A DNA stretch of 64,000 nt from an uncultured delta proteobacterium (GTDB lineage Bacteria > Desulfobacterota > Zymogenia > Zymogenales > Zymogenaceae), in assembly GCA_963792965.1 (NCBI GenBank), contig CAWBYW010000007.1, forward strand, positions 96,001 through 160,000. Reading direction: 5' to 3'. Of the stretch, positions 1-64,000 are shown one piece after another; within the stretch, counting starts at the first letter, position 1; each line of letters opens with the position of its first letter. Below the pieces are notes generated by a model that made no database searches, had not been told where the DNA came from, and worked only from the letters and a program-made list of their open reading frames with translations. A program made the position numbers and the translations under genes.

Positions 1-470
1 GCGTCCGGAGAGCCGAGGCCGTATATGCAGGAGACCGAGGCGACGATGATCACATCGTCCCGGGAGAGGAGCGAGTGGGTGGCCGAGTGCCGCATCTTAT
101 CGATCTCTTCATTGATGGCGGTGTCTTTCTCGATGTAGGTGTCGGTCCGGGGGATGTACGCCTCGGGCTGGTAGTAGTCGTAGTAGCTGACGAAATATTC
201 GACCGCGTTGTTGGGGAAGAGCGTCTTGAATTCGGCGTAGAGCTGGGCCGCAAGGGTCTTGTTGGGCGCCATCACAAGGGAGGAGAGCCCCGTATTCTTG
301 ATCACGTTGGCCATGGTGAAGGTCTTACCGGAGCCGGTTACGCCCAGCAGCACCTGATGTTTGTCTCCCCGGAGCACTCCCTCGGTGAGCTCGGCGATCG
401 CCTGCGGCTGATCTCCTCTCGGGATGAAATCGGTGACCATTTCAAACGGTGATGTACGCCATCCGGCCAT
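1..470 (-). CDS. uvrB: Excinuclease ABC subunit B (5' part; truncated by window start)
   Basis: Manual translation from ATG at 470: ...[12 protein letters not shown]...[19 protein letters not shown]...[36 protein letters not shown]; these are UvrB signatures. Not in the ORF track because it runs off the window. Confidence 0.97.
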
Positions 471-1312
471 TACGTCACTTTCTCCGAGCGTGTAGTGGGT
501 GATATATCCAGGGGGGCCGCGTTGTTTCTTTTCGCGTAAAGGCTCAGGAGCCGCCGGGCCGGATCAGCTGTGGGATCGAGGCTCATAGTGATAGCCCTCT
601 TAGGGCACACATCCATGCAGCGACCGCACCCTTTGCACAGCTCCTGATCAATCCGGGCGACTCCCGTGGAAACCCGAATCGCCCGGGCAAAGCAGCCCGC
701 TTCGCATGCCCCGCATCCATCACAGCCCGTGCCGACGGAGACTGTCAGGCCGTCAAGCCGGTGCATGGTGAGGGACGCACCGCCGTCGATCCCGAGGCGC
801 ACGCCCCGGCGCACCGAGCAACAGCAATCACAGCAAAAACAGATGTTCATCATCCGCCCGTAGTCTATGCCCCAGAGCCACGCGTCAAACCTGTTGTGGA
901 CGACCAGCGGAACAAGTCCCGCACGGATCGCCCGCTCGGCGTGCGACAGCGCTTCGTCGGGGCCGACGATTCTGCCCAGGCCCTTGGAGAGCTCGCGGAC
1001 GGCCGGACCGAAGAGGAGACAGCCGAGATCGACGGGATAAGACGCGCATCCCTCTCCGCGGCGGCAGAGGCACTCGCGCATGATCGCGATGCCGTCGGCG
1101 CGCTCCACAAAGGCGGATATGATCTTCACGGGGAGCACCACGGCGCCGCCCGGCGGCACCGATTCGTTGACCGGGATGATGTGGGACGAGTTTGTCTCAT
1201 CTGTCGATCGGGCCCTGAAGGGACGAAATCGCTCCAGCCGCTGGAAGGGCTTGTAAAATCGCATCATGAGATGGTAGAGAAAAGCGGGTCTTCCCATAGC
1301 TACGTTACACAC
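470..1312 (-). CDS. 4Fe-4S dicluster (ferredoxin-like) domain protein
   Basis: [11 protein letters not shown] and [12 protein letters not shown] motifs plus [13 protein letters not shown] clusters. Start may be the ATG at 1297. Stop overlaps the uvrB start (TAATG). Confidence 0.8.
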
Positions 1313-1322
1313 GCGTCCTGCA

Positions 1323-2786
1323 TCACTTCAGCTTCCACGTCGTCCAGCCGGGGCCGTCTTCGAGGATCACACCCTTTTCGATGAGCTCATTTCTGATAGC
1401 GTCCGCCCGAGCGAAGTCCTTCGTCTTGCGGGCGGCATATCTCTCCTCGATGAGCCGGTCGATATCCCCGGCGTCGATGCCGAGCTCTGCAAGCTTGAGT
1501 GAGCGCGTCTGTGAAAGGTAAGCGTCCGGCTTGCGGTCCAGGATCCCGAGCACGGAAAGGGGGCTACCGATCTTCTCCCAGGCGGCGGCAAGTGCCAGCC
1601 GGTCTTCCTCGGAGGGGGACGATGCCCCGTCGATGAAGCGGTTTATGATATGGGACAGATCGAAGAGCTTGCCGAGGGCCAGCGCGGTATTGAAATCATC
1701 GTCCATGGCCGCGTCGAAATCGGCGACAAACGAGGCCGCGGCATCGGTGATCTCTTTTCGGGCCGAAGCTTCGCCGCCGGCCCCGGCTTCTATCTTACGG
1801 GCCTCGGCAATCCTGCCCTTGGTCGCGTAGAGGCGGCCGAGGGCCTCCTCGGTGTCTTTCAGGTTCTTCTCGGAGAAGTCAATCGGATTGCGGTACTGTA
1901 CCGACAACAGAAAGAGGCGTACCACCTCGGGGTGGTATCTCTTGAGGATGTCCCGGACGGTGAAGAACTTGCCGGTGGACTTGCTCATCTTCTCTGAATC
2001 GATGTTGACAAAACCGTTATGGATAAAATAGCGGACGAAGGGTTTCCCGGTCGCCGCCTCCGATTGGGCGATCTCGTTTTCGTGGTGCGGGAAGATGAGG
2101 TCCTTTCCGCCGCCGTGAATATCGATGGTGTCCCCGAGGATGCTTGAGCTCATGGCGGAGCACTCGATGTGCCAGCCGGGCCGGCCCTTTCCCCAGGGGC
2201 TCTCCCATGAGGGCTCGCCGGGTTTTGCGGCTTTCCAGAGGATAAAGTCGAGGGGATCCTGTTTCTTTTCATCCACGCCCACCCGTGCGCCGGACTCGAG
2301 CTCGTCTATCTTTTTTCCGGAGAGTTTCCCGTAGCCGGCGAATTTCTTCACGGAAAATGCCACGTCGTCCCCGGCTTTATAGGCGTACCCCTTCTCGAAG
2401 AGTCTCCCGATGAGGGCGATCATCTCCATGATCGTCTCGGTGGCCCTGGGCTCCCGGTCCGGACGCTGGACCCCGAGGGCATCCATGTCGACGTGGTATT
2501 CGGCGATGAAGCGCTCGGAAAGCTCCGTGGTCGATTCCTTCAGCTCATTTGCCCGCTTGATGATCTTGTCGTCGATGTCGGTGAAGTTGCGCACGTAGGT
2601 GACATCGTACCCCTTGTGTTTCAGGTATCTGTAGACGACGTCAAACGCCACGTACGCGCGTGCGTGGCCGATGTGGGAAAAATCATAGGCGGTGATGCCG
2701 CAGACGTACATGCTGACCTTATTCGGAAAAAGCGGTACGAATTCTTCCTTTCTGTTGGAGAGTGAGTTGTGGATGAGGAGGGGCAT
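1323..2786 (-). CDS. cysS: Cysteine--tRNA ligase
   Basis: MYVCGITAYD, HIGH, GRPGWHIECSAM, DLIFPHHENE and KMSKS motifs. Confidence 0.98.
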   Translation of the reverse strand: MPLLIHNSLSNRKEEFVPLFPNKVSMYVCGITAYDFSHIGHARAYVAFDVVYRYLKHKGYDVTYVRNFTDIDDKIIKRANELKESTTELSERFIAEYHVDMDALGVQRPDREPRATETIMEMIALIGRLFEKGYAYKAGDDVAFSVKKFAGYGKLSGKKIDELESGARVGVDEKKQDPLDFILWKAAKPGEPSWESPWGKGRPGWHIECSAMSSSILGDTIDIHGGGKDLIFPHHENEIAQSEAATGKPFVRYFIHNGFVNIDSEKMSKSTGKFFTVRDILKRYHPEVVRLFLLSVQYRNPIDFSEKNLKDTEEALGRLYATKGRIAEARKIEAGAGGEASARKEITDAAASFVADFDAAMDDDFNTALALGKLFDLSHIINRFIDGASSPSEEDRLALAAAWEKIGSPLSVLGILDRKPDAYLSQTRSLKLAELGIDAGDIDRLIEERYAARKTKDFARADAIRNELIEKGVILEDGPGWTTWKLK

Positions 2787-3105
2787 GGGAACCTCGGGCA
2801 AATGATATTTAATCTTTTTAGAATATCATATATTCGGCATGTTCGTCAAGGAATGTGAGATTTGGGGAAAAGTTACCGGCGATTAGACGATGAACGGTTG
2901 GATTAATATAGGGTATTACCGGAAAGGGCACCGTACAAAAGGAAAATTGATACCCGGTTGCCGGGAGTAAGAGTTATAGGTGCGGACGCCCCGCCCACTG
3001 GGGCTGATCCTTTTTTCGCGTGACCCGACGAGGAAACAGAGAAGTGGTTTCGGACTGCCGCCACACTAACGGAGAGGCGGCCCATCAAGTATTTAGTCGT
3101 AATCC

Positions 3106-3134
3106 TTGACAAATCAGCACCCGCAGGGTAATCT
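3106..3134 (+). promoter_or_regulatory. Sigma70-type promoter for first MFS gene
   Basis: TTGACA-17 bp-TAATCT, about 30 bp upstream of the ATG at 3166. Confidence 0.55.
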
Positions 3135-3165
3135 GCAATTTCTTTATTATTCTTTGTGGATTCAT

Positions 3166-4581
3166 ATGAAAAAGAGACTCGAAAGGTTCCCCCTCTGGGG
3201 ACAGGTCCTGTATTCGAGCGGGGCCCTCGGGTGGACCATGGCCGACCGTATCTGGGTCACGTTCATGGTCTATTTTTATCTCCCGCCCAAGGAATCCGGC
3301 ATGCCGGAGCTGATCAACAATGTGACGTTCTGGGGGGTGCTGACGGTCGCGGGGCTTGCGCACATCTTCGGCCGCAGCATAGACGCGATCTCCAACCCGC
3401 TCGTCGCCTCCTGGAGCGACCGCAGCAGATCAAAAATGGGCAGGCGCAAGAAGTTCCTCATCTGGGGTGGGCTCCCGTTGATGCTGGCGACCGCGCTGCT
3501 CTTCTTCCCCCCCTCAATGGGGGCGACCGCGCTCAACGGCGTCTATATGGCCGTCATGCTCGGGTGCCTCCTCTTCTTTTTTACCTTCTACGTCGCCCCA
3601 TGGCTTGCCCTTATCCCGGAGCTTTCCCATACCGACCGGGAAAGGATGAACATCGTCACGATCCAGGCGATCTTCACGCTGGCGGCTTCGGTGATCGTTA
3701 TGGTCGGCGGGTACGTCCTTTGGGGGGCGCTTGAGGGAACGGGCATTGAGAAGGGGAGGGCGCTGCAGCTTGCCGTCGTCATCATGGCGGCCTTCGGCCT
3801 CATCTTCTGCTATCTGGCCGTGATTCCCATCGACGAAAAGCGCTACTGCGCCTCGGTGCCCTCAGAGATGGGAATGATCGAGTCGATGAAGCTCACGCTC
3901 TCCAACCGGGCGTTTTTGCCCTATCTCTTTGGAGCGATTTGCCTGACCTTCGGCATAAATATTGTCTCCCAGGCGGCCACCTACTACGTCACGGTCATCC
4001 TTCGAAGGGAGGAGGCCTTCGCGGGTACGCTCTTTGCCGTTATCTTCGGCGTTGCCCTCGTTGCTTTCTTTCTCATCAACCTGCTCACCCGTTACGTGCT
4101 CAAGAAGACCGTGATGATGATCTCGCTGGGCATCTTCGGGGTTTGCGCCTGTCTCCTTTATTGGATGGGGACCGACGCGATCCCCTTTCCCCCGGTCGTC
4201 CAGGCGTTTTGCATCCTCGGCCTGATCGGGATTCCGGTCGCGGCCGTAATGATCCTTCCCAACGCCATGATCTCAGATGTCGCCCAGTACGACGCGATAA
4301 GGACCGGCACTAACCGGGAGGCGATGTACTTCGGCGTCCAGGGGATCTTCGAGAAGATCAACCTCGGCATCTCGTCGGTGACGCTTGTCTTTCTGCTGTC
4401 CACCTTCGGCAAGGATATCGCACGTCCCCTCGGTATCAAGATATCCGGGCCGGTGACCGGGGTAGTCGCGCTGGTCGGCATCATCATCTTTATCTTCTAT
4501 CCCGAAAGAAAGATCATGGAGCTCCTCGACCGACACCGTATGGAGGCCGGAGAGGGGGTTGCGGCGGAAAAAATCCGTTGA
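3166..4581 (+). CDS. MFS transporter, glycoside-pentoside-hexuronide (MelB-like) family, paralog 1
   Basis: About 12 hydrophobic segments; DAISNPLVASWSDRSRSKMGRRK, ALIPELS..DRER and SDVAQYDAIRTGTNREAMYFG motifs. Start placed at MKKRLERF by comparison with the paralog. Confidence 0.9.
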   Translation: MKKRLERFPLWGQVLYSSGALGWTMADRIWVTFMVYFYLPPKESGMPELINNVTFWGVLTVAGLAHIFGRSIDAISNPLVASWSDRSRSKMGRRKKFLIWGGLPLMLATALLFFPPSMGATALNGVYMAVMLGCLLFFFTFYVAPWLALIPELSHTDRERMNIVTIQAIFTLAASVIVMVGGYVLWGALEGTGIEKGRALQLAVVIMAAFGLIFCYLAVIPIDEKRYCASVPSEMGMIESMKLTLSNRAFLPYLFGAICLTFGINIVSQAATYYVTVILRREEAFAGTLFAVIFGVALVAFFLINLLTRYVLKKTVMMISLGIFGVCACLLYWMGTDAIPFPPVVQAFCILGLIGIPVAAVMILPNAMISDVAQYDAIRTGTNREAMYFGVQGIFEKINLGISSVTLVFLLSTFGKDIARPLGIKISGPVTGVVALVGIIIFIFYPERKIMELLDRHRMEAGEGVAAEKIR

Positions 4582-4606
4582 CAAACGCAGGGCGTTGATT
4601 TAGCCT
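4578..4606 (+). promoter_or_regulatory. Sigma70-type promoter for second MFS gene
   Basis: TTGACA (overlapping the upstream TGA stop)-17 bp-TAGCCT. Confidence 0.45.
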
Positions 4607-4633
4607 AAAACCATACATTTTTGGGTGACTTAT

Positions 4634-6028
4634 ATGAAAAAGAGCGTCGAGAAATTTCCCCTGTGGGGCCAGATCGTCTATTCGAGCGGATACGTGGGAT
4701 TTACCATCGCCGACCGGATATGGGTCACCTTTATGCTTTATTTTTACCTCCCCCCGAAGGAATCTGGGCTCCATGAGCTCATATTGAACAAGACGTTTCT
4801 TGGGATCTTAACGGTCGCGGGTCTCGCCGTAATCTTCGGCAGAATCGTGGACGCCATCACAAACCCGTTGGTAGCAAGTTGGAGCGACAGAAGCACCTCT
4901 AAGATCGGGAGAAGAAAAATATTCCTCGTCTTCGGCGGACTTCCGCTCATGGCTGCGACGGCTCTTCTCTTCTTTCCCCTGACCTCGGGGGTCTCGACGG
5001 CCAACGCCGTCTATATGGCCTTGATGCTCGGGTGTCTCCTGTTTTTCTTCACCTTCTACGTGACGCCGTGGCTTGCCCTCATCCCGGAGCTTTCACACAC
5101 GGATGCAGAACGGATCAACATCACCACCATGCAGGCTGCTTTTTCGCTCGTGGGAATCGTCATCGTCATGATCGGCGGCTATGCCCTGTGGGGGGTGATC
5201 GAGCATGCCGGCGTGGACAAGACGCGCGCGCTGCAGCTTACCATCGTCATCCTTTCGGTCATCGGTCTCATTTCCTGCTACGTTTCGATCATCCCGATCA
5301 ATGAGAAAAGATACAGCGCCACGGCCCCCGCCGAGCTGGGGATGTGGGATTCGCTGAAATTGACGTTCAAGAACCGACCGTTCATCCCCTATCTCGTCGG
5401 GACGATCTGTCTCTGGTTCGGCCTCAACGTCGTCTCGGAATCCGCGACCTACTACGTCACGGTCCTCCTCGGCAGGCCCGAAACCTTTGCGAGTGTCGTT
5501 TTTGCCTTTGTCTTCGGCGTGGCGCTCGTGTTTTTCCCGATCATCAATTTTGCCAGCCGGCGCATCGGAAAGAAGATGATCATGATTATCAGCCTGGCGG
5601 TCTTCGCGTTCTGCGCTGTCTTTCTCTACTTTCTCGGCAGCAGCGCGTTCCTGCTTTCTCCCGTCAACCAGGCCTTTATCATCTTCGGCGTGATGGGGAT
5701 ACCGGTTTCGGCGCTTTTGGCCGTACCCAACGCCATGATCGCGGATCTTGCCGAATATGACGCCGTCAAGACCGGAATTAACCGGGACGCGATGTACTTC
5801 GGCGCCCAGGGACTGGTGCAGAAGGTCAACCTCGGCGTCGCGACGCTCGTGCTTGCCTATCTCTTTGCCGCCTTCGGAAAGGATGTCGCCAATCCCGAGG
5901 GCGTTAGGCTCTCAGGATTCGTTACGGCGCTGGTCTGCGTCGTCGGAATAGTCTTTTATCTCTTTTATCCGGAAGGGGAGATCCTCAAGGTGCTGGAGAA
6001 GAGCAGGGCAAAGTCGGTAAAGGCATAA
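4634..6028 (+). CDS. MFS transporter, GPH (MelB-like) family, paralog 2
   Basis: Closely similar to 3166-4581 (FPLWGQ, ADRIWVTFM.YFYLPPKESG, NPLVASWSDRS.SK.GRRK). Confidence 0.9.
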   Translation: MKKSVEKFPLWGQIVYSSGYVGFTIADRIWVTFMLYFYLPPKESGLHELILNKTFLGILTVAGLAVIFGRIVDAITNPLVASWSDRSTSKIGRRKIFLVFGGLPLMAATALLFFPLTSGVSTANAVYMALMLGCLLFFFTFYVTPWLALIPELSHTDAERINITTMQAAFSLVGIVIVMIGGYALWGVIEHAGVDKTRALQLTIVILSVIGLISCYVSIIPINEKRYSATAPAELGMWDSLKLTFKNRPFIPYLVGTICLWFGLNVVSESATYYVTVLLGRPETFASVVFAFVFGVALVFFPIINFASRRIGKKMIMIISLAVFAFCAVFLYFLGSSAFLLSPVNQAFIIFGVMGIPVSALLAVPNAMIADLAEYDAVKTGINRDAMYFGAQGLVQKVNLGVATLVLAYLFAAFGKDVANPEGVRLSGFVTALVCVVGIVFYLFYPEGEILKVLEKSRAKSVKA

Positions 6029-6030
6029 CT

Positions 6031-7089
6031 ATGAGACTTCGCCTGATGAACATATTCCTCTGCCTATCGCTCATCTGTGCCTTATTCTCGTGGGCCGCGG
6101 AAGGCGCCGAATCCGAATCAATAAAGGCCGTCGTGAAAACCGGGGGATTTGACCTCAAGACGCGCCCCGATATCGATTCCGATACGATTATATCGGTGAA
6201 AGGCGGCCAGGCCGTCCTGATCGTCGTCTGCCTCAAGGAGACCGATGTCGTTTCGGGATTACCGGGGAGATGGTGCCTTGTCCGATACCGGGGGGTCGAC
6301 GGGTGGATGATCAATACGTGTCTTGATACGGAGGACCCGGCGGCGGAGAAGACATACCGTGATGTCCCCGCGCTCGACGAAGAGACGGATGCGCTCTATA
6401 GGGCAAAGGAATCTCACGACCTCGAAGAGACGGCACGCCTCGGCTCATTAATCGTCAGCCAGGTCGAGGAGAATTTTTCCGAAAGAGAGATCAGACAGAG
6501 CAAGAGGCTCTCGTCTACCGTCCTCAGCTGCGTTTCGGACCGGATCGAGGCCCTCGTGTTTCTCCACCGGTTCGAAGAAGCCAGACGCGCCTATGACTAT
6601 CTTATGAAGACGTATCCCGACGCGACTCTCGAGTCCGATTCTATCACCGCCCGCGAGCTCACTGAACCGTACATGGTCTTTATCGACAACTACGGTTCAG
6701 CCGCCCTCTTCGATAATCCTAAGGAGCCGATGGAAGAGCTCAGGAAGGCGCTGGGGAAAAGGGATATCTCCCGGGTTTCCAAGCTCGCCGTGCCGGGTGT
6801 CTTCGAGGTGTGGGTCGCGTACACTGATTGGGTGGTTAAGCTTGGCGAAAAAAAACTCGATGATGAATCGTGGCTTTCTCAATCATGGGAGACAAACTGG
6901 AAGATCGAAGGGGTCACGGACAGAAGGGACGACAGGGGTAAGATCATCGGTCACTGTGTGGTCACCAAGCCATGGAAGATCGATTACTATGATATACCGG
7001 TAACCCGGGTCGACTTCTGTATCGACCGACTGCCCGACGGTACCTACGCCTTCAGTTATCTGATCTTATATACAATACCCACTCAATGA
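6031..7089 (+). CDS. Exported hypothetical protein with N-terminal SH3b-like domain and helical/TPR-like middle
   Basis: Signal-peptide-like N-terminus; FDLKTRPDIDSDTI...WCLVRYRGVDGWM resembles bacterial SH3; FEEARRAYDYLMKTYPD is TPR-like. Confidence 0.6.
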   Translation: MRLRLMNIFLCLSLICALFSWAAEGAESESIKAVVKTGGFDLKTRPDIDSDTIISVKGGQAVLIVVCLKETDVVSGLPGRWCLVRYRGVDGWMINTCLDTEDPAAEKTYRDVPALDEETDALYRAKESHDLEETARLGSLIVSQVEENFSEREIRQSKRLSSTVLSCVSDRIEALVFLHRFEEARRAYDYLMKTYPDATLESDSITARELTEPYMVFIDNYGSAALFDNPKEPMEELRKALGKRDISRVSKLAVPGVFEVWVAYTDWVVKLGEKKLDDESWLSQSWETNWKIEGVTDRRDDRGKIIGHCVVTKPWKIDYYDIPVTRVDFCIDRLPDGTYAFSYLILYTIPTQ

Positions 7090-7176
7090 GACGAGACAGG
7101 ACGATGCTTCCCTTGAGCATCCTTGTAGCATATAAAAACTTTATTATGTAAGCACCTGAACTGAACGGGAGAACCC

Positions 7177-7698
7177 ATGAAGAAAAACGTGATACTGGCA
7201 TCGTGCGTGGTTTTTGTGATCGCGCTTTCGTGCTGCAAATCCGGGCCGCGGGTATATGCGCCGCCGCCGGTAAGCCCCGCCAAATATAAGAGCGTCTACG
7301 TCGACGTCGTCTACGATCCCGTCCTTCTTGTCACCCACGACGATACGGAGGCGATCGTAAAGGACCTGCACTCGCGCCTGGCGGCTATGGGATTTGTGCC
7401 CTCGATTTCTTCCGAACATGCCGACATGACGCTGAGAATAACCATCGACGAGCTCGACCTTACCGGCCGGGAAGGGCGGCTGCTTGCGGGAGCGACCTTC
7501 GGCCTGACCAAGAAGAAGGCCCGTATGATATATACGGCATCTTTTGTCGACAACAAGACCCTGGACGAGATCACCTCCGTAAAGCATGAGCTCGACAGCA
7601 AGAAGTACTTCCCGTCGAAGGAGGAGCTCAAGGCAAAATTCATCGCCGAGATGAAGGATCAGATAGTGAAGTTCATGTCGGAGTCGAAGGACTTCTAA
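7177..7698 (+). CDS. Putative lipoprotein (DUF4410-like)
   Basis: MKK + hydrophobic stretch + lipobox-like ALSC; ADMTLRITIDELD..GRLLAGATFG. Confidence 0.65.
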   Translation: MKKNVILASCVVFVIALSCCKSGPRVYAPPPVSPAKYKSVYVDVVYDPVLLVTHDDTEAIVKDLHSRLAAMGFVPSISSEHADMTLRITIDELDLTGREGRLLAGATFGLTKKKARMIYTASFVDNKTLDEITSVKHELDSKKYFPSKEELKAKFIAEMKDQIVKFMSESKDF

Positions 7699-7710
7699 TA
7701 CTCCGAGACA

Positions 7711-7743
7711 AGGAAGGCCGTCGATACGAGCGACGGCCTTCCT
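7711..7743 (+). terminator. 13-bp stem-loop after lipoprotein gene
   Basis: AGGAAGGCCGTCG-7 nt-CGACGGCCTTCCT; no clear U-tract. Confidence 0.5.
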
Positions 7744-8087
7744 CCGTCTGGCCGCAGGCTTGGGTAGTTGCCGACATAAAGAGTGGTGCGTCGTAACCGG
7801 TCCTGCGATGCGGCTATCGGTGTTTTCCCGAGATCCTGTTGGATAGAAGATCATAGATGATGGCCGGACAGACGCGCGTGCCGGCGTACGCCCCTTTGCG
7901 GAGAGCAGGCGGCGCGACGAATCCGGAGCGATCATCTGGGCCTATCGCACTCCGTTTTCGCCATCGTGCGGCGTCATGATTTTGGTGGATTTTCCTTTCG
8001 TTTCCTGATCTAATAGAAAGAATTCTTCTTCTTTCCATCGCCGCAAAGGCGGCGGGGCATCGGTGCACTCGGATTTCTCGGTTTGAC

Positions 8088-8954
8088 ATGGACCTCACCT
8101 TTTTTGCGATTCTCTTGCTTTATCTCGTCGCCGGCATAATCGCCGGAATAAACACCGGCTTTATCGGTGGAGGCGGCGGGGTGATAACCGTTCCGATTCT
8201 CATCTACTCCTTCACCTTCCTCGGGTATCCTGAAAACGCCTCCATCCATACGGCCGTAGGGACGAGTCTCTTTGTCATCATCTTCAACGCCGCGGCAAGC
8301 TCGCTGGTCCACCTGAAGAAAAACATCATACATCACCGGCTGCTACTGGTCATGGTCATCTTCGGCGTAGTCGGGGCCGTCGTGGGGGGGACAGCCTCCG
8401 CTGTGACCGCCGGTCCGATATTCAAGAAACTGCTGGCCGTGTTCCTCCTGATTACCGCCGTTCGCTTCTTGCGGGCGTCACGGAAGGGGCGTAAAGAACA
8501 GGAGGCGCTCCTGGCCGAACGGGACGCCGTCGAGTGCCAATTAAGCGAGCGGGAGCACCCACCGAAGACCTTCGTCTTTTGCGGGATCATCGGCTTGTTT
8601 TCCGGATTTGTGGCGAGCTTCTTCGGCATCGGCGGCGGCGCCATCACGATCCCCTTGGGCATGCTCCTGGTGAACTTCTCGATGCTCGAGGCCATCTGTT
8701 ATTCGACCTGCCTTATGACCGTCTGCACGATTGTCGGCGTGGTGGTGCTGGCCGTCGCGGGGGCAAAAGCGCCGGATCACGTTCCCTATTCGATCGGCTA
8801 CGTAAATTACGTCGCCGGGATCATAATGGCCGTCTCTGGAACATACTCGGCCAAGTGGGCGGCCCTCAAGGTCCATTCGATGAACCAGGCACTGCTCATG
8901 CGCATCGTCACCGTCGTCATCATCATAGCTGCCGTGGGTCTCTTCATAAAATAG
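8088..8954 (+). CDS. Sulfite exporter TauE/SafE family membrane protein
   Basis: Duplicated GFIGGGGGVITVP / SFFGIGGGAITIP motifs, AVGTSL, hydrophobic. Confidence 0.9.
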   Translation: MDLTFFAILLLYLVAGIIAGINTGFIGGGGGVITVPILIYSFTFLGYPENASIHTAVGTSLFVIIFNAAASSLVHLKKNIIHHRLLLVMVIFGVVGAVVGGTASAVTAGPIFKKLLAVFLLITAVRFLRASRKGRKEQEALLAERDAVECQLSEREHPPKTFVFCGIIGLFSGFVASFFGIGGGAITIPLGMLLVNFSMLEAICYSTCLMTVCTIVGVVVLAVAGAKAPDHVPYSIGYVNYVAGIIMAVSGTYSAKWAALKVHSMNQALLMRIVTVVIIIAAVGLFIK

Positions 8955-9020
8955 CACATCGGCCTTGACCCATCGGCAATGATGGGGTATATACATATTT
9001 CACTCTTTACATACGGGACT

Positions 9021-9914
9021 ATGAGTAAGGAAAAAAAGACATCACTGGTGATCATGGCCGCCGGGATGGGGTCGCGCTACGGTGGACTCAAGCAGCTCGA
9101 TCCGGTCGGTCCCAACGGGGAGCTCCTCATCCACTATACCGTGTTCGACGCCGCACGTGCGGGGTTTGATCGTGTGGTCTTTGTCATCCGTAAAGATTTT
9201 GAGGCCGAATTCATCGAGAGGATCACGCCTTTCGTGCCCGAGACAATCCAGGTTGCTCACGCCCACCAGGACCTTTCGGACCTCCCGCCCGAGAGACAGA
9301 AACCGTGGGGCACCGGGCACGCCGTCCTGGTCTGCAAGGACGTCGTTGACGGACCCTTCGGGGTGGTGAACGCCGACGACTATTATGGGAGGAACGCGGT
9401 CGCGTCGCTCTTCTCGTTTTTGCGGTCGCCCGACCATACTGCGGATACCTACGGGATGATCGGCTATCGACTAAAGAACACCGTGAGCCGTTTCGGCGCC
9501 GTAACGCGCGGGGTCTGCTCGGTCAATAAAGGATGGCTCGTCGATATACGGGAGACCGGCGGCATCGAGGTCCTCGATGACAGGATCGTCACCACGTCGG
9601 ACGGCACATCCACCGATCTTGACCCGGAGTCGACGGTCTCGATGAATATCTGGGGATTTCACCCGGCCATCTTTCGTCATCTCGAGACGCTCTACGGAGA
9701 GTTTCGGGCCGCAACCGGAAGCGATCCAAAGGCCGAGTTCCTTATCCCCGGCGTGGTGGGCGCGCTCATCAAGAGCGGGACCATCCGCGTAAAGGTCATC
9801 GATACCGACGATCGCTGGTTCGGCATGACACACCGGCAGGATCGGGAGATCGTGAAAGGCGAGATCGTCCGAATGATCGAGGCGAAAATATATCCCACAA
9901 AGCTCCCCGGATGA
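9021..9914 (+). CDS. Sugar-phosphate nucleotidyltransferase (NTP transferase)
   Basis: LVIMAAGMGSRYGGLKQ, KPWGTGHAVL, VVNADDYYG, VSMNIWGF. Confidence 0.9.
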   Translation: MSKEKKTSLVIMAAGMGSRYGGLKQLDPVGPNGELLIHYTVFDAARAGFDRVVFVIRKDFEAEFIERITPFVPETIQVAHAHQDLSDLPPERQKPWGTGHAVLVCKDVVDGPFGVVNADDYYGRNAVASLFSFLRSPDHTADTYGMIGYRLKNTVSRFGAVTRGVCSVNKGWLVDIRETGGIEVLDDRIVTTSDGTSTDLDPESTVSMNIWGFHPAIFRHLETLYGEFRAATGSDPKAEFLIPGVVGALIKSGTIRVKVIDTDDRWFGMTHRQDREIVKGEIVRMIEAKIYPTKLPG

Positions 9915-11062
9915 AGCCCACGATCGAAAAGGCCCGTGAAATCGCAGCGGGGTTCGCCCTTTCGGGAGACGTCCTGGACATTCTCCCTCACAGGGCGGGC
10001 CACATCAACGATACCTTCATCGTGACGACACAGGGCGACGGTGCGTGTCGCTACACGCTGCAGCGCATCAACGGAAGCGTCTTTGTCCGGCCCGATCTCG
10101 TGATGCATAACATCAAGGTCGTCACCGAGACGATCTCACGAAGGAATCGGGAGACAGGCACCGACACGGGATGCGGGGGGCTCGTGCTCGTGGCAACAAA
10201 GGAAAATCGGCACTACCTTGTCGACGCCAGCGGCGACTATTGGAGGTGCTACCATTATGTCGAGGGAACAACCCATAATCAGGTCGGATGCGACTTGGCG
10301 GGGACGATGATCGTCCGGGAGGCGGCGCGGGCGTTTGCCGACTTTCAAAATCACCTTGCCGGGGTGGATATACGGGAAATCCATATAACGATCGAGAACT
10401 TCCATCATACGCCGACACGTTTTCGACGCTTCTGCGAGGTGGCGGCTCTGGACGTTTGCGGCAGGACGCGGGAGGCGCGCCGTGAGATAGCGTTTGCGAC
10501 GGCGCGCGAGCCGCTGTGCGCCCTCATCAGCGGGCCGATACTGCGGGGCGAGATCCCCGTGAGAGTGACGCACAACGACACGAAGATCAACAACGTCGTC
10601 TTTGGGGAAGGAAGGGATGCGCGCCCGCGGGCCCTGTGCGTCATCGATCTCGATACGGTCATGCCGGGCTCGGCCCTCTTTGACTTCGGCGATCTGGTAC
10701 GGAGCTCGGTTTGTACCCGGCCCGAGGACGAGACGGACGTCGACACGATCGAGGTGAACCTGGACCTCTTTGAGTCGCTCGTCTCGGGATATCTTGAGGG
10801 CTCACGGGAGCTCTTGAGCGGGCGGGAGATCGAGCTCTTAACTCGGGCGGGAATGGTCATTACGCTCGAGACCGGGCTCAGGTTCCTCACCGATTTCCTG
10901 GCGGGCGACGTCTATTTCAAGACCTCAAGACCTCGGCACAACCTCGACCGGGCGCGATCACAGTTTCGGCTCCTCGAGTCTATGGAGAAGCATCGGCGCG
11001 AGATGGATGAGATCATCACGAGACGCAGTCGAGGAACGTTTCCGGGTGGAGTTCGGAGGTGA
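9911..11062 (+). CDS. Aminoglycoside-phosphotransferase-fold anomeric sugar kinase (N-acetylhexosamine 1-kinase/AmgK-like)
   Basis: GHINDTF, LQRIN, RVTHNDTKINNV, VIDLDTVMPG, DFGDLVRS, RFLTDFLAGDVYFK; ATGA overlap with the upstream gene. Confidence 0.88.
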   Translation: MKPTIEKAREIAAGFALSGDVLDILPHRAGHINDTFIVTTQGDGACRYTLQRINGSVFVRPDLVMHNIKVVTETISRRNRETGTDTGCGGLVLVATKENRHYLVDASGDYWRCYHYVEGTTHNQVGCDLAGTMIVREAARAFADFQNHLAGVDIREIHITIENFHHTPTRFRRFCEVAALDVCGRTREARREIAFATAREPLCALISGPILRGEIPVRVTHNDTKINNVVFGEGRDARPRALCVIDLDTVMPGSALFDFGDLVRSSVCTRPEDETDVDTIEVNLDLFESLVSGYLEGSRELLSGREIELLTRAGMVITLETGLRFLTDFLAGDVYFKTSRPRHNLDRARSQFRLLESMEKHRREMDEIITRRSRGTFPGGVRR

Positions 11063-11063
11063 C

Positions 11064-11789
11064 ATGAAGAGAGCGAATCGACTCACACGATTTTTCACGG
11101 GACTTCTGATGGCCGCCGTCGTGATCGGCCTGGTTTCCCGGCCGGACGGTGCATGGGCCGGAGAGTCCCGCTGGGTTGTCGTTGGGGGCGCGTCGGATTT
11201 TCGGGACGTCGGCGGATATACGACGGGCGGTGGGACGGTCAGATGGGGCGTCCTGTATCGATCGGACGACCTGTCCACGATAGACCAGGTGGGTGTCAAC
11301 GCATTGGTGGGACTCGGTGTAAAGACCGTCGTCAATCTCAGGGCCGACGCAGGTGACGCCGTACGCATTACGGACTTGTCCGGTGGAAAAATCAGGGTCG
11401 TCAGTCTCCCGATCATTGCCGACCCCATCAAAGATAAGAACGATTACTACAAACGGATGATCGTCAACGGCCGGGAGAGCCTGATATCGCTCTTCGTGCT
11501 CCTTTCCGATAAGAAGAACCTCCCGCTGGTCATCTTCGATAAAGACGGGAGGGACCAGGCCGAGATGGTAACGATGGTGATCCTGCTCGCCCTCGGGGTG
11601 GGTGAGGGGGATGTCGTTTCCGACTACCTCCTCTCAAACCAACGGGGGGCCGCCCTCAAAGACGAGTGGGGACAGATCATTGTCCGGTACTTTGACGAAT
11701 ACGGCGGGATAGATTACTACACCACGAGAGTCCTCAATCTGTCACCGGATCTCATTAAACAGGTAAGGGAAAACCTCACCGCGCAATAG
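11064..11789 (+). CDS. Exported tyrosine-phosphatase-family (Y_phosphatase3) homologue with degenerate catalytic loop
   Basis: FRDVGGY, GVLYRS, TVVNLR and DYLLSN are conserved; the P-loop reads IFDKDGRDQA instead of HC.AGKDRT; signal peptide. Confidence 0.8.
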   Translation: MKRANRLTRFFTGLLMAAVVIGLVSRPDGAWAGESRWVVVGGASDFRDVGGYTTGGGTVRWGVLYRSDDLSTIDQVGVNALVGLGVKTVVNLRADAGDAVRITDLSGGKIRVVSLPIIADPIKDKNDYYKRMIVNGRESLISLFVLLSDKKNLPLVIFDKDGRDQAEMVTMVILLALGVGEGDVVSDYLLSNQRGAALKDEWGQIIVRYFDEYGGIDYYTTRVLNLSPDLIKQVRENLTAQ

Positions 11790-11798
11790 GAGGAAACT

Positions 11799-12980
11799 AT
11801 GGCAGGACCGCTGAGCGGCGTCCGTATCGTCGATCTCACCCGGCTCTATCCCGGCCCCTTCGGGACGCAGCTCTTGGGGGACCTCGGTGCAGAGGTCATC
11901 AAGGTCGAAGACAAGAACTCCCCGGACTATATTCGGTTCTTCCCGCCCGTCTTCGTCAAGGAGGGCGCGGGCTACATCAGCGTGAACCGGAATAAGAAAA
12001 GTTTTGCCCTGGACCTCCGGTCCGACCAGGGGAAAGAGCTCTTCTTCACGCTGGTCGAGAAATCCGACGTCGTGGTCGAACAGTTCAGGCCGGGTGTTCT
12101 GGACAAGATGGGGCTCGGATATGAGAAGGGCCGGGCGCGCAACCCGAGGATCATCTATTGCTCGATCACCGGCTTCGGTCAGACGGGACCGTACGCTAAC
12201 ATACCCGGACACGACCTCAACTACATGGGGCTTACGGGAATCAGTGACACGATCGGTCCGCGAGGAAAGGATCCCGTCGTTCCCGGCATCCAGGTGGCCG
12301 ACGTCGCGGGCGGGGGCCTGATGTCCGTCATCGGAATACTGGCCGCGATCGTCGGACGAAAGAGCACGGGGCGCGGCCAGCACGTGGACGTATCGATGTT
12401 CGACGGCATCCTCCCCTTCATGGGAATGATCTATTCCAACTTCAAGGCGGGCGGCGGGCTCCCCGAGCGTGGAAACATGTTCTTGGCGGGGGCGCTTGTC
12501 TGCTACGACATCTACCGGACAAAGGATAACCGGTTCATGACGCTCGGTGCGCTCGAGTTCAAGTTCTGGAAGCGATTCTGCGAGCTGATCGATAAGACCG
12601 AGTGGACCGATATGCAGTACGTCCAGGGTGATGAGAAGATACGGATCCGGACGGAGCTTGAGAAGATCTTCCTGTCAAAGACGAGGGACGAGTGGGTGGA
12701 GGTCTTCCGGGGGGAGGAGTCGATGTGCGACGCGGTTCTTTCCATCGACGAGGTTGAAAACGATCCCCACGCCATCGCGCGGAAGATGATCGTCGAGATG
12801 GACCATCCGACCGAGGGAAAGATCAAGGGGATCGGGGTACCGATCAAATTCTCCGACACGGAGGCAACCGAAATAGCCCCGCCTCCGATCCTCGGACAGC
12901 ACAACGACGAGATATTGCGAATGATGGGGGTTTCGGATGAAAAGATCGGGCAGCTGCGAAAAGACGGGATAGTCATATAG
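11799..12980 (+). CDS. Family III CoA-transferase (CaiB/BaiF, AMACR-like)
   Basis: GPLSGVRIVDLTRLYPGP, DLGAEVIKVE, NRNKKS, GHDLNY, ADVAGGG. Confidence 0.95.
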   Translation: MAGPLSGVRIVDLTRLYPGPFGTQLLGDLGAEVIKVEDKNSPDYIRFFPPVFVKEGAGYISVNRNKKSFALDLRSDQGKELFFTLVEKSDVVVEQFRPGVLDKMGLGYEKGRARNPRIIYCSITGFGQTGPYANIPGHDLNYMGLTGISDTIGPRGKDPVVPGIQVADVAGGGLMSVIGILAAIVGRKSTGRGQHVDVSMFDGILPFMGMIYSNFKAGGGLPERGNMFLAGALVCYDIYRTKDNRFMTLGALEFKFWKRFCELIDKTEWTDMQYVQGDEKIRIRTELEKIFLSKTRDEWVEVFRGEESMCDAVLSIDEVENDPHAIARKMIVEMDHPTEGKIKGIGVPIKFSDTEATEIAPPPILGQHNDEILRMMGVSDEKIGQLRKDGIVI

Positions 12981-13014
12981 CGGCGGTCCAGATACGTCCC
13001 GTCCCACGACTATC

Positions 13015-13311
13015 TCAGGATTTCTTCTTGAACCGGTCGTTCGAGACCTTCGTGAGGCCGCTCCCATCTCGTTTTGCGTAGTCCTTGAGGGCTGTGGCGA
13101 GATATGTCTCGGGGGTGGGCATCGAGCCTTTCTTCCAGCCGCGGAAGGATGCCCCCTTTTCCTCCTCGATGAGACGCTCCTCGAGGCGCTTCCAGTCCTC
13201 GGGATTTTTTTTCTTGAAACCGGCGACGAAATCGGAAAGGGTAAACTCACCGGTGAGCCCCTTGAGGGTCCGGGAGATTTTCTCGTCCATTTGCTCAACG
13301 ATCTTTTTCAT
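13015..13311 (-). CDS. Small basic hypothetical protein
   Basis: ORF with GAGGA RBS before the ATG at 13311; fills the gap between convergent/divergent neighbours. Confidence 0.6.
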   Translation of the reverse strand: MKKIVEQMDEKISRTLKGLTGEFTLSDFVAGFKKKNPEDWKRLEERLIEEEKGASFRGWKKGSMPTPETYLATALKDYAKRDGSGLTKVSNDRFKKKS

Positions 13312-13436
13312 GGCTTGTCCTCGTTTCTTTCTATTATACATAGCGTTAAGACTTTTACAAGATAAAATGGAGCTCAACGCTTTTCTTGTCGTTGATACTA
13401 TGCTATCATCCTACAAGAAGGCGATGAGGTCATGGG

Positions 13437-14246
13437 GTGAGCGATACCGATAAGGTCCTTGAGGTCGCAGTTTATGCCGCACGAACGGCAGGATCGCTTC
13501 TCGTCTCTTACCTCGGGGGTGGGAGGCCGAGGGGGATAGCCCAAAAGGATCTCCTCGACTATGTGACGGACGCGGACCGGGAGTCGGAAAAGACGATACG
13601 GAAGGTTATCGGCTCGCGCTTCCCGGACCACTCGATTCTGGCCGAAGAGGGCGGGCTGACCGAAAAGGACAAGCAAAATCTCTGGGTGGTCGACCCGCTG
13701 GACGGCACGATCAACTACATATCGTCGTTCCCGTTCTTTTGTGTTTCGGTGGGATTCGTGCGTGAGGGATCGGTAGAGGTCGGCGTGGTATACGATCCCA
13801 TCAAGGACGAGCTCTTTCACGCGGCCAGGGGCAAGGGCGCATACCTCAACGGTAGCCCGATTCGGGTAAACGCCGTATCGGACCTCTCCACATCTATCGT
13901 CTTTACCGGCTTTCCCCACCGAATCAAAGAGTGCTTCGAGCCGCACCTTGCGAGCTTTCGGGCAATATTCGAGATCAGCGCGGGGATTCGGCAACTCGGG
14001 AGCGCGGCTCTTCACCTCTGCTACACGGCGATGGGAAGGGCGGACGGCTTCTGGGAGCCGAGGCTCTCCCCGTGGGACATCGCGGCCGGAAGCCTCATCG
14101 TCACCGAGGCCGGGGGAATCGTCACCGACTTTACCGGCGCGCTCGACTATCTGTCGAGCGGTGATGTCGTTTGCGGGTCCCCAAAATCGCACGAGATATT
14201 GTTGAATATTATCGGCCACGCGTTCGCCGATTCGGGAGGCGCATAG
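13437..14246 (+). CDS. suhB: Inositol monophosphatase family protein
   Basis: YVTDADRESE, ILAEEG, WVVDPLDGTINY, GSAALHLCY, WDIAAG. Confidence 0.92.
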   Translation: MSDTDKVLEVAVYAARTAGSLLVSYLGGGRPRGIAQKDLLDYVTDADRESEKTIRKVIGSRFPDHSILAEEGGLTEKDKQNLWVVDPLDGTINYISSFPFFCVSVGFVREGSVEVGVVYDPIKDELFHAARGKGAYLNGSPIRVNAVSDLSTSIVFTGFPHRIKECFEPHLASFRAIFEISAGIRQLGSAALHLCYTAMGRADGFWEPRLSPWDIAAGSLIVTEAGGIVTDFTGALDYLSSGDVVCGSPKSHEILLNIIGHAFADSGGA

Positions 14247-14732
14247 ATGGAGTCACGGAAACTCATGATCTATCTCATCGTGATCCTCGTTCTGCTCATC
14301 GGCATGCTCATCTATGTGTATGTTCAGATACGTCAGTTCAGTCCTGGAAAAGAGGAAGGCGAGGGGAATAGGGCGGCAGTGACCGACCTCGCCAACGGCG
14401 GATCGATATACCTGGAAGGCAAGGATCTCCAGGGGAAGATGATCCCGATTTCGGGCGGGCCCGCGTGGTTCTTGAAGGACGGGGGAGGATGCGCGGTGTG
14501 TCACGGCGAAAAGGGGGAAGGGGGAAAGCCGATTCATGGGCTCAAGATCGTTCCGCCGAACATCAGGAAGGCCGTGGCAAAGGGAATCGGCGGGATGTCC
14601 GAAAAGGATTTCGGAAAGCTCATCAGGTGGGGAGAGATTGGGGGCGGAAAATCGCTCTCGTACGAGATGCCGCGCTTTGACCTGACCGACGAAGAGGTCA
14701 GAGACCTGTTGGCCTTTATCAGAAAACTGTAG
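14247..14732 (+). CDS. Membrane-anchored monoheme cytochrome c
   Basis: N-terminal TM helix, CAVCH heme motif, distal MPRF Met ligand. Confidence 0.9.
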   Translation: MESRKLMIYLIVILVLLIGMLIYVYVQIRQFSPGKEEGEGNRAAVTDLANGGSIYLEGKDLQGKMIPISGGPAWFLKDGGGCAVCHGEKGEGGKPIHGLKIVPPNIRKAVAKGIGGMSEKDFGKLIRWGEIGGGKSLSYEMPRFDLTDEEVRDLLAFIRKL

Positions 14733-14903
14733 CGCCGCCGGAGGGCCCTGTTTTTGGAGAGCCCGGCGGAGAAGAGCACCATTCCCATCGGTAATCTGAG
14801 GATAATGCGGTAGGGCAAGGGGCCCCATCGTTTGATCGTGCATATATGCGCATCGTGGGCGACAATAGTCTGAAATAGAGGAATTTCCCCCCGAGAATCC
14901 GCG

Positions 14904-15341
14904 ATGGATATTACCGAAGAAAACATCTACTACCTGATATCACGTCTGTTAGACGATTTCGACGCCATCGAGAAGGCCTATACCAAGCGCCTGCTCGAGG
15001 ATGGCTACAGCGTCACCGCTTCACAGCTCGAGATCATGCGAGCCGTGGGGGAAAACCCGCGAATATCTCTCGGGGAGCTGGCGACGCTGACGAAACTTCA
15101 CATCACGACCGTGGAGGGCTATGCAAATCGGCTGTCCAGGAAGGGATTTGCCGTGAAGGAGAAAGACCCTGCCGACTCCCGCAGGGTGATCGTGTGGCTG
15201 ACAACCGAGGGGGAGCTGATCCTCAGGGCCGCGCCGAAGGGCTACCGCACGAAGCTCTTCGAGGAGCTGAAGGAGCTCCCGATCTCGGAAAAGGAAGCCA
15301 TCTATCAGGTACTCAAGAAGCTCGTCTTCATGATGAGATAA
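14904..15341 (+). CDS. MarR family transcriptional regulator
   Basis: SQLEIM..ISLGELA...RLSRKGF..DPADSRRVIVWLTTEG. Confidence 0.92.
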   Translation: MDITEENIYYLISRLLDDFDAIEKAYTKRLLEDGYSVTASQLEIMRAVGENPRISLGELATLTKLHITTVEGYANRLSRKGFAVKEKDPADSRRVIVWLTTEGELILRAAPKGYRTKLFEELKELPISEKEAIYQVLKKLVFMMR

Positions 15342-15410
15342 CGGATACCCATTAAGGCGCGGCTTTTGCGGGCCCCACATATAAAGAAGGACCCCGTGGC
15401 AGAAAGGGTC

Positions 15411-15444
15411 GAAAAGGGCCGGATAGGTCTATCCGGCCCTTTTC
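15411..15444. terminator. Bidirectional intrinsic terminator between convergent genes
   Basis: Perfect 16-bp inverted repeat GAAAAGGGCCGGATAG-GT-CTATCCGGCCCTTTTC. Confidence 0.8.
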
Positions 15445-15454
15445 TTTGGCCGGG

Positions 15455-17566
15455 CTACTTAACTCGGTACCACGCTCCGTTGTAGCTGAAGATGACGCTC
15501 TTGCCGAGCGCCAGCAATTTTCCCGCGTCGGGGTTTTCGGAGACAAACTTCCAGTACGCGTCGCTGTCAAACGGCAATTCGATGGTCTTGGTCCCTTCTT
15601 TGTATTGACTGTCGATCCAGACCTTATCGCGCAGCATAAACGTCCGCTCACCAAGCTGCTTGATGCTCATGAGCGTGGGCTCACTGACGGTCGTCTTGTC
15701 TTTCATGTCACGCATCGCCTCCGACGCCTTCAGGGCAACGCCACCGCGCTCCTCCTTGAGCATCCCGGTTCCCGACATGAAGCCCAGATCGTCCCGAACG
15801 CCGGGGGAGGGAGCGGGTAGCCCCTGATTTTGATCCTCAAGGACCAAGAAGCTCGTATAGGGCGTCACGATCCCGAAGGTCTTGCCGAGGTCCGTCACCT
15901 CATCCACGAGCTCCTTGTTCTCACCGTTGAGGCGGATCTCGTCCAGGAGATAGGCGATCTTCCGCGTCGCCCAGATGCGGGGCAGAAAGTCATCTTTCTC
16001 GTCGGCGGACCCGAAGGTAACCGGATATTCGAGGACTACGTCACGACCGCCGAGGGTCCCCTTGAGCACAATCGTGGAGGTCCCCGAGCCCTCAAAGGTG
16101 CCCACGACGGTCACCTGTGAGCCCGCAAAGAGGTCGGGGAGCTTGGCCGGATAGTAGTCTTTCAGACGGATGCCGCTCGATGTCAGTGAGAGATCGGTCA
16201 TGGCGGGGTTCTTGATCTTCGTGAAGAAGTTTGAGACGACCGCCTCGATATTCTCCGTGGGCGTTACATATTCGGATACGCCGTGGTTGTCCGACGAGAT
16301 CTTGTCGAGAAGGTGGGTGTTGGTCTCCTCGCCGACGCCGAAAACAAAGATTCTCGCATTACCCTTGTTGGCAGCATCGACGTTCTTGATGATCGCGGGG
16401 AGGTCGGTTATCCCGACGGTCGGCTCCCCGTCGGTGACGAAGACGACGATATGGGGCCGTCTCTTATCACCGGTGTCTTTGAGGGCCTCGATGAGCGAGT
16501 CGTTGATGTTCGTCCCGCCCCGGGCGACCATATTCTCGACAAAGTCGGCGGCGGCCTCCTTGTTCTTCCCGTCGGCTGAAACCACGGAGGTCTTGAATTT
16601 CTCCGTATCGGTCGAAAAACGGATGATGTTGAATCGGTCGTTCGCATTGAGAGCGCCGATGCAGAACCTGAGCGCCTTCTTGGCCTGAGCGAGCTTATCG
16701 CCCTTCATGCTCCCGGAGGTATCCAGCACGAAGGTCACGTCTTTGGGTACAATGTCGGCTGGGGCGATATCCTGCCGGGGAGACACAAGGAGCATGAAGT
16801 AGCCGGGGCCGCTCCCTTCCCGGTACGACAGAAGGGATAGGCCGATCTCTTTTTCGGAGAGGGTATAGTAGAGGATGAAGTCTTTATCGGGAAGAACATT
16901 TTTATCCTCAAAAGAGAACTTGACCTCGCGGTCGCCTCTCCTGGCGACGTCGATCTCGTGGGAGGGCGAATAGACGGTTGTGATAGGGACCGAAGATTTG
17001 ATGTTGGCGTCTATGGAAACCTCGTGCAGCGGGGCCGACGAGAATTTCTCGGTGTTCAGGGGATAGACGTACCTGACCATCCCGAAGTCGTACTTGAGGG
17101 TCTCGGTGTAGGTGATCTCGACGCGCTTTTCTCCATGCGCCGGGATCGGATAGATCCGGAGCTTGAAGGTGTTGCGGTTGACATATTCCAGGAGCGCCGG
17201 GTCCCTCAGCCTCCTGACGATATCCTCGTAGGTCGTACGCGCCTCGTTTGCGTTCAGGAGCTGTCCCTTGACCCTCTTGCCGTCGATATAGAGCGCAAGG
17301 TCGGAAAACGAGGCCCCTTCCGGAAGGGGAAAGATAAAGGTCCCCTCGAGATCCATGTCGTTAGGGTTAACGAAGACCTCATCGATGTGGGTGGTGGAGA
17401 CCTGATCGATAATGTCGACCTTTACGTGGTGATATTTAACCTCCAGCGGGACAATCGGCTTCGGCGGGTGAATAGGGGGATCGATGATAATGACGCCGTC
17501 GGCAAAGACGAGTGCCGGCAGCGCGAACACGAGCAGGGCCAGCGAAAAGATCAGTACTTTTTTCAT
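15455..17566 (-). CDS. Secreted VIT + vWA domain protein (inter-alpha-trypsin inhibitor heavy chain-like)
   Basis: Signal peptide; VIT (EGTFIFPLPEGA, DPALLE); MIDAS FVLDTSGSM, GGTNI, FVTDGEPTVG; IVTPYTSFLV. Confidence 0.92.
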   Translation of the reverse strand: MKKVLIFSLALLVFALPALVFADGVIIIDPPIHPPKPIVPLEVKYHHVKVDIIDQVSTTHIDEVFVNPNDMDLEGTFIFPLPEGASFSDLALYIDGKRVKGQLLNANEARTTYEDIVRRLRDPALLEYVNRNTFKLRIYPIPAHGEKRVEITYTETLKYDFGMVRYVYPLNTEKFSSAPLHEVSIDANIKSSVPITTVYSPSHEIDVARRGDREVKFSFEDKNVLPDKDFILYYTLSEKEIGLSLLSYREGSGPGYFMLLVSPRQDIAPADIVPKDVTFVLDTSGSMKGDKLAQAKKALRFCIGALNANDRFNIIRFSTDTEKFKTSVVSADGKNKEAAADFVENMVARGGTNINDSLIEALKDTGDKRRPHIVVFVTDGEPTVGITDLPAIIKNVDAANKGNARIFVFGVGEETNTHLLDKISSDNHGVSEYVTPTENIEAVVSNFFTKIKNPAMTDLSLTSSGIRLKDYYPAKLPDLFAGSQVTVVGTFEGSGTSTIVLKGTLGGRDVVLEYPVTFGSADEKDDFLPRIWATRKIAYLLDEIRLNGENKELVDEVTDLGKTFGIVTPYTSFLVLEDQNQGLPAPSPGVRDDLGFMSGTGMLKEERGGVALKASEAMRDMKDKTTVSEPTLMSIKQLGERTFMLRDKVWIDSQYKEGTKTIELPFDSDAYWKFVSENPDAGKLLALGKSVIFSYNGAWYRVK

Positions 17567-17694
17567 ATCGGCTCCTTTTCTTCCTTTTGTCTCTTATGAC
17601 AGAGAGACAGATGCTTTTGTTCCAGACGGTTTTTTTATTTAATAGCGGAGAGAGTTATTGTATAATAATCTCTTTACCGGATAAGGAAGCCGCC

Positions 17695-18852
17695 ATGCAG
17701 ATCACGAAGAGCTTTATCATATTCTTTTTCATATTCTTTGCCATCTATGTGCTTACCAATACCTATATATATCTCCGTGGGTTTTCGGCGCTCTCTCTCG
17801 AGGGGAGATGGGTCATCGGCCTGAAGCTCTTGTTTGTTGCCGTCGTGTTGACGTTTCCCGTTTCGTTCTTCCTGAGGGGCACAAAATACGCCAATACCTG
17901 TGACCTCCTTACGATCGTCGGCTCGATCTGGGTTGGTGCGATGCTTTATTTCTTTCTGCTGGCGGTCTTTTCCGATCTTGTGAGGCTTATCGACTCTCTG
18001 GTCCCCATCATCCCCGCGCACTTCAAGAACAACCGCGTTCTGTTGGGCAGGAGCGCCTTTTTTGGCTCTATCGCCATCGTCTTTCTTATCATACTCTCCG
18101 GATGGGTCAATACCTTCTTCATCAGGGTTAAGAACCTCGAGGTGGACTTTCCCACGCTCCCGAAGGCCGCCAACCCGACAACCGTGGTCTACGTCTCGGA
18201 CGTCCATCTCGGTCTCCTGGTCGGGGAGCACCGCCTGAGAGCCTTTGTCGACAAGATCAACGCCCAGCATCCCGACATCATCCTCATCGGGGGCGACCTC
18301 GTGGACGAGAGCGTTGAGGGGCTGGCGCATATGCCGGAAATCCTGGCCGGGCTCAAGGCACCACGCGGCATCTATGCCGTGCTGGGTAACCACGATTTCT
18401 ACGCGGGGCACGAGAAGGCCGAGGCATTCATGCGGTCGGCGGGGATAAGAGTACTGAGGGACGAGGTGGTGACGCTGCCGGGTCTCGTCAACCTTGTGGG
18501 GCTGGACGATCCCACGGCGCTCCAGTTTGGAAAGAAGAAGGAGGCATCGCTTCCGGAGCTGCTCAAGAAGCGGGACGTGAGCCTGCCCACGATCCTCATG
18601 TTTCATCCACCCATCAGGATGAAAAAATACGCAGCCTACCCGATCGACCTCATGCTCTCGGGGCATTCTCACCACGGGCAGATGTTCCCGATGAACTTCA
18701 TCACGGACCTCGTCTATCTGGTAAGCTACGGATATGCGAGAATCGGTACGATGCAGGTCTATGTGTCCAGCGGCCTGGGCACCTGGGGGCCGCCGGTACG
18801 GGTCTTCACCCACCCGGAGATCGTCAGGATTACCCTTGTAAAGGGAAAGTGA
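17695..18852 (+). CDS. Membrane-anchored metallophosphoesterase (YkuE/YaeI-like)
   Basis: Four N-terminal TM helices; SDVHLG, GGDLVD, LGNHD, MFHPP, SGHSHHGQ, SSGLGTWGPP. Confidence 0.92.
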   Translation: MQITKSFIIFFFIFFAIYVLTNTYIYLRGFSALSLEGRWVIGLKLLFVAVVLTFPVSFFLRGTKYANTCDLLTIVGSIWVGAMLYFFLLAVFSDLVRLIDSLVPIIPAHFKNNRVLLGRSAFFGSIAIVFLIILSGWVNTFFIRVKNLEVDFPTLPKAANPTTVVYVSDVHLGLLVGEHRLRAFVDKINAQHPDIILIGGDLVDESVEGLAHMPEILAGLKAPRGIYAVLGNHDFYAGHEKAEAFMRSAGIRVLRDEVVTLPGLVNLVGLDDPTALQFGKKKEASLPELLKKRDVSLPTILMFHPPIRMKKYAAYPIDLMLSGHSHHGQMFPMNFITDLVYLVSYGYARIGTMQVYVSSGLGTWGPPVRVFTHPEIVRITLVKGK

Positions 18853-18984
18853 GAAGAGCCGGGCGAGCAGATCGTTCCTCCATTACCTCTCGATTATCTT
18901 CTACCTTCTTATCGAGCATATTCCTTCCCCTGTAGCCGGGCGACGGTAGTCCGCCCTCCCTCGTCGGCGGCCGGGGAGGATTTT

Positions 18985-19635
18985 CTACGGCTTGATAATG
19001 CTAACGCTCCAAAGGTCGACTTTTTTCCGTCGATAAACGGCAACGTCGGTGTTCTTTAGGGGATAGAGCAGGTCGTTCAAGAGGCCGCGAAGGTCCCTTA
19101 TGGACGGACTGCCGGGGTCACGAGACAAGAACGCATCCCTCAACCATACGATCAGGCTCGAGCTGGGCGGGGGGGTGGCGCCGACCTGGATCCGGTATTT
19201 CTCTGTCTGAGCCAGGGAGAGCGAGTAGGAGAGGATCTCAGTCGGAGCCTCGAGGAGCCGGTCGTCTTCACCGATCGCCTCGAGTTGCCGGCGGAAGGTC
19301 TCTCTGAGGCGCCTGCCGAACTCTTCGGCGAAGGCGGCGGCCACCAAGTCGTCTGCGTACCAGTCGGTGGCGGCCCTGAAGGCGAACTCGACATCTTTGA
19401 TCAGTGTTTCCGGTGTCCCCGGAAGAAACCAGGGAGTCGAGAAGAGCGGGTGGACGGTTTCGGCCAGGTACGCGTGAGCGCACTCGTGCTCAAGATAGAT
19501 GCGCGGCTCGCCGCGTTTTTTGATCTTCAGGGTGTGGCTTTTCCTGAACGGATCGGTCGTAACAGAGGATCCTCTCGCACAGGTTTCCTCTTCGACCGGC
19601 CATGTCAGGAGGTCTCGGATGGTCCTGGCTTTCAT
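18985..19635 (-). CDS. Hypothetical protein with HExxH zinc-metallopeptidase-like motif
   Basis: YLEHECAHAYLAE motif; ATG at 19635. Confidence 0.6.
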   Translation of the reverse strand: MKARTIRDLLTWPVEEETCARGSSVTTDPFRKSHTLKIKKRGEPRIYLEHECAHAYLAETVHPLFSTPWFLPGTPETLIKDVEFAFRAATDWYADDLVAAAFAEEFGRRLRETFRRQLEAIGEDDRLLEAPTEILSYSLSLAQTEKYRIQVGATPPPSSSLIVWLRDAFLSRDPGSPSIRDLRGLLNDLLYPLKNTDVAVYRRKKVDLWSVSIIKP

Positions 19636-19843
19636 AGAAAAATTGTAGTACGCCCCGATGCGTGCCGCAAGCGAATACACAATATACATGTTGTCTCAGC
19701 AGGGGAGGTCCCCAGAGGCCACGGTGATATCGCGTGTGGGTTCGGGTAGGCTCCCCCCGTTGCATCCGGGAATAGAGTGATTATATTAGTAATATGGATA
19801 TATAACGATCGTTCAATCCACGAAATATGAGGGAGCTATTACG

Positions 19844-20734
19844 ATGAAAACAACCACGAAACATATAAGCGAAGAAGAGCTGAAGAAGCGCCTCACTCCC
19901 CGGGAATATCAGGTCATGAGGGAAAAGGGAACGGAGCCCCCGTTCACGGGAGAGTACAACGAAAACAAGAAGAAGGGAACCTACTACTGCAAGGCCTGCG
20001 GGAGCAAGCTCTTTGAGTCCGAGAAGAAATTTGATTCAGGGAGCGGATGGCCGAGCTTCTTCGACGTGGAAGAGCAAGCCGTCGAGACGCGTGAGGACAC
20101 CAGCCACGGGATGATACGCACGGAGGTATTGTGCAAGAAGTGTGGAAGCCACCTCGGCCATTTGTTTGAGGACGGCCCACGCCCCACCGGGAAGCGCTAC
20201 TGTATCAATTCTATCTCCCTCGCATTCGAAGAGAAGAAGGTGGACGAGGGGAAAAGGAAGGAGACCAAGACGCATCGGGCCGCGTTCGCCGCGGGATGCT
20301 TCTGGGGCATACAGGACGCGTTCGACAACGTAAAGGGGGTCCTGACGACGACCGTAGGATACATGGGAGGGCACACCGAAAACCCGACATACCAACAGGT
20401 ATGCACGGACAGGACGGGGCACGCCGAGACGGTAATGCTGGAGTATGATCCCGCGGTGGTGACCTACAGGGAGCTCTTAAACCTGTTCTGGAAGATACAC
20501 GATCCGACCCAGAAGAACAGGCAGGGGCCGGACGTGGGGACCCAGTACCGATCCGTGATCTTCTTCTTTGATAAGACCCAGGAAAGAGAAGCAGCCACGT
20601 CTCTCGCCGAGCGACAGAAGGGGCTTAACGGCAACATTGTTACCGAGATCACACCTGCGCCCACGTTCTGGAAGGCGGAAGAATACCACCAGAAGTACCA
20701 TACAAAACAGGGGAAAGCGGGGTGCTGCTCGTAG
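19844..20734 (+). CDS. msrAB: Bifunctional peptide-methionine sulfoxide reductase, MsrB-MsrA fusion
   Basis: MsrB: [34 protein letters not shown]. MsrA: [32 protein letters not shown]. Confidence 0.96.
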
Positions 20735-20780
20735 CGCACGACATCGGTTTCTTTATGGCGACGATAGGCATCGTCCGGGT

Positions 20781-21363
20781 TCAGCGTTTCCTGGATAATC
20801 CTGAGGAGAAGAGCGCAACAACCTTATCGGCTCGCTCTTCAACGCTCATCTCTTTTGCGCGCATCACGTGGAACGGATCGAAAAAGACGTCGAGGGAGTT
20901 TTGAATCAGGAATGCAACAAGCTCGGCGTCGTCGACCTGGAAAACTCCCCTATCGGTCCCGTACGTGAGGATCCCTTTGATCGTATCGAGACGTTTCGCG
21001 ATGCTCTCCTGTATGAGCTCTCGGGGGATCACGGGCAAGAGGCTGAATTCTCCGAGACGAATATGCAAGAGCTCCAGGATCTTTTGGATTCCGCTTACTG
21101 TAAGAATAAAAAAGACCTTTAGCTTAAGGTAGGGGTCCTGCTCCTGGTCGAGGGCTTTCTCCAGCGCGAGATCGTTTTTTCCCATCTCGCTTTTCATTAT
21201 GTAAAAGAAGATCTCTTCTTTGCTCTTGAAGTAGTTGTAGAAGGTTGGCTTGGAGATCCCAGAATAGTTAATGATATCGGCGACCTTGGTGTTACCGAGG
21301 CCGTATCTGCTGAACAGATTGAGAGAAACGTCGAGAATCCTCTTTTTTCGTGTCTTCTTTCAT
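20781..21363 (-). CDS. TetR/AcrR family regulator, frameshifted near the 5' end
   Basis: The frame of ORF 20781-21197 extends upstream as KKRILDVSLNLFSRYGLGNTKVADIINYSGISKPTFYNYFKSKEEIF (TetR HTH). The ATG at 21363 (GGGGAG RBS) is one base out of frame; one extra A in an A-run explains it. Confidence 0.85.
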
Positions 21364-21467
21364 GAGAGCACTCCCCGCCGGTGCTAAGGGCAAGAGAAGA
21401 GGGGGGAGGGGATCCCCTCCCCGCCTTGATTCTTCCATTAGGCACTGCTGCGCCACGCAACACTTAC

Positions 21468-21860
21468 TTAGCGGTGATTGTCACCGTAACGGTATCCGCG
21501 GAACGATCGGTCATTATATCCGCGATTGTAGCCGTTGTAGTATCCGTTGTTGTTCCTGTCGCGGTACTGGTCCCTGTTTCCATAGTAGTTGTAGTTGTAG
21601 TCACCCCGATCACGGTACTGGTTGTTGGTGACTATCGTCCCCAGAAAGCTTCCGAGGAAGGTGCCCACCAGGTTGGCCGTCCCCGGGTCGTTCAGGTTAG
21701 GCAGCGGCAGGCCAGGGAAAAAGCCGTTTCCTCCGCCCGGAAAGCCCCCAGGGAAAGGGCCTCCAGGCCCCTGCGCATAGGCGCCGGGGATGAAAACCGC
21801 CAGCAACGCCGCAGCCACAATCGCAATCACGGAACCCTTTATCGTTGTTCTCGCATCCAT
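21468..21860 (-). CDS. Small secreted low-complexity (G/P then N/Y/R/G-rich) protein
   Basis: GGAGG RBS, signal peptide ending AYA, GPGGPFPGGFPGGG and a YNYNYYGNRDQYRDRNNNGYYNGYNRGY tail. Confidence 0.75.
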   Translation of the reverse strand: MDARTTIKGSVIAIVAAALLAVFIPGAYAQGPGGPFPGGFPGGGNGFFPGLPLPNLNDPGTANLVGTFLGSFLGTIVTNNQYRDRGDYNYNYYGNRDQYRDRNNNGYYNGYNRGYNDRSFRGYRYGDNHR

Positions 21861-22131
21861 CTTTCTTCCTCCCTATCTTAAATATCCTGCTCTGATAAAC
21901 TATTTAGACTTTCTGTCTAATAAGTTAAACCGCAAACGGTGCAGAAACCTTCGGCTCCAATCAACTGAAAGTGAAAAAATATCTTGCTTTTTCTCGGGTG
22001 CGGGGGCGCCACGGAGACGGGAAAATAAGGCGATTGAGGGGGTTTCCGGCTCTCTGTGGGCCGTATCGCGGAGGGTCGAAGACGTATAAAGTCTCGATGA
22101 GAGAGAAAAGTCGCGAGCCGCAGAGGAAGGT

Positions 22132-23328
22132 CTACACGTGCCGTAAGATAAAGACCAGGTCGGCAATACCGAGGAACATCTTAGGAAGGAAATAGGTCGC
22201 GCTGTAGTGGCCGGAGGGAACCGGGATGTAAAATTCGGTGAAGTTCTTCCCGCCCAGCGCGTTTCGGCTGAAGAACTCTCTCTGACGGCTCGAGTACCGG
22301 TAGAGGAGCACGGGGTCTTGCCGTGCCTTGACGGAAAGGATCGGCATCGTGATATTGGCGACAAACCGCATCGGGTCGGCCACGGGCCAGAGCTCTTCGA
22401 TCTGGGGCCCCGTGAGCCCAAGATCATCGATCAGCCCCTTGCGCACAAATCCTGCCTCGATATTGTCGGGATCGACGATGAAGTCCGACAACAGCCCGCC
22501 CGACAGGTTGACGACGGCGGCGCTGCAGATTCCCTCCGGGAGGCCCTTGACGAGCGCAGGATCCTCACGCTCGAGGTGCGACCTGAAGTCGCGCGTGTGC
22601 GCGAGGCTCATGATAGTGAGCGTCGACCCGATGCTCGTCCCGATGCATCCGATGCGACGGTACCCCGCCCTGATGAGGAACAGAAGGACGCCCAGTACGT
22701 CCGAGATACCCTGGGAGAACGACCAGAGGGTCTCGTGCATGTTGGACGAGAAAAGCCGCTCGCCGGGCACCATCGTCGTGTCGCCTTTTTCGTGGCGTTT
22801 CCCGTGATAGGGGTGGACGATCTCAAGGCAGGTGTAGCCGAAACGGTTAAGGAGCTTGCCGAGCGTGGCAAAGGCCCTCTCGTCCGCGCGGAGGTTGGGC
22901 AGGATCACCACCGCCTTTTTGGCGCCCCCCGGATAGAGGTATGCGCGCGCGGTATTATTTGCGGGGAAGGGGGAGGTGATGGCGCTCCTGAAAGTCAGCT
23001 CGGCCTCTATTCCGGTATCGAGGATTTCCGAGAGCGCCGCCTCTTTACCCGTCGCGTCGGTCAGGGTGAAGGCGGTGTCCGTGGGCGGGAAGAGGAGGCC
23101 GGGGAGCTTTTTCTGAAAGCGGGCCAGCCTCTCTTCGTACTCCCGGCGCGACATGGGGCTTCCGTCATCCTTGGTTCCCCACGTGCCGGGCTTCATCGTG
23201 GGGCGTTTCCGCAGCGACTGCAGCTTCATGTCGTGGACACGGACGCCTTTTTCACAGCTCCTTTCCCGCACGATGTCCATGAGGAGATCGGCATAGGAGT
23301 AGGGCGACTTCTCCTTTGCACCAGTCAT
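22132..23328 (-). CDS. Alpha/beta hydrolase (ABHD18-like)
   Basis: PYHGKR, nucleophile elbow GTSIG, QDPVL acid, SGHYS His. Confidence 0.75.
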   Translation of the reverse strand: MTGAKEKSPYSYADLLMDIVRERSCEKGVRVHDMKLQSLRKRPTMKPGTWGTKDDGSPMSRREYEERLARFQKKLPGLLFPPTDTAFTLTDATGKEAALSEILDTGIEAELTFRSAITSPFPANNTARAYLYPGGAKKAVVILPNLRADERAFATLGKLLNRFGYTCLEIVHPYHGKRHEKGDTTMVPGERLFSSNMHETLWSFSQGISDVLGVLLFLIRAGYRRIGCIGTSIGSTLTIMSLAHTRDFRSHLEREDPALVKGLPEGICSAAVVNLSGGLLSDFIVDPDNIEAGFVRKGLIDDLGLTGPQIEELWPVADPMRFVANITMPILSVKARQDPVLLYRYSSRQREFFSRNALGGKNFTEFYIPVPSGHYSATYFLPKMFLGIADLVFILRHV

Positions 23329-23331
23329 CGT

Positions 23332-24096
23332 CTATTCCATCCCCTCGATGAGGTTTCGGGCGTTGACGCCGAGATCGGGAAGATAGTACCCCCCCTCGAG
23401 GAGGGCGAAGCGTCTTCCGGAGCAGTGCTTCAGGGAAAAATTCTTGACCATTTCTCCGATAGATTTGTAGTCTTCGGTCATGAGCGTGCTTCCCCAGTCC
23501 TTGATGTAGCGGTCGAACCCGGCGCTGATCCCGATGATGTCGTAGGGGAGTGCGCGCTCAAGACCCCGCTGGCACTGAGCCAGGAACTCGACCCGGTCGG
23601 AAGACTCGACGTTGTCCACGATGACGTCTTGCCGTCCCGCGAAATAGTTGTCGGTCCCATCGCCGAAATGGAGGTCGATGTCGAGTATAAAGGCGCGCTT
23701 GATCCGTTTCTTGAATATGAGCCGCTGGACGGCGATGGCCATGTTGTTGAAGAAGCAAAACCCCCAGTTGCTGCCGGGGCTTGCGTGGTGACCCGGCGGG
23801 CGGAGCAGGCCGAAAGCCGGCTCTCCGTCCATGGCGATCTCGGCCGTCATAATCGCCCCGCCGGCGGCCAACAGGGCCACATCAAAGCGGTCGCGGTCTC
23901 GCTTCTCCGCCTGGACGAGGTTCGGGTAATGGACCAGCAACACGTCATTTTCCTCGGCGGGCCGGGGCGTGACGAAGGGGTAGCCGTGCGCCGAAAGCTC
24001 CCGGTGGATCATCTGAACTCTCTCGGGCCGCTCGACGGACGCGGTGGGGTAGTCCGTGAGATACCTCTCGTGATAGACGATCTTTGTCTTCGGCAT
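23332..24096 (-). CDS. Histone deacetylase family (AcuC/HdaH-like) amidohydrolase
   Basis: RPPGHHA, GFCFFNN, DIDLHFGDGT, SAGFD, LEGGY; GGAGG RBS before the ATG at 24096. Confidence 0.94.
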   Translation of the reverse strand: MPKTKIVYHERYLTDYPTASVERPERVQMIHRELSAHGYPFVTPRPAEENDVLLVHYPNLVQAEKRDRDRFDVALLAAGGAIMTAEIAMDGEPAFGLLRPPGHHASPGSNWGFCFFNNMAIAVQRLIFKKRIKRAFILDIDLHFGDGTDNYFAGRQDVIVDNVESSDRVEFLAQCQRGLERALPYDIIGISAGFDRYIKDWGSTLMTEDYKSIGEMVKNFSLKHCSGRRFALLEGGYYLPDLGVNARNLIEGME

Positions 24097-24202
24097 AAAT
24101 ACCTCCAGTTTATCGTTACAGAGGGACCGGAATATACCGGCAGCCGGATATGAATACGGCCACACGGGGTCTCCACGAAGACGATCGTTTCGAGGGATGC
24201 CG

Positions 24203-24922
24203 TTAGTCGAACGAGAGCTTAAGCCTCCTGAGACGACTCTGATCCAACGCGAGGGCACTCATCGGCATGTCCTCGATGATCGCGCCTTTTCGCATAACGA
24301 CGCCGCGCGTCGCCAGCTCACGCGCAAGTTTGATGTCGTGGGTGACGATGAGCTTGGTCTTCGTGATCGAAGCGATCACCTTCTTAAGGTCGTGCACCCC
24401 CTCGGGGTCGAGGTTCGCCGACGGCTCGTCGAAGGCGATGATATCGGGATCCATCGTGAGGATCGTGGCGATAGAGGCGCGTTTCTTCTCCCCGATGGAG
24501 AGGTGATGGGAGGAGCGATCCTCGTAGCCAACAAGCCCCATGGCGGCAAGGGCGCTGCTGACGCGCGCGTGCACCTCAACGTCCGTCAGCCCCATGTTTT
24601 TCGGGCCGAACGCCGCGTCGTCGTAGATCGTGGGGCAAAAGAGCTGATCGTCCGGGTTCTGAAATACGATCCCGATACGTTTCCTCACTTCCCGTACGCT
24701 CTTGGGGGTCAGCGCGATCCCCGCAATATGGATCTGCCCCGTGCCGACGATGAGCCCCGGGAGCGCAAGCAGCAGCGTCGATTTTCCCGCCCCGTTCGGT
24801 CCGAGGATTGCGACGGACTCGCCGGACGGCACCAAAAGGCTTACGCGGGAAAGTCCGGGCGTCCCGTCCGGATAGGTGTAGGAAAGGTCCCGCACCTCGA
24901 TATCCCACACGTCCGCCGTCAC
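24203..24922 (-). CDS. cbiO: Ni/Co ECF transporter ATPase (NikO/CbiO)
   Basis: GPNGAGKST, FQNPDDQLF, HHLSIGEKKR, DEPSANLDP; GTGA overlap with cbiQ. Confidence 0.92.
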   Translation of the reverse strand: MTADVWDIEVRDLSYTYPDGTPGLSRVSLLVPSGESVAILGPNGAGKSTLLLALPGLIVGTGQIHIAGIALTPKSVREVRKRIGIVFQNPDDQLFCPTIYDDAAFGPKNMGLTDVEVHARVSSALAAMGLVGYEDRSSHHLSIGEKKRASIATILTMDPDIIAFDEPSANLDPEGVHDLKKVIASITKTKLIVTHDIKLARELATRGVVMRKGAIIEDMPMSALALDQSRLRRLKLSFD

Positions 24923-25692
24923 AGGAGGCCTCCCACCGCGCGGATAATGGCGGCGCATATGATCACGACGAACATGAAGACGAGGTCGGCGCCGACAAGC
25001 GGCGTGGTCTTCGTCCGGATCATCTCGGTGTCGTATCCCCGGGCTTTCATCGCGCGAAAGATTCGCTCTCCCCGCTCAAAGCTCCTGACGAAGATGCTTC
25101 CCACCATATATCCGATCACGCGGGCGTGCCAGATCCAGCGGTTGCCGTAGAGCCGGGCGTCGCGCGCCAGCGTAACGCGCTCCACCTCGTCCACCAGGAT
25201 AAAGAGGTAATGGTACATGAACGAGAGGGTGTCGGTGATAAATGCCGGCACCTTAAGCTCCCTGAGGCCGAGGAGGAGGTCCTGAAAGGGCGTGGTGGAT
25301 ACGAGCAGGGTCAGGAAGACGACGGAGAGGATCGATTTTGCCAGGACGTTGAAGACAAGCACGAGACCCGATACGGACACCGCCAGGGTACCGATACCGA
25401 GCGAGACCGAGGCGCTGCTCCCCGTAGGGACGAAAGGGGCCGAGACCACGGCAACCAGGATAAAGGGGACGACGGCGATCATCTTTTTGAGAAAGATCTT
25501 CATGGGGAGACGGGATACCAGAATGAGCACGAGCAGCAACGCCGCATAGAGGAGAAAAGACGAGTAGGCCGTCGCCGGGGTGGACACGATAAGCACCACG
25601 ACGGCGATAACCGTCACGAATTTCGCCTTGGGGTTGAGAGCCCTGATGGGGCTCTCGATTCTGCTCTCCTGGTCGAGGAAATAGTGTTTCAT
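24919..25692 (-). CDS. cbiQ: Ni/Co ECF transporter T component (NikQ/CbiQ)
   Basis: SPIRALNPKAKF, TTPFQDLL, ARDAR, RSFERGERIFRAMKARGY. Confidence 0.92.
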   Translation of the reverse strand: MKHYFLDQESRIESPIRALNPKAKFVTVIAVVVLIVSTPATAYSSFLLYAALLLVLILVSRLPMKIFLKKMIAVVPFILVAVVSAPFVPTGSSASVSLGIGTLAVSVSGLVLVFNVLAKSILSVVFLTLLVSTTPFQDLLLGLRELKVPAFITDTLSFMYHYLFILVDEVERVTLARDARLYGNRWIWHARVIGYMVGSIFVRSFERGERIFRAMKARGYDTEMIRTKTTPLVGADLVFMFVVIICAAIIRAVGGLL

Positions 25693-25863
25693 GGTTCCGG
25701 CGTGATATAAAGTAAAATTATATCGTCTCGGGGAATGCAAAGGCAAGCCTTTTCTGATGTCTCGGGCATCTTCACCGGCCAATGCGAACCCGCCCCCCCT
25801 TTTTTCGTTGTCTTTCGATCTTGCCTGTGTGATAATAATACGTTTAGAGGAGAAGGACGCGAG

Positions 25864-27618
25864 ATGTTATCGGTGTTTTCGCCCAAGGCGGACCTCATAC
25901 TCATCCACCCGCCCAGTATATTCGATTTCAGGAAACGCAACATCTTATTTGGGCCTATCAGCGACGTTGTACCCTCCACCCCCGCCTTCGAAATGTATCC
26001 AATCGGTTTTTCCTCCATCGCGGAAGAGCTCTCTCGAAACGGCATCGGGGTGCGCATCGTCAACCTCGCGTATCTCATGGTGACCCGCCCGCGGCTCGAC
26101 GTTCGCGCGTACCTCAAGAGCCTCAAGGCCCGGGCCTTTGGGATATCTCTCCATTGGCTTCCCCATGCCCACGGGGCGGTCGAGCTGGCGCGGCTCCTCA
26201 AGGAGGTCCACCCGGACGTACCGGTGATCTTCGGTGGCTATTCGTCCACCTATTTTGCCGAGCAGATCATCCGGTATCCTTTCGTGGACTACGTCGTTCG
26301 GGGGGACTCGACCGAGCGGGTCCTTGTCTCTCTCATGCGGGCGATCCTCGGCAAGGGCGGCCTTTCGAGCGTTCCCAACCTCGTCTATAAGGAGGGGGAA
26401 CGGGTTGTCGTCAGTGAAACGCTCGTCGTGGAAGACCACCTCAACGACTTTTCCAACAACTATCTCAACCTCTTCAGGAAAGCGGTCAAGTACCGTGATC
26501 CCATCGGCATGACCCCGATCCACGATTGGTGGAGGTATCCGATCACGATGCTCATCACGTGCCGGGGTTGCACCAATAACTGCGCCATCTGCGGGGGCTC
26601 TCACTGGGCGGGCAAACGGTATCTCGGGCGGGATCGGGTCGCCTACCGGGACCCGGAGCGAGTCGCGCGGGACCTCACGGTGCTTGCCCGCTTCACCCGC
26701 GCGCCGGTCTTCGTGGTGGGGGACATCAGACAGGCGGGCGACGACTACGCCGAGAGGCTGCTGAAAAGCCTCGCGAACGCACCGATAAAAAACCCGGTCG
26801 TCCTGGAGCTCTTCGACGCCGCCCCCGAGGGTTTCTTTGAGGCGGTATCAAAGGTGCTCCCACGCGTCAACTACGAGATATCCCCCGAGACCCATGACGA
26901 CCGTATGCGCGCCCGGTCCGGGAAGCCGTACACGTCTCGGGCCGTCCAGGACAATATCCGGTGGGCGTTGAAATACGGCGCGCAAAAATTCGACATCTTC
27001 TTCATGATCGGCATACCCGGGCAGGACTTCGGATCGGTGATGGATACCGTTGACTACGGCGGCCGCCTGATGGCCGACTACGGCGATCGTCTCATGCCGT
27101 TTATCTCTCCACTGGCGCCGTTCCTCGACCCCGGCAGCATTGCCTTCGAAAACCCCGAGAAACACGGCTACACGATCCTCTGCCATACCTTCGATGAGCA
27201 CCTGGCGGCGCTCTCGGGAGGATCATGGCGTGAGATGCTCAACTACGAGAGCGCTTCACTCAAGAGAGATGAGCTGGTGGCCGCCACCTACGAGGCGGGC
27301 GCCCGTCTCAACGAGCTCAAGTATCGGGCACGTCACATCGACGCGGCCGCCTATCGAGAGGTAGACGCTCGCATTACCCGGATACGGAAAAGGCACGGCG
27401 GGGAAAAAGGGGCCGGTAAATCGATCGAGCCCGGCACGCCGAGGGGCGACGCTCGGGGCGCCGGTATCGACACAAGGGATATGGGGATCGTCTGCGGGAA
27501 GGACGAGATCAAGTGGGGCCGCCGCACGTCGGGCTTCAGGTTGGTGAACATCGCCCTGGCCGTGCTATGGGAGCTCGCCGGAAGAGTGATGCGGGCCGGA
27601 AGATACAGCGGTGACTAA
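25864..27618 (+). CDS. B12-binding radical SAM protein (TIGR04190/Ta0216-like)
   Basis: LIHPPSIFDFR, FEMYPIGF, LHWLPHAHG, CRGCTNNCAICGGS (CxxxCxxC), SPLAPFLDPGS. Confidence 0.88.
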   Translation: MLSVFSPKADLILIHPPSIFDFRKRNILFGPISDVVPSTPAFEMYPIGFSSIAEELSRNGIGVRIVNLAYLMVTRPRLDVRAYLKSLKARAFGISLHWLPHAHGAVELARLLKEVHPDVPVIFGGYSSTYFAEQIIRYPFVDYVVRGDSTERVLVSLMRAILGKGGLSSVPNLVYKEGERVVVSETLVVEDHLNDFSNNYLNLFRKAVKYRDPIGMTPIHDWWRYPITMLITCRGCTNNCAICGGSHWAGKRYLGRDRVAYRDPERVARDLTVLARFTRAPVFVVGDIRQAGDDYAERLLKSLANAPIKNPVVLELFDAAPEGFFEAVSKVLPRVNYEISPETHDDRMRARSGKPYTSRAVQDNIRWALKYGAQKFDIFFMIGIPGQDFGSVMDTVDYGGRLMADYGDRLMPFISPLAPFLDPGSIAFENPEKHGYTILCHTFDEHLAALSGGSWREMLNYESASLKRDELVAATYEAGARLNELKYRARHIDAAAYREVDARITRIRKRHGGEKGAGKSIEPGTPRGDARGAGIDTRDMGIVCGKDEIKWGRRTSGFRLVNIALAVLWELAGRVMRAGRYSGD

Positions 27619-27812
27619 CATAAGCGTTCGTCATTTTCCGGCAGTTAACGAATCCGTGAAGCTTCTCTGCCCGTTTCGATGTGCGTAATATATGGAAAGA
27701 CCCTCCGTAGATCTTCATCCTCGCGCTGTCACCTATCCGTGATCCATATCGAATTTTCTTTTGGCGTACGCTCTTTTGGGCGCATCTTTTTTGGGGGTGA
27801 GGCCGTTTTATC

Positions 27813-27865
27813 TTGACAAGGTGCCGTTAATTTCTTACTATTTTTCTTTGATTGACAAGTCAATC
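27813..27865 (+). promoter_or_regulatory. Sigma70 promoter followed by a palindromic operator
   Basis: TTGACA(27813)-17 bp-TACTAT(27836), then GATTGAC-AA-GTCAATC at 27850-27865. Confidence 0.6.
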
Positions 27866-28128
27866 TAACGGGCAGGGAGGCGAGGGGAGGAGGAAAGGCG
27901 GGCCTGTAACGAGGACGCTCAAAGGGGCGGCAGTCGCCGATCGATATCTCCTATCGGGCGGCCGTGGATAAATCGAGATTGACTTATCCTCCCGATCTTG
28001 ATAGAGTCGCGAAATGTCTATCCGTGCATTACGTTTCTCAAAGGGAGCTCGCCTTGCGGGCGACCCTTTTTATACTGTTTTTATCTATCTGTACACGTCT
28101 TCAAATAACGAGAAAGGAGGAGGTTCCA

Positions 28129-29130
28129 GTGGATGTCGTAGAGGAAGGAATCGGCAGGCTTTTTACGGATCCTGATCCCGATAAGGCTCGGGAGTTTTTC
28201 AGGAAGAAATCGCGGGAGCTCGAGAACAAATTGACTACCGTCAAAGACGCGGTGGCCAAATATCTCCACGACGGCGACTATTTCGCGATCGGTGGGTTCG
28301 GCGCCAACCGGATCCCCACCGCGATCTGCCACGAGATCGTGAGACAGAAGAAGAAGAATCTGGCCTTCGCGGGGCACACCTCAACCCACGATTTTCAAAT
28401 CCTGGCCGCCGGAAAGACGTTCAACAAACTCGATATCGCCTACATCATCGGCCTGGAAGCTCGCGGGCTTTCACCCAATGCCCGCAAGTATATGGAGAGC
28501 GGTGAGGTCGAAGTAACCGAATGGACCAACTACGCGATGGCGGCCCGCCTCAAGGCCGCGGCGATGGGAATATCGTTTATCCCCATCAGGAACATGATGG
28601 GTACCGACACTTTCAAGTACAGCGCTTCCAAGAAGATCAAATGCCCCTATACCGGCGAGTACTATGTGCTGGCTCCGGCGCTCTATCCCGATTTTTCGGC
28701 GATCCACGTCCACGAGGCCGATGTCTATGGGAATTGCCGTATACGAGGGATCACGATCGCCGATCTCGAGCTTGCCCGGGCGTCAAAGCACCTGGTCATC
28801 ACCTGCGAGCGGATCATCAGTAACGAGCAGATCAGGAGCGACCCTTCCCTGACCCTCATCCCGTTCTATCTGGTCGACGCCGTCTGCGAGGTGCCGTACG
28901 GGAGCTATCCGGGAAATATGCCCTACGAATACTATTCCGACGAGGATCATCTCAGGGAATGGCTCACCGTCGAGAAGGACCCGGAGGCGTTCAAGAAATT
29001 CCTTGATAAGAACATCTATAACGTAAAAGAATTCTCCGAGTATATCGAGCTCAACGGCGGGCTCAAGAAGATGCAAGACCTGAGAGATAAGGAGTTCCTG
29101 GTCAACAATAACACGAACACGAAGAAGTAA
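28129..29130 (+). CDS. Family I CoA-transferase subunit A (glutaconate CoA-transferase GctA-like)
   Basis: AIGGFG, RLKAAAMGISFIP, CPYTGE, IHVHEADVYGN, VCEVPYGSYP; GTG start after AGGAGG. Confidence 0.9.
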   Translation: MDVVEEGIGRLFTDPDPDKAREFFRKKSRELENKLTTVKDAVAKYLHDGDYFAIGGFGANRIPTAICHEIVRQKKKNLAFAGHTSTHDFQILAAGKTFNKLDIAYIIGLEARGLSPNARKYMESGEVEVTEWTNYAMAARLKAAAMGISFIPIRNMMGTDTFKYSASKKIKCPYTGEYYVLAPALYPDFSAIHVHEADVYGNCRIRGITIADLELARASKHLVITCERIISNEQIRSDPSLTLIPFYLVDAVCEVPYGSYPGNMPYEYYSDEDHLREWLTVEKDPEAFKKFLDKNIYNVKEFSEYIELNGGLKKMQDLRDKEFLVNNNTNTKK

Positions 29131-29146
29131 TGGAGGAAGGTCACCC

Positions 29147-29917
29147 ATGGCTGACTATAACACGATGGAATTGATGATATGCACCGCCGCACGAGAGCTC
29201 GAAGACGGTGCCACCGTCGGCGTGGGCACCGGCGCCCCGTGCGCAACGGCGATGCTCGCCCAGAAGACGGGCGCCCCGAACCTCGTTATCTTTTTCGAGG
29301 CGGGAGGGGTTGCCCCCCTGATCCCCGTGATGCCCATCTCGGTGGGCGACTCGCGGACGACCTGGAAGGCCAATATGGCCGCCGGTATGTGCGAGGTTAT
29401 GGAGACCTGCTGTCGGGGTTTTGTGGATTACACGTTTCTCGGCGGCGCGCAGATCGACATGTACGGAAATCTCAACTCTACGCGCATCGGCGGCGATCAG
29501 CAAAAGCCCAAGGTGCGGCTTCCTGGCAGCGGCGGGGCCAACGATTTTGCCTCATTCTGCTGGAAGATGATGGTCATCACGCCGCAGGACGCGCGGCGGT
29601 TCGTTGAAAAGTGTGAGTTCGTTACGTCTCCCGGTTACCTCACCGGAGGAGATTCACGGGAAAAAGCGGGGCTGCCCAAGGGAACGGGCCCCTACAAGAT
29701 CATTACCAACATGGCCGTCATGGACTTCGATCCCGATTCGAAACGGATGAGGATCGCCTCCATAAACCCGGGCTACGCTGAAAAGGACGTTCGCGAGAAC
29801 TGCAGCTTTGAGCTCCTCAAAGCCCCGAAGATCGAGGAGACCCATCCGCCGACCCCCGACGAGCTGAGGCTGTTGAGGGATGAGATCGATCCATACAAAT
29901 ATATCATCGGAAGGTAA
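29147..29917 (+). CDS. Family I CoA-transferase subunit B (GctB-like)
   Basis: VGTGAP, catalytic FEAG, FLGGAQIDMYGNLNST, RLPGSGGAND. Confidence 0.9.
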   Translation: MADYNTMELMICTAARELEDGATVGVGTGAPCATAMLAQKTGAPNLVIFFEAGGVAPLIPVMPISVGDSRTTWKANMAAGMCEVMETCCRGFVDYTFLGGAQIDMYGNLNSTRIGGDQQKPKVRLPGSGGANDFASFCWKMMVITPQDARRFVEKCEFVTSPGYLTGGDSREKAGLPKGTGPYKIITNMAVMDFDPDSKRMRIASINPGYAEKDVRENCSFELLKAPKIEETHPPTPDELRLLRDEIDPYKYIIGR

Positions 29918-30030
29918 ACCCTGAGGTGAAGGTGGCCGGGTGAGCGTCGGCCGCGTTGCGCCGCGTGCTCCGAACGCAAGGGCATGCGTGTCATTCGGAC
30001 TCTGTCATTAATTTCAATAAGGAGGAATCG

Positions 30031-30894
30031 ATGAGCGATAAAGTCATCATCAGCGCTGCACTGACGGGAGCCGCCACGAGAAAGGAACAGAACCCGGCCG
30101 TTCCCTACACCCCCGAGGAGTTCGCGGAAGAAGCCTATAAAGTCTACAACTCCGGCGGATCGATCGTCCATGTGCACGTACGCGACCCGCAGAGCGGGGT
30201 CCCCACACACGAGATCGACAAGATCAAGACTACCATCGACGCCATCCGGGCCAAGGCACCCAAGATCGTCATCAATATGAGCTCGGCCATCGGCCCCTGG
30301 GTTACCAAGGAACAGCGGATCGCCCCGATTGCCGCCATCAAGCCGCCGATGGCAAGCCTCAACACCAACTCCATGAACTTCGGTCTTGCCAACTGGAAGA
30401 CCGGAGAAGTCCCCATGGAGATCGTGTTTGAAAACACGTTTGCGATGCTTATCGATTTCAACAAGCAGATGAAAGAAAACGGCGTCAAGCCGGAGCTCGA
30501 GGTCTATGACATGGGCGGGCTGTTCAACGTGCTGTTGGTCCGCAAGCAGAAGATTTTCGAAGAGCCGATGCACTTCCAGATGGTCTTCGGGGTTGCCGGC
30601 GGCGTCCCTTACGAGCCGTCGATGTTCTCAGAAATGCTTGCCCATCTGCCGGAGGGGGCGACCTACAGCGTCTGCGGCGTGGGGCCCAACCAGTTCCGCG
30701 CCAATATGACGTCGGTGGTCAACGGCGGACACATGAGGGTGGGGCTTGAGGACAACACGCGGATGCCCAACGGCGATCTCGCCAAGGGGAGCTGGGAGCA
30801 GGTCGAGTGGGCCGTCAAGGTCGCAAAGCTTGCCGGCCGCGAAGTGGCGGCGCCCGATGAGGCGCGCCAGATGCTGAAACTGAAAAATAAGTAG
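30031..30894 (+). CDS. Beta-keto acid cleavage enzyme (BKACE/Kce, DUF849)
   Basis: IISAALTG, NPAVPYTPEE, HVHVRD, ASLN, KPELEVYD, GGHMRVGLEDN. Confidence 0.93.
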   Translation: MSDKVIISAALTGAATRKEQNPAVPYTPEEFAEEAYKVYNSGGSIVHVHVRDPQSGVPTHEIDKIKTTIDAIRAKAPKIVINMSSAIGPWVTKEQRIAPIAAIKPPMASLNTNSMNFGLANWKTGEVPMEIVFENTFAMLIDFNKQMKENGVKPELEVYDMGGLFNVLLVRKQKIFEEPMHFQMVFGVAGGVPYEPSMFSEMLAHLPEGATYSVCGVGPNQFRANMTSVVNGGHMRVGLEDNTRMPNGDLAKGSWEQVEWAVKVAKLAGREVAAPDEARQMLKLKNK

Positions 30895-30951
30895 CTCAGG
30901 TAGCATCAGGGAGGCCGGTCTCGGCCGGCTTCCCGGCTTTATGACTGCCTT

Positions 30952-30981
30952 GCCGCAGACAGGATCTGCGGCTTTTTTTTT
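30952..30981 (+). terminator. Intrinsic terminator of the CoA-transferase/BKACE operon
   Basis: GCCGCAGA-CAGGA-TCTGCGGC followed by T9. Confidence 0.85.
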
Positions 30982-31093
30982 GAGCGCTCCAAAGGAATAA
31001 GAGCGGGAAGATATGTGATGTCGAGGCGTCGGGACCCGCGGTCGATTTCTTGGGACCGGCGACGTCGGACGGGCGTAAGAAAGGATAAATTCA

Positions 31094-31122
31094 TTGACTC
31101 GAAGATGACGAGATACTATAAT
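31094..31122 (+). promoter_or_regulatory. Sigma70 promoter of the SPFH operon
   Basis: TTGACT-17 bp-TATAAT, about 30 bp upstream of the ATG. Confidence 0.65.
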
Positions 31123-31152
31123 AGAAAAAATTAAGAAAATAGGAGGTTTCTC

Positions 31153-31917
31153 ATGGGTGGTGCAGCTGGTATCCTTATCCTGGTCGCAATATTCCTTGCG
31201 ATCGTGTTTTCCGCTATCAGGGTGCTTAACGAATACGACCGGGGCGTCATCTTCAGGCTCGGGAGGCTTATCGACGTAAAAGGCCCCGGCCTCATCTTCC
31301 TGATCCCCGTAATCGACAAGATGCTCCGGGTGTCGCTCAGGACCGTCACCATGGACGTTCCCCCCCAGGACGTGATTACGAGAGACAACGTCTCAGTCAA
31401 GGTGAGCGCGGTCGTCTACTTTCGGGTGATGGACCCGAACAAGGCCATCGTCGAGGTCGAAAACTACATGTATGCCACTTCACAGCTCGCCCAGACGTCG
31501 CTGAGGAGTATCCTCGGCCAGGAGGAGCTTGACTCCATGCTGGCGGAGCGGGAAAAAATCAATCTTCATATTCAGGAGATCCTCGACAAGAATACAGAAC
31601 CGTGGGGCGTCAAGGTGTCTCACGTGGAGATCAAGCAAATCGACCTTCCCCAGGATATGCAGCGTGCGATAGCCAGGCAGGCGGAGGCCGAGCGCACGAG
31701 ACGTGCCAAGGTCATCAACGCGGACGGCGAGTTCCAGGCGGCGGCAAAGCTCAACGAGGCGGCCGATGTCCTGGCCAAGAATCCGATCGGGCTTCAGCTT
31801 CGCTACCTTCAGACGCTGGCGGAGATCGCCACGGAAAACAGCTCCACCACCATATTCCCCGTGCCGATCGATATCTTCGAACCGTTCTACAAGGCCATAA
31901 AGGAAAAGAAGAGTTGA
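31153..31917 (+). CDS. SPFH/stomatin-like (slipin) protein
   Basis: [51 protein letters not shown]. Confidence 0.95.
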
Positions 31918-32438
31918 GCAGAGACAGCAGCGCGCTGGCAATTGCCGCACAATTGATGGCCCTATCTGTAACGACGGCCCCCAAGTCCCGCGGAGAGAAT
32001 TTCGTCCATACGAAGATCATCGAGGGAAGTGAGGTCAAGAAAATCGCCGATCGGATGGTGAAATTCGGTGCGCGAAAGGGGAAAGCCAATTTTGACCGTG
32101 ATGCCGCGGGAGTTAAGAACTCCGAGGTCATTCTCCTGGTCGGCATAAAGGATGCGACGCCGATACAGCTCAACTGTGGTGCGTGCGGGTACGACACCTG
32201 CGGAAAACTTGAAAAACGAGAGGGGCCGGAGTTCGCCGGCCCCCATTGCGCCCTCAGGCTGCTCGATATGGGCATAGCCCTCGGCTCGGCAGTAAAAACC
32301 GCCTCGATCCTGAATGTCGACAACCGGATCATGTACCGACTCGGCGCGGTCGCGCGCGACATGGGCATCGTCGACTGGGATTTTGTGATGGGAATCCCCC
32401 TGTCTGCAACGGGAAAGAACATTCACTTTGACCGATAG
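31914..32438 (+). CDS. Ferredoxin-like DUF2148 protein
   Basis: [55 protein letters not shown]; TTG start overlaps the stomatin stop. Confidence 0.85.
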
Positions 32439-33360
32439 CACTCACGATAGCGTCCCGCAGGGAGGATCGGGAAGCGACGGGCGTTTTGCGGCACCGATCG
32501 GCGACGGAAGGGACAAGAAGATTGGTTTTCGTCTTCAGCTCGTTCTTTTTCTCGTTACCGTTATCACGACGCTCATCGCGGGAAGCTCTTTTTCGGTTCC
32601 GCCGCAGGATTTGATCAAAGATCCGCTCCTCCTAAGAGAAGGGATACCCTTCTCTTTCTCGCTGCTCGCCATCCTTCTGTCCCACGAGATGGGCCACTTC
32701 ATTACCTCCCGGCGCTACCGCGTGGACGTGACGCTCCCATACTTCATCCCGGCGCCGCCTATTTTCGGAACGTTCGGCGCGGTCATTAAGATGAAGTCGG
32801 CCATCAGGCAGAAGGCGGTGCTCCTCGACATCGGCTCAGCGGGGCCGCTGGCCGGGGTGACGGTCGCTATCCCCCTCGTCGTGGTGGGCCTCCTGAATTC
32901 TCACCTGGTCCCGATATCGGGAGCAGGAGGAGACTATCTGATATTCGGCGATTCCCTCCTGTTCAAGTTTCTTTCTTTTCTTGTCTTCGGGAAAATCCCC
33001 GAGGGGTACGACATCATGCTTTCGCCGATTGCCTTTGCCGGTTGGGCGGGTTTCCTGGTCACGGCGCTCAACCTCATGCCGATGGGACAGTTGGACGGAG
33101 GCCATATCTCCTACGCGCTGTTCGGACGGGGTCATCGTTACATATCGCGGGCCTTCGTGGGAGTTTTAATCGTGCTCGGGGTCGTCTATTACGTGGGGTG
33201 GCTCTTGTGGGCGGTCTTGGTGCTTATTATCGGTGTTGACCATCCTCCGGTCTATGACGATGAGTTGAAACTCGATACGAGGAGAATGATCATCGGCTGG
33301 TTTTGTTTTTTTCTCTTTATCGTGACTTTTATCCCAATACCGGTTAAGATAGACTTTTAG
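32428..33360 (+). CDS. Site-2 protease (M50 intramembrane metalloprotease)
   Basis: HEMGH, GTFGAVI, AGPLAG, NLMPMGQLDGGH. Confidence 0.95.
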   Translation: MTDSTHDSVPQGGSGSDGRFAAPIGDGRDKKIGFRLQLVLFLVTVITTLIAGSSFSVPPQDLIKDPLLLREGIPFSFSLLAILLSHEMGHFITSRRYRVDVTLPYFIPAPPIFGTFGAVIKMKSAIRQKAVLLDIGSAGPLAGVTVAIPLVVVGLLNSHLVPISGAGGDYLIFGDSLLFKFLSFLVFGKIPEGYDIMLSPIAFAGWAGFLVTALNLMPMGQLDGGHISYALFGRGHRYISRAFVGVLIVLGVVYYVGWLLWAVLVLIIGVDHPPVYDDELKLDTRRMIIGWFCFFLFIVTFIPIPVKIDF

Positions 33361-33446
33361 ATAGAAGCAGGATGAACGGTAGTCCGTCACGCACAGCAGA
33401 GGCCGGAAAAAGAAAACCCGACCTGTTTTGAAGAAAGGGAGGTCTT

Positions 33447-34292
33447 ATGTCTCAGTATATCCATGATGAGGGAAGCTTCGAGAGCGTTCACGCCACGAAG
33501 ATATATTTTCAGTTCTTCAAGCCCAGATCGTACAAAGACGTCATTATCTATATCCACGGGACGGGAGAACACAGCGGGAGATATCTCTTCCCCATCGAGT
33601 ATTTCATCGACAAAAAGGTCGCCTTTTACGGGCTGGATCTCCGCGGTCACGGCAGGTCGGGGGGAAAGTGGGGACACATCGACAGGTTTACCGATTATCT
33701 CAATGATTTAAAGACGTTCTATAACATCGTCAAAAAACGCGAGGGAGACAAGCGACTGTTCTTGATGGGACGCGGACTCGGCGGCCTGATCGCCGTACGC
33801 TACGTCGAGGAGTACCCGAACGACGTGGCCGGCGTTATCCTCTCCTCGCCTGCGCTGAAAGTTCGGCATGAGGTTTCGCCGCTGATGGTGACCATCGGGG
33901 AGAAGCTCTCGAAATACCTCCCGAGGTTTTCGATGACCAACGAGATCGACCCGATATTCCTCACGCACGACAAGGACGTCATCAAGAAATATATGGAAGA
34001 CGAGCTGGTACACAACAAGGTGACGGCACGCTTTTTTACCGAATGCCTATCGGCCATGAAGGTGGCGTTTCAAAAGGCGGAAACGGTAAACCTCCCGTTC
34101 CTGATCCTGCACGCGGGCGCCGACGAAGTAGTATCTCCCGAAGGGAGCCGCGAGTTCTTTGACACGATCCCGTCCGGAGACAAGACGCTCCTCATCTACG
34201 AGGGGATGTATCATGAGATCACCAACGAAGTCGAGCGGGGCCGCGTCTTCAAGGACATCGAAAAGTGGCTGAAACCGAGGATGAGCCAGTAG
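33447..34292 (+). CDS. Lysophospholipase/monoglyceride lipase-family alpha/beta hydrolase lacking the nucleophile Ser
   Basis: HGTGEHSGRY, DLRGHGRS, HAGADEVV and YHEITNE are conserved; the elbow reads GRGLGG. Confidence 0.88.
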   Translation: MSQYIHDEGSFESVHATKIYFQFFKPRSYKDVIIYIHGTGEHSGRYLFPIEYFIDKKVAFYGLDLRGHGRSGGKWGHIDRFTDYLNDLKTFYNIVKKREGDKRLFLMGRGLGGLIAVRYVEEYPNDVAGVILSSPALKVRHEVSPLMVTIGEKLSKYLPRFSMTNEIDPIFLTHDKDVIKKYMEDELVHNKVTARFFTECLSAMKVAFQKAETVNLPFLILHAGADEVVSPEGSREFFDTIPSGDKTLLIYEGMYHEITNEVERGRVFKDIEKWLKPRMSQ

Positions 34293-34443
34293 CGCGGACG
34301 GGTGAACCGGCCGAACCTCCAGAAAGGGACGACGTGCGCCGTGTGAGGACGGGCCCCGCCGTTTTTCAGGAGCTGCCGGAAGGCAGATAGATCGAGGTCT
34401 GCAGGAACTGATGATGCGCAACGCAAACGGCTTCCCTTAGGTT

Positions 34444-35410
34444 TTATCGAAAGAGACACGCGCAGAGTCTGCCGCCGCCCTTGTTTTCGAGGGGCGGCTC
34501 TTTTTTTGAGCAGATCGGGCGCGCCTCGGGGCAGCGCGTGTGAAACCTGCAGCCCGACGGGATGAAGATGGGGCTGGGAATATCACCCTTGAGTATGACG
34601 CGCTTCTTTTTATGGTCACCCCCGACCGTGGGCACCGCCGAGAGGAGGGCGATAGTATAGGGGTGAAGCGGCTTGGCGTAGAGCTCTTCCTTAGGCGAGA
34701 GCTCGACGATCCGGCCGAGATACATGACGCCGACCCGGTCGCTCAGATACCGGACCACGCGAGAGGTCGTGAGAGATAAAGACATACGTAAGATTGAATT
34801 TTTCCTTCAGGGTGGTCAAGATATTGAGGATCTGCGCCTGGATCGAGACGTCGAGGGAAGAGACGGGCTCATCGGCGATGATCAGGTCGGGCCCGACGGC
34901 AAGAGCCCGGGCGATCCCTATGCGCTGACGCTGGCCGCCGGAAAACTCATGGGGATAGCGATAGAGGTGCTCTTCGGAAAGCCCCACCTGGCCGAGTATC
35001 TCCGTGATGCGGGGGCGCATCTCGGATTTCTTGCAGATGTGGTGGATCTCCATCCCCTCGGCGATGATGGAAAAGACGCTCTTTCGCGGGTTGAGCGAGG
35101 AATAGGGATCCTGAAAGATGATCTGGAGCTTCGCGCGGAGGCCCCGGAGGCCGGCGGGCGAAAATGTCGCCAGGTCGCGGCCGTCGTAGAAAACCTTTCC
35201 TTCGGTGGGTTCCTCCAGCCTGAGGACGAGCCTGCCGAGGGTGCTCTTGCCGCATCCGCTCTCCCCAACGATGCCGATTATCTCCCCACGCCGGATGGCG
35301 AGGTCAACTCCGTCCACCGCCTTGACGGTGAAATCCTTCTTCCGCAACAGTCCCCTGCTGACGGGATAATACTTCTTGAGGCCGATCAGAGAAATCAGTG
35401 GTTCCATCAT
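34444..35410 (-). CDS. oppF: Oligopeptide/dipeptide ABC ATPase (OppF), frameshifted near 34762
   Basis: [28 protein letters not shown], then FISHDL in one frame continuing as [15 protein letters not shown]...HPYT...GCRFHTRCP in another. Confidence 0.9.
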
Positions 35411-35414
35411 ACGC

Positions 35415-36380
<966 letters not shown>

Positions 36381-36455
36381 GCGAATACCTCGTCTTTTTA
36401 TTGTAGACGAAACGTCGGGATAAGACAACGAAAAATCGAGTCCGCTCTTTTTGAC

Positions 36456-36511
36456 TTGACAGGCGGACCCGTAACGGTATAATAGTAACACGAAATACTA
36501 AATAATAACAC
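36456..36511 (+). promoter_or_regulatory. nikR promoter with candidate NikR operator
   Basis: TTGACA-16 bp-TATAAT (36456-36483) followed by GTAACAC-N13-ATAACAC (36485-36511). Confidence 0.6.
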
Positions 36512-36527
36512 TATCGGGTGTTCGTGC

Positions 36528-36953
36528 ATGAGCAATCTCATCAGATTCGGCGTCTCACTTGACCGCGAGCTTTTACAGAAGTTCGACGCCTATCTCACCG
36601 AAAAGGGGTATGAGAACCGGTCGGAGGGTATACGCGACCTCATCCGAGACGCCCTTGTCAAGAAGGAGTGGGAAACCTCGGACAGCGAAGAGGAGCGTAT
36701 GGCCGTCGTATCCATTGTATACGACCACCATGAATCCGACCTCCCCACTAAGCTCACGGAAATTCAGCACGAACATCATGGGGTCGTCCATTCGGCCCTG
36801 CATATACACGTGGACCGCCACAACTGCCTTGAGATCCTCGTGCTGCGGGGATTGCCACGCCATATTATCGATCTCGGCAACAAGCTGATCAGCACGAGGG
36901 GCGTTCGTCACGGCAAGATGATCCTGACGACGACGGGAAGCGGCCTGAAGTAG
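36528..36953 (+). CDS. nikR: Nickel-responsive regulator NikR
   Basis: RFGVSL ribbon, NRSEGIRDLIR, YDHH, QH, HIHVDRHNCLE. Confidence 0.97.
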   Translation: MSNLIRFGVSLDRELLQKFDAYLTEKGYENRSEGIRDLIRDALVKKEWETSDSEEERMAVVSIVYDHHESDLPTKLTEIQHEHHGVVHSALHIHVDRHNCLEILVLRGLPRHIIDLGNKLISTRGVRHGKMILTTTGSGLK

Positions 36954-36963
36954 GAGACGCAGC

Positions 36964-37645
36964 ATGCACATTCCGGATGGTTTTCTTTCGCTGTCGGTGA
37001 GCGCGGCAACGTATGCTGTATCGGCCGTAATCGGCGCGATAACGCTCTTTCAGGCAAAGAAGAAATTCGCCGAGCGCTTCGTTCCCCTTGCGGGAATCTC
37101 GGCGGCCTTCATCTTCGCTGCGCAGATGATCAATTTTCCTATTGGCGGCGGCACGAGCGGGCATTTCCTTGGGGCGATGCTGGCGTGTATCCTGTTGGGT
37201 CCATCGGCGGGATTTTGGGTCATGATCCTCGTGCTGACCGTGCAGTGTCTCGTCTTCGCTGACGGCGGCATTACATCCCTCGGGGCTAATGCGCTAAACA
37301 TGGGGATCGTCGGCAGGTATCATATCCTACGGCATCTTTATGCTGGTTGTTGCGATTCTCCCGAGGGGGAAGGGTTCCTTCTTGTCGGCGGCCTTCGGTG
37401 TCTCATGGTTTGCAGTCGTGCTTGCGGCCTTCGTGTGCAGCATGGAGCTCGGCATATCGGGCACAATTCCCTTCAGGGTAGTAGTTCCCGTTATGATCGG
37501 CTCTCATATTCTCATCGGACTGGGCGATTCGATCGTGACAACGGCGGTCCTTTCCTACATGCTCAATGCCAGGCCCGACCTCGTCTATGCATGGGTCGAG
37601 GGCAGGGCCTCGTACATGGAAAAAGAGGTGACGGCAAATGGATGA
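36964..37645 (+). CDS. nikM: Ni ECF transporter S component NikM (CbiM family), frameshifted near 37313
   Basis: MHIPDG N-terminus, AAFIFAAQMINF, GTSGH, ADGGITSLGAN; continues in the +1 frame as IISYGIFMLVV...HILIGLGDSIVT...RPDLV. Confidence 0.9.
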
Positions 37646-37949
37646 GAAGAAGAAGAATATCCGATTCGTCGTCATCGCCCTCTTCGTATGCCTTGCCGTT
37701 GCGTTTTTCCTGTCGCCCTTTGCCTCACCGAACCCCGACGGCCTCGAAAAGGCTGCGGAAAAGCTGGGTTTCGCGCACCTCGGCGAGGCGTCGGTTTGGG
37801 CGCACTCGCTTATGCCCGACTACAGGGTCCTGTTTCTCGGAGGAACGAGGGGCTCGGGGATGGTTGCGGGCCTCATCGGGACGCTGCTGGTATTTGCCCT
37901 CGGATGGGGGGTGGGGGCAATCCTCAAGAGGAAGAAGAAGGATACCTGA
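37638..37949 (+). CDS. nikN: PDGLE-domain protein (NikN)
   Basis: SPFASPNPDGLE, MPDY, AGLIGTLLVF. Confidence 0.9.
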   Translation: MDEKKKNIRFVVIALFVCLAVAFFLSPFASPNPDGLEKAAEKLGFAHLGEASVWAHSLMPDYRVLFLGGTRGSGMVAGLIGTLLVFALGWGVGAILKRKKKDT

Positions 37950-37993
37950 GTACCATCGTGGCGCCGTGACGCGTGAAATCGGCACGAAATGAG

Positions 37994-38018
37994 AAACCCG
38001 ACACGTGTCGGGTTTTTT
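37994..38018 (+). terminator. Intrinsic terminator after nikN
   Basis: AAACCCGACA-CG-TGTCGGGTTTTTT. Confidence 0.8.
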
Positions 38019-38042
38019 CTTTGGACTATCCGGCCGGGATTC

Positions 38043-38711
38043 TCACTCGATCCCGAGGATCTGCATCCCCTTGTCGCGGAGCTCCTCGAAAGAATCCGGT
38101 CCGCCCTTGAAGACGAGACTGATCCCTTCCATGCCCTCGTCGAAGATATCGAGATTCGTAGAGTGAGCGGCGGTAAAGATGATGATGTTGCGCGTGGGAA
38201 CCTGCTTGCGGACGATAGAGATGAACGTAGTCCCTGACATCGTCGGCAACACCATGTCGATGACGAGAAGATCGGGAAGTCCCTTTTTTAATTCGACAAG
38301 GCCCTCCTCGGCCGTTTCCACTAGCACGATGTCCCGTACATCGTCTGAAAAGAGGTCGTGGATCTGTTTGCGGGTCAGCTCGGAATCCTCGACGACGAGG
38401 ACTCTCTTATCGGCCTTCGGCTTGCCCTTAGGAACCTTCTTCATGACGAATTTCTTGACAAGCCTCGTCTTGGGAGACGGGGAATCGGCCGAGGCCTGAT
38501 CGGAGGCGTCGGCCGATTTCTTGTCGGTGCCGTCGTTTTGAGGCGCCGGTTTCTCGGCTACCGGATAGGCATCGGAGTCAAATCCGAATATAAACTCCGT
38601 ACCGCACTGGGAGCATTTTATCGGACGCGTGGCGCTTTCCGAGACCACTTCTTCAAGGTCGAGGAATATTTTTTTCTTGCATTTTGGGCAGTGGGTTTCG
38701 ATCAGGTTCAT
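38043..38711 (-). CDS. Zinc-ribbon (MJ0042-like) + response-regulator receiver protein
   Basis: CPKC...CSQC, linker, then VLVVEDS...LVIDMVLP...IIFTA...FKG. Confidence 0.85.
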   Translation of the reverse strand: MNLIETHCPKCKKKIFLDLEEVVSESATRPIKCSQCGTEFIFGFDSDAYPVAEKPAPQNDGTDKKSADASDQASADSPSPKTRLVKKFVMKKVPKGKPKADKRVLVVEDSELTRKQIHDLFSDDVRDIVLVETAEEGLVELKKGLPDLLVIDMVLPTMSGTTFISIVRKQVPTRNIIIFTAAHSTNLDIFDEGMEGISLVFKGGPDSFEELRDKGMQILGIE

Positions 38712-38860
38712 GGTAGTTTCATCGTCCTCTTACCTAAAATTATATGTGATTAGTCCCGAATGTGTCAAGGGGATAACTCTTTCTCTCGTTTATGTGCTCC
38801 TGCCGTATCTCCATTGACATTCATCGACGGATATGATACATGGAAAGGAGAGGGGATGTT

Positions 38861-39478
38861 ATGCAGATCATCAGAATCAATCCCAAGAATCCGGAAAATC
38901 GCCTCATCAGAGTGGTTGTCGAAAGACTCAGACAGGGAGGGGTGATCGCCTATCCTACGGATACCATCTACGGTATCGGGTGCGACATCTTCCAAAAAGG
39001 CGCGATAGAGCGCGTCTACAAGATAAAGGAGAAAGACCCGCACAAGCCCCTCAGTTTCCTCTGCCCGAATCTCAATGATATCAGTACATTTGCCCAGGTG
39101 GGAAACCAGGCCTACAAGATCATGAAACGGCTCGTGCCCGGACCTTACACGTTTATCCTCGAGGCGTCCCGGAATGTCCCGAAGATCATGCTCAGCAAGA
39201 GAAAAACCGTGGGCATCAGGATACCGGATAACAGGATCTGCATCGAGCTTGTTCAATCCCTCGGAAACCCGATCATCACGACGAGCGTCAGGGATAAGGA
39301 GAACGAGCTTTTCAACGATGCCGAGGAGATCGCGGAGCGGTTCGGGAAACTTCTCGATATCGTAGTCGACGGGGGGAAGATTGTGCCCTATCATTCCACG
39401 ATCATCGACCTCACGGCAGATACCCCCACGATCGTGCGTGAAGGAAAGGGCGATACGTCGATCGTCTTCGAGGAGTGA
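38861..39478 (+). CDS. Sua5/YrdC/YciO family (threonylcarbamoyl-AMP synthase-like)
   Basis: YPTDTIYGIGC, PGPYTFIL, TVGIRIP, STIIDL, IVREGKG. Confidence 0.93.
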   Translation: MQIIRINPKNPENRLIRVVVERLRQGGVIAYPTDTIYGIGCDIFQKGAIERVYKIKEKDPHKPLSFLCPNLNDISTFAQVGNQAYKIMKRLVPGPYTFILEASRNVPKIMLSKRKTVGIRIPDNRICIELVQSLGNPIITTSVRDKENELFNDAEEIAERFGKLLDIVVDGGKIVPYHSTIIDLTADTPTIVREGKGDTSIVFEE

Positions 39479-39999
39479 GTGGGCGGTCCGTTATTTTATC
39501 GCCGGGACGGGAATTATATGGAATTTGTCGGAGTTATTTAGTATACTGAATCGGATTTTTGCCGGGAAGAATGCGATATCGATAGAGGCTCGGGTCAAGC
39601 TCCATTATGTGCTGAAAACGCATGCACCCAGGAGAAACTCCAAGAAACCGTTTGTTCTGACTCTCGCCGACGGTGCCATTATCGGGGAAGTAATTACCAC
39701 CCTCGGGTTGCTGAATGATCGGACTAAGTACTATTCGTCGGATCCGAACGGCCGGGAAAGACCGACTTCTTATCGACGGGGATACCCGTAGAATCCTCCC
39801 GCCGGTTATCGATGGATGAATAAGTTGTCACTGCAGCGTTTTCTTAATGTATCTCGGGCACACGAAGCATACGTGGCGGCAGATGAACTGACGAACGTGA
39901 CGACAGAACATAACCTCCCAAAATGGGAGGTTTTTTTGTATCCGCGGAGCAGCCACTGTGAGCGGGATAAGAGAATCCGGGGCAAGAACTAAAATTTCC

Positions 40000-40038
40000 T
40001 TGACATATATAACGTTGTTCCGTACGATAACATCGTTC
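40000..40038 (+). promoter_or_regulatory. Promoter of the TetR-headed cluster with tandem operator-like boxes
   Basis: TTGACA(40000)-17 bp-TACGAT(40023); TAACGTTGTTC (40010-40020) and TAACATCGTTC (40028-40038) overlap it. Confidence 0.6.
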
Positions 40039-40051
40039 ACAAGCCGGCCTT

Positions 40052-40720
40052 TTGATGAACCCAGTAGAACGTCCTGACATGGAAAACGTCATTGCCCTGC
40101 GGATTGAAGCGGAAAAACAAGAACGGATTGAGCGAATCCTGAACGCAGCACTGAAGCTCTTTCTGGAAAAAGGGTATCTCGGCGCTACTATGCGCGACAT
40201 CGCTCTTGAAGCCGAGCTTTCCACCGGGGCCATCTACGTCTATTTCTCCGGGAAAGACGAGATTTACGAAAAAGTCTGTGAAGAGGCGTTCCTGGTCGTT
40301 ATCGGTCTTATCAAGGAGGCGGCCTCGATAGGGGGCGCACCAAAAGATCGCATACGGGCAATCGCTCACCAATATGTTACCTTCTATACCGACTATGCCG
40401 AGTATTTCGAAATGCTCACGTTCCATGATCTCGGTTTTACTAAACGCGGTCAATCGGAACATCTCAGAGAACGGCTCAAGGATTTGACCGCGCAGGCCGT
40501 GAGTATCATCGAAGCCGTCGTCGTGGACGGAGTAGCCACCGGGGATTTTTCATCAGACCTCGACAGCACCCAGGCAAGTTTCAACCTTTGGGCGGGATTG
40601 GAGGGTGTTCTCATCCTCGATATGATGGGGTATCTCAAGAGCTTTAATCTGGATCTGGAAAAGGTCGTACTGTCTCAGCTGGAAATATTGCTCACGGGCG
40701 TCATTGCAAGAGCCCGGTAA
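40052..40720 (+). CDS. TetR/AcrR family transcriptional regulator
   Basis: RILNAALKLFLEKGY.GATMRDIA.EAELSTGAIYVYFSGKDEI; start could be the ATG at 40079. Confidence 0.95.
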   Translation: MMNPVERPDMENVIALRIEAEKQERIERILNAALKLFLEKGYLGATMRDIALEAELSTGAIYVYFSGKDEIYEKVCEEAFLVVIGLIKEAASIGGAPKDRIRAIAHQYVTFYTDYAEYFEMLTFHDLGFTKRGQSEHLRERLKDLTAQAVSIIEAVVVDGVATGDFSSDLDSTQASFNLWAGLEGVLILDMMGYLKSFNLDLEKVVLSQLEILLTGVIARAR

Positions 40721-40834
40721 TAAAACAACGCTTCGTCGCGAAGAGCAAACGAAGCGAAAGACGATGATAACAGATCATTATCGGATCGTTTGAAACAGGC
40801 CTTCATATAAAATAAGTAGTATGAGGAGATGACT

Positions 40835-42115
40835 ATGGGCGCCCAACTTACCAAGGATCAGCTGAATGAGATAAAGAAACAAGCGCTGGATGACTATTCC
40901 CGGTATGTCAATCCCCAGAAAGCACGGGTATTAAAGAACGCCGGGCTTGACATTATCGAGGGTAAGCGGGAGGGAGCGGCGGTATGGGATATCACGGGTA
41001 AGAAGTACATCGACTGTATCACGTCGGCCGGATCGTTCAATGTCGGGAGAAGGAACCCCGAGATCATTGCCGCCTTGAAGCAGGCGCTTGACGAATACGA
41101 TCTGGGCGTCTTTCTCCTCTGCAGCAAGCCCAAGGCGGACCTGGCCAAAAGGCTCGCGGAGATCACCCCGGGCGACCTCCAGTACGTCATGTACGGGTCG
41201 GGAGGCGGAGAAGCCAACGACTTCGCCATCAAGCTCGCCCGCGGGTACACGATGAAGAATGAAGTCATCTCAACGATCAAAGCATATCACGGCCATACCG
41301 GATTTTCACTTGCCGCCATCGGTCGGGAGGAATACAGAAAGCCATTCGGCGCGATGGTCCCGGGGTACAAACACGTCCCCTATAACAACCTCTCCGCAAT
41401 GGAAGAGGCGATCACCGAGGATACCGCCTGCGTGATCATTGAGCCGGTTCAGGGGGAGGGGGGCATCTACCCCGCCTCGGACGACTACATGAAGGGGCTC
41501 AGAAAGATTTGCGACGACCACGAAGTACTCCTCATCTTCGACGAGATCCAGACGGGATTCGGACGCACGGGCAAGATGTTCTGTTGCGAATATTCGGGCG
41601 TCGTCCCGGACATCATGACCGTGGCCAAATCGCTGGGCGGCTCCATCTACCCGATATCGGCCACGATATACCGCGGGGAGCTCGGGGACTTCGTGATGAC
41701 GCACGCCTTCACCCACCTGTCCACGTTCGGGGGCTCGGACCTCGGGTGTATCGTGGGGCTTGCCGTTATCGACTATATCACGAAGCACAAGCTGCCCGAG
41801 CACGCGGCAAAGATGGGCGAGCGCTTCCAGAAAGGGTTCGACGAGCTGTTAAAGAAGTATCCCGAGCTGCTCACGGAGGTCCGACGCAAGGGCCTCATGA
41901 TGGGCCTCCAGTATACCAACGACAGCATCGGGCCGCGGATGAGCTATCAGCTGGCCCAGAACGGCGTTATGGCGATCTATACGGGGAACGAGCCGTCGGT
42001 CATGCGCATCATGCCCTCGCTCGTCATAGAGCCCGACGAGGTCGATTTCGTAATCGAGGCCATCGATACGTCGATGGCCGAGATCATGAAACAGGGCGGC
42101 ATAGAGAAATATTAA
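40835..42115 (+). CDS. Class III PLP aminotransferase, paralog 1
   Basis: [50 protein letters not shown]; GAGGAG RBS favours the ATG at 40835. Confidence 0.95.
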
Positions 42116-42132
42116 GTCACAGGAGGTTTTTT

Positions 42133-42492
42133 ATGGCGACAGCGGACGAAATCTGGGAGGCCCTTGCCGACTTTACCGAGCAGTGTAACAGTAACAAACG
42201 GCTCAGGAAGATGCAAAGGGATTGGACGAAGGTTATGCACTTTAAGGCCTCGGATACGGGAGACTCCTTTACTATGAAGGTCGTCGAAGGCGAGATCGTC
42301 AAGAATGATCGGGGATCGATCGGGACTCCCGACATCATCGTCGAGACGGAGAGTGAGACGATGTGTGATATGTTCTGGGGAGATATCAATCCCACGCAGA
42401 AGTATCTCCGGGGCGAGATCAAGGTCAAGGGAACCCAGGAGGACGTCATGCGCATCGATGTCATCTCCGCGGTCATCTGGCCGGAGGTGTAG
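42133..42492 (+). CDS. SCP2 sterol/lipid-carrier domain protein
   Basis: AGGAGG RBS; PDIIVETESETMCDMFWGDINPTQKYLRGEIKVKG is a typical SCP2 C-terminal pattern. Confidence 0.85.
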   Translation: MATADEIWEALADFTEQCNSNKRLRKMQRDWTKVMHFKASDTGDSFTMKVVEGEIVKNDRGSIGTPDIIVETESETMCDMFWGDINPTQKYLRGEIKVKGTQEDVMRIDVISAVIWPEV

Positions 42493-42493
42493 C

Positions 42494-43780
42494 ATGTCCA
42501 TTATCGATGAGATTCTCGCCCAGACCGACGTGGAAAAGATCAGGAAGGAAGCAGAAGAGAATTACAGAGAGTATGTAAACCCCTTCGCGCTTCGGATGTT
42601 TAAGAACGCGAGCCTCGACATCATCGAGGGAAAGCGAGAAGGGGCCTGTGTGTGGGACATCTCGGGCCAAAAGTACATCGATTGCGTTACGGGCGCGGGA
42701 ATCTTCAACGTCGGCAGACACAACGAGGAGATCGTCGAGGGGTTAAAGAAAGCCCTCAATACATATGATATGGGGGGCTGGATTTCCATCGTGCGCGAGC
42801 GAGGGCTTCTCGCAAAGAAGCTTGCCGAGATCACGCCCGGGGACCTCAAGTTTTCGCTCTTTTGCTGCGGCGGTGGGGAGGCTATCGAGGTGGCAATCAA
42901 GCTCGCGCGCGGCCATACCGACAAGACCGAAATCATCTGCATGGAAAACGGGTACCATGGGGTGACAGGGTTCGCATTGCCTGCAACGGGACGGGATGTC
43001 TACAAAGAGCCCTTCGCCCCCCTGACCCCCGGCTATAAGCACGTCCGATACAACGACATCGGCGCGGTGGAAGAGGCGATCACGGAGGAGACGGCCGCGG
43101 TGATGCTGGAGCCGATCCAGGGAGAGGGAGGCATTATCCCCGCACGCGATGAATACCTCCGTGATCTGAGAAAGCTCTGCACGGACAACGAGATCCTCCT
43201 TATTTTCGATGAAGTCCAGACGGGATTCGGCCGCACCGGGAAGATGTTCTGCGCCGAGCACAGCGGGGTGAATCCCGACATCATGGTGCTGGCGAAATCT
43301 CTCTCCGGGGGCCTCTATCCACTATCGTGCGCGATCTTTACCGAGGAGATCTCCGAATTCCTCATGACGCATCCCTTTATCATCATCAATTCATTCGGCG
43401 GCACGTCACTGGCGTGTTTGGTCGCCCTGGCGACGATCGAGTATATCCAGAAAAACGACCTCCCGGCCCACGCCCAGGCAATGGGACAGCGGTTCATGGC
43501 CGCCCTTGCGTCCCTTAAGGAAAAGTATCCTGAGCTCGTGCTTGACGTGCGGGGCAAGGGACTCATGCTCGGCATGGAGTTTCCCGAGGACAGTATCGGT
43601 CCGCGGATGGCATATCAGTTGAAGCAAAACGGCGTGATTTCGATCTATACGTTCAACAACCCGCGTATCATACGCATCATGCCGACCCTCGTTATCAACG
43701 AGAAGGAGGTCGATTTTGTTATCGAAGCCTTCGATAGATCGCTTGCCGAGATCAGGAGCCAGGAACAGAAGGTCAAATAG
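42494..43780 (+). CDS. Class III PLP aminotransferase, paralog 2
   Basis: [46 protein letters not shown]. Confidence 0.95.
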   Translation: MSIIDEILAQTDVEKIRKEAEENYREYVNPFALRMFKNASLDIIEGKREGACVWDISGQKYIDCVTGAGIFNVGRHNEEIVEGLKKALNTYDMGGWISIVRERGLLAKKLAEITPGDLKFSLFCCGGGEAIEVAIKLARGHTDKTEIICMENGYHGVTGFALPATGRDVYKEPFAPLTPGYKHVRYNDIGAVEEAITEETAAVMLEPIQGEGGIIPARDEYLRDLRKLCTDNEILLIFDEVQTGFGRTGKMFCAEHSGVNPDIMVLAKSLSGGLYPLSCAIFTEEISEFLMTHPFIIINSFGGTSLACLVALATIEYIQKNDLPAHAQAMGQRFMAALASLKEKYPELVLDVRGKGLMLGMEFPEDSIGPRMAYQLKQNGVISIYTFNNPRIIRIMPTLVINEKEVDFVIEAFDRSLAEIRSQEQKVK

Positions 43781-43873
43781 TCACCGTATGCTCAAGAATG
43801 CCGACATCGGATTTGGTTACGTACATGTAGTTTTCTACCACTATGAAGGGAATACCCCTGCGAGGTGCGAATC

Positions 43874-45508
43874 ATGACAGAGCTCAGACGAGGGATCGGG
43901 CTGCGAACGATTGTCTCCACGGGAGCGGGCATGGCACTTGCCTCGGTTACCTATATATCATTTATCCAGCTGGCGAGTTACCTTACGGGGAATTCCGCCT
44001 GGATCGCCATTCTTACCGCAGGCCTCATGGCGGTCTTGGCGGGGTCATGCTTCTGTGAGCTGAATTCAATGTACCCGACCGCGGCGGGAATCAAGCTCTT
44101 CATCGAGCGTGCGTTCAACGAGCGTACCGCGATCGTCATCTCGGGGGTCTATGTCCTCGGGCAGCTTGCCATTGTCGGCGCCGAGATTTACATACTCTCT
44201 CAGGCGATATCCCAGGGGGTATCGTTTGTCCCGCCGATCGTCTGGGCGGCGGCCTGTGTCCTGGTTCTCCTCTACCTCAATTTCAGAGGAATCACTGTTG
44301 CCGGAATAGCCCAGGATATCCTCGCGTACACGATGTTTGTCGGCCTTATTGCGGTCTCCTTCTACGGGTTCTACACCATCGGTTTTCACATCACAAACCC
44401 GTTTACCATCGGCTCGTTCGACGGCTTTATCCAGGCCGTTGCCATCGGGATATCGACCTATATCGCCTTCGAGTGGGTCATCACCGTCTCGGAAGAAGTG
44501 ACCGACGTGAAGCTCGTGCCGAGAGGGATGATGATGGCCCTCGGTCTTTTGGCGATCACCTATGCCCTCTTTTCCACGGCCATGACCTCGGTCCTCGGCT
44601 GGGGGCTCCTCGCCCCGGTCATCTCTCCCGAGGGGATTCCGACCCCTCACGTCCTTTACGGCAAGTTCCTGCTGGGGAATTTCGGGCTCTACTTCATGAT
44701 CATCATGGGGCTGTTGGCGTCGACGACTTCGCTTAACGCCGGAATCATGACCGCCTCGCGGTTCATTTACGCCATGGCGCGGGATTGGTCGCTGCCGAAG
44801 TTCCTGGCAAGGCTCCATCCACGCTATGCAACCCCGTGGGTCGCCATGCTCGTTATCCTGGCGTATTGCGTGGCCGTGACGGTATATGGATTTCTAACCA
44901 ACTTCGTCCTCTCGTTGATCCTTATCATCGCCGCGTCGGAATGTCTGATCTATGTGGTGATGGCGCTATGCGTCATTCGGCTCCGTTACAAGGAGCCGGA
45001 CAAGGAGCGGAGTTTCAAGATAAAGGGGGGCCTCATCATTCCGATCATCGTCATCGTGATCTACAGCGTGGTGGCCGGATTTATCCTCTTCGGCCCGGTG
45101 AAACCCGAAGACCAGATGGATCAGCGTATCTGTCTCTTCTTCATCGTCGGGCTTTTTATCCTTAACACGGTGTACGTATACACGGCCTGGCCGTGGCTTC
45201 GGGCGAAATATAAGAGGATCGCCGATGAGCGGGTACCGAGACGCCGACGGGCGGCCGCCGCGGATACCGGCGACGCGCAGGGATCAGGAAGCGTCGGCTC
45301 TGAAAGGGGTATGAGCCCCGTACGAGTTGTTCGGGTAGTGTGGCCGCGCCGGCCACCCAAGAGGACCGAGGGCGCAGTCAGAAGAGAGATTGAAGGATAC
45401 TGCGGCGGCCGATTGCGTTCAAGACCGATCGGCCGGCCGGAAGATAAAAACCATCAGCAAAAACGTTTCATGGAGGTATCGTTATGGCACTTTCCGATAC
45501 GGAGCTGA
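43874..45508 (+). CDS. APC family amino acid/amine permease, paralog 1 (true stop probably 45314)
   Basis: ELNSMYPTAAG, FEWV..VSEEV, SRFIYAMARD..LP, TPWVA, LRYKEPDKERSF. The tail overlapping the tkt start is probably an artefact: removing one G near 45280 gives a stop at 45314. Confidence 0.88.
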   Translation: MTELRRGIGLRTIVSTGAGMALASVTYISFIQLASYLTGNSAWIAILTAGLMAVLAGSCFCELNSMYPTAAGIKLFIERAFNERTAIVISGVYVLGQLAIVGAEIYILSQAISQGVSFVPPIVWAAACVLVLLYLNFRGITVAGIAQDILAYTMFVGLIAVSFYGFYTIGFHITNPFTIGSFDGFIQAVAIGISTYIAFEWVITVSEEVTDVKLVPRGMMMALGLLAITYALFSTAMTSVLGWGLLAPVISPEGIPTPHVLYGKFLLGNFGLYFMIIMGLLASTTSLNAGIMTASRFIYAMARDWSLPKFLARLHPRYATPWVAMLVILAYCVAVTVYGFLTNFVLSLILIIAASECLIYVVMALCVIRLRYKEPDKERSFKIKGGLIIPIIVIVIYSVVAGFILFGPVKPEDQMDQRICLFFIVGLFILNTVYVYTAWPWLRAKYKRIADERVPRRRRAAAADTGDAQGSGSVGSERGMSPVRVVRVVWPRRPPKRTEGAVRREIEGYCGGRLRSRPIGRPEDKNHQQKRFMEVSLWHFPIRS

Positions 45509-46326
45509 AAAGCCTTACGGAGAAAGCCCACCAGATCAGAAGGGACATCATCCAGACCCTCGTCTGGTCCGGCGGCGGACACGCCGGGGGCTCTCTTTCC
45601 CAGGCCGATATTTTGGTGGCCCTCTACTACAAATATCTCAACATCGACCCGAAACGCCCCGACTGGCCCGACCGCGACAGGGTTATCCTCTCCAAAGGAC
45701 ACGGAGGGGTCGGGTTTGCGCCGATCCTTGCCGACAAGGGGTATTTCGACAAAGAGCTTCTCAAGGGGTTCAATCATACCGGATCCCCCTTCGGGATGCA
45801 CCTGGACAGCCTGAAGGTCAAGGGAGTGGATGCCTCGACAGGGTCGCTGGGCCACGGCCTGTCCATCTCGGTCGGGCTTGCCCTCGGCGCAAAGCTCAAG
45901 AAGAAAAAATGGCTCACCTGGTGCATCATGGGCGACGGGGAGCAGGCCGAAGGGAGCGTCTGGGAGGCGGCGATGGCGGCATGCCACTACAAGATCGGCA
46001 ACCTCAAGGCGATCATCGATAACAATAAGTTCTGCATCGATGGGGCCTGCGAAGACATCATGTGCATCGAGCCGCTCAAAAAGAAATGGGAGTCGTTCGG
46101 CTGGAAGGCCTTCGAGGTCGACGGGCACGACTTCAAGGACCTGTGCGGCGGGATCGACAAGGCCATCGCGCACAAGGATGGGCCGTGCGTCATCATCGCC
46201 CACACGATTAAGGGGAAGGGCGTCGACTTCATGGAGGACCAGGCGGCGTGGCACTACGGCGGGCTGGACGCGGATAAGACCAAGAAGGCCCTCGAATCGA
46301 TCGATCGGATGTATGCTAAAAAATAA
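45484..46326 (+). CDS. Split transketolase, N-terminal (ThDP-binding) subunit
   Basis: GGGHAGGSLS, DRVILSKGH, STGSLGHG, GDGE...EGSVWEA...DNN, HTIKGKG, WH. Confidence 0.95.
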   Translation: MALSDTELKSLTEKAHQIRRDIIQTLVWSGGGHAGGSLSQADILVALYYKYLNIDPKRPDWPDRDRVILSKGHGGVGFAPILADKGYFDKELLKGFNHTGSPFGMHLDSLKVKGVDASTGSLGHGLSISVGLALGAKLKKKKWLTWCIMGDGEQAEGSVWEAAMAACHYKIGNLKAIIDNNKFCIDGACEDIMCIEPLKKKWESFGWKAFEVDGHDFKDLCGGIDKAIAHKDGPCVIIAHTIKGKGVDFMEDQAAWHYGGLDADKTKKALESIDRMYAKK

Positions 46327-46343
46327 AGAAAAGGAGGTACGCC

Positions 46344-47364
46344 ATGGCTGAGCAGGCTGGAGGCTTGACATATACGATTTACGACGCCGACAAGATGACG
46401 GCGGCCGAGATTTATGGCGAGGTATTGACCCAACTGGGAGGTCAACGCCCCGAGATCGTGGGGCTGACGGCCGACCTGGCCAAATCCACCAAGATCGGTG
46501 CGTTCGGGCAGAAGTACCCGGACAGGTTCTTCAACGTGGGCATCGCCGAGCAGAACATGTTCGGTATCGGCGCGGGTCTCGCGCTGGCGGGCTTCACGCC
46601 GTTCATCTCGACGTTTGCGATCTTTGTATGTACACGGGCCTCGGAACAGGTGAGAACCGACATCTGCTACCAGAAGCTCAATTGCAAGATCATCGCAACC
46701 CACTCGGGCATATCCTTCGGGCAGGCCGGGACGACTCACCACTGCACGGAGGATCTGGCGATCATGCGGTCATTTGCGAACATGACCGTCATCGCGCCGT
46801 CCGACGGTCTGGAGACCGCCAAAGCGGTGCAGGCGTGCGTTGACTGGAAGGGTCCCGTCTATATCAGGATCGGACGTGGCTTCGAGCCCCGTGTCAACAA
46901 AGACGATAAGTTCGAGTACAAAATCGGAAAAGCCCGGGAGATGTGTTCCGGCACGGACGTGACGGTTATCGCATGCGGCTCTCCGGTCGTCGCGGCGGTA
47001 GATGCGGCCGACTTCCTCAAGAAGAACGATAAGCTCTCGGTGCGGGTCCTCAACATGCACACCGTGAAGCCGATCGACCGCGACGCCATCGAGAAGGCGG
47101 TCAAGGAGACCAGAAGGATCATCACCTTCGAGGACCACAGCATTATCGGAGGACTCGGCAGCGCGGTCGCCGAAGTCATCGCGGACCTCGGCAAAGGGAT
47201 GCGCCTTCAAGCGCGTGGGACTCCCCGATGAGTTCTCGCCCGTCGGGTATCCGGAGGACCTCTACCATCACTATAAGCTTGACTCCGAGGGGGTCATCGA
47301 GACGGTGAGAGAGGTGCTCGGAAAGGAGTACGAGGAAGACGAAGACTGGCAGGATGAATTTTAA
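46344..47364 (+). CDS. Split transketolase, C-terminal subunit, frameshifted near 47195
   Basis: ADLAKST, GIAEQNM, GPVYIRIGR, VKPID, EDHSIIGGLGSAVAE; continues in the +1 frame as CAFKRVGLPDEF...LYHHYKLD to TAA at 47364. Confidence 0.93.
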
Positions 47365-47380
47365 ACGATAAGGAGGCGAT

Positions 47381-48157
47381 ATGCCCGACAAGGATTATGT
47401 CCTGGCAAGGATCATGCTGAGGGCCGCCGTGCCGCTTGCGAAGACCTTGATCGAAGACGACCCGAAGATGCGCGAAAAGTACCGGGGATTCAATAAGGTG
47501 GTCCAGTTCGAGGTGAAGGGGAGCGAAGATCTCGTCACCCAGCTCAAATTCGAGGACGGTATCCCCAAGCCGATCTTCGAACGGGACCCAAACCCCGACC
47601 TTGCCTTCATCTTTAAGAGCGCCAAGCAGCTCAACGCCTTTTTCGGAGGCAAACCCGCCATTCCGAAGATCAAGGGGCTCACGAAGGTCGGCGTCCTCCT
47701 CAAGGTCGTCCCGCTCCTGCTGGGCCTGACGCTGCTGCTCCCCACGAAGATCCCCAAGGATCCTGCGAAACGGAGGCTCAAGGTAAAGCTCCTCTTCTAT
47801 ATGCTCAGCTCGGCGCTGTCGCAGATGAACAAGGCCGGGGACGAGGAGTTCGTCGAGTTCACCAAGAAAATGCCCGACCGTGTCATCCAGTGGTCCTGCC
47901 TTCCCGATGGGCCCTTTGCCTACCTGCGCATCAAATACGGAAAGACAAAAGCCGGCAGAGGCGTCTATACGAGGAGGAGGCCGTTTATCGACATGCAGTT
48001 CAACGGCGTGGATGCCGCCATACAGGTTCTCACCAACCAGGTAGACCTCGTCCAGGCTATTATGGACGGGAAGCTCAACCAGGAAGGATCGCCGGAATAC
48101 GGCAAGGACCTCGGCGCCTTCATGCTCAAGATCGACGCGTGGATGAAGGAAGTGTAG
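47381..48157 (+). CDS. Hypothetical protein with two SCP2-like repeats
   Basis: AAGGAGG RBS; PDLAFIFKSAKQLNAFFGGK and PFIDMQFNGVDAAIQVLTNQVDLVQAIMDGKLNQEG resemble SCP2 motifs (by eye). Confidence 0.65.
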   Translation: MPDKDYVLARIMLRAAVPLAKTLIEDDPKMREKYRGFNKVVQFEVKGSEDLVTQLKFEDGIPKPIFERDPNPDLAFIFKSAKQLNAFFGGKPAIPKIKGLTKVGVLLKVVPLLLGLTLLLPTKIPKDPAKRRLKVKLLFYMLSSALSQMNKAGDEEFVEFTKKMPDRVIQWSCLPDGPFAYLRIKYGKTKAGRGVYTRRRPFIDMQFNGVDAAIQVLTNQVDLVQAIMDGKLNQEGSPEYGKDLGAFMLKIDAWMKEV

Positions 48158-48253
48158 CCTCTCGCTCGCAGGTAAGGTCAGTGGCGAGCGGAGCAAGGCG
48201 GTTTCGTCTATTCTTCTGATGGGCCTATCATCGGAAAGGAGAAAGGAACGGGT

Positions 48254-49611
48254 ATGAGCCAACTCAAACGGGTGGTGAAGCTCAGGACGGTGGTAGCCAC
48301 GAGCGCCGGCATGGCAATGGCAACCTCCTGTTATACGGCCGGGGTCAAGGTTGCCATGTTGGTCGCGGGCAACTCCGCGTGGATATCCATCGCCGTCGCG
48401 GGTTTCATGTGCATCCTGTCGGCCATGTGCTTTTCAGAGCTCAACGGGATGTACCCGTCCGCCGCGGGCATTCGGCTCTTCATCGAGCGAGCCTTCGGCG
48501 AGAAGGCGGCCATCTCTATCGGGGCCTTCTACCTCGGCTGCGCAATCGCGATGGTGGGGCCGGAAACGCACATCCTCAGCAGTGTCATCGGCACGATCGC
48601 TCCGGGCGTTCATCCTTTCGTGTGGGTAGTGGTCTTTTTGGGCTTGATCGCCCTCATCAATCTGAGGGGGGTCAAGGTCGCCGGGTGGGCCGAGGATATC
48701 ATGACCTATGTCATGCTCACCTTCATGGTATTCGTGGGCATCTACGCGATCGGTAAGTTCGGGGTTTCATCCAAAGAGCTCTTCAACACCGGCGGGGTGA
48801 CCAACGTCTTTCAGGCGGCGGCGGTCGGCGTATTCCTCTTCGTCGGATTCGAGTGGGTGACACCGCTGGCGGAGGAAGTGCTTGACAGCAAGATGATCGC
48901 CAAAGGGATGATGTGGGCCATCGGGCTGTTATGCCTCACCTACGTCTTGTTCATTACGGGGATGACCGCCGTGGTCCCCAAGGAGACACTTGCGGTGTCG
49001 GCAATCCCGCACATCATCGTGGGGAACGCCCTGTTCGGGAAGGCCGGCATCTATATGTTCGTCGTGATGAGCTGCCTGGCCTCGCTGACCTCGTACAACG
49101 CGGGATTTTTGAATTTTTCGCGCTTCATGTACGCCATGGGACGGGATAACGTGCTGCCGCGGATATTCTCACGCATCAGCGACCGGTACGCCACGCCGTG
49201 GTTTGCGGTCCTCTTTGCTTTTCAGTGTCGCTTCTGATATCGCTCTACATCCACCTCACGGGTAAATACATGACACTGATTATGGTGGCGGCGGCTATTG
49301 AGGTTATTATCTATACGGTGATGGCGCTGTCGGTGATAAAGCTCCGTTTCTCGCTCAAAGACGCCCGAAGACCCTATCGGGTCCCAGGCGGGTTGGTTAT
49401 CCCGATCGTTGCGATCGTCTTTTTCCTGATACTGCTGGTGGGCATCTATTCGGAAGATATTACGGTCCTGTTCATCATGGCCGGGGTTTTTATCGTTTGC
49501 CTCCTCTATACCCTTGTGGTGCCCCCGCGCCTGAGGGCCGCCTATGAAAAAAGGATGTCCGAGCGGGTTCCGCGGAGAAGGAGACCGGGAGGGCCGGAGT
49601 CGGGAAAATAG
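48254..49611 (+). CDS. APC family amino acid/amine permease, paralog 2, frameshifted near 49220
   Basis: FSELNGMYPSAAG, FVGFEWVTPLAEE, SRFMYAMGRD, TPWFA; continues as SVSLLISL...LRFSLKDARRPYRVPGG...ERVPRRRR. Confidence 0.9.
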
Positions 49612-49644
49612 CGTAGTATTGAATCGCGATATAAGGAGTGAAAG

Positions 49645-50743
49645 ATGAAAATCGGAGTTCCTAAGGAGATAAAGGCCGAGGAGAATCGGGTGGCGATCAC
49701 CCCCGCGGGCGTATCCGCGCTGACCAGCCACGGCCATACGGTCTTCGTGGAAAAAGGGGCCGGCCTCGGCAGCGGGATAACGGACCAGGAATATATTGCC
49801 GCGGGGGCTCAGAGCCTTCCGACGAAGGAGGACGTTTGGAAACAGGCCGAGATGATCATCAAGGTAAAGGAGCCGCTCGGCCCGGAATTTGACCTGATCC
49901 GGGACCATATCCTCTTCACCTATTTCCACCTGGCGGCGGATATCGAGCTGACCAAAAAACTTCTGGCGACCAATGTTAAGGCCGTCGCCTACGAAACGAT
50001 CCAGCTTGCCGACGGGTCGCTGCCGCTGCTGGCCCCGATGAGTGAGGTCGCGGGACGGCTCTCGATCCAAATGGGCGCGCGCTGTCTCGAGTCGATCGGG
50101 GGAGGGAAGGGGATCCTCCTGTCGGGTGTCTCGGGAGTGCCGCCGGCAAAGGTGGTGGTCCTCGGTGCCGGGATCGCCGGCTCCAACGCCTGTTACGTGG
50201 CCGTGGGCATGGGGGCGAGGGTAAGCATCCTGGATATCAATCCCGCAAAGCTGCGCTACATCCACGACGTCATGGGAGGCCACGTCGTGACCGTCATGTC
50301 GAACCTCGCCAATATCGAAGAAGAGGTATTGTCGGCCGACCTCGTCGTCGGGACGATCCTCATTCCCGGCGCAAAGGCCACAAAGCTGGTCACTCGGGAG
50401 ATGATAAAGAAGATGAAGAGAGGCTCGGCCATCGTGGACATCTCGGTGGACCAGGGCGGGTGCGTGGAGACCACTCACCCGACGACGCATAAAGATCCGA
50501 CGTATATCGTCGACGGCGTTGTCCACTACGCGGTGGCAAACATGCCGGGGGCGGTTCCGCGCACCTCGACCTTTGCGCTGACAAACTCGACGCTCTCCTA
50601 TGCCCTCGATATCGCCAATAAGGGACTGGACCGCGCAATTGCGCGAGAGCCCGTCCTTGAAGAAAGGGGTCAATATCCTGAATAAGAAACTGACGTACAA
50701 GGCGGTCGCCGAGGCCTTCAACATGAGCTGGGTGGAGATTTAG
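49645..50743 (+). CDS. ald: Alanine dehydrogenase, frameshifted near 50650
   Basis: [50 protein letters not shown]; continues in the +1 frame as [21 protein letters not shown] to TAG at 50743. Confidence 0.96.
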
Positions 50744-50750
50744 ATTTAGC

Positions 50751-50779
50751 TTGATAAAGGGGGCGAAGTTTAGTATAAT
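50751..50779 (+). promoter_or_regulatory. Sigma70 promoter of the AAA+/vWA gene
   Basis: TTGATA-17 bp-TATAAT. Confidence 0.65.
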
Positions 50780-50813
50780 GTATTTTCTATGACGCTCTCT
50801 TAGAAGGGATGGT

Positions 50814-51758
50814 ATGATGCTCAACGCGGCGGCCAAGATAAAAGGGATCCTTGACGAATACGTAATCGGACACAACGATATCAAGGAGGGAATCCTCCTT
50901 GCTTTGATAGCGCGGGAACACGTCTATATCGAGGGCGCCCCGGGCACGGCAAAGACGATGCTTGCCGAGCTCACCGCCAAGGCCGCCAATCTCAACTTCT
51001 ATTTCTATCAATTCCACCGCGATACGCGGTTGACGGAGCTGATCGGCGACTACATCATCTGCCGCGAGCCGCAGTCGGGAAACGGGGACGCGGAGCTGAT
51101 CAGCCAGCGACTCGTCCCCGGTGGTATCCTTACGGCGCAGCTGGCCGTTCTTGACGACATAACCCGTGCGCCGGGAGAAGCCCTCAATATCCTCCTTCGG
51201 CTTCTCAACGAGCGGGAATATAAAGGGAGCCGCCTCCCGCTGCTCACGGCGATAGCCACCAGTAATCCCACCCAGGATGACTACTACAACGAGCCGCTGG
51301 ATCTGGCTAACCTTGACCGGTTCACGATTCAGCTCCGGTCGTCGGGGCTCATCAACCGGGGCAACTGGGACGAAGCCGTCTCGGTAATGAATTACTACAC
51401 CGACCACACGTTCGACAAGGAGTCGGTCACGGGTTTCGAGAATGCCCTCTTTGCCGATCCGGACCGCTACCTGTTGGATATCACCGTTCCGGCAACGGTC
51501 CGGCAGCGACTCATTGGATTCCTCGAGCATCTGGTTGTCAATTTCCATCTCAACGAGACCAATTCGCTCCTCACCGACCGGACGTTTCTCGTCAAGGCTA
51601 TCCGCATTCTCAAGGCCAAGGCGGTGCTTGAGGGAAGAAAAGAGGTCGTCCCCCAGGACCTTTCCGTCCTCAGCTACCTCACGACGTTCCGGGTCCCTCC
51701 GGAAGTAGGGATGCGCCTGGACGAAATCCTCATGGATCTGGTCGAAAAAAAAAACTAA
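50814..51758 (+). CDS. MoxR/RavA-like AAA+ ATPase (short, unshifted product)
   Basis: Walker A GAPGTAKT, Walker B-like AVLDDI, LNILLRLLNER, ATSN, LDRF, TDR; ends at the A10 run followed by CTAA. Confidence 0.9.
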   Translation: MMLNAAAKIKGILDEYVIGHNDIKEGILLALIAREHVYIEGAPGTAKTMLAELTAKAANLNFYFYQFHRDTRLTELIGDYIICREPQSGNGDAELISQRLVPGGILTAQLAVLDDITRAPGEALNILLRLLNEREYKGSRLPLLTAIATSNPTQDDYYNEPLDLANLDRFTIQLRSSGLINRGNWDEAVSVMNYYTDHTFDKESVTGFENALFADPDRYLLDITVPATVRQRLIGFLEHLVVNFHLNETNSLLTDRTFLVKAIRILKAKAVLEGRKEVVPQDLSVLSYLTTFRVPPEVGMRLDEILMDLVEKKN

Positions 51759-52699
51759 ATACGCCCGAGTTCCAAGAGCGTGAGGAACAACCCCAGCCGC
51801 AGGAAGTAGAGGAAGGCGCGGCCGAGCCGTCCGAGCTTTCCGACAAAGACTTCGAGCAATTCCCCGATAAGTCCTTCGTCGTAAAAGACCTGCTTCCCAC
51901 TCGGGAAAAGACCGACGATAACGTCGTCGACAGGGGCGAGGATGAAGTCAATAAGGAAACGCTCAGCGACGTCCGGCCGATACTCAAGGTCATCGAAGGC
52001 AATATCGTTCAAAAGACCGAAGACCTCATGAAGGATTCCGGCGGCTCGCCGCGAAGCTGGTCGCGCCTTGAGGATTTCTCCCACTTTGACGACGTGGACC
52101 CGGTCGACTCGACGGTGTGGCTTTCTCACCTCAATCCGAAAATGCCGATGGCGCTCCTCCGCAAGCGAAAGCTCAAGGGCGGAGCACTGGCTATCGTGCG
52201 CGATATCAGCTCTTCCATGACCGGGAGCCGCGCTCAGTGGTCTTCCATGCTGATCCTTGGGCTTGTCCGTATCGCGCGAAAGAGACGGATGCGGCTTGGC
52301 TATCTCGAGTTCAATCACCAATCGACAAAATTCCTGAGGAACAGGACTTTCTTCAACCGTTCGTATACCCGTATCGGCGATATTGCATCGCGATGTCGAT
52401 GCAGCGGGTTCACCAACTACCAACTCCCGCTTCTGGACGCCATCAAGGAGTTCAAAGACGTGTCCGACAGGATAAAGCACGTCGTGTTTATTACTGACGG
52501 AAGACCCACGGAAGGGGACCGGGAGATCAGCCGCGAGATAAAGATCGCCCAGAAGGATGGAATAGCGGTCCATTCTATCTATATCGGGAAGAAGGAATCC
52601 CCGGAGATCCTCAGGACGCTGTCGAAGAAGACGGGAGGGGCCCATTTTCAGGTAGGGCCGGATGAGAACGGGAGTCTGAAGCTGAAAACATTGACATAA
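51746..52699 (+). CDS. Acidic linker + vWA (MIDAS) domain, in the -1 frame from the A10 run of the AAA+ gene
   Basis: The -1 frame is open from the A10: KKKLNTPEFQEREEQPQPQEVEEG...; vWA motifs RDISSSM, GFTNY, FITDG. No start codon before 52028. Confidence 0.85.
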   Translation, partial: KKKLNTPEFQEREEQPQPQEVEEGAAEPSELSDKDFEQFPDKSFVVKDLLPTREKTDDNVVDRGEDEVNKETLSDVRPILKVIEGNIVQKTEDLMKDSGGSPRSWSRLEDFSHFDDVDPVDSTVWLSHLNPKMPMALLRKRKLKGGALAIVRDISSSMTGSRAQWSSMLILGLVRIARKRRMRLGYLEFNHQSTKFLRNRTFFNRSYTRIGDIASRCRCSGFTNYQLPLLDAIKEFKDVSDRIKHVVFITDGRPTEGDREISREIKIAQKDGIAVHSIYIGKKESPEILRTLSKKTGGAHFQVGPDENGSLKLKTLT

Positions 52700-52706
52700 T
52701 GCTGAT

Positions 52707-52728
52707 ATTATTATGCATGCCTAATAAT
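52707..52728. promoter_or_regulatory. 22-bp near-perfect palindrome upstream of the dehydratase operon
   Basis: ATTATTATGCATGCCTAATAAT, just downstream of a TTGACA at 52691. Confidence 0.5.
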
Positions 52729-52740
52729 TGAGGTTTGCCG

Positions 52741-53883
52741 ATGACACACGACGAGATTCTCAAGGAAATGAAGGCGGTGGCCCAAGACCCCGTCGCTGCG
52801 GCTCGGAAATTCAAGCAGAAATATAACAGGCCGGTCTTCGGTTACTTCTGCACCTACACCCCCGAGGAGATCATTCACGCCGCGGGGGGCATTCCGTTCA
52901 GGATCATCGGACAGAAGAAGGGCGTCGTCTGTTCCGATGCCCACCTCCAGAGCTATTCCTGCTCGCTGGTGAGAACAGGGCTCGATATGGCGCTGACAAA
53001 ACAGCTTGATTTTCTGGAGGGGGCCGTTTTCCCGCATACGTGCGATTCCATACAGCGTCTCTCCGACATCTGGCGAATAAACACGGACTACTCGTTTCAC
53101 GCCGATATCGTGCTGCCCGTTAAACTTCAGACCGAAAGTGCGAGAACCTACCTGATCGAAGAGCTCACGTCCTTTCTCAAGAAACTGGAGGCGTATACAA
53201 AGCATGAGATCAGCGTGCCCTCGCTCAACGAAGCCATCGGGCTCTATAACACCATGAGGACCAACCTCACGCGACTTTACGCGGCCAAGCAAGAGAATCC
53301 CGAAATAATTCATTCCAGCGCCGTCAACGACTGCGTCCAGGCCGCCATGTTCATGCCCGTGGAAGAACACAACTCTCTCATGGGCGAGCTGCTCTCGCTC
53401 ATCGGGAAGAAGAACACCAGCGCACGGCCGACCAGGATATTTCTTGTCGGAAACCTGTGCGTCTTCGACGAGATATACGACTATATCGAGGCGGCAGGGG
53501 GGACCGTCGTCGGCGACGACATGTGCACGGGCTCGCGCTATTTTGCCCTTAACGCCGACGGTAAATCGTCAAAGCCGATCCAGGCCCTTGCGGATCGGAT
53601 CATCAACCGGCCGATATGCGCCGCAAAACACAATCCCCTGCTTGACCGCGGGGTCTACCTGAAAGGGATAGTGCAGGATAGCGGGGCGCAGGGGGTCATC
53701 TTTCTGATGCTTAAATTCTGTGATCCGCACTCCTACGACTATCCGTACCTGAAGGAGTCGATGGACGAATTGAAGGTGCCCCATATGCTGCTCGAGACGG
53801 AGATGGACAATCCCTCACTCGGGCAGATCAAGACCCGTATTGAAGCGTTCATGGAGATGATAGGAGACAGCCGTGGCAGATGA
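52741..53883 (+). CDS. 2-hydroxyacyl-CoA dehydratase family subunit (HgdB/HadC/BcrC-like)
   Basis: GYFCTYTPEEIIHAAG, CSLVR, PHTCD, DDMCTGSRY, KFCDP, TRIEAF. Confidence 0.9.
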   Translation: MTHDEILKEMKAVAQDPVAAARKFKQKYNRPVFGYFCTYTPEEIIHAAGGIPFRIIGQKKGVVCSDAHLQSYSCSLVRTGLDMALTKQLDFLEGAVFPHTCDSIQRLSDIWRINTDYSFHADIVLPVKLQTESARTYLIEELTSFLKKLEAYTKHEISVPSLNEAIGLYNTMRTNLTRLYAAKQENPEIIHSSAVNDCVQAAMFMPVEEHNSLMGELLSLIGKKNTSARPTRIFLVGNLCVFDEIYDYIEAAGGTVVGDDMCTGSRYFALNADGKSSKPIQALADRIINRPICAAKHNPLLDRGVYLKGIVQDSGAQGVIFLMLKFCDPHSYDYPYLKESMDELKVPHMLLETEMDNPSLGQIKTRIEAFMEMIGDSRGR

Positions 53884-55114
53884 AAAGATAAGAGATCCTG
53901 AAAAGGAAAAGAAGAAGTTTCGTTCGGCTAAGGCCATGAGAGAGCTGATGACGCGCTACTACACCGAGTCCAAGATCGCGGAGAGTAGCGGCAACAAGAA
54001 GATCGCCTGGATCACCTCGGGCGGGCCGGTGGAAGTGTTGCACGCCATGGACGTCATCCCTATCTACCCGGAGAACCACGGGGCGATGCTCGGGGCGTCC
54101 AAGATGAGCGTGGAGATGTGCGGCGTCGCCGAGGACATGGGGTACTCCCGTGACCTCTGCTCGTACTTCCGCGGAGATATCGGGAGCGCCGTGACCAAGA
54201 AGAGCCCGATCCCCGGCGGGTTGCCGAAGCCCGATTTCGTCATCGCGTGTAATAACATCTGCGGCACCGTCACGAAGTGGTACGAGGTGCTGGCGCGCTT
54301 CTTTAACGTCCCGATGTTTCTCATAGACACGCCGTTCATCCATCAGCACAAATCGGAAGCCGGTCTGCGATACGTGAAGGCCCAGATGGAGGAGTACATT
54401 CGATTCCTGGAAGAGCAGTGCGGAAGGTCCATGGACAGGGACCGCCTCAAGGAAGTCGGCAAGCTCTCGGTGGAAGGGGTTCGGCTCTGGAATGAAGTGC
54501 TCTCTACCTGCGAGCACAGGCCCGCACCGATGAGCTGTTTTGACGCATTCTTCTTCATCGCCCCGATCGTGACGCTCAGGGGTACGCAGGAGTGCAACGA
54601 TTTCTACGTCGGCCTCCTGGCCGAGCTGAAGCAGAGGATAGCGGATGGGGTGGCGGCGGTCGATAACGAAAAGTATCGTCTCCTCTGGGACAATATACCG
54701 GTCTGGTTTGCGCTTAGGCCCCTCTCGGAGCTTTTTGCGTCAAGTCAGGCGTGTCTCGTCGCCGATACCTACACCAACGCCTGGACCAGGGCGTGCCTCG
54801 ATCCGGATAACCTCATCGAGACGATGTCCCGCTCGTACACCGAGGTTTATCTCAACATCGACATCGAGCTGATGGTCGCCGAGATAGAGGCCCTCATTAA
54901 ACGCTACTCGGCCGACGGCTTTGTCATTCACTCAAATCGCTCGTGCAAACCCTATTCCCTGGGTCAGCTGGACATCGCGCGAATAATTCAGAAAGATCTC
55001 GGGATCCCGACCGTCATCGTCGAGGCGGATATGACCGACGAGCGGTCATACTCCGAGGCGCAGACGAGGACACGCGTCGAGGCTTTCATCGAGAACCTCA
55101 AGCACTCGGCGTGA
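53873..55114 (+). CDS. 2-hydroxyacyl-CoA dehydratase family subunit (HgdA/HadB/BcrB-like)
   Basis: YPENHGA, DLCSY, NNICGTV.KWYE, HSNRSCK, TRVEAF. Confidence 0.9.
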   Translation: MADEKIRDPEKEKKKFRSAKAMRELMTRYYTESKIAESSGNKKIAWITSGGPVEVLHAMDVIPIYPENHGAMLGASKMSVEMCGVAEDMGYSRDLCSYFRGDIGSAVTKKSPIPGGLPKPDFVIACNNICGTVTKWYEVLARFFNVPMFLIDTPFIHQHKSEAGLRYVKAQMEEYIRFLEEQCGRSMDRDRLKEVGKLSVEGVRLWNEVLSTCEHRPAPMSCFDAFFFIAPIVTLRGTQECNDFYVGLLAELKQRIADGVAAVDNEKYRLLWDNIPVWFALRPLSELFASSQACLVADTYTNAWTRACLDPDNLIETMSRSYTEVYLNIDIELMVAEIEALIKRYSADGFVIHSNRSCKPYSLGQLDIARIIQKDLGIPTVIVEADMTDERSYSEAQTRTRVEAFIENLKHSA

Positions 55115-55199
55115 GAACCGCCCGGATGTCGCGTGCCCTGATATGTGGGGTGAAAGGCAAGGAGACTACCCGAAAATGGCGCGTGCCCCGTTTCGTGCG

Positions 55200-55430
55200 A
55201 TGGTCGAAGTGAGGCTCTTCGGGTCCTTCAGGCGATACGCGAAGGATAAGAAGGGCCTGAGGATGGAGGCCGCCGATCTGTGCGATGTCTTGAAGGATCT
55301 CCCGGTCGAGCGCGGAGAGGTGGGCCTGGTGCTCATCAACAGGCGTCCCGTGGAGTCGGTGTGGAAGGGCCCACATCAATTGAATGACGGGGATCTGATA
55401 GAGATATACCCCATCGCCACCGGAGGGTAA
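55200..55430 (+). CDS. MoaD/ThiS family sulfur carrier
   Basis: VEVRLFGSFR...LVLINR...DGDLIEIYPIATGG with C-terminal GG, directly before aor. Confidence 0.85.
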   Translation: MVEVRLFGSFRRYAKDKKGLRMEAADLCDVLKDLPVERGEVGLVLINRRPVESVWKGPHQLNDGDLIEIYPIATGG

Positions 55431-57335
55431 GTGGCATCCGGCTACTGGAACAAGATCCTGAGGGTCAACCTCTCCGATAAAACCTACCGTGTCGAAGACC
55501 TCGACGAAGGGTTCATGAGAAAGTATCTGGGGGGGAGAGGGCTCGCCCTCCCCTTTTTCCTGAGGGAGACCGCGCCGGGTCTCGACCCCTTTTCACCAGC
55601 CAATCCGATCATCTTTGCCTGCGGAGCCCTGACGGGGGCCGCAGGACCCGCCATTCCACGCTTTACCGCCGTATCGAAATCACCCCTGACCAATGGGCTC
55701 GGGGCATCGGAGGCCGGGGGATTCTGGGGCCCTGAGTTGAAGAACACGGGGTATGACGCCCTCATTGTAGAGGGGAAGGCGCCCAAACCGGTCTATCTTT
55801 TCGTTAGTGAGGAGCGGGTCGAGTTTCACGATGCGGCCGGAGTGTGGGGAAAGGAGACCGGCCCGGCCCAGGAAGGCATCAGGGGGGAGCTTGGAGACGG
55901 ACGGGCGCGTGTCCTTATCATCGGCCCGGCGGGAGAAAGGCTCGTGCGGTTTGCGGGCATCGGAAACGAGCTTGCCCACTATAACGGTCGAAACGGACTT
56001 GGGGCCGTGATGGGGAGCAAAAACCTCAAGGCGGTGGCTGTCCGCGGCACAAAGAAGCTTCCGATTGCAGACGAGGCGGCGCTCAGAGAGATCGCCCGGG
56101 AGTTCGCGCGAACGTTCAAGGACAATAAACAGGGATGGACGCTCTTTGAATACGGCACCCCCGCTACGGTCGATGCCCTCGTCGGCTTCGGTGCCCTCCC
56201 GTCCAGAAACTGGGAGACAGGGGTATCGGAGAATGACAAGGGCCTCTTCTGCGATCGGTATAACGAGGAGATCCTCGTGTCTCGAAAGGGCTGCTTTGCC
56301 TGTCCGATACGATGCAAGCGCGTGGTGAAAGTCTCGGAGGGGGATCTGGCCGTGAACGGGGACTACGGGGGACCCGAATACGAGACGATCGCGGCCCTCG
56401 GCTCCAATTGCGGTATATACGATCACCGGGTCATCGCCAAGGCCAACGAGTCGGCCGACCGGTTTGGGATGGATACGATCTCGCTCGGCATGACGATCGC
56501 GTTTGCCATGAGATGCTACCGGGAACGTCTCCTGACGAAAGCGGATACGGGCGGGATCGATCTCGAATTCGGGAGCCGTGATGCGCTGCTTTCCGTCATC
56601 GAGATGACGGCTCGGCGGGAGGGAGTAGGGGACCTCATCGCCGAGGGTTCGGTCAGGATGGCGCGCATCGTGGGTAAAGGCTCGGAGCGATTTCTTGTCG
56701 AGACAAAGGGCCAGGAGGTGGCGATGCACGACCCCCGCATCAAAACGGGGGTCGGGATAGGCTACGCCGTCTCCGATATCGGGGCCGATCATATGGTCTC
56801 TCCTCACGACCCGTTCTTCACGGACGAAAAGTCGCCGTCGTTTATCGGCTCCCGTATCCTCGGGATCAAAGAACCATCGGGCCTTTTCGAGATGACGAAC
56901 AACAAGGCGGTTAACTTCGGCATCGCCGCGCGCTACTGGAGGATGCAGGACTGCCTCGGCTGCTGTCACTTCGGGTTTATGCCGCGCGGCCCCATGGAAA
57001 TCGACAAGCTCATTGAGATGATAAACGCGGTCACCGGCTGGAACGTCGGCATGGCGGAGCTCCTCACGGCGGGGGAGCGAGCGATCAGCCTGTCACGGAT
57101 ATATAATCATCGGGAAGGTTTTTCCCGGCAGGATGACCGCCTTCCCGCGAAATACCACGAGAATATGGCAGACGGTCCCTACCAGGGAAAACTCGGCATC
57201 GACGGCAAGAAGTTCGAGGATCTCCTCTGTTCATACTACGAGGAATTCGGGTGGGATCCCGAGACCGGCTACCCAACGCTGGAAAAGATACGCGAACTGG
57301 GTCTCGATGGGTTCACTCCTGGGGCCGGCTCGTAG
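55431..57335 (+). CDS. aor: Tungsten aldehyde:ferredoxin oxidoreductase family protein
   Basis: KYLGGRGL, KSPLT, GRNGLGAVMGSKNLKA, CFACPIRC, GPEYET, GMDTIS, DDRLP. Confidence 0.94.
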   Translation: MASGYWNKILRVNLSDKTYRVEDLDEGFMRKYLGGRGLALPFFLRETAPGLDPFSPANPIIFACGALTGAAGPAIPRFTAVSKSPLTNGLGASEAGGFWGPELKNTGYDALIVEGKAPKPVYLFVSEERVEFHDAAGVWGKETGPAQEGIRGELGDGRARVLIIGPAGERLVRFAGIGNELAHYNGRNGLGAVMGSKNLKAVAVRGTKKLPIADEAALREIAREFARTFKDNKQGWTLFEYGTPATVDALVGFGALPSRNWETGVSENDKGLFCDRYNEEILVSRKGCFACPIRCKRVVKVSEGDLAVNGDYGGPEYETIAALGSNCGIYDHRVIAKANESADRFGMDTISLGMTIAFAMRCYRERLLTKADTGGIDLEFGSRDALLSVIEMTARREGVGDLIAEGSVRMARIVGKGSERFLVETKGQEVAMHDPRIKTGVGIGYAVSDIGADHMVSPHDPFFTDEKSPSFIGSRILGIKEPSGLFEMTNNKAVNFGIAARYWRMQDCLGCCHFGFMPRGPMEIDKLIEMINAVTGWNVGMAELLTAGERAISLSRIYNHREGFSRQDDRLPAKYHENMADGPYQGKLGIDGKKFEDLLCSYYEEFGWDPETGYPTLEKIRELGLDGFTPGAGS

Positions 57336-57579
57336 CCGGTCGGCGCGTGCCGAGAGGCCTTAGGGGGCGCAGGGAGCAACTGTTGAGATGTTCGCCCCGC
57401 CTCCGTAAGGGGAGAGACGGGGATTATTCCCCATAGGAACCCCGAACGAGACCGGCGGCCGCGGACGGCCGTCTTTCGGATCCTCATGGCTCAGCGTGAG
57501 AAAAAGACTGGGACCTGGACGCCTCCCCGGGTAGACCTTCCCGGCTTACGGGGCCTTTTAGACGAGGATTATCCCGACG

Positions 57580-58314
57580 ATGCGCACCGCAATCGTTTCC
57601 GACATCCATGGAAACCTCGTTGCCTTTCGTTCCTCTTTAGAGGCGTTGGGCGGCATTGGGGCCGATCGAATCCTCTGCCTCGGGGATATCGTCGGTTACA
57701 ACCCGTGGCCCAACGAATGCGTCGATATTATCAGGCAAATGGCGATTCCGGCCGTCATGGGAAATCACGATCGAGTGGCGGCGGGAATAGAAGAGCCGGA
57801 TAGATTCAACAGCAGCGCGCGGGAGGCGATTCTCTGGACAAGGGAACTCCTGACCAGGGAAAACCGCGATTTCCTGGCAAGCCTTCCCGACCGGATGTTC
57901 ATCGGGGATTCGATCGTCCTGGTGCACGGGTCTCCCCGGGAGCCGGATGAGTATATCATCTCGACCGATAGTGCCAGGGAGAACATGCGGTTCATGAGCG
58001 AAAAACTGTCGATCCGGATCGGGTTTTTCGGCCATACTCACATCGCGTCTGCCTTCGTTCAAAAGGGAGATAACGTCGCGGCGCTCAAACCGGAACGGGC
58101 GGTCCTTGAAGGTGGACTCAGCTATCTGATCAATCCCGGGAGTATCGGGCAGCCCCGGGACGGGGACGTACGAGCCTCTCTTCTGATCTACGATTACGAA
58201 GCCAACTCCGTTGAATTCTTTCGCGTCGAGTACGATATCGGTGCCGTCTCTCGGGCGATCTCAGACGCGGGGCTTCCAACGTTTCTGGCCAGGAGACTTT
58301 TTTTAGGGAGGTGA
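57580..58314 (+). CDS. Calcineurin-like metallophosphoesterase
   Basis: SDIHGN, LGDIVGY, MGNHD, VHGSP, GHTH, NPGSIGQPRDG. Confidence 0.93.
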   Translation: MRTAIVSDIHGNLVAFRSSLEALGGIGADRILCLGDIVGYNPWPNECVDIIRQMAIPAVMGNHDRVAAGIEEPDRFNSSAREAILWTRELLTRENRDFLASLPDRMFIGDSIVLVHGSPREPDEYIISTDSARENMRFMSEKLSIRIGFFGHTHIASAFVQKGDNVAALKPERAVLEGGLSYLINPGSIGQPRDGDVRASLLIYDYEANSVEFFRVEYDIGAVSRAISDAGLPTFLARRLFLGR

Positions 58315-58392
58315 AGAAAAGACTTGAAAAAATAGGGGTTTAATGTTACATAATAGATTGTTTTTTTGTTCCCTTTTTCAGGAGGAATAGAA

Positions 58393-59124
58393 ATGAAGAA
58401 GGTGCTGGTCTTATTCTCGGTTCTGATATTGGCAGGCTTCGTTTGCGCCGTCGCGTTTGCCGAAACTCCGGCCGACGTGATCAAGAAGGCCGATGAACTC
58501 TATAACAAGAAAGACATGGCGTCGGTAAAAGAGGCCATCAAACTCCTTGAAGGCGTTAAGGCGGGAAGTGAAGAGGCCGCATGGAAATACGCCAGGGCCT
58601 CGTATTGGGTGGGGACAAGGACGGACAATAAAGACGCACAGGGGCAGATATTTAATAATGCGTATGAGACCCTGAGGCCCTATTATGACAAGGGCTCCAA
58701 GGATATCAACACAAACTACTGGTTCGCACTGAGCGCCGGCAAATACGGGAAGATTCATGGCATACTCAAAAGCCTTTTCCTCGTAAAGCCCATGAAAAAC
58801 GCGTGTAATATCGTCATCGCTAAAGATCCGGGATACGAGCAGGGCGGCGCCCTGACAATCCTCGGCGCGATCGAATACGAAGTCCCGGGTGGCGATTATG
58901 GTAAGACCATCGAATATTGCACCAAAGCCTTAAAGTATGACCCCGCCGGTATTTCGCCGAACCTCTACCTTGCCAAGGCGTATTACAAGAAAGACGCATA
59001 TCCCAAGGCCAAAGAGAGACTCGACTACCTGATTGCCAACGCCAAGCCTGCGACAAAAGACGATCAGAAAGACATGGCGGAAGCCAAAGAGCTCCTCGCA
59101 AAAGTCATCAAGAAGATGAGTTAG
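58393..59124 (+). CDS. Exported TPR-like helical protein, paralog 1
   Basis: Signal peptide (AFA); AAWKYARASY, NYWFALSAGKY, DPGY..GGA..ILG. Confidence 0.8.
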   Translation: MKKVLVLFSVLILAGFVCAVAFAETPADVIKKADELYNKKDMASVKEAIKLLEGVKAGSEEAAWKYARASYWVGTRTDNKDAQGQIFNNAYETLRPYYDKGSKDINTNYWFALSAGKYGKIHGILKSLFLVKPMKNACNIVIAKDPGYEQGGALTILGAIEYEVPGGDYGKTIEYCTKALKYDPAGISPNLYLAKAYYKKDAYPKAKERLDYLIANAKPATKDDQKDMAEAKELLAKVIKKMS

Positions 59125-59193
59125 TAGGATTATCGTGTTATGGCGGCAGGGAGGGGGTAACTCCCCTCCCTGCGTTACTGAGAGGAAATAAGC

Positions 59194-59889
59194 GTGGAAA
59201 AAACGGGCAAGTCCATACTGAAAGAGGCGCTTAAGAAGGGACAAAAGAATCTGTCCGAGCATCAGTCGAAGCTCTTCCTGGAGGCCCACGGGGTCCCGGT
59301 AACGCGGGAGGAAATGGCGGCAACACCGGACGAGGCGGTCAAGATCGCCAAGAAAATCGGGTTTCCGGTCGTGCTCAAGGGTGAATCGCCGGAGCTTACT
59401 CATAAGACAGAGCTGAATGTCATTGAGCTCAATGTCGTGAGTGACGAGCAGGTGCGGGCGGCTTACGACCGAATCATGGGTACGGGGGTAGTTCCCAAGG
59501 GCGGGATCCTTGTTCAGGAGATGATCAAAGGTCAGAGGGAGCTGGTGGTTGGGCTCTCCCGCGACCCGCAATTCGGCCCCTGTGTCATGTTCGGCCTCGG
59601 CGGCATATATACGGAGCTCCTCAGAGACGTCTCGTTTCGCGTCGCACCGCTGAGCGAATATGATGCGCTCCAGATGATGGAAGAAATCAAGGCGAGGAAG
59701 ATCCTCGACGAATTCCGCGGAAAACCCGCCGTCGATAGGAAAGTGCTGGCAAAGGCCCTGATCGCCGTCGGTCAGATCGGACTCGACTACGAAGAGGTAA
59801 AGGAACTGGACATCAATCCCCTCATCATATCGGGGAACAAACCGGTCGCGGTAGACGCGCTGGTCATACTGTCAAACGGGAAGAAATAG
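59194..59889 (+). CDS. ADP-forming acyl-CoA synthetase beta subunit (ATP-grasp)
   Basis: GFPVVLK, HKTE, LVQEM, RDPQFGP.VMFGLGGI, ELDINPL, AVDAL. Confidence 0.93.
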   Translation: MEKTGKSILKEALKKGQKNLSEHQSKLFLEAHGVPVTREEMAATPDEAVKIAKKIGFPVVLKGESPELTHKTELNVIELNVVSDEQVRAAYDRIMGTGVVPKGGILVQEMIKGQRELVVGLSRDPQFGPCVMFGLGGIYTELLRDVSFRVAPLSEYDALQMMEEIKARKILDEFRGKPAVDRKVLAKALIAVGQIGLDYEEVKELDINPLIISGNKPVAVDALVILSNGKK

Positions 59890-59951
59890 CCCAGGGCGTT
59901 CCTGAGGAAAAAGAAATCAGACGAGCCTTCCGTATGACATACGGGAGAGAG

Positions 59952-59979
59952 AAACCGATCCTTACGTGATCGGTTTTTT
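59952..59979 (+). terminator. Intrinsic terminator
   Basis: AAACCGATC-7 nt-GATCGGTTTTTT. Confidence 0.7.
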
Positions 59980-60148
59980 GTTTCGGCCCAGCGTTCTTGT
60001 CATTCGTCGTTGACGGTTGTCGCGTGAGTACCTGTGGACACGGATGGAGAACCCCGCTCGGGTCGGAAAATTAAAATATTGTCTTGTAAATTCCAGAGCT
60101 TAATGATAAATTATAATAATTGTTTCATACCATTAGTCAGGAGGGAAT

Positions 60149-60898
60149 ATGAAAAAGTATCTGTTATTTGTGTTGTCCGTTTTCGTTGCTCTTACTTTCG
60201 CGCTGATGGCGTTTGCCGCCACGCCCGAGGAGATCTTCAAACAAGCCGACGATGCGTATGCAAAAAAGGATAATGCGGCCATTAGAGAGAGCATGAAGGC
60301 ACTTGAGGCCCTCATCGCCACCAACGAAGGGGCGGCGTGGCGGTACGCACGCGCTTCGTATCAGTATGGGGTAAACGTCACGGACGAGAAGACCCAGGAT
60401 TCGGTTTTCAAGGCGGGGTACAAGGCCGTGGATCCGTTCTATAAAAAAGGCTCGAAAGACGTCAATACGAACTATTGGTTTGCACTTACCACGGGAAAAT
60501 ACGCGAATTTCCACAAGTTTGACGCCTGGAAGAGCGGACTGGCCGAAGAGATCAAGAAAGCCTGCGGTAAAGTTATCGCGACCGACCCCGGCTATGACGA
60601 TGGAAACGCCTATTCGGTCCTCGGGGCGGTATACTACAAACTATACGTGACACCGCTGGTCAAGGGCGGGGACCTGGATAAGGCGATCGATAACCTGAAA
60701 AAGGCATTGAAGTATCGCCCGGAGAGCATCTTCGTCAACCTGACCCTCGGGCAGTCCTACTATGAAAAGAAGATGTACAAAGAGGCGAAGCCCTATCTTG
60801 AGACCGCGCTGAAGGGTAAGCCGGCAAACAACGACGACAAGAAATACCTGAAAGAGGCCCAGGAAACCCTGGCCAAGGTCAATAAGAAGCTGCAGTAG
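60149..60898 (+). CDS. Exported TPR-like helical protein, paralog 2
   Basis: Signal peptide; AAWRYARASY, KGSKDVNTNYWFAL, DPGY shared with 58393-59124. Confidence 0.8.
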   Translation: MKKYLLFVLSVFVALTFALMAFAATPEEIFKQADDAYAKKDNAAIRESMKALEALIATNEGAAWRYARASYQYGVNVTDEKTQDSVFKAGYKAVDPFYKKGSKDVNTNYWFALTTGKYANFHKFDAWKSGLAEEIKKACGKVIATDPGYDDGNAYSVLGAVYYKLYVTPLVKGGDLDKAIDNLKKALKYRPESIFVNLTLGQSYYEKKMYKEAKPYLETALKGKPANNDDKKYLKEAQETLAKVNKKLQ

Positions 60899-60976
60899 TG
60901 AAGGTGCGAGAACCGGAAGGGTCGTGCCGACGCCGGCACGGATTCTCTGTTCCAGACGATTGTTGAGGCTTTCTGT

Positions 60977-61014
60977 AAGAAGGGGAAAGGCGCGTAGGCG
61001 CGTTTCCCCTTCTT
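60977..61014. terminator. Bidirectional terminator between convergent genes
   Basis: AAGAAGGGGAAA...TTTCCCCTTCTT arms enclosing a GC-rich core. Confidence 0.75.
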
Positions 61015-61071
61015 CTTAGTGACCCACAATCGAACGGTCTCGGGCCTTTAGGTGTCTGCGAAGACCTCGGA

Positions 61072-62460
61072 CTATACCCTCCCGCCGACGGTGATCTTGG
61101 GGATGCGGAGGGTCGGCTGGGCGTCGGCGACGGGCACTCCCTGGCCATCTTTCCCGCAGGTACCGATCCCGAAGCCGAGGTCGTTTCCCACCATGTCTAT
61201 CTCCATGAGAACCTGGGGGCCGTTTCCGGTGAGGATCGCGCCCCGCACCGGCCGGCCCACCTTACCTGCCTCTATGAGATATCCCTCGCTCACCTCAAAG
61301 ACAAACTGACCGTTTACCGTGTTGACCTGTCCGCCCCCCATTTTTTTTACCAACAGCCCTCTATCGACGGAAGCGATGATCCGGCCGGGATCCATGGTCC
61401 CCGGTGCTATCATGGTGTTGGTCATGCGTGGGATCGGCTTGTGTCGGTATGATTCCCGCCTGCCGTTTCCGGTGCTTTCCTGCTTTTCCTTGAGGGCGGT
61501 GAGCCGGTCGTACATGAAGCTGACGAGTACCCCCCTGTCAACGAGGACCGTCCTCTGGGACGGCGTTCCCTCGTCGTCGAAGACGAATGAGCCGCGCCTC
61601 GTGGGCAGAGTGGAGTCGTCCAGGACGGTAATAAGCTCGGAGGCGACCGTTTGGCCGAGCTTGCCGGAATAGACGGAGAGGTTCTTGCCGGCGAGATCCG
61701 CCTCCAGGCCGTGCCCGACCGCCTCATGGATCATCGTCCCGCCCGCCTCGGACGACAGCACCACGGGGAACTGACCGCCGGGGGCGGGCGCGGCCTCGAG
61801 CATCAGGTTCGCCTGACGGGCGGCGGTCCGCGCAACATCCTGAGGCGATTTCGTATCGAAGAGCTCAAAGCCCACGGTCCCCCCTACCGGCTCATAGCCC
61901 GTCTGAATGATCCCATCCTTTGCGGCGACGACATAGACCGCAAAGATCGAGCCGATCCGGGTCTCGGATGCGACGGTTCCGCTTGAGTTGGCGATCACCA
62001 CGTCTCTTCTCGTATCCCGGTAGATCACTCTCACCTGGCGTATATTGGGCTCGAGCCGGGCGGTCTCGTCGGCCGTCTTGACGTGCTCGATCTTCTTTCG
62101 GATATCGACGTCGGACGGATCGATCTTTATGGGGAGAATGAACGCGGGCTTGACGAGATTGAGCACGATATCCCCGGTGCGTGTCGAGGATTCGGCGAGC
62201 GACCGGCCCAGTTCATCGGCGACGGCCATCAGGTTCTTCTCGGCCGGGTCGTTCGTAAAGGCATAGGCGGTCTTGAAGTTTCTGATAAGCCTGAGGCCGA
62301 CGCCGGTGTCGATGCCGGAGATGACCTTCTCGATCTTGTTGTCCTCACAGATAATGGAGGTACCCACAGCCCTTTCGAAGAAGAACTCGGCGTATTGGCC
62401 TCCGTGCTTGAGGGTCGCTCCCAGGATCTTCTTATGGTCGATCTGCGCACTATTCGTCAT
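61072..62460 (-). CDS. tldD: TldD/PmbA family metalloprotease
   Basis: HEAVGHGLEAD, DDEG, TGNGRRESY, PRMTNT, CGKDGQ.VPV. Confidence 0.94.
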   Translation of the reverse strand: MTNSAQIDHKKILGATLKHGGQYAEFFFERAVGTSIICEDNKIEKVISGIDTGVGLRLIRNFKTAYAFTNDPAEKNLMAVADELGRSLAESSTRTGDIVLNLVKPAFILPIKIDPSDVDIRKKIEHVKTADETARLEPNIRQVRVIYRDTRRDVVIANSSGTVASETRIGSIFAVYVVAAKDGIIQTGYEPVGGTVGFELFDTKSPQDVARTAARQANLMLEAAPAPGGQFPVVLSSEAGGTMIHEAVGHGLEADLAGKNLSVYSGKLGQTVASELITVLDDSTLPTRRGSFVFDDEGTPSQRTVLVDRGVLVSFMYDRLTALKEKQESTGNGRRESYRHKPIPRMTNTMIAPGTMDPGRIIASVDRGLLVKKMGGGQVNTVNGQFVFEVSEGYLIEAGKVGRPVRGAILTGNGPQVLMEIDMVGNDLGFGIGTCGKDGQGVPVADAQPTLRIPKITVGGRV

Positions 62461-62462
62461 TG

Positions 62463-62861
62463 TCAGTACTTCCGTAAAAAATAGTCCGTAAGGATCGCGG
62501 CATGGTCAAACGCGAGAGGGGAGGGAAGAGCGCCCTCGGTGAATATCCGGACGACCTTTGCGTCGTCCCGGGCATATGGGGTTCCGTCGGCCCGAGCGAT
62601 ATAGACGGTCGTGATGGTATGATGACGCGGGTCGCGGCTCGGATCCGAATATGTGTGGAACTGTCTGATCAGCTCGATATCCAGAGAGGTTTCCTCCAGC
62701 GCTTCGCGAATGGCAGCCTGCTCCAACGACTCGCCCCAGTCGACGAACCCACCGGGTAGTGCCCATCCGGGAGGAGGATTCTTGCGCTTGATGAGCACGA
62801 CGCCCCCGCCGGTCTCTATGATGATGTCAACGGTGGGGAACGGATTCTTGTATTGCTCCAT
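62463..62861 (-). CDS. NUDIX hydrolase
   Basis: Nudix box [25 protein letters not shown]; RDPR; AFDH. Confidence 0.94.
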
Positions 62862-62945
62862 CTTTAAATGCTAACACAGGGTGGCGCGCCGTGTCAATTT
62901 TTTATTCCTTGACCCGATATAATAGGCGATGGTATAGTTTATGAC

Positions 62946-63605
62946 ATGGCTCAACTTGTCGGCATCTTTATCACCTCTTTTGTGATCGCACTTTCCGGCG
63001 CCCTCATGCCCGGCCCCCTGCTGACGGTAACGATCAATGAGAGCCTCAGGCGGGGGCCCTGGACGGGTCCGCTCATGATCCTCGGGCACGCGCTGTTGGA
63101 GCTCGTTCTCATCGTCGTTATTCTCTGGGGACTGGGGCCGATAATCAGACACAATCTCGTCCTTGCGGTCATCGCATTTTTCGGAAGCTTTGTCCTGCTC
63201 TGGATGGGTTTTTCGATGATTTCCGGGTTTCGGTCTCTGACGCTCTCGGGGCAGTTTGAGCCGGAGCCGCGAGGCGGCGTTTCGCGGATATTGAATAGCC
63301 CCGTAATCGCCGGCATTGTTGTCAGCCTCTCCAATCCGTACTGGTTCGTCTGGTGGTTCACGATCGGCCTTGCCTATATTTTCATCTCGGCAAAGATAGG
63401 GATGGGAGGAGTAGTCGTCTTTTTCGTCGGCCACATCCTTGCCGATTTGCTCTGGTACAGCATCGTTTCCACATCTGTGAGCCTCGGTAGGAAGTTCTTC
63501 ACCGATTCTCTTTACCGGGGCGTCGTTTTTACCTGCGGGGTATTCCTCATTTTCTTCTCCGTCTATTTTTTTCACGCGGGATTTGACTATTTACTAAAAG
63601 TATAA
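62946..63605 (+). CDS. LysE family translocator
   Basis: SGALMPGPL, GHALLE, SNPYWFVWW, GHILAD. Confidence 0.9.
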   Translation: MAQLVGIFITSFVIALSGALMPGPLLTVTINESLRRGPWTGPLMILGHALLELVLIVVILWGLGPIIRHNLVLAVIAFFGSFVLLWMGFSMISGFRSLTLSGQFEPEPRGGVSRILNSPVIAGIVVSLSNPYWFVWWFTIGLAYIFISAKIGMGGVVVFFVGHILADLLWYSIVSTSVSLGRKFFTDSLYRGVVFTCGVFLIFFSVYFFHAGFDYLLKV

Positions 63606-63615
63606 GGGCACCGCT

Positions 63616-64000
63616 ATGACCGAGATAAAATTCGGAACATCGGGCTGGCGCGGGATCATCGCCGATGATTTTACCCTCTATAACTTGCGTGCCGCCTCTC
63701 AGGCGATCGCCGATTACGTCAAAGAAAAGGGGGAAGACAAGGGAGGGATTATCGTCGGATACGACTGCCGGTTTATGGGACGACGATTTGCCCAGGAATC
63801 GGCGGAGGTCCTGGCGGGAAACGGGGTAAAGGTCCTGGTCTCAAAGAGGGACGTGCCGACTCCGACGATCAGCTATGCCGTCGTCTCGGGGAAGGGGAGC
63901 GGCGCCGTAAATATTACCGCAAGCCATAACCCGCCGGAATATACCGGCGTGAAGTATTCGTCTAAATGGGGAGGGCCCGCACTTCCCGAGGCAACCGGAT
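63616..64000 (+). CDS. Phosphoglucomutase/phosphomannomutase family (5' part; truncated by window end)
   Basis: Manual translation: MTEIKFGTSGWRGIIADDFT...VGYDCRF...PTP...ITASHNPPEYTGVK. Confidence 0.94.
   Translation, partial: MTEIKFGTSGWRGIIADDFTLYNLRAASQAIADYVKEKGEDKGGIIVGYDCRFMGRRFAQESAEVLAGNGVKVLVSKRDVPTPTISYAVVSGKGSGAVNITASHNPPEYTGVKYSSKWGGPALPEATG

Follow-up and report, generated by a model that had tools for sequence, protein, structure and literature searches.

The segment at positions 50814-52699 on the forward strand of the window, by which the whole analysed stretch of 64,000 nucleotides is meant, very probably constitutes a single gene of a MoxR-linker-vWA family, in which a run of ten adenines (A10) acts as a programmed recoding site. 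Transcripts or ribosomes that stay in register would yield a 314-aa ATPase, and those that shift would yield a 628-aa ATPase-linker-vWA protein. The shift would most likely consist of one extra A added by the RNA polymerase slipping on the run, a second possible route being a -1 shift of the ribosome at A_AAA_AAA or A_AAA_AAC. The short and long products may co-assemble through their identical AAA+ modules, as do ChlI and ChlD, in which case the run would determine in what proportion plain subunits and subunits with a vWA part are made.

The zero-frame ORF (50814..51758; all coordinates given here are on the forward strand) was assigned by Pfam to a MoxR-type AAA+ ATPase of 314 aa ending in VEKKN. 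It harbors the Walker A motif GAPGTAKT (residues 41-48) at 50934..50957 and the Walker B motif VLDD at 51147..51158, in which, according to the alignment, an Asp replaces the catalytic Glu of MoxR and RavA. The candidate slip site, A10, occupies 51745..51754 at the boundary between the AAA module and the linker, and the junction reads GTC GAA AAA AAA AAC TAA in the zero frame, with the stop codon TAA (51756..51758) placed one codon past the run. An ORF scan found the -1 frame open over 51632-52699, with the earliest ATG, GTG or TTG only at 52028. Its continuation beyond the run (51755..52699) comprises 314 codons plus a stop, corresponding to an acidic and proline-rich linker followed by a conserved block, RPILKVIEGNIVQKTEDLMKD, which holds the Met codon at 52028 (together 51755..52186), and to a vWA domain (52187..52669; Pfam VWA at residues 163-323 of P0002) with the MIDAS motif DxSxS, here DISSS, at 52202..52216. 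Read through with one added A, the gene would encode a fusion of 310 + EKKK + 314 = 628 aa. The frame break at A10, the start-less -1 frame, the MIDAS-intact vWA domain and the 628-aa fusion had all been proposed in a first-pass annotation, and each was confirmed from the sequence and Pfam. The A10 at 51745-51754 is the longest homopolymer of the window and its only A10, where 0.02 would be expected by chance; of 100 shuffled sequences, 2 contained one. Elsewhere in the window, no ORF of at least 150 aa covers the T9 run at 30973.

The run is also predicted to fall at a domain boundary. In the AF2 model of the fused homologue P0003, the last AAA helix spans residues 301-320, with the KK pair at about 311-312; it is followed by a linker with pLDDT below 50 over residues 318-383 and by a confidently predicted vWA fold at 457-626.

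The Pfam modules detected in the 314-aa ORF, all above their cut-offs (AAA_5, 67.6 bits against 22; bpMoxR, 67.2 against 27; AAA_3, 40.4 against 27; AAA_lid_8, 28.7 against 22.8), together with the Walker A motif, place the protein in the MoxR class of AAA+ ATPases, but the catalytic Glu of Walker B is absent. Among the genes that bear the run, Walker A follows the conserved pattern G[AP]PGxAKT. The nearest solved chains were 2r44 (MoxR) and RavA, both of which carry DE at the position aligned to the DD of the window. The atypical LDD of Walker B, already remarked on in the first-pass annotation, is a trait of the whole family: DD was found in 93 of 94 family rows, and D114 and D115 were invariant in all 20 sequences compared. 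This substitution raises the question of whether the ATPase itself hydrolyzes ATP. The protein does not belong to the RavA equivalog, since NF010054 scored 39.7 bits against a cut-off of 681, and its 314 aa compare with a profile of 498 positions, the LARA/C-terminal part being absent. The downstream frame, in turn, reached 40.3 bits with Pfam VWA (cut-off 23.8), and its translation contains the MIDAS residues in DISSS, the T of GFTNY and the D of ITDG; the corresponding D463, S465, S467, T533 and D561 were invariant among 35 fused homologues.

Membership in the chlD group and a chelatase role were also considered for this gene. Membership was rejected on the scores of Pfam Mg_chelatase on the 314-aa ORF (16.2 bits against a cut-off of 20.3, covering residues 17-52 only) and of the ChlD/BchD-type model TIGR02442 (17.2 against 779). 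A chelatase role was disfavored by the absence of a match to CobN/ChlH (PF02514) in the window's genome at an estimated completeness of 88.85%; the same PF02514 search gave matches in 5 of 14 control genomes. A second copy of the family was not found in the window's genome. The MoxR-linker-vWA family is widespread and uncharacterized. A literature search found no paper on MoxR-vWA recoding, and the family may be among the 146 recoding clusters in the supplement of PMC3711429.

Within the class to which the window belongs, the poly-A run and the frame break, which the first-pass annotation proposed to look for among homologues, were both kept in 10 of 10 genomes, with A10 in nine and A9 in one. 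In the nine junction loci (the window's own and eight relatives; eight A10 and one A9), the AAA and vWA parts were always in different frames, and the tenth genome, G001, also carries A10. Moreover, database proteins at least 72% identical formed 26 further clusters, all of them short forms ending in EKKN, EKKK, KKN or a few residues beyond EKKN/EKKK, and none of the longer forms listed (at least 120) exceeded 61% identity. It is extremely improbable that such a pattern reflects an assembly or sequencing error hiding a true in-frame A11 fusion. This reading draws on the error-prone nature of homopolymers, on the existence of uninterrupted 628-aa homologues and on the resemblance of the window's genome to a long-contig assembly (a 722-kb contig). 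However, the same break recurs in all 10 class genomes, whose assemblies range from 5 to 550 contigs, and the 26 short-form clusters have diverse sources, fused forms being absent at 72% identity or above. Among public sequencing runs, one low-depth 151-nt contig crosses the run and reads A10 with no indel, a weak but independent indication. The first-pass annotation had further warned of homopolymer indels in this assembly, which a quick check did not bear out, given that four other homopolymer frame changes in the window, located at G, C or T runs, split no Pfam family; the ORF that follows a permease gene had no Pfam match. The outcome it had named as refuting, an A11 gene with homologues uninterrupted and devoid of a slippery run, was not observed either: all homologues at 72% identity or above are interrupted, and the uninterrupted distant ones still carry the run.

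Substitutions among the related loci bear on whether the -1 frame is translated. Variable sites at codon positions 1, 2 and 3 numbered 54, 36 and 90 across the 91 linker codons, and 97, 67 and 213 across the 223 codons of the vWA part. This pattern suggests that the linker is translated in the -1 frame. The first ATG of the window (52028) sits within the conserved block; 3 of 11 loci had no ATG, GTG or TTG in the first 92 codons, and in the others such codons occurred at non-conserved places. Judged from these comparisons, both ORF parts are under purifying selection and the vWA part lacks an independent start. Annotation pipelines do call two genes here, and the ATG at 52028 could in principle serve a separate vWA gene, or the vWA part could belong to a decaying gene and not be made at all. 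This is very improbable, because 51632-52027 contains no ATG, GTG or TTG, substitutions in the 91 linker codons preceding the ATG follow a coding pattern, the ATG itself is part of a conserved block, and the vWA part is kept across the class with its MIDAS intact, its homologues being fusions.

Beyond the class, the junction was compared in the best 78 of 260 relatives, drawn from species genomes of many phyla, and the family was found in Zymogenia, Dadabacteria/Thermodesulfobacteriota, Entotheonellaceae, Nitrospinota and others. A run of A9-A11 occupied the junction in 59 of these 78 loci (A10 in 44, A9 in 10 and A11 in 5), although the 59 are not independent, as many are close kin, for instance within the Dadabacteria/Thermodesulfobacteriota group. 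The vWA part of the 59 was in the -1 frame in 35, in frame in 23 and in the +1 frame in one, L035/L009, which lies on a contig of about 5-fold coverage according to its title and may be an error. The bases flanking the run were not conserved, no position having one base in more than 39 of the 59 loci, and lysine codons elsewhere in the run-bearing genes were AAA in 1358 cases and AAG in 1480 (48% AAA). With A9-A11 in 59 of 59 single-gene loci, the shift-prone motif is conserved beyond what the protein sequence needs.

The run remained while the frame arrangement changed. At least five such changes were placed on well-supported branches, and seven by a fewest-changes count, in a tree built by a quick method (LG+G4) that carries a long-branch warning among fused copies. 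Within Entotheonella, L058 and L064 have the -1 arrangement, and L048, L051, L057, L060, L061 and L063 are in frame. These flips, occurring even between close relatives, speak for a reading in which A10 and A11 interconvert in the DNA of a population, switching the vWA fusion on and off in subpopulations. Such phase variation is nevertheless improbable, as a switching locus should show both states and all 10 class species are out of frame; in addition, the run is kept by in-frame genes and lost in two-gene lineages, which fits a simultaneous need for both products.

The two-gene loci constitute a natural control. In 17 of the 19 run-less loci among the best 78 of 260, the fused AAA-linker-vWA gene is followed by an adjacent stand-alone AAA paralogue, and the fused copy presented neither an A run of 5 or more nor KKK at the junction in any of the 15 complete cases. 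For all 59 run-bearing loci, in turn, no second AAA copy lay within 3 kb to either side. Single genes carrying the run and two-gene loci without it form a complementary pattern, and the absence of the run where a separate short paralogue exists indicates that its function is to provide a short product alongside a long one. The proposal of the first-pass annotation that one gene gives AAA-only and AAA-linker-vWA proteins by recoding is supported by the conservation within the class, by the run in 59 of 78 loci and by its loss in two-gene loci. Both products are most likely made, as far as sequence comparison can tell.

Recoding was thus upheld, and the route of the shift, described in the first-pass annotation as a -1 shift, leans to transcription as opposed to a ribosomal -1 event. 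Transcriptional slippage is the likelier of the two, because every run is at least 9 long, its first A can fall on any of the three codon positions (in 36, 12 and 11 of the 59 loci), one locus has the +1 arrangement, no downstream structure is conserved, Shine-Dalgarno (SD)-like sequences are scarce, and the distance to the zero-frame stop varies. RNAalifold found no conserved pairs in 11 related junctions, and the 60 nt downstream, folded one sequence at a time, gave weak structures that differed from one another. GGAG or GAGG occurred within 20 nt upstream of the run in only 17 of 59 loci, and the stop was found 1-9 codons past the run, not always adjacent. The dnaX-type stimulators, i.e., an upstream SD-like sequence and a stem-loop flanking A_AAA_AAG, were not detected, the heptamer of the window being A_AAA_AAC.

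It is possible, though rather doubtful, that -1 programmed ribosomal frameshifting, on A_AAA_AAC here and on A_AAA_AAG in relatives, is the main source of both products, the neighboring stop assisting it and slippage playing a minor part. An in-phase A_AAA_AAC, A_AAA_AAG or A_AAA_AAA is found in every run-bearing locus, the stop lies within one codon of the run in the window and several relatives, and for chelatase genes a passage of PMC5009743 discusses A_AAA_AAR as the shift site. Since a run of 9 or more A always holds an in-phase A_AAA_AAA heptamer, ribosomal frameshifting is compatible with any codon phase. However, besides lacking a conserved structure and frequent SD-like sequences, a ribosomal route leaves it unexplained that all runs are 9-11 long when 7 would be enough for the ribosome and that the stop is 5-9 codons off in many loci, and a -1 shift cannot rescue the +1 arrangement of L035.

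Several known systems resemble this gene. RavA-ViaA is a two-gene MoxR-vWA pair, likewise joining a MoxR-class AAA+ ATPase with a vWA/MIDAS protein, and the RavA-type lid AAA_lid_8 is present in the protein studied here. In contrast to that pair, the vWA here follows, within one fused protein, a complete second-function copy of the same ATPase module, there is no separate adaptor gene, Walker B is DD instead of DE, and the score falls far below the RavA equivalog cut-off. Frameshifted chlD ("magnesium chelatase") genes are reportedly also the subject of a 2020 article by Antonov in Mol Biol Evol.

A close resemblance is to chlD-type genes. In E. coli, such genes gave 63%, 40% and 10% of shifted product with A11, A9 and A7, respectively (Antonov et al. 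2013, PMC3711429), and they were also covered by Kuznetsov, Milenkin and Antonov (2022, PMC9227772) and in a review (PMC5009743). What the first-pass annotation stated on chlD recoding and long A runs agrees with passages in these three sources. The traits shared with chlD are a single gene that combines an AAA+ module with an acidic linker and a vWA domain; a poly-A shift site (A_AAA_AAR, A7-A11) closing the AAA+ module; two products, one short and I-like and one long and D-like, which for the present gene are predicted from sequence; and uninterrupted fusions in other species, with a separate small-subunit gene where the signal is absent. The two-gene loci of the family, with a fused gene and a stand-alone AAA paralogue, likewise resemble ChlD and ChlI. 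Unlike in chlD, the AAA+ module is of the MoxR class (AAA_5, bpMoxR, AAA_lid_8) rather than the ChlI class, CobN/ChlH was not found in the window's genome at its 88.85% completeness, and the taxa differ.

The dnaX gene offers a second comparison, within what PMC3711429 relates of it: in E. coli, tau and gamma arise by a -1 shift at A_AAA_AAG that SD-like and hairpin elements stimulate, and in Thermus thermophilus by slippage on A9. As in the MoxR-vWA family, an N-terminal AAA+ part is common to two products whose C-terminal domains differ, the site is poly-A, and both gene layouts occur, the default product being long or short. The protein function is unrelated, however, and the stimulators are not conserved in the MoxR-vWA family, whose runs of 9-11 are like that of Thermus dnaX and unlike the E. 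coli heptamer. Citrobacter rodentium produces two length variants of its tssM product by transcriptional frameshifting at a poly-A tract (PMC4256274), as RNA polymerase slippage is proposed to do here; by the title of that article, tssM involves the rescue of a prematurely interrupted gene in one species, whereas the MoxR-vWA site is conserved across phyla.

The gene neighborhood gave little indication of clients. The first-pass annotation had put forward the adjacent 2-hydroxyacyl-CoA dehydratase-type genes and AOR, and this proposal found no support, as that neighborhood is kept only within the window's class, where HGD-D genes lie 3′ of the gene in six loci and nowhere else. Outside the class, the neighbors were YceG, an amino-acid kinase with a PUA domain, IMPDH and others, often on the opposite strand, and none was common across lineages. 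Any cellular role of the gene is, at this point, putative.

A broader picture, in which we place about as much belief as doubt, is that of a ChlI/ChlD-like two-subunit AAA+ machine without a CobN/ChlH partner, so far undescribed and spread across many mostly uncultured phyla. Its subunit ratio would be set by slippage on A9-A11 at tens of per cent, the genomic default between short and long product would have flipped at least five times without harm, and in at least one lineage a duplication would have been followed by loss of the run. As a bolder extension, the slip rate may respond to nucleotide pools or growth state, making the ratio regulated and not fixed.

In this way, a second, independent AAA+-vWA family would join the small set of cellular genes in which slipping on poly-A yields two subunits of one machine, and a recoding trick already known from dnaX and chlD would extend to an uncharacterized protein family. 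The family comes with an unusually clean natural control, in which single-gene lineages keep the run in either frame and two-gene lineages have lost it. Annotation pipelines cut the gene in two, calling one part a "MoxR ATPase" and leaving the other as an orphan "VWA protein" with no start, and the long product is consequently missing from protein databases for whole clades. Finally, the family offers a compact system in which transcriptional slippage and ribosomal frameshifting can be measured side by side for runs of A9, A10 and A11, and it is well suited to asking what a MoxR ring does when the number of its MIDAS arms can be tuned.

The gene opens with a zero-frame reading frame for a MoxR-type AAA+ ATPase of 314 aa (ORF1, 50814-51758, + strand), for which AAA_5, bpMoxR, AAA_3 and the RavA-type lid AAA_lid_8 were each matched above the Pfam cut-off. 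Its 3′ end reads GTC GAA AAA AAA AAC TAA and includes a run of ten A (51745-51754, + strand), which is the longest homopolymer of the window and its only A10, with 0.02 expected. The open stretch of the -1 frame extends over 51632-52699, with its earliest ATG, GTG or TTG at 52028, and its downstream part gave a Pfam VWA match, with the MIDAS residues DISSS, T and D present in the translation. One additional A in the run gives a protein of 628 aa, the length of many uninterrupted database homologues. The run, the two frames and the MIDAS-bearing vWA domain are as the first-pass annotation had described them. Its remark that the LDD Walker B is atypical was also borne out: ORF1 carries VLDD, whereas DE is found in the solved MoxR 2r44 and in RavA, and DD characterises the family (93 of 94 rows; invariant in 20/20). 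Given DD instead of DE across the family, ATP turnover may be slow, or another residue may be used.

Within the GTDB class, which has the same membership here as the order and the family (10 genomes, 5 genera), every genome carries one orthologue at 72-85% identity (tblastn), and no orthologue was found in the other families of the phylum sampled (31 genomes; best E 2.5e-15). At each of the nine loci whose junction is contained in a single contig, the AAA part is in another frame than the vWA part, and the run is A10 in eight cases and A9 in one; the tenth genome has A10 too. The poly-A run and frame break that the first-pass annotation had proposed to look for in homologues are kept throughout the class. 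An assembly error, against which the first-pass annotation had cautioned, was rejected because the same run and frame break recur in the 10 class genomes, whose assemblies span 5 to 550 contigs. A further 26 database protein clusters are at least 72% identical, and every one is a short form ending in EKKN, EKKK or KKN, or a few residues beyond EKKN/EKKK, and no long form more than 61% identical was present among the matches listed.

A dead gene was rejected as well, since the linker and the vWA part vary in a coding pattern and the latter is kept. Over the 91 -1-frame codons from the run to the window's first ATG, variable columns at codon positions 1/2/3 number 54/36/90, a pattern matched by the vWA part (97/67/213 of 223). 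That ATG falls within a block of conserved sequence, RPILKVIEGNIVQKTEDLMKD; the first 92 codons are free of start codons in three of 11 loci and contain one at scattered positions in the rest. No second copy of the AAA or vWA part was found in the window's genome. From this coding pattern, the scattered or absent starts and the lack of a second copy, we infer that selection keeps the vWA part and that it could be produced only by continuation from ORF1.

A scan of species-representative genomes yielded 260 relatives, and in 59 of the best 78 loci of these a run of A9-A11 (A10 in 44, A9 in 10, A11 in 5) stands exactly at the AAA/linker junction. According to the records, the loci belong to Zymogenaceae, Dadabacteria/Thermodesulfobacteriota, Entotheonellaceae, Nitrospinota, Poribacteria and others. 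The vWA part follows in the -1 frame in 35 of the 59, in the +1 frame in one and in frame in 23, these last genes having a stop in both alternative frames 1-26 codons from the run. The bases flanking the run are not conserved, and lysine codons elsewhere in these genes comprise 1358 AAA and 1480 AAG. By a simple pattern, KK[K/N/S/T] occurs at the junction in 117 of 120 long database proteins listed, and 3 are without it. On these comparisons, the run is a feature of the whole MoxR-vWA family. A MAG labelled 'uncultured Leptospirales bacterium' contains a gene (L037) that shares 73% identity with that of the window and combines A9 with a vWA part in the -1 frame; this gene branches with Zymogenaceae-type genes on the AAA tree and may reflect a mis-binned contig or a transfer.

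On a tree of 94 AAA modules built by a quick method, the frame arrangement changed at least five times on well-supported branches, and seven times by a fewest-changes count. Among close Entotheonella-type relatives, all with A10, two loci (L058, L064) differ in arrangement from six others (L048, L051, L057, L060, L061, L063) by a single base adjoining the run (...A10 TAG TGCC... vs ...A10 G TAG...), which shows how easily the genomic default, short or long, could flip.

Slippage by the polymerase and a shift by the ribosome yield the same protein pair, and within the recoding reading the transcriptional route is somewhat favoured. Runs are all of nine or more, though a heptamer would serve the ribosome, and they occur in every codon phase (36, 12 and 11 loci by codon position of the run start). 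Further arguments for slippage are that no conserved structure was found downstream of the run in 11 related junctions, that SD-like words precede it in only 17/59 loci, that the zero-frame stop is not always adjacent, lying 1-9 codons past the run, and that one locus (L035, the same as L009, in genome G008) needs a +1 change. This locus, the only one to combine A9 with a +1-frame vWA part, lies on a contig of ~5 coverage; it may be misassembled, or it may be a genuine variant rescuable only by polymerase slippage. Passages of PMC3711429 report for chlD-type genes in E. coli 10% shifted product with A7, 40% with A9 and 63% with A11; by analogy with this series, A10 would be expected to give tens of per cent.

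Two tandem genes of the 2-hydroxyglutaryl-CoA dehydratase D-component family (HGD-D; 52735-55114) start ~40 nt after the MoxR-vWA gene, and an aldehyde:ferredoxin oxidoreductase (AOR) gene follows (55431-57335), all on the same + strand. Their proposed role as clients was not upheld, as they adjoin the gene only within the class (6 loci) and the neighbours in other lineages are unrelated. Upstream lie an alanine dehydrogenase gene (49645-50685) and an amino-acid permease ORF (48254-49237, 327 aa) covering only profile positions 10-331 of 427, which may be truncated; the ORF after it in another frame (49198-49611) has no Pfam match. Membership of the chelatases was rejected, the ChlI-type and cobaltochelatase models scoring below their cut-offs and neither CobN nor ChlH being found in the window's genome (88.85% complete). 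No paper describing this MoxR-vWA family came up in a literature search; the family may be among the 146 recoding clusters of PMC3711429, and prior mention in print is possible.

The run is absent from 19 of the 78 best loci (of 260 relatives); in 17 of these, the match falls in an AAA paralogue that stands alone and immediately follows a fused AAA-linker-vWA gene. In L049, a fused gene of 662 aa with AAA_5 and VWA (874-2862) is followed by a stand-alone AAA at 2884-3930, and the layout recurs in L046, L047, L050, L053, L054, L056, L059, L062, L065, L066, L073, L078, L087 and L103, from SAR324, Lambdaproteobacteria and Myxococcota per the records. As for the other two, a contig end cuts L072 before the junction, and L076 is a stand-alone AAA of the two-gene type in whose 3-kb flanks neither a vWA nor a fused partner is encoded; such a partner may be found at another place in that genome. 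The fused copy had no A run of five or more and no KKK at the junction in 15/15 complete cases, and at each of the 59 loci with a run, the AAA copy is the only one within 3 kb in both directions. On the 94-module tree, the main stand-alone clade falls within the run-bearing genes; the fused copies' AAA modules sit on much longer branches, their placement unsure per the tool's warning, and carry altered Walker A variants (GEPGCAKT, GPPGxGKS), recalling the degenerate AAA module of ChlD.

P0003, an uninterrupted homologue whose AAA part is 61% identical, was modelled with AlphaFold2 from a 35-sequence alignment (mean pLDDT 73.5); the model has a confident AAA+ module to about residue 317 with a final helix at 301-320, pLDDT below 50 at 318-383 and a confident vWA fold at 457-626. 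Since the run-encoded KK falls at about 311-312, within the last AAA helix, the short product is predicted to be a complete AAA+ module; stand-alone paralogues terminate no more than a few residues away from this position.

One-gene lineages thus keep the run in either frame arrangement and two-gene lineages are without it, a pattern also described for chlI/chlD (PMC9227772). This loss where two genes exist and retention where there is one speaks for a need for both products. Genes chlD and dnaX are established cases of such recoding (PMC9227772, PMC5009743, PMC3711429), and the comparative evidence gives good support to placing the MoxR-vWA gene among such dual-coding genes. By analogy with ChlI/ChlD, the AAA+ modules, identical in the short and long forms, would join both into one ring, which would carry a set number of MIDAS arms.
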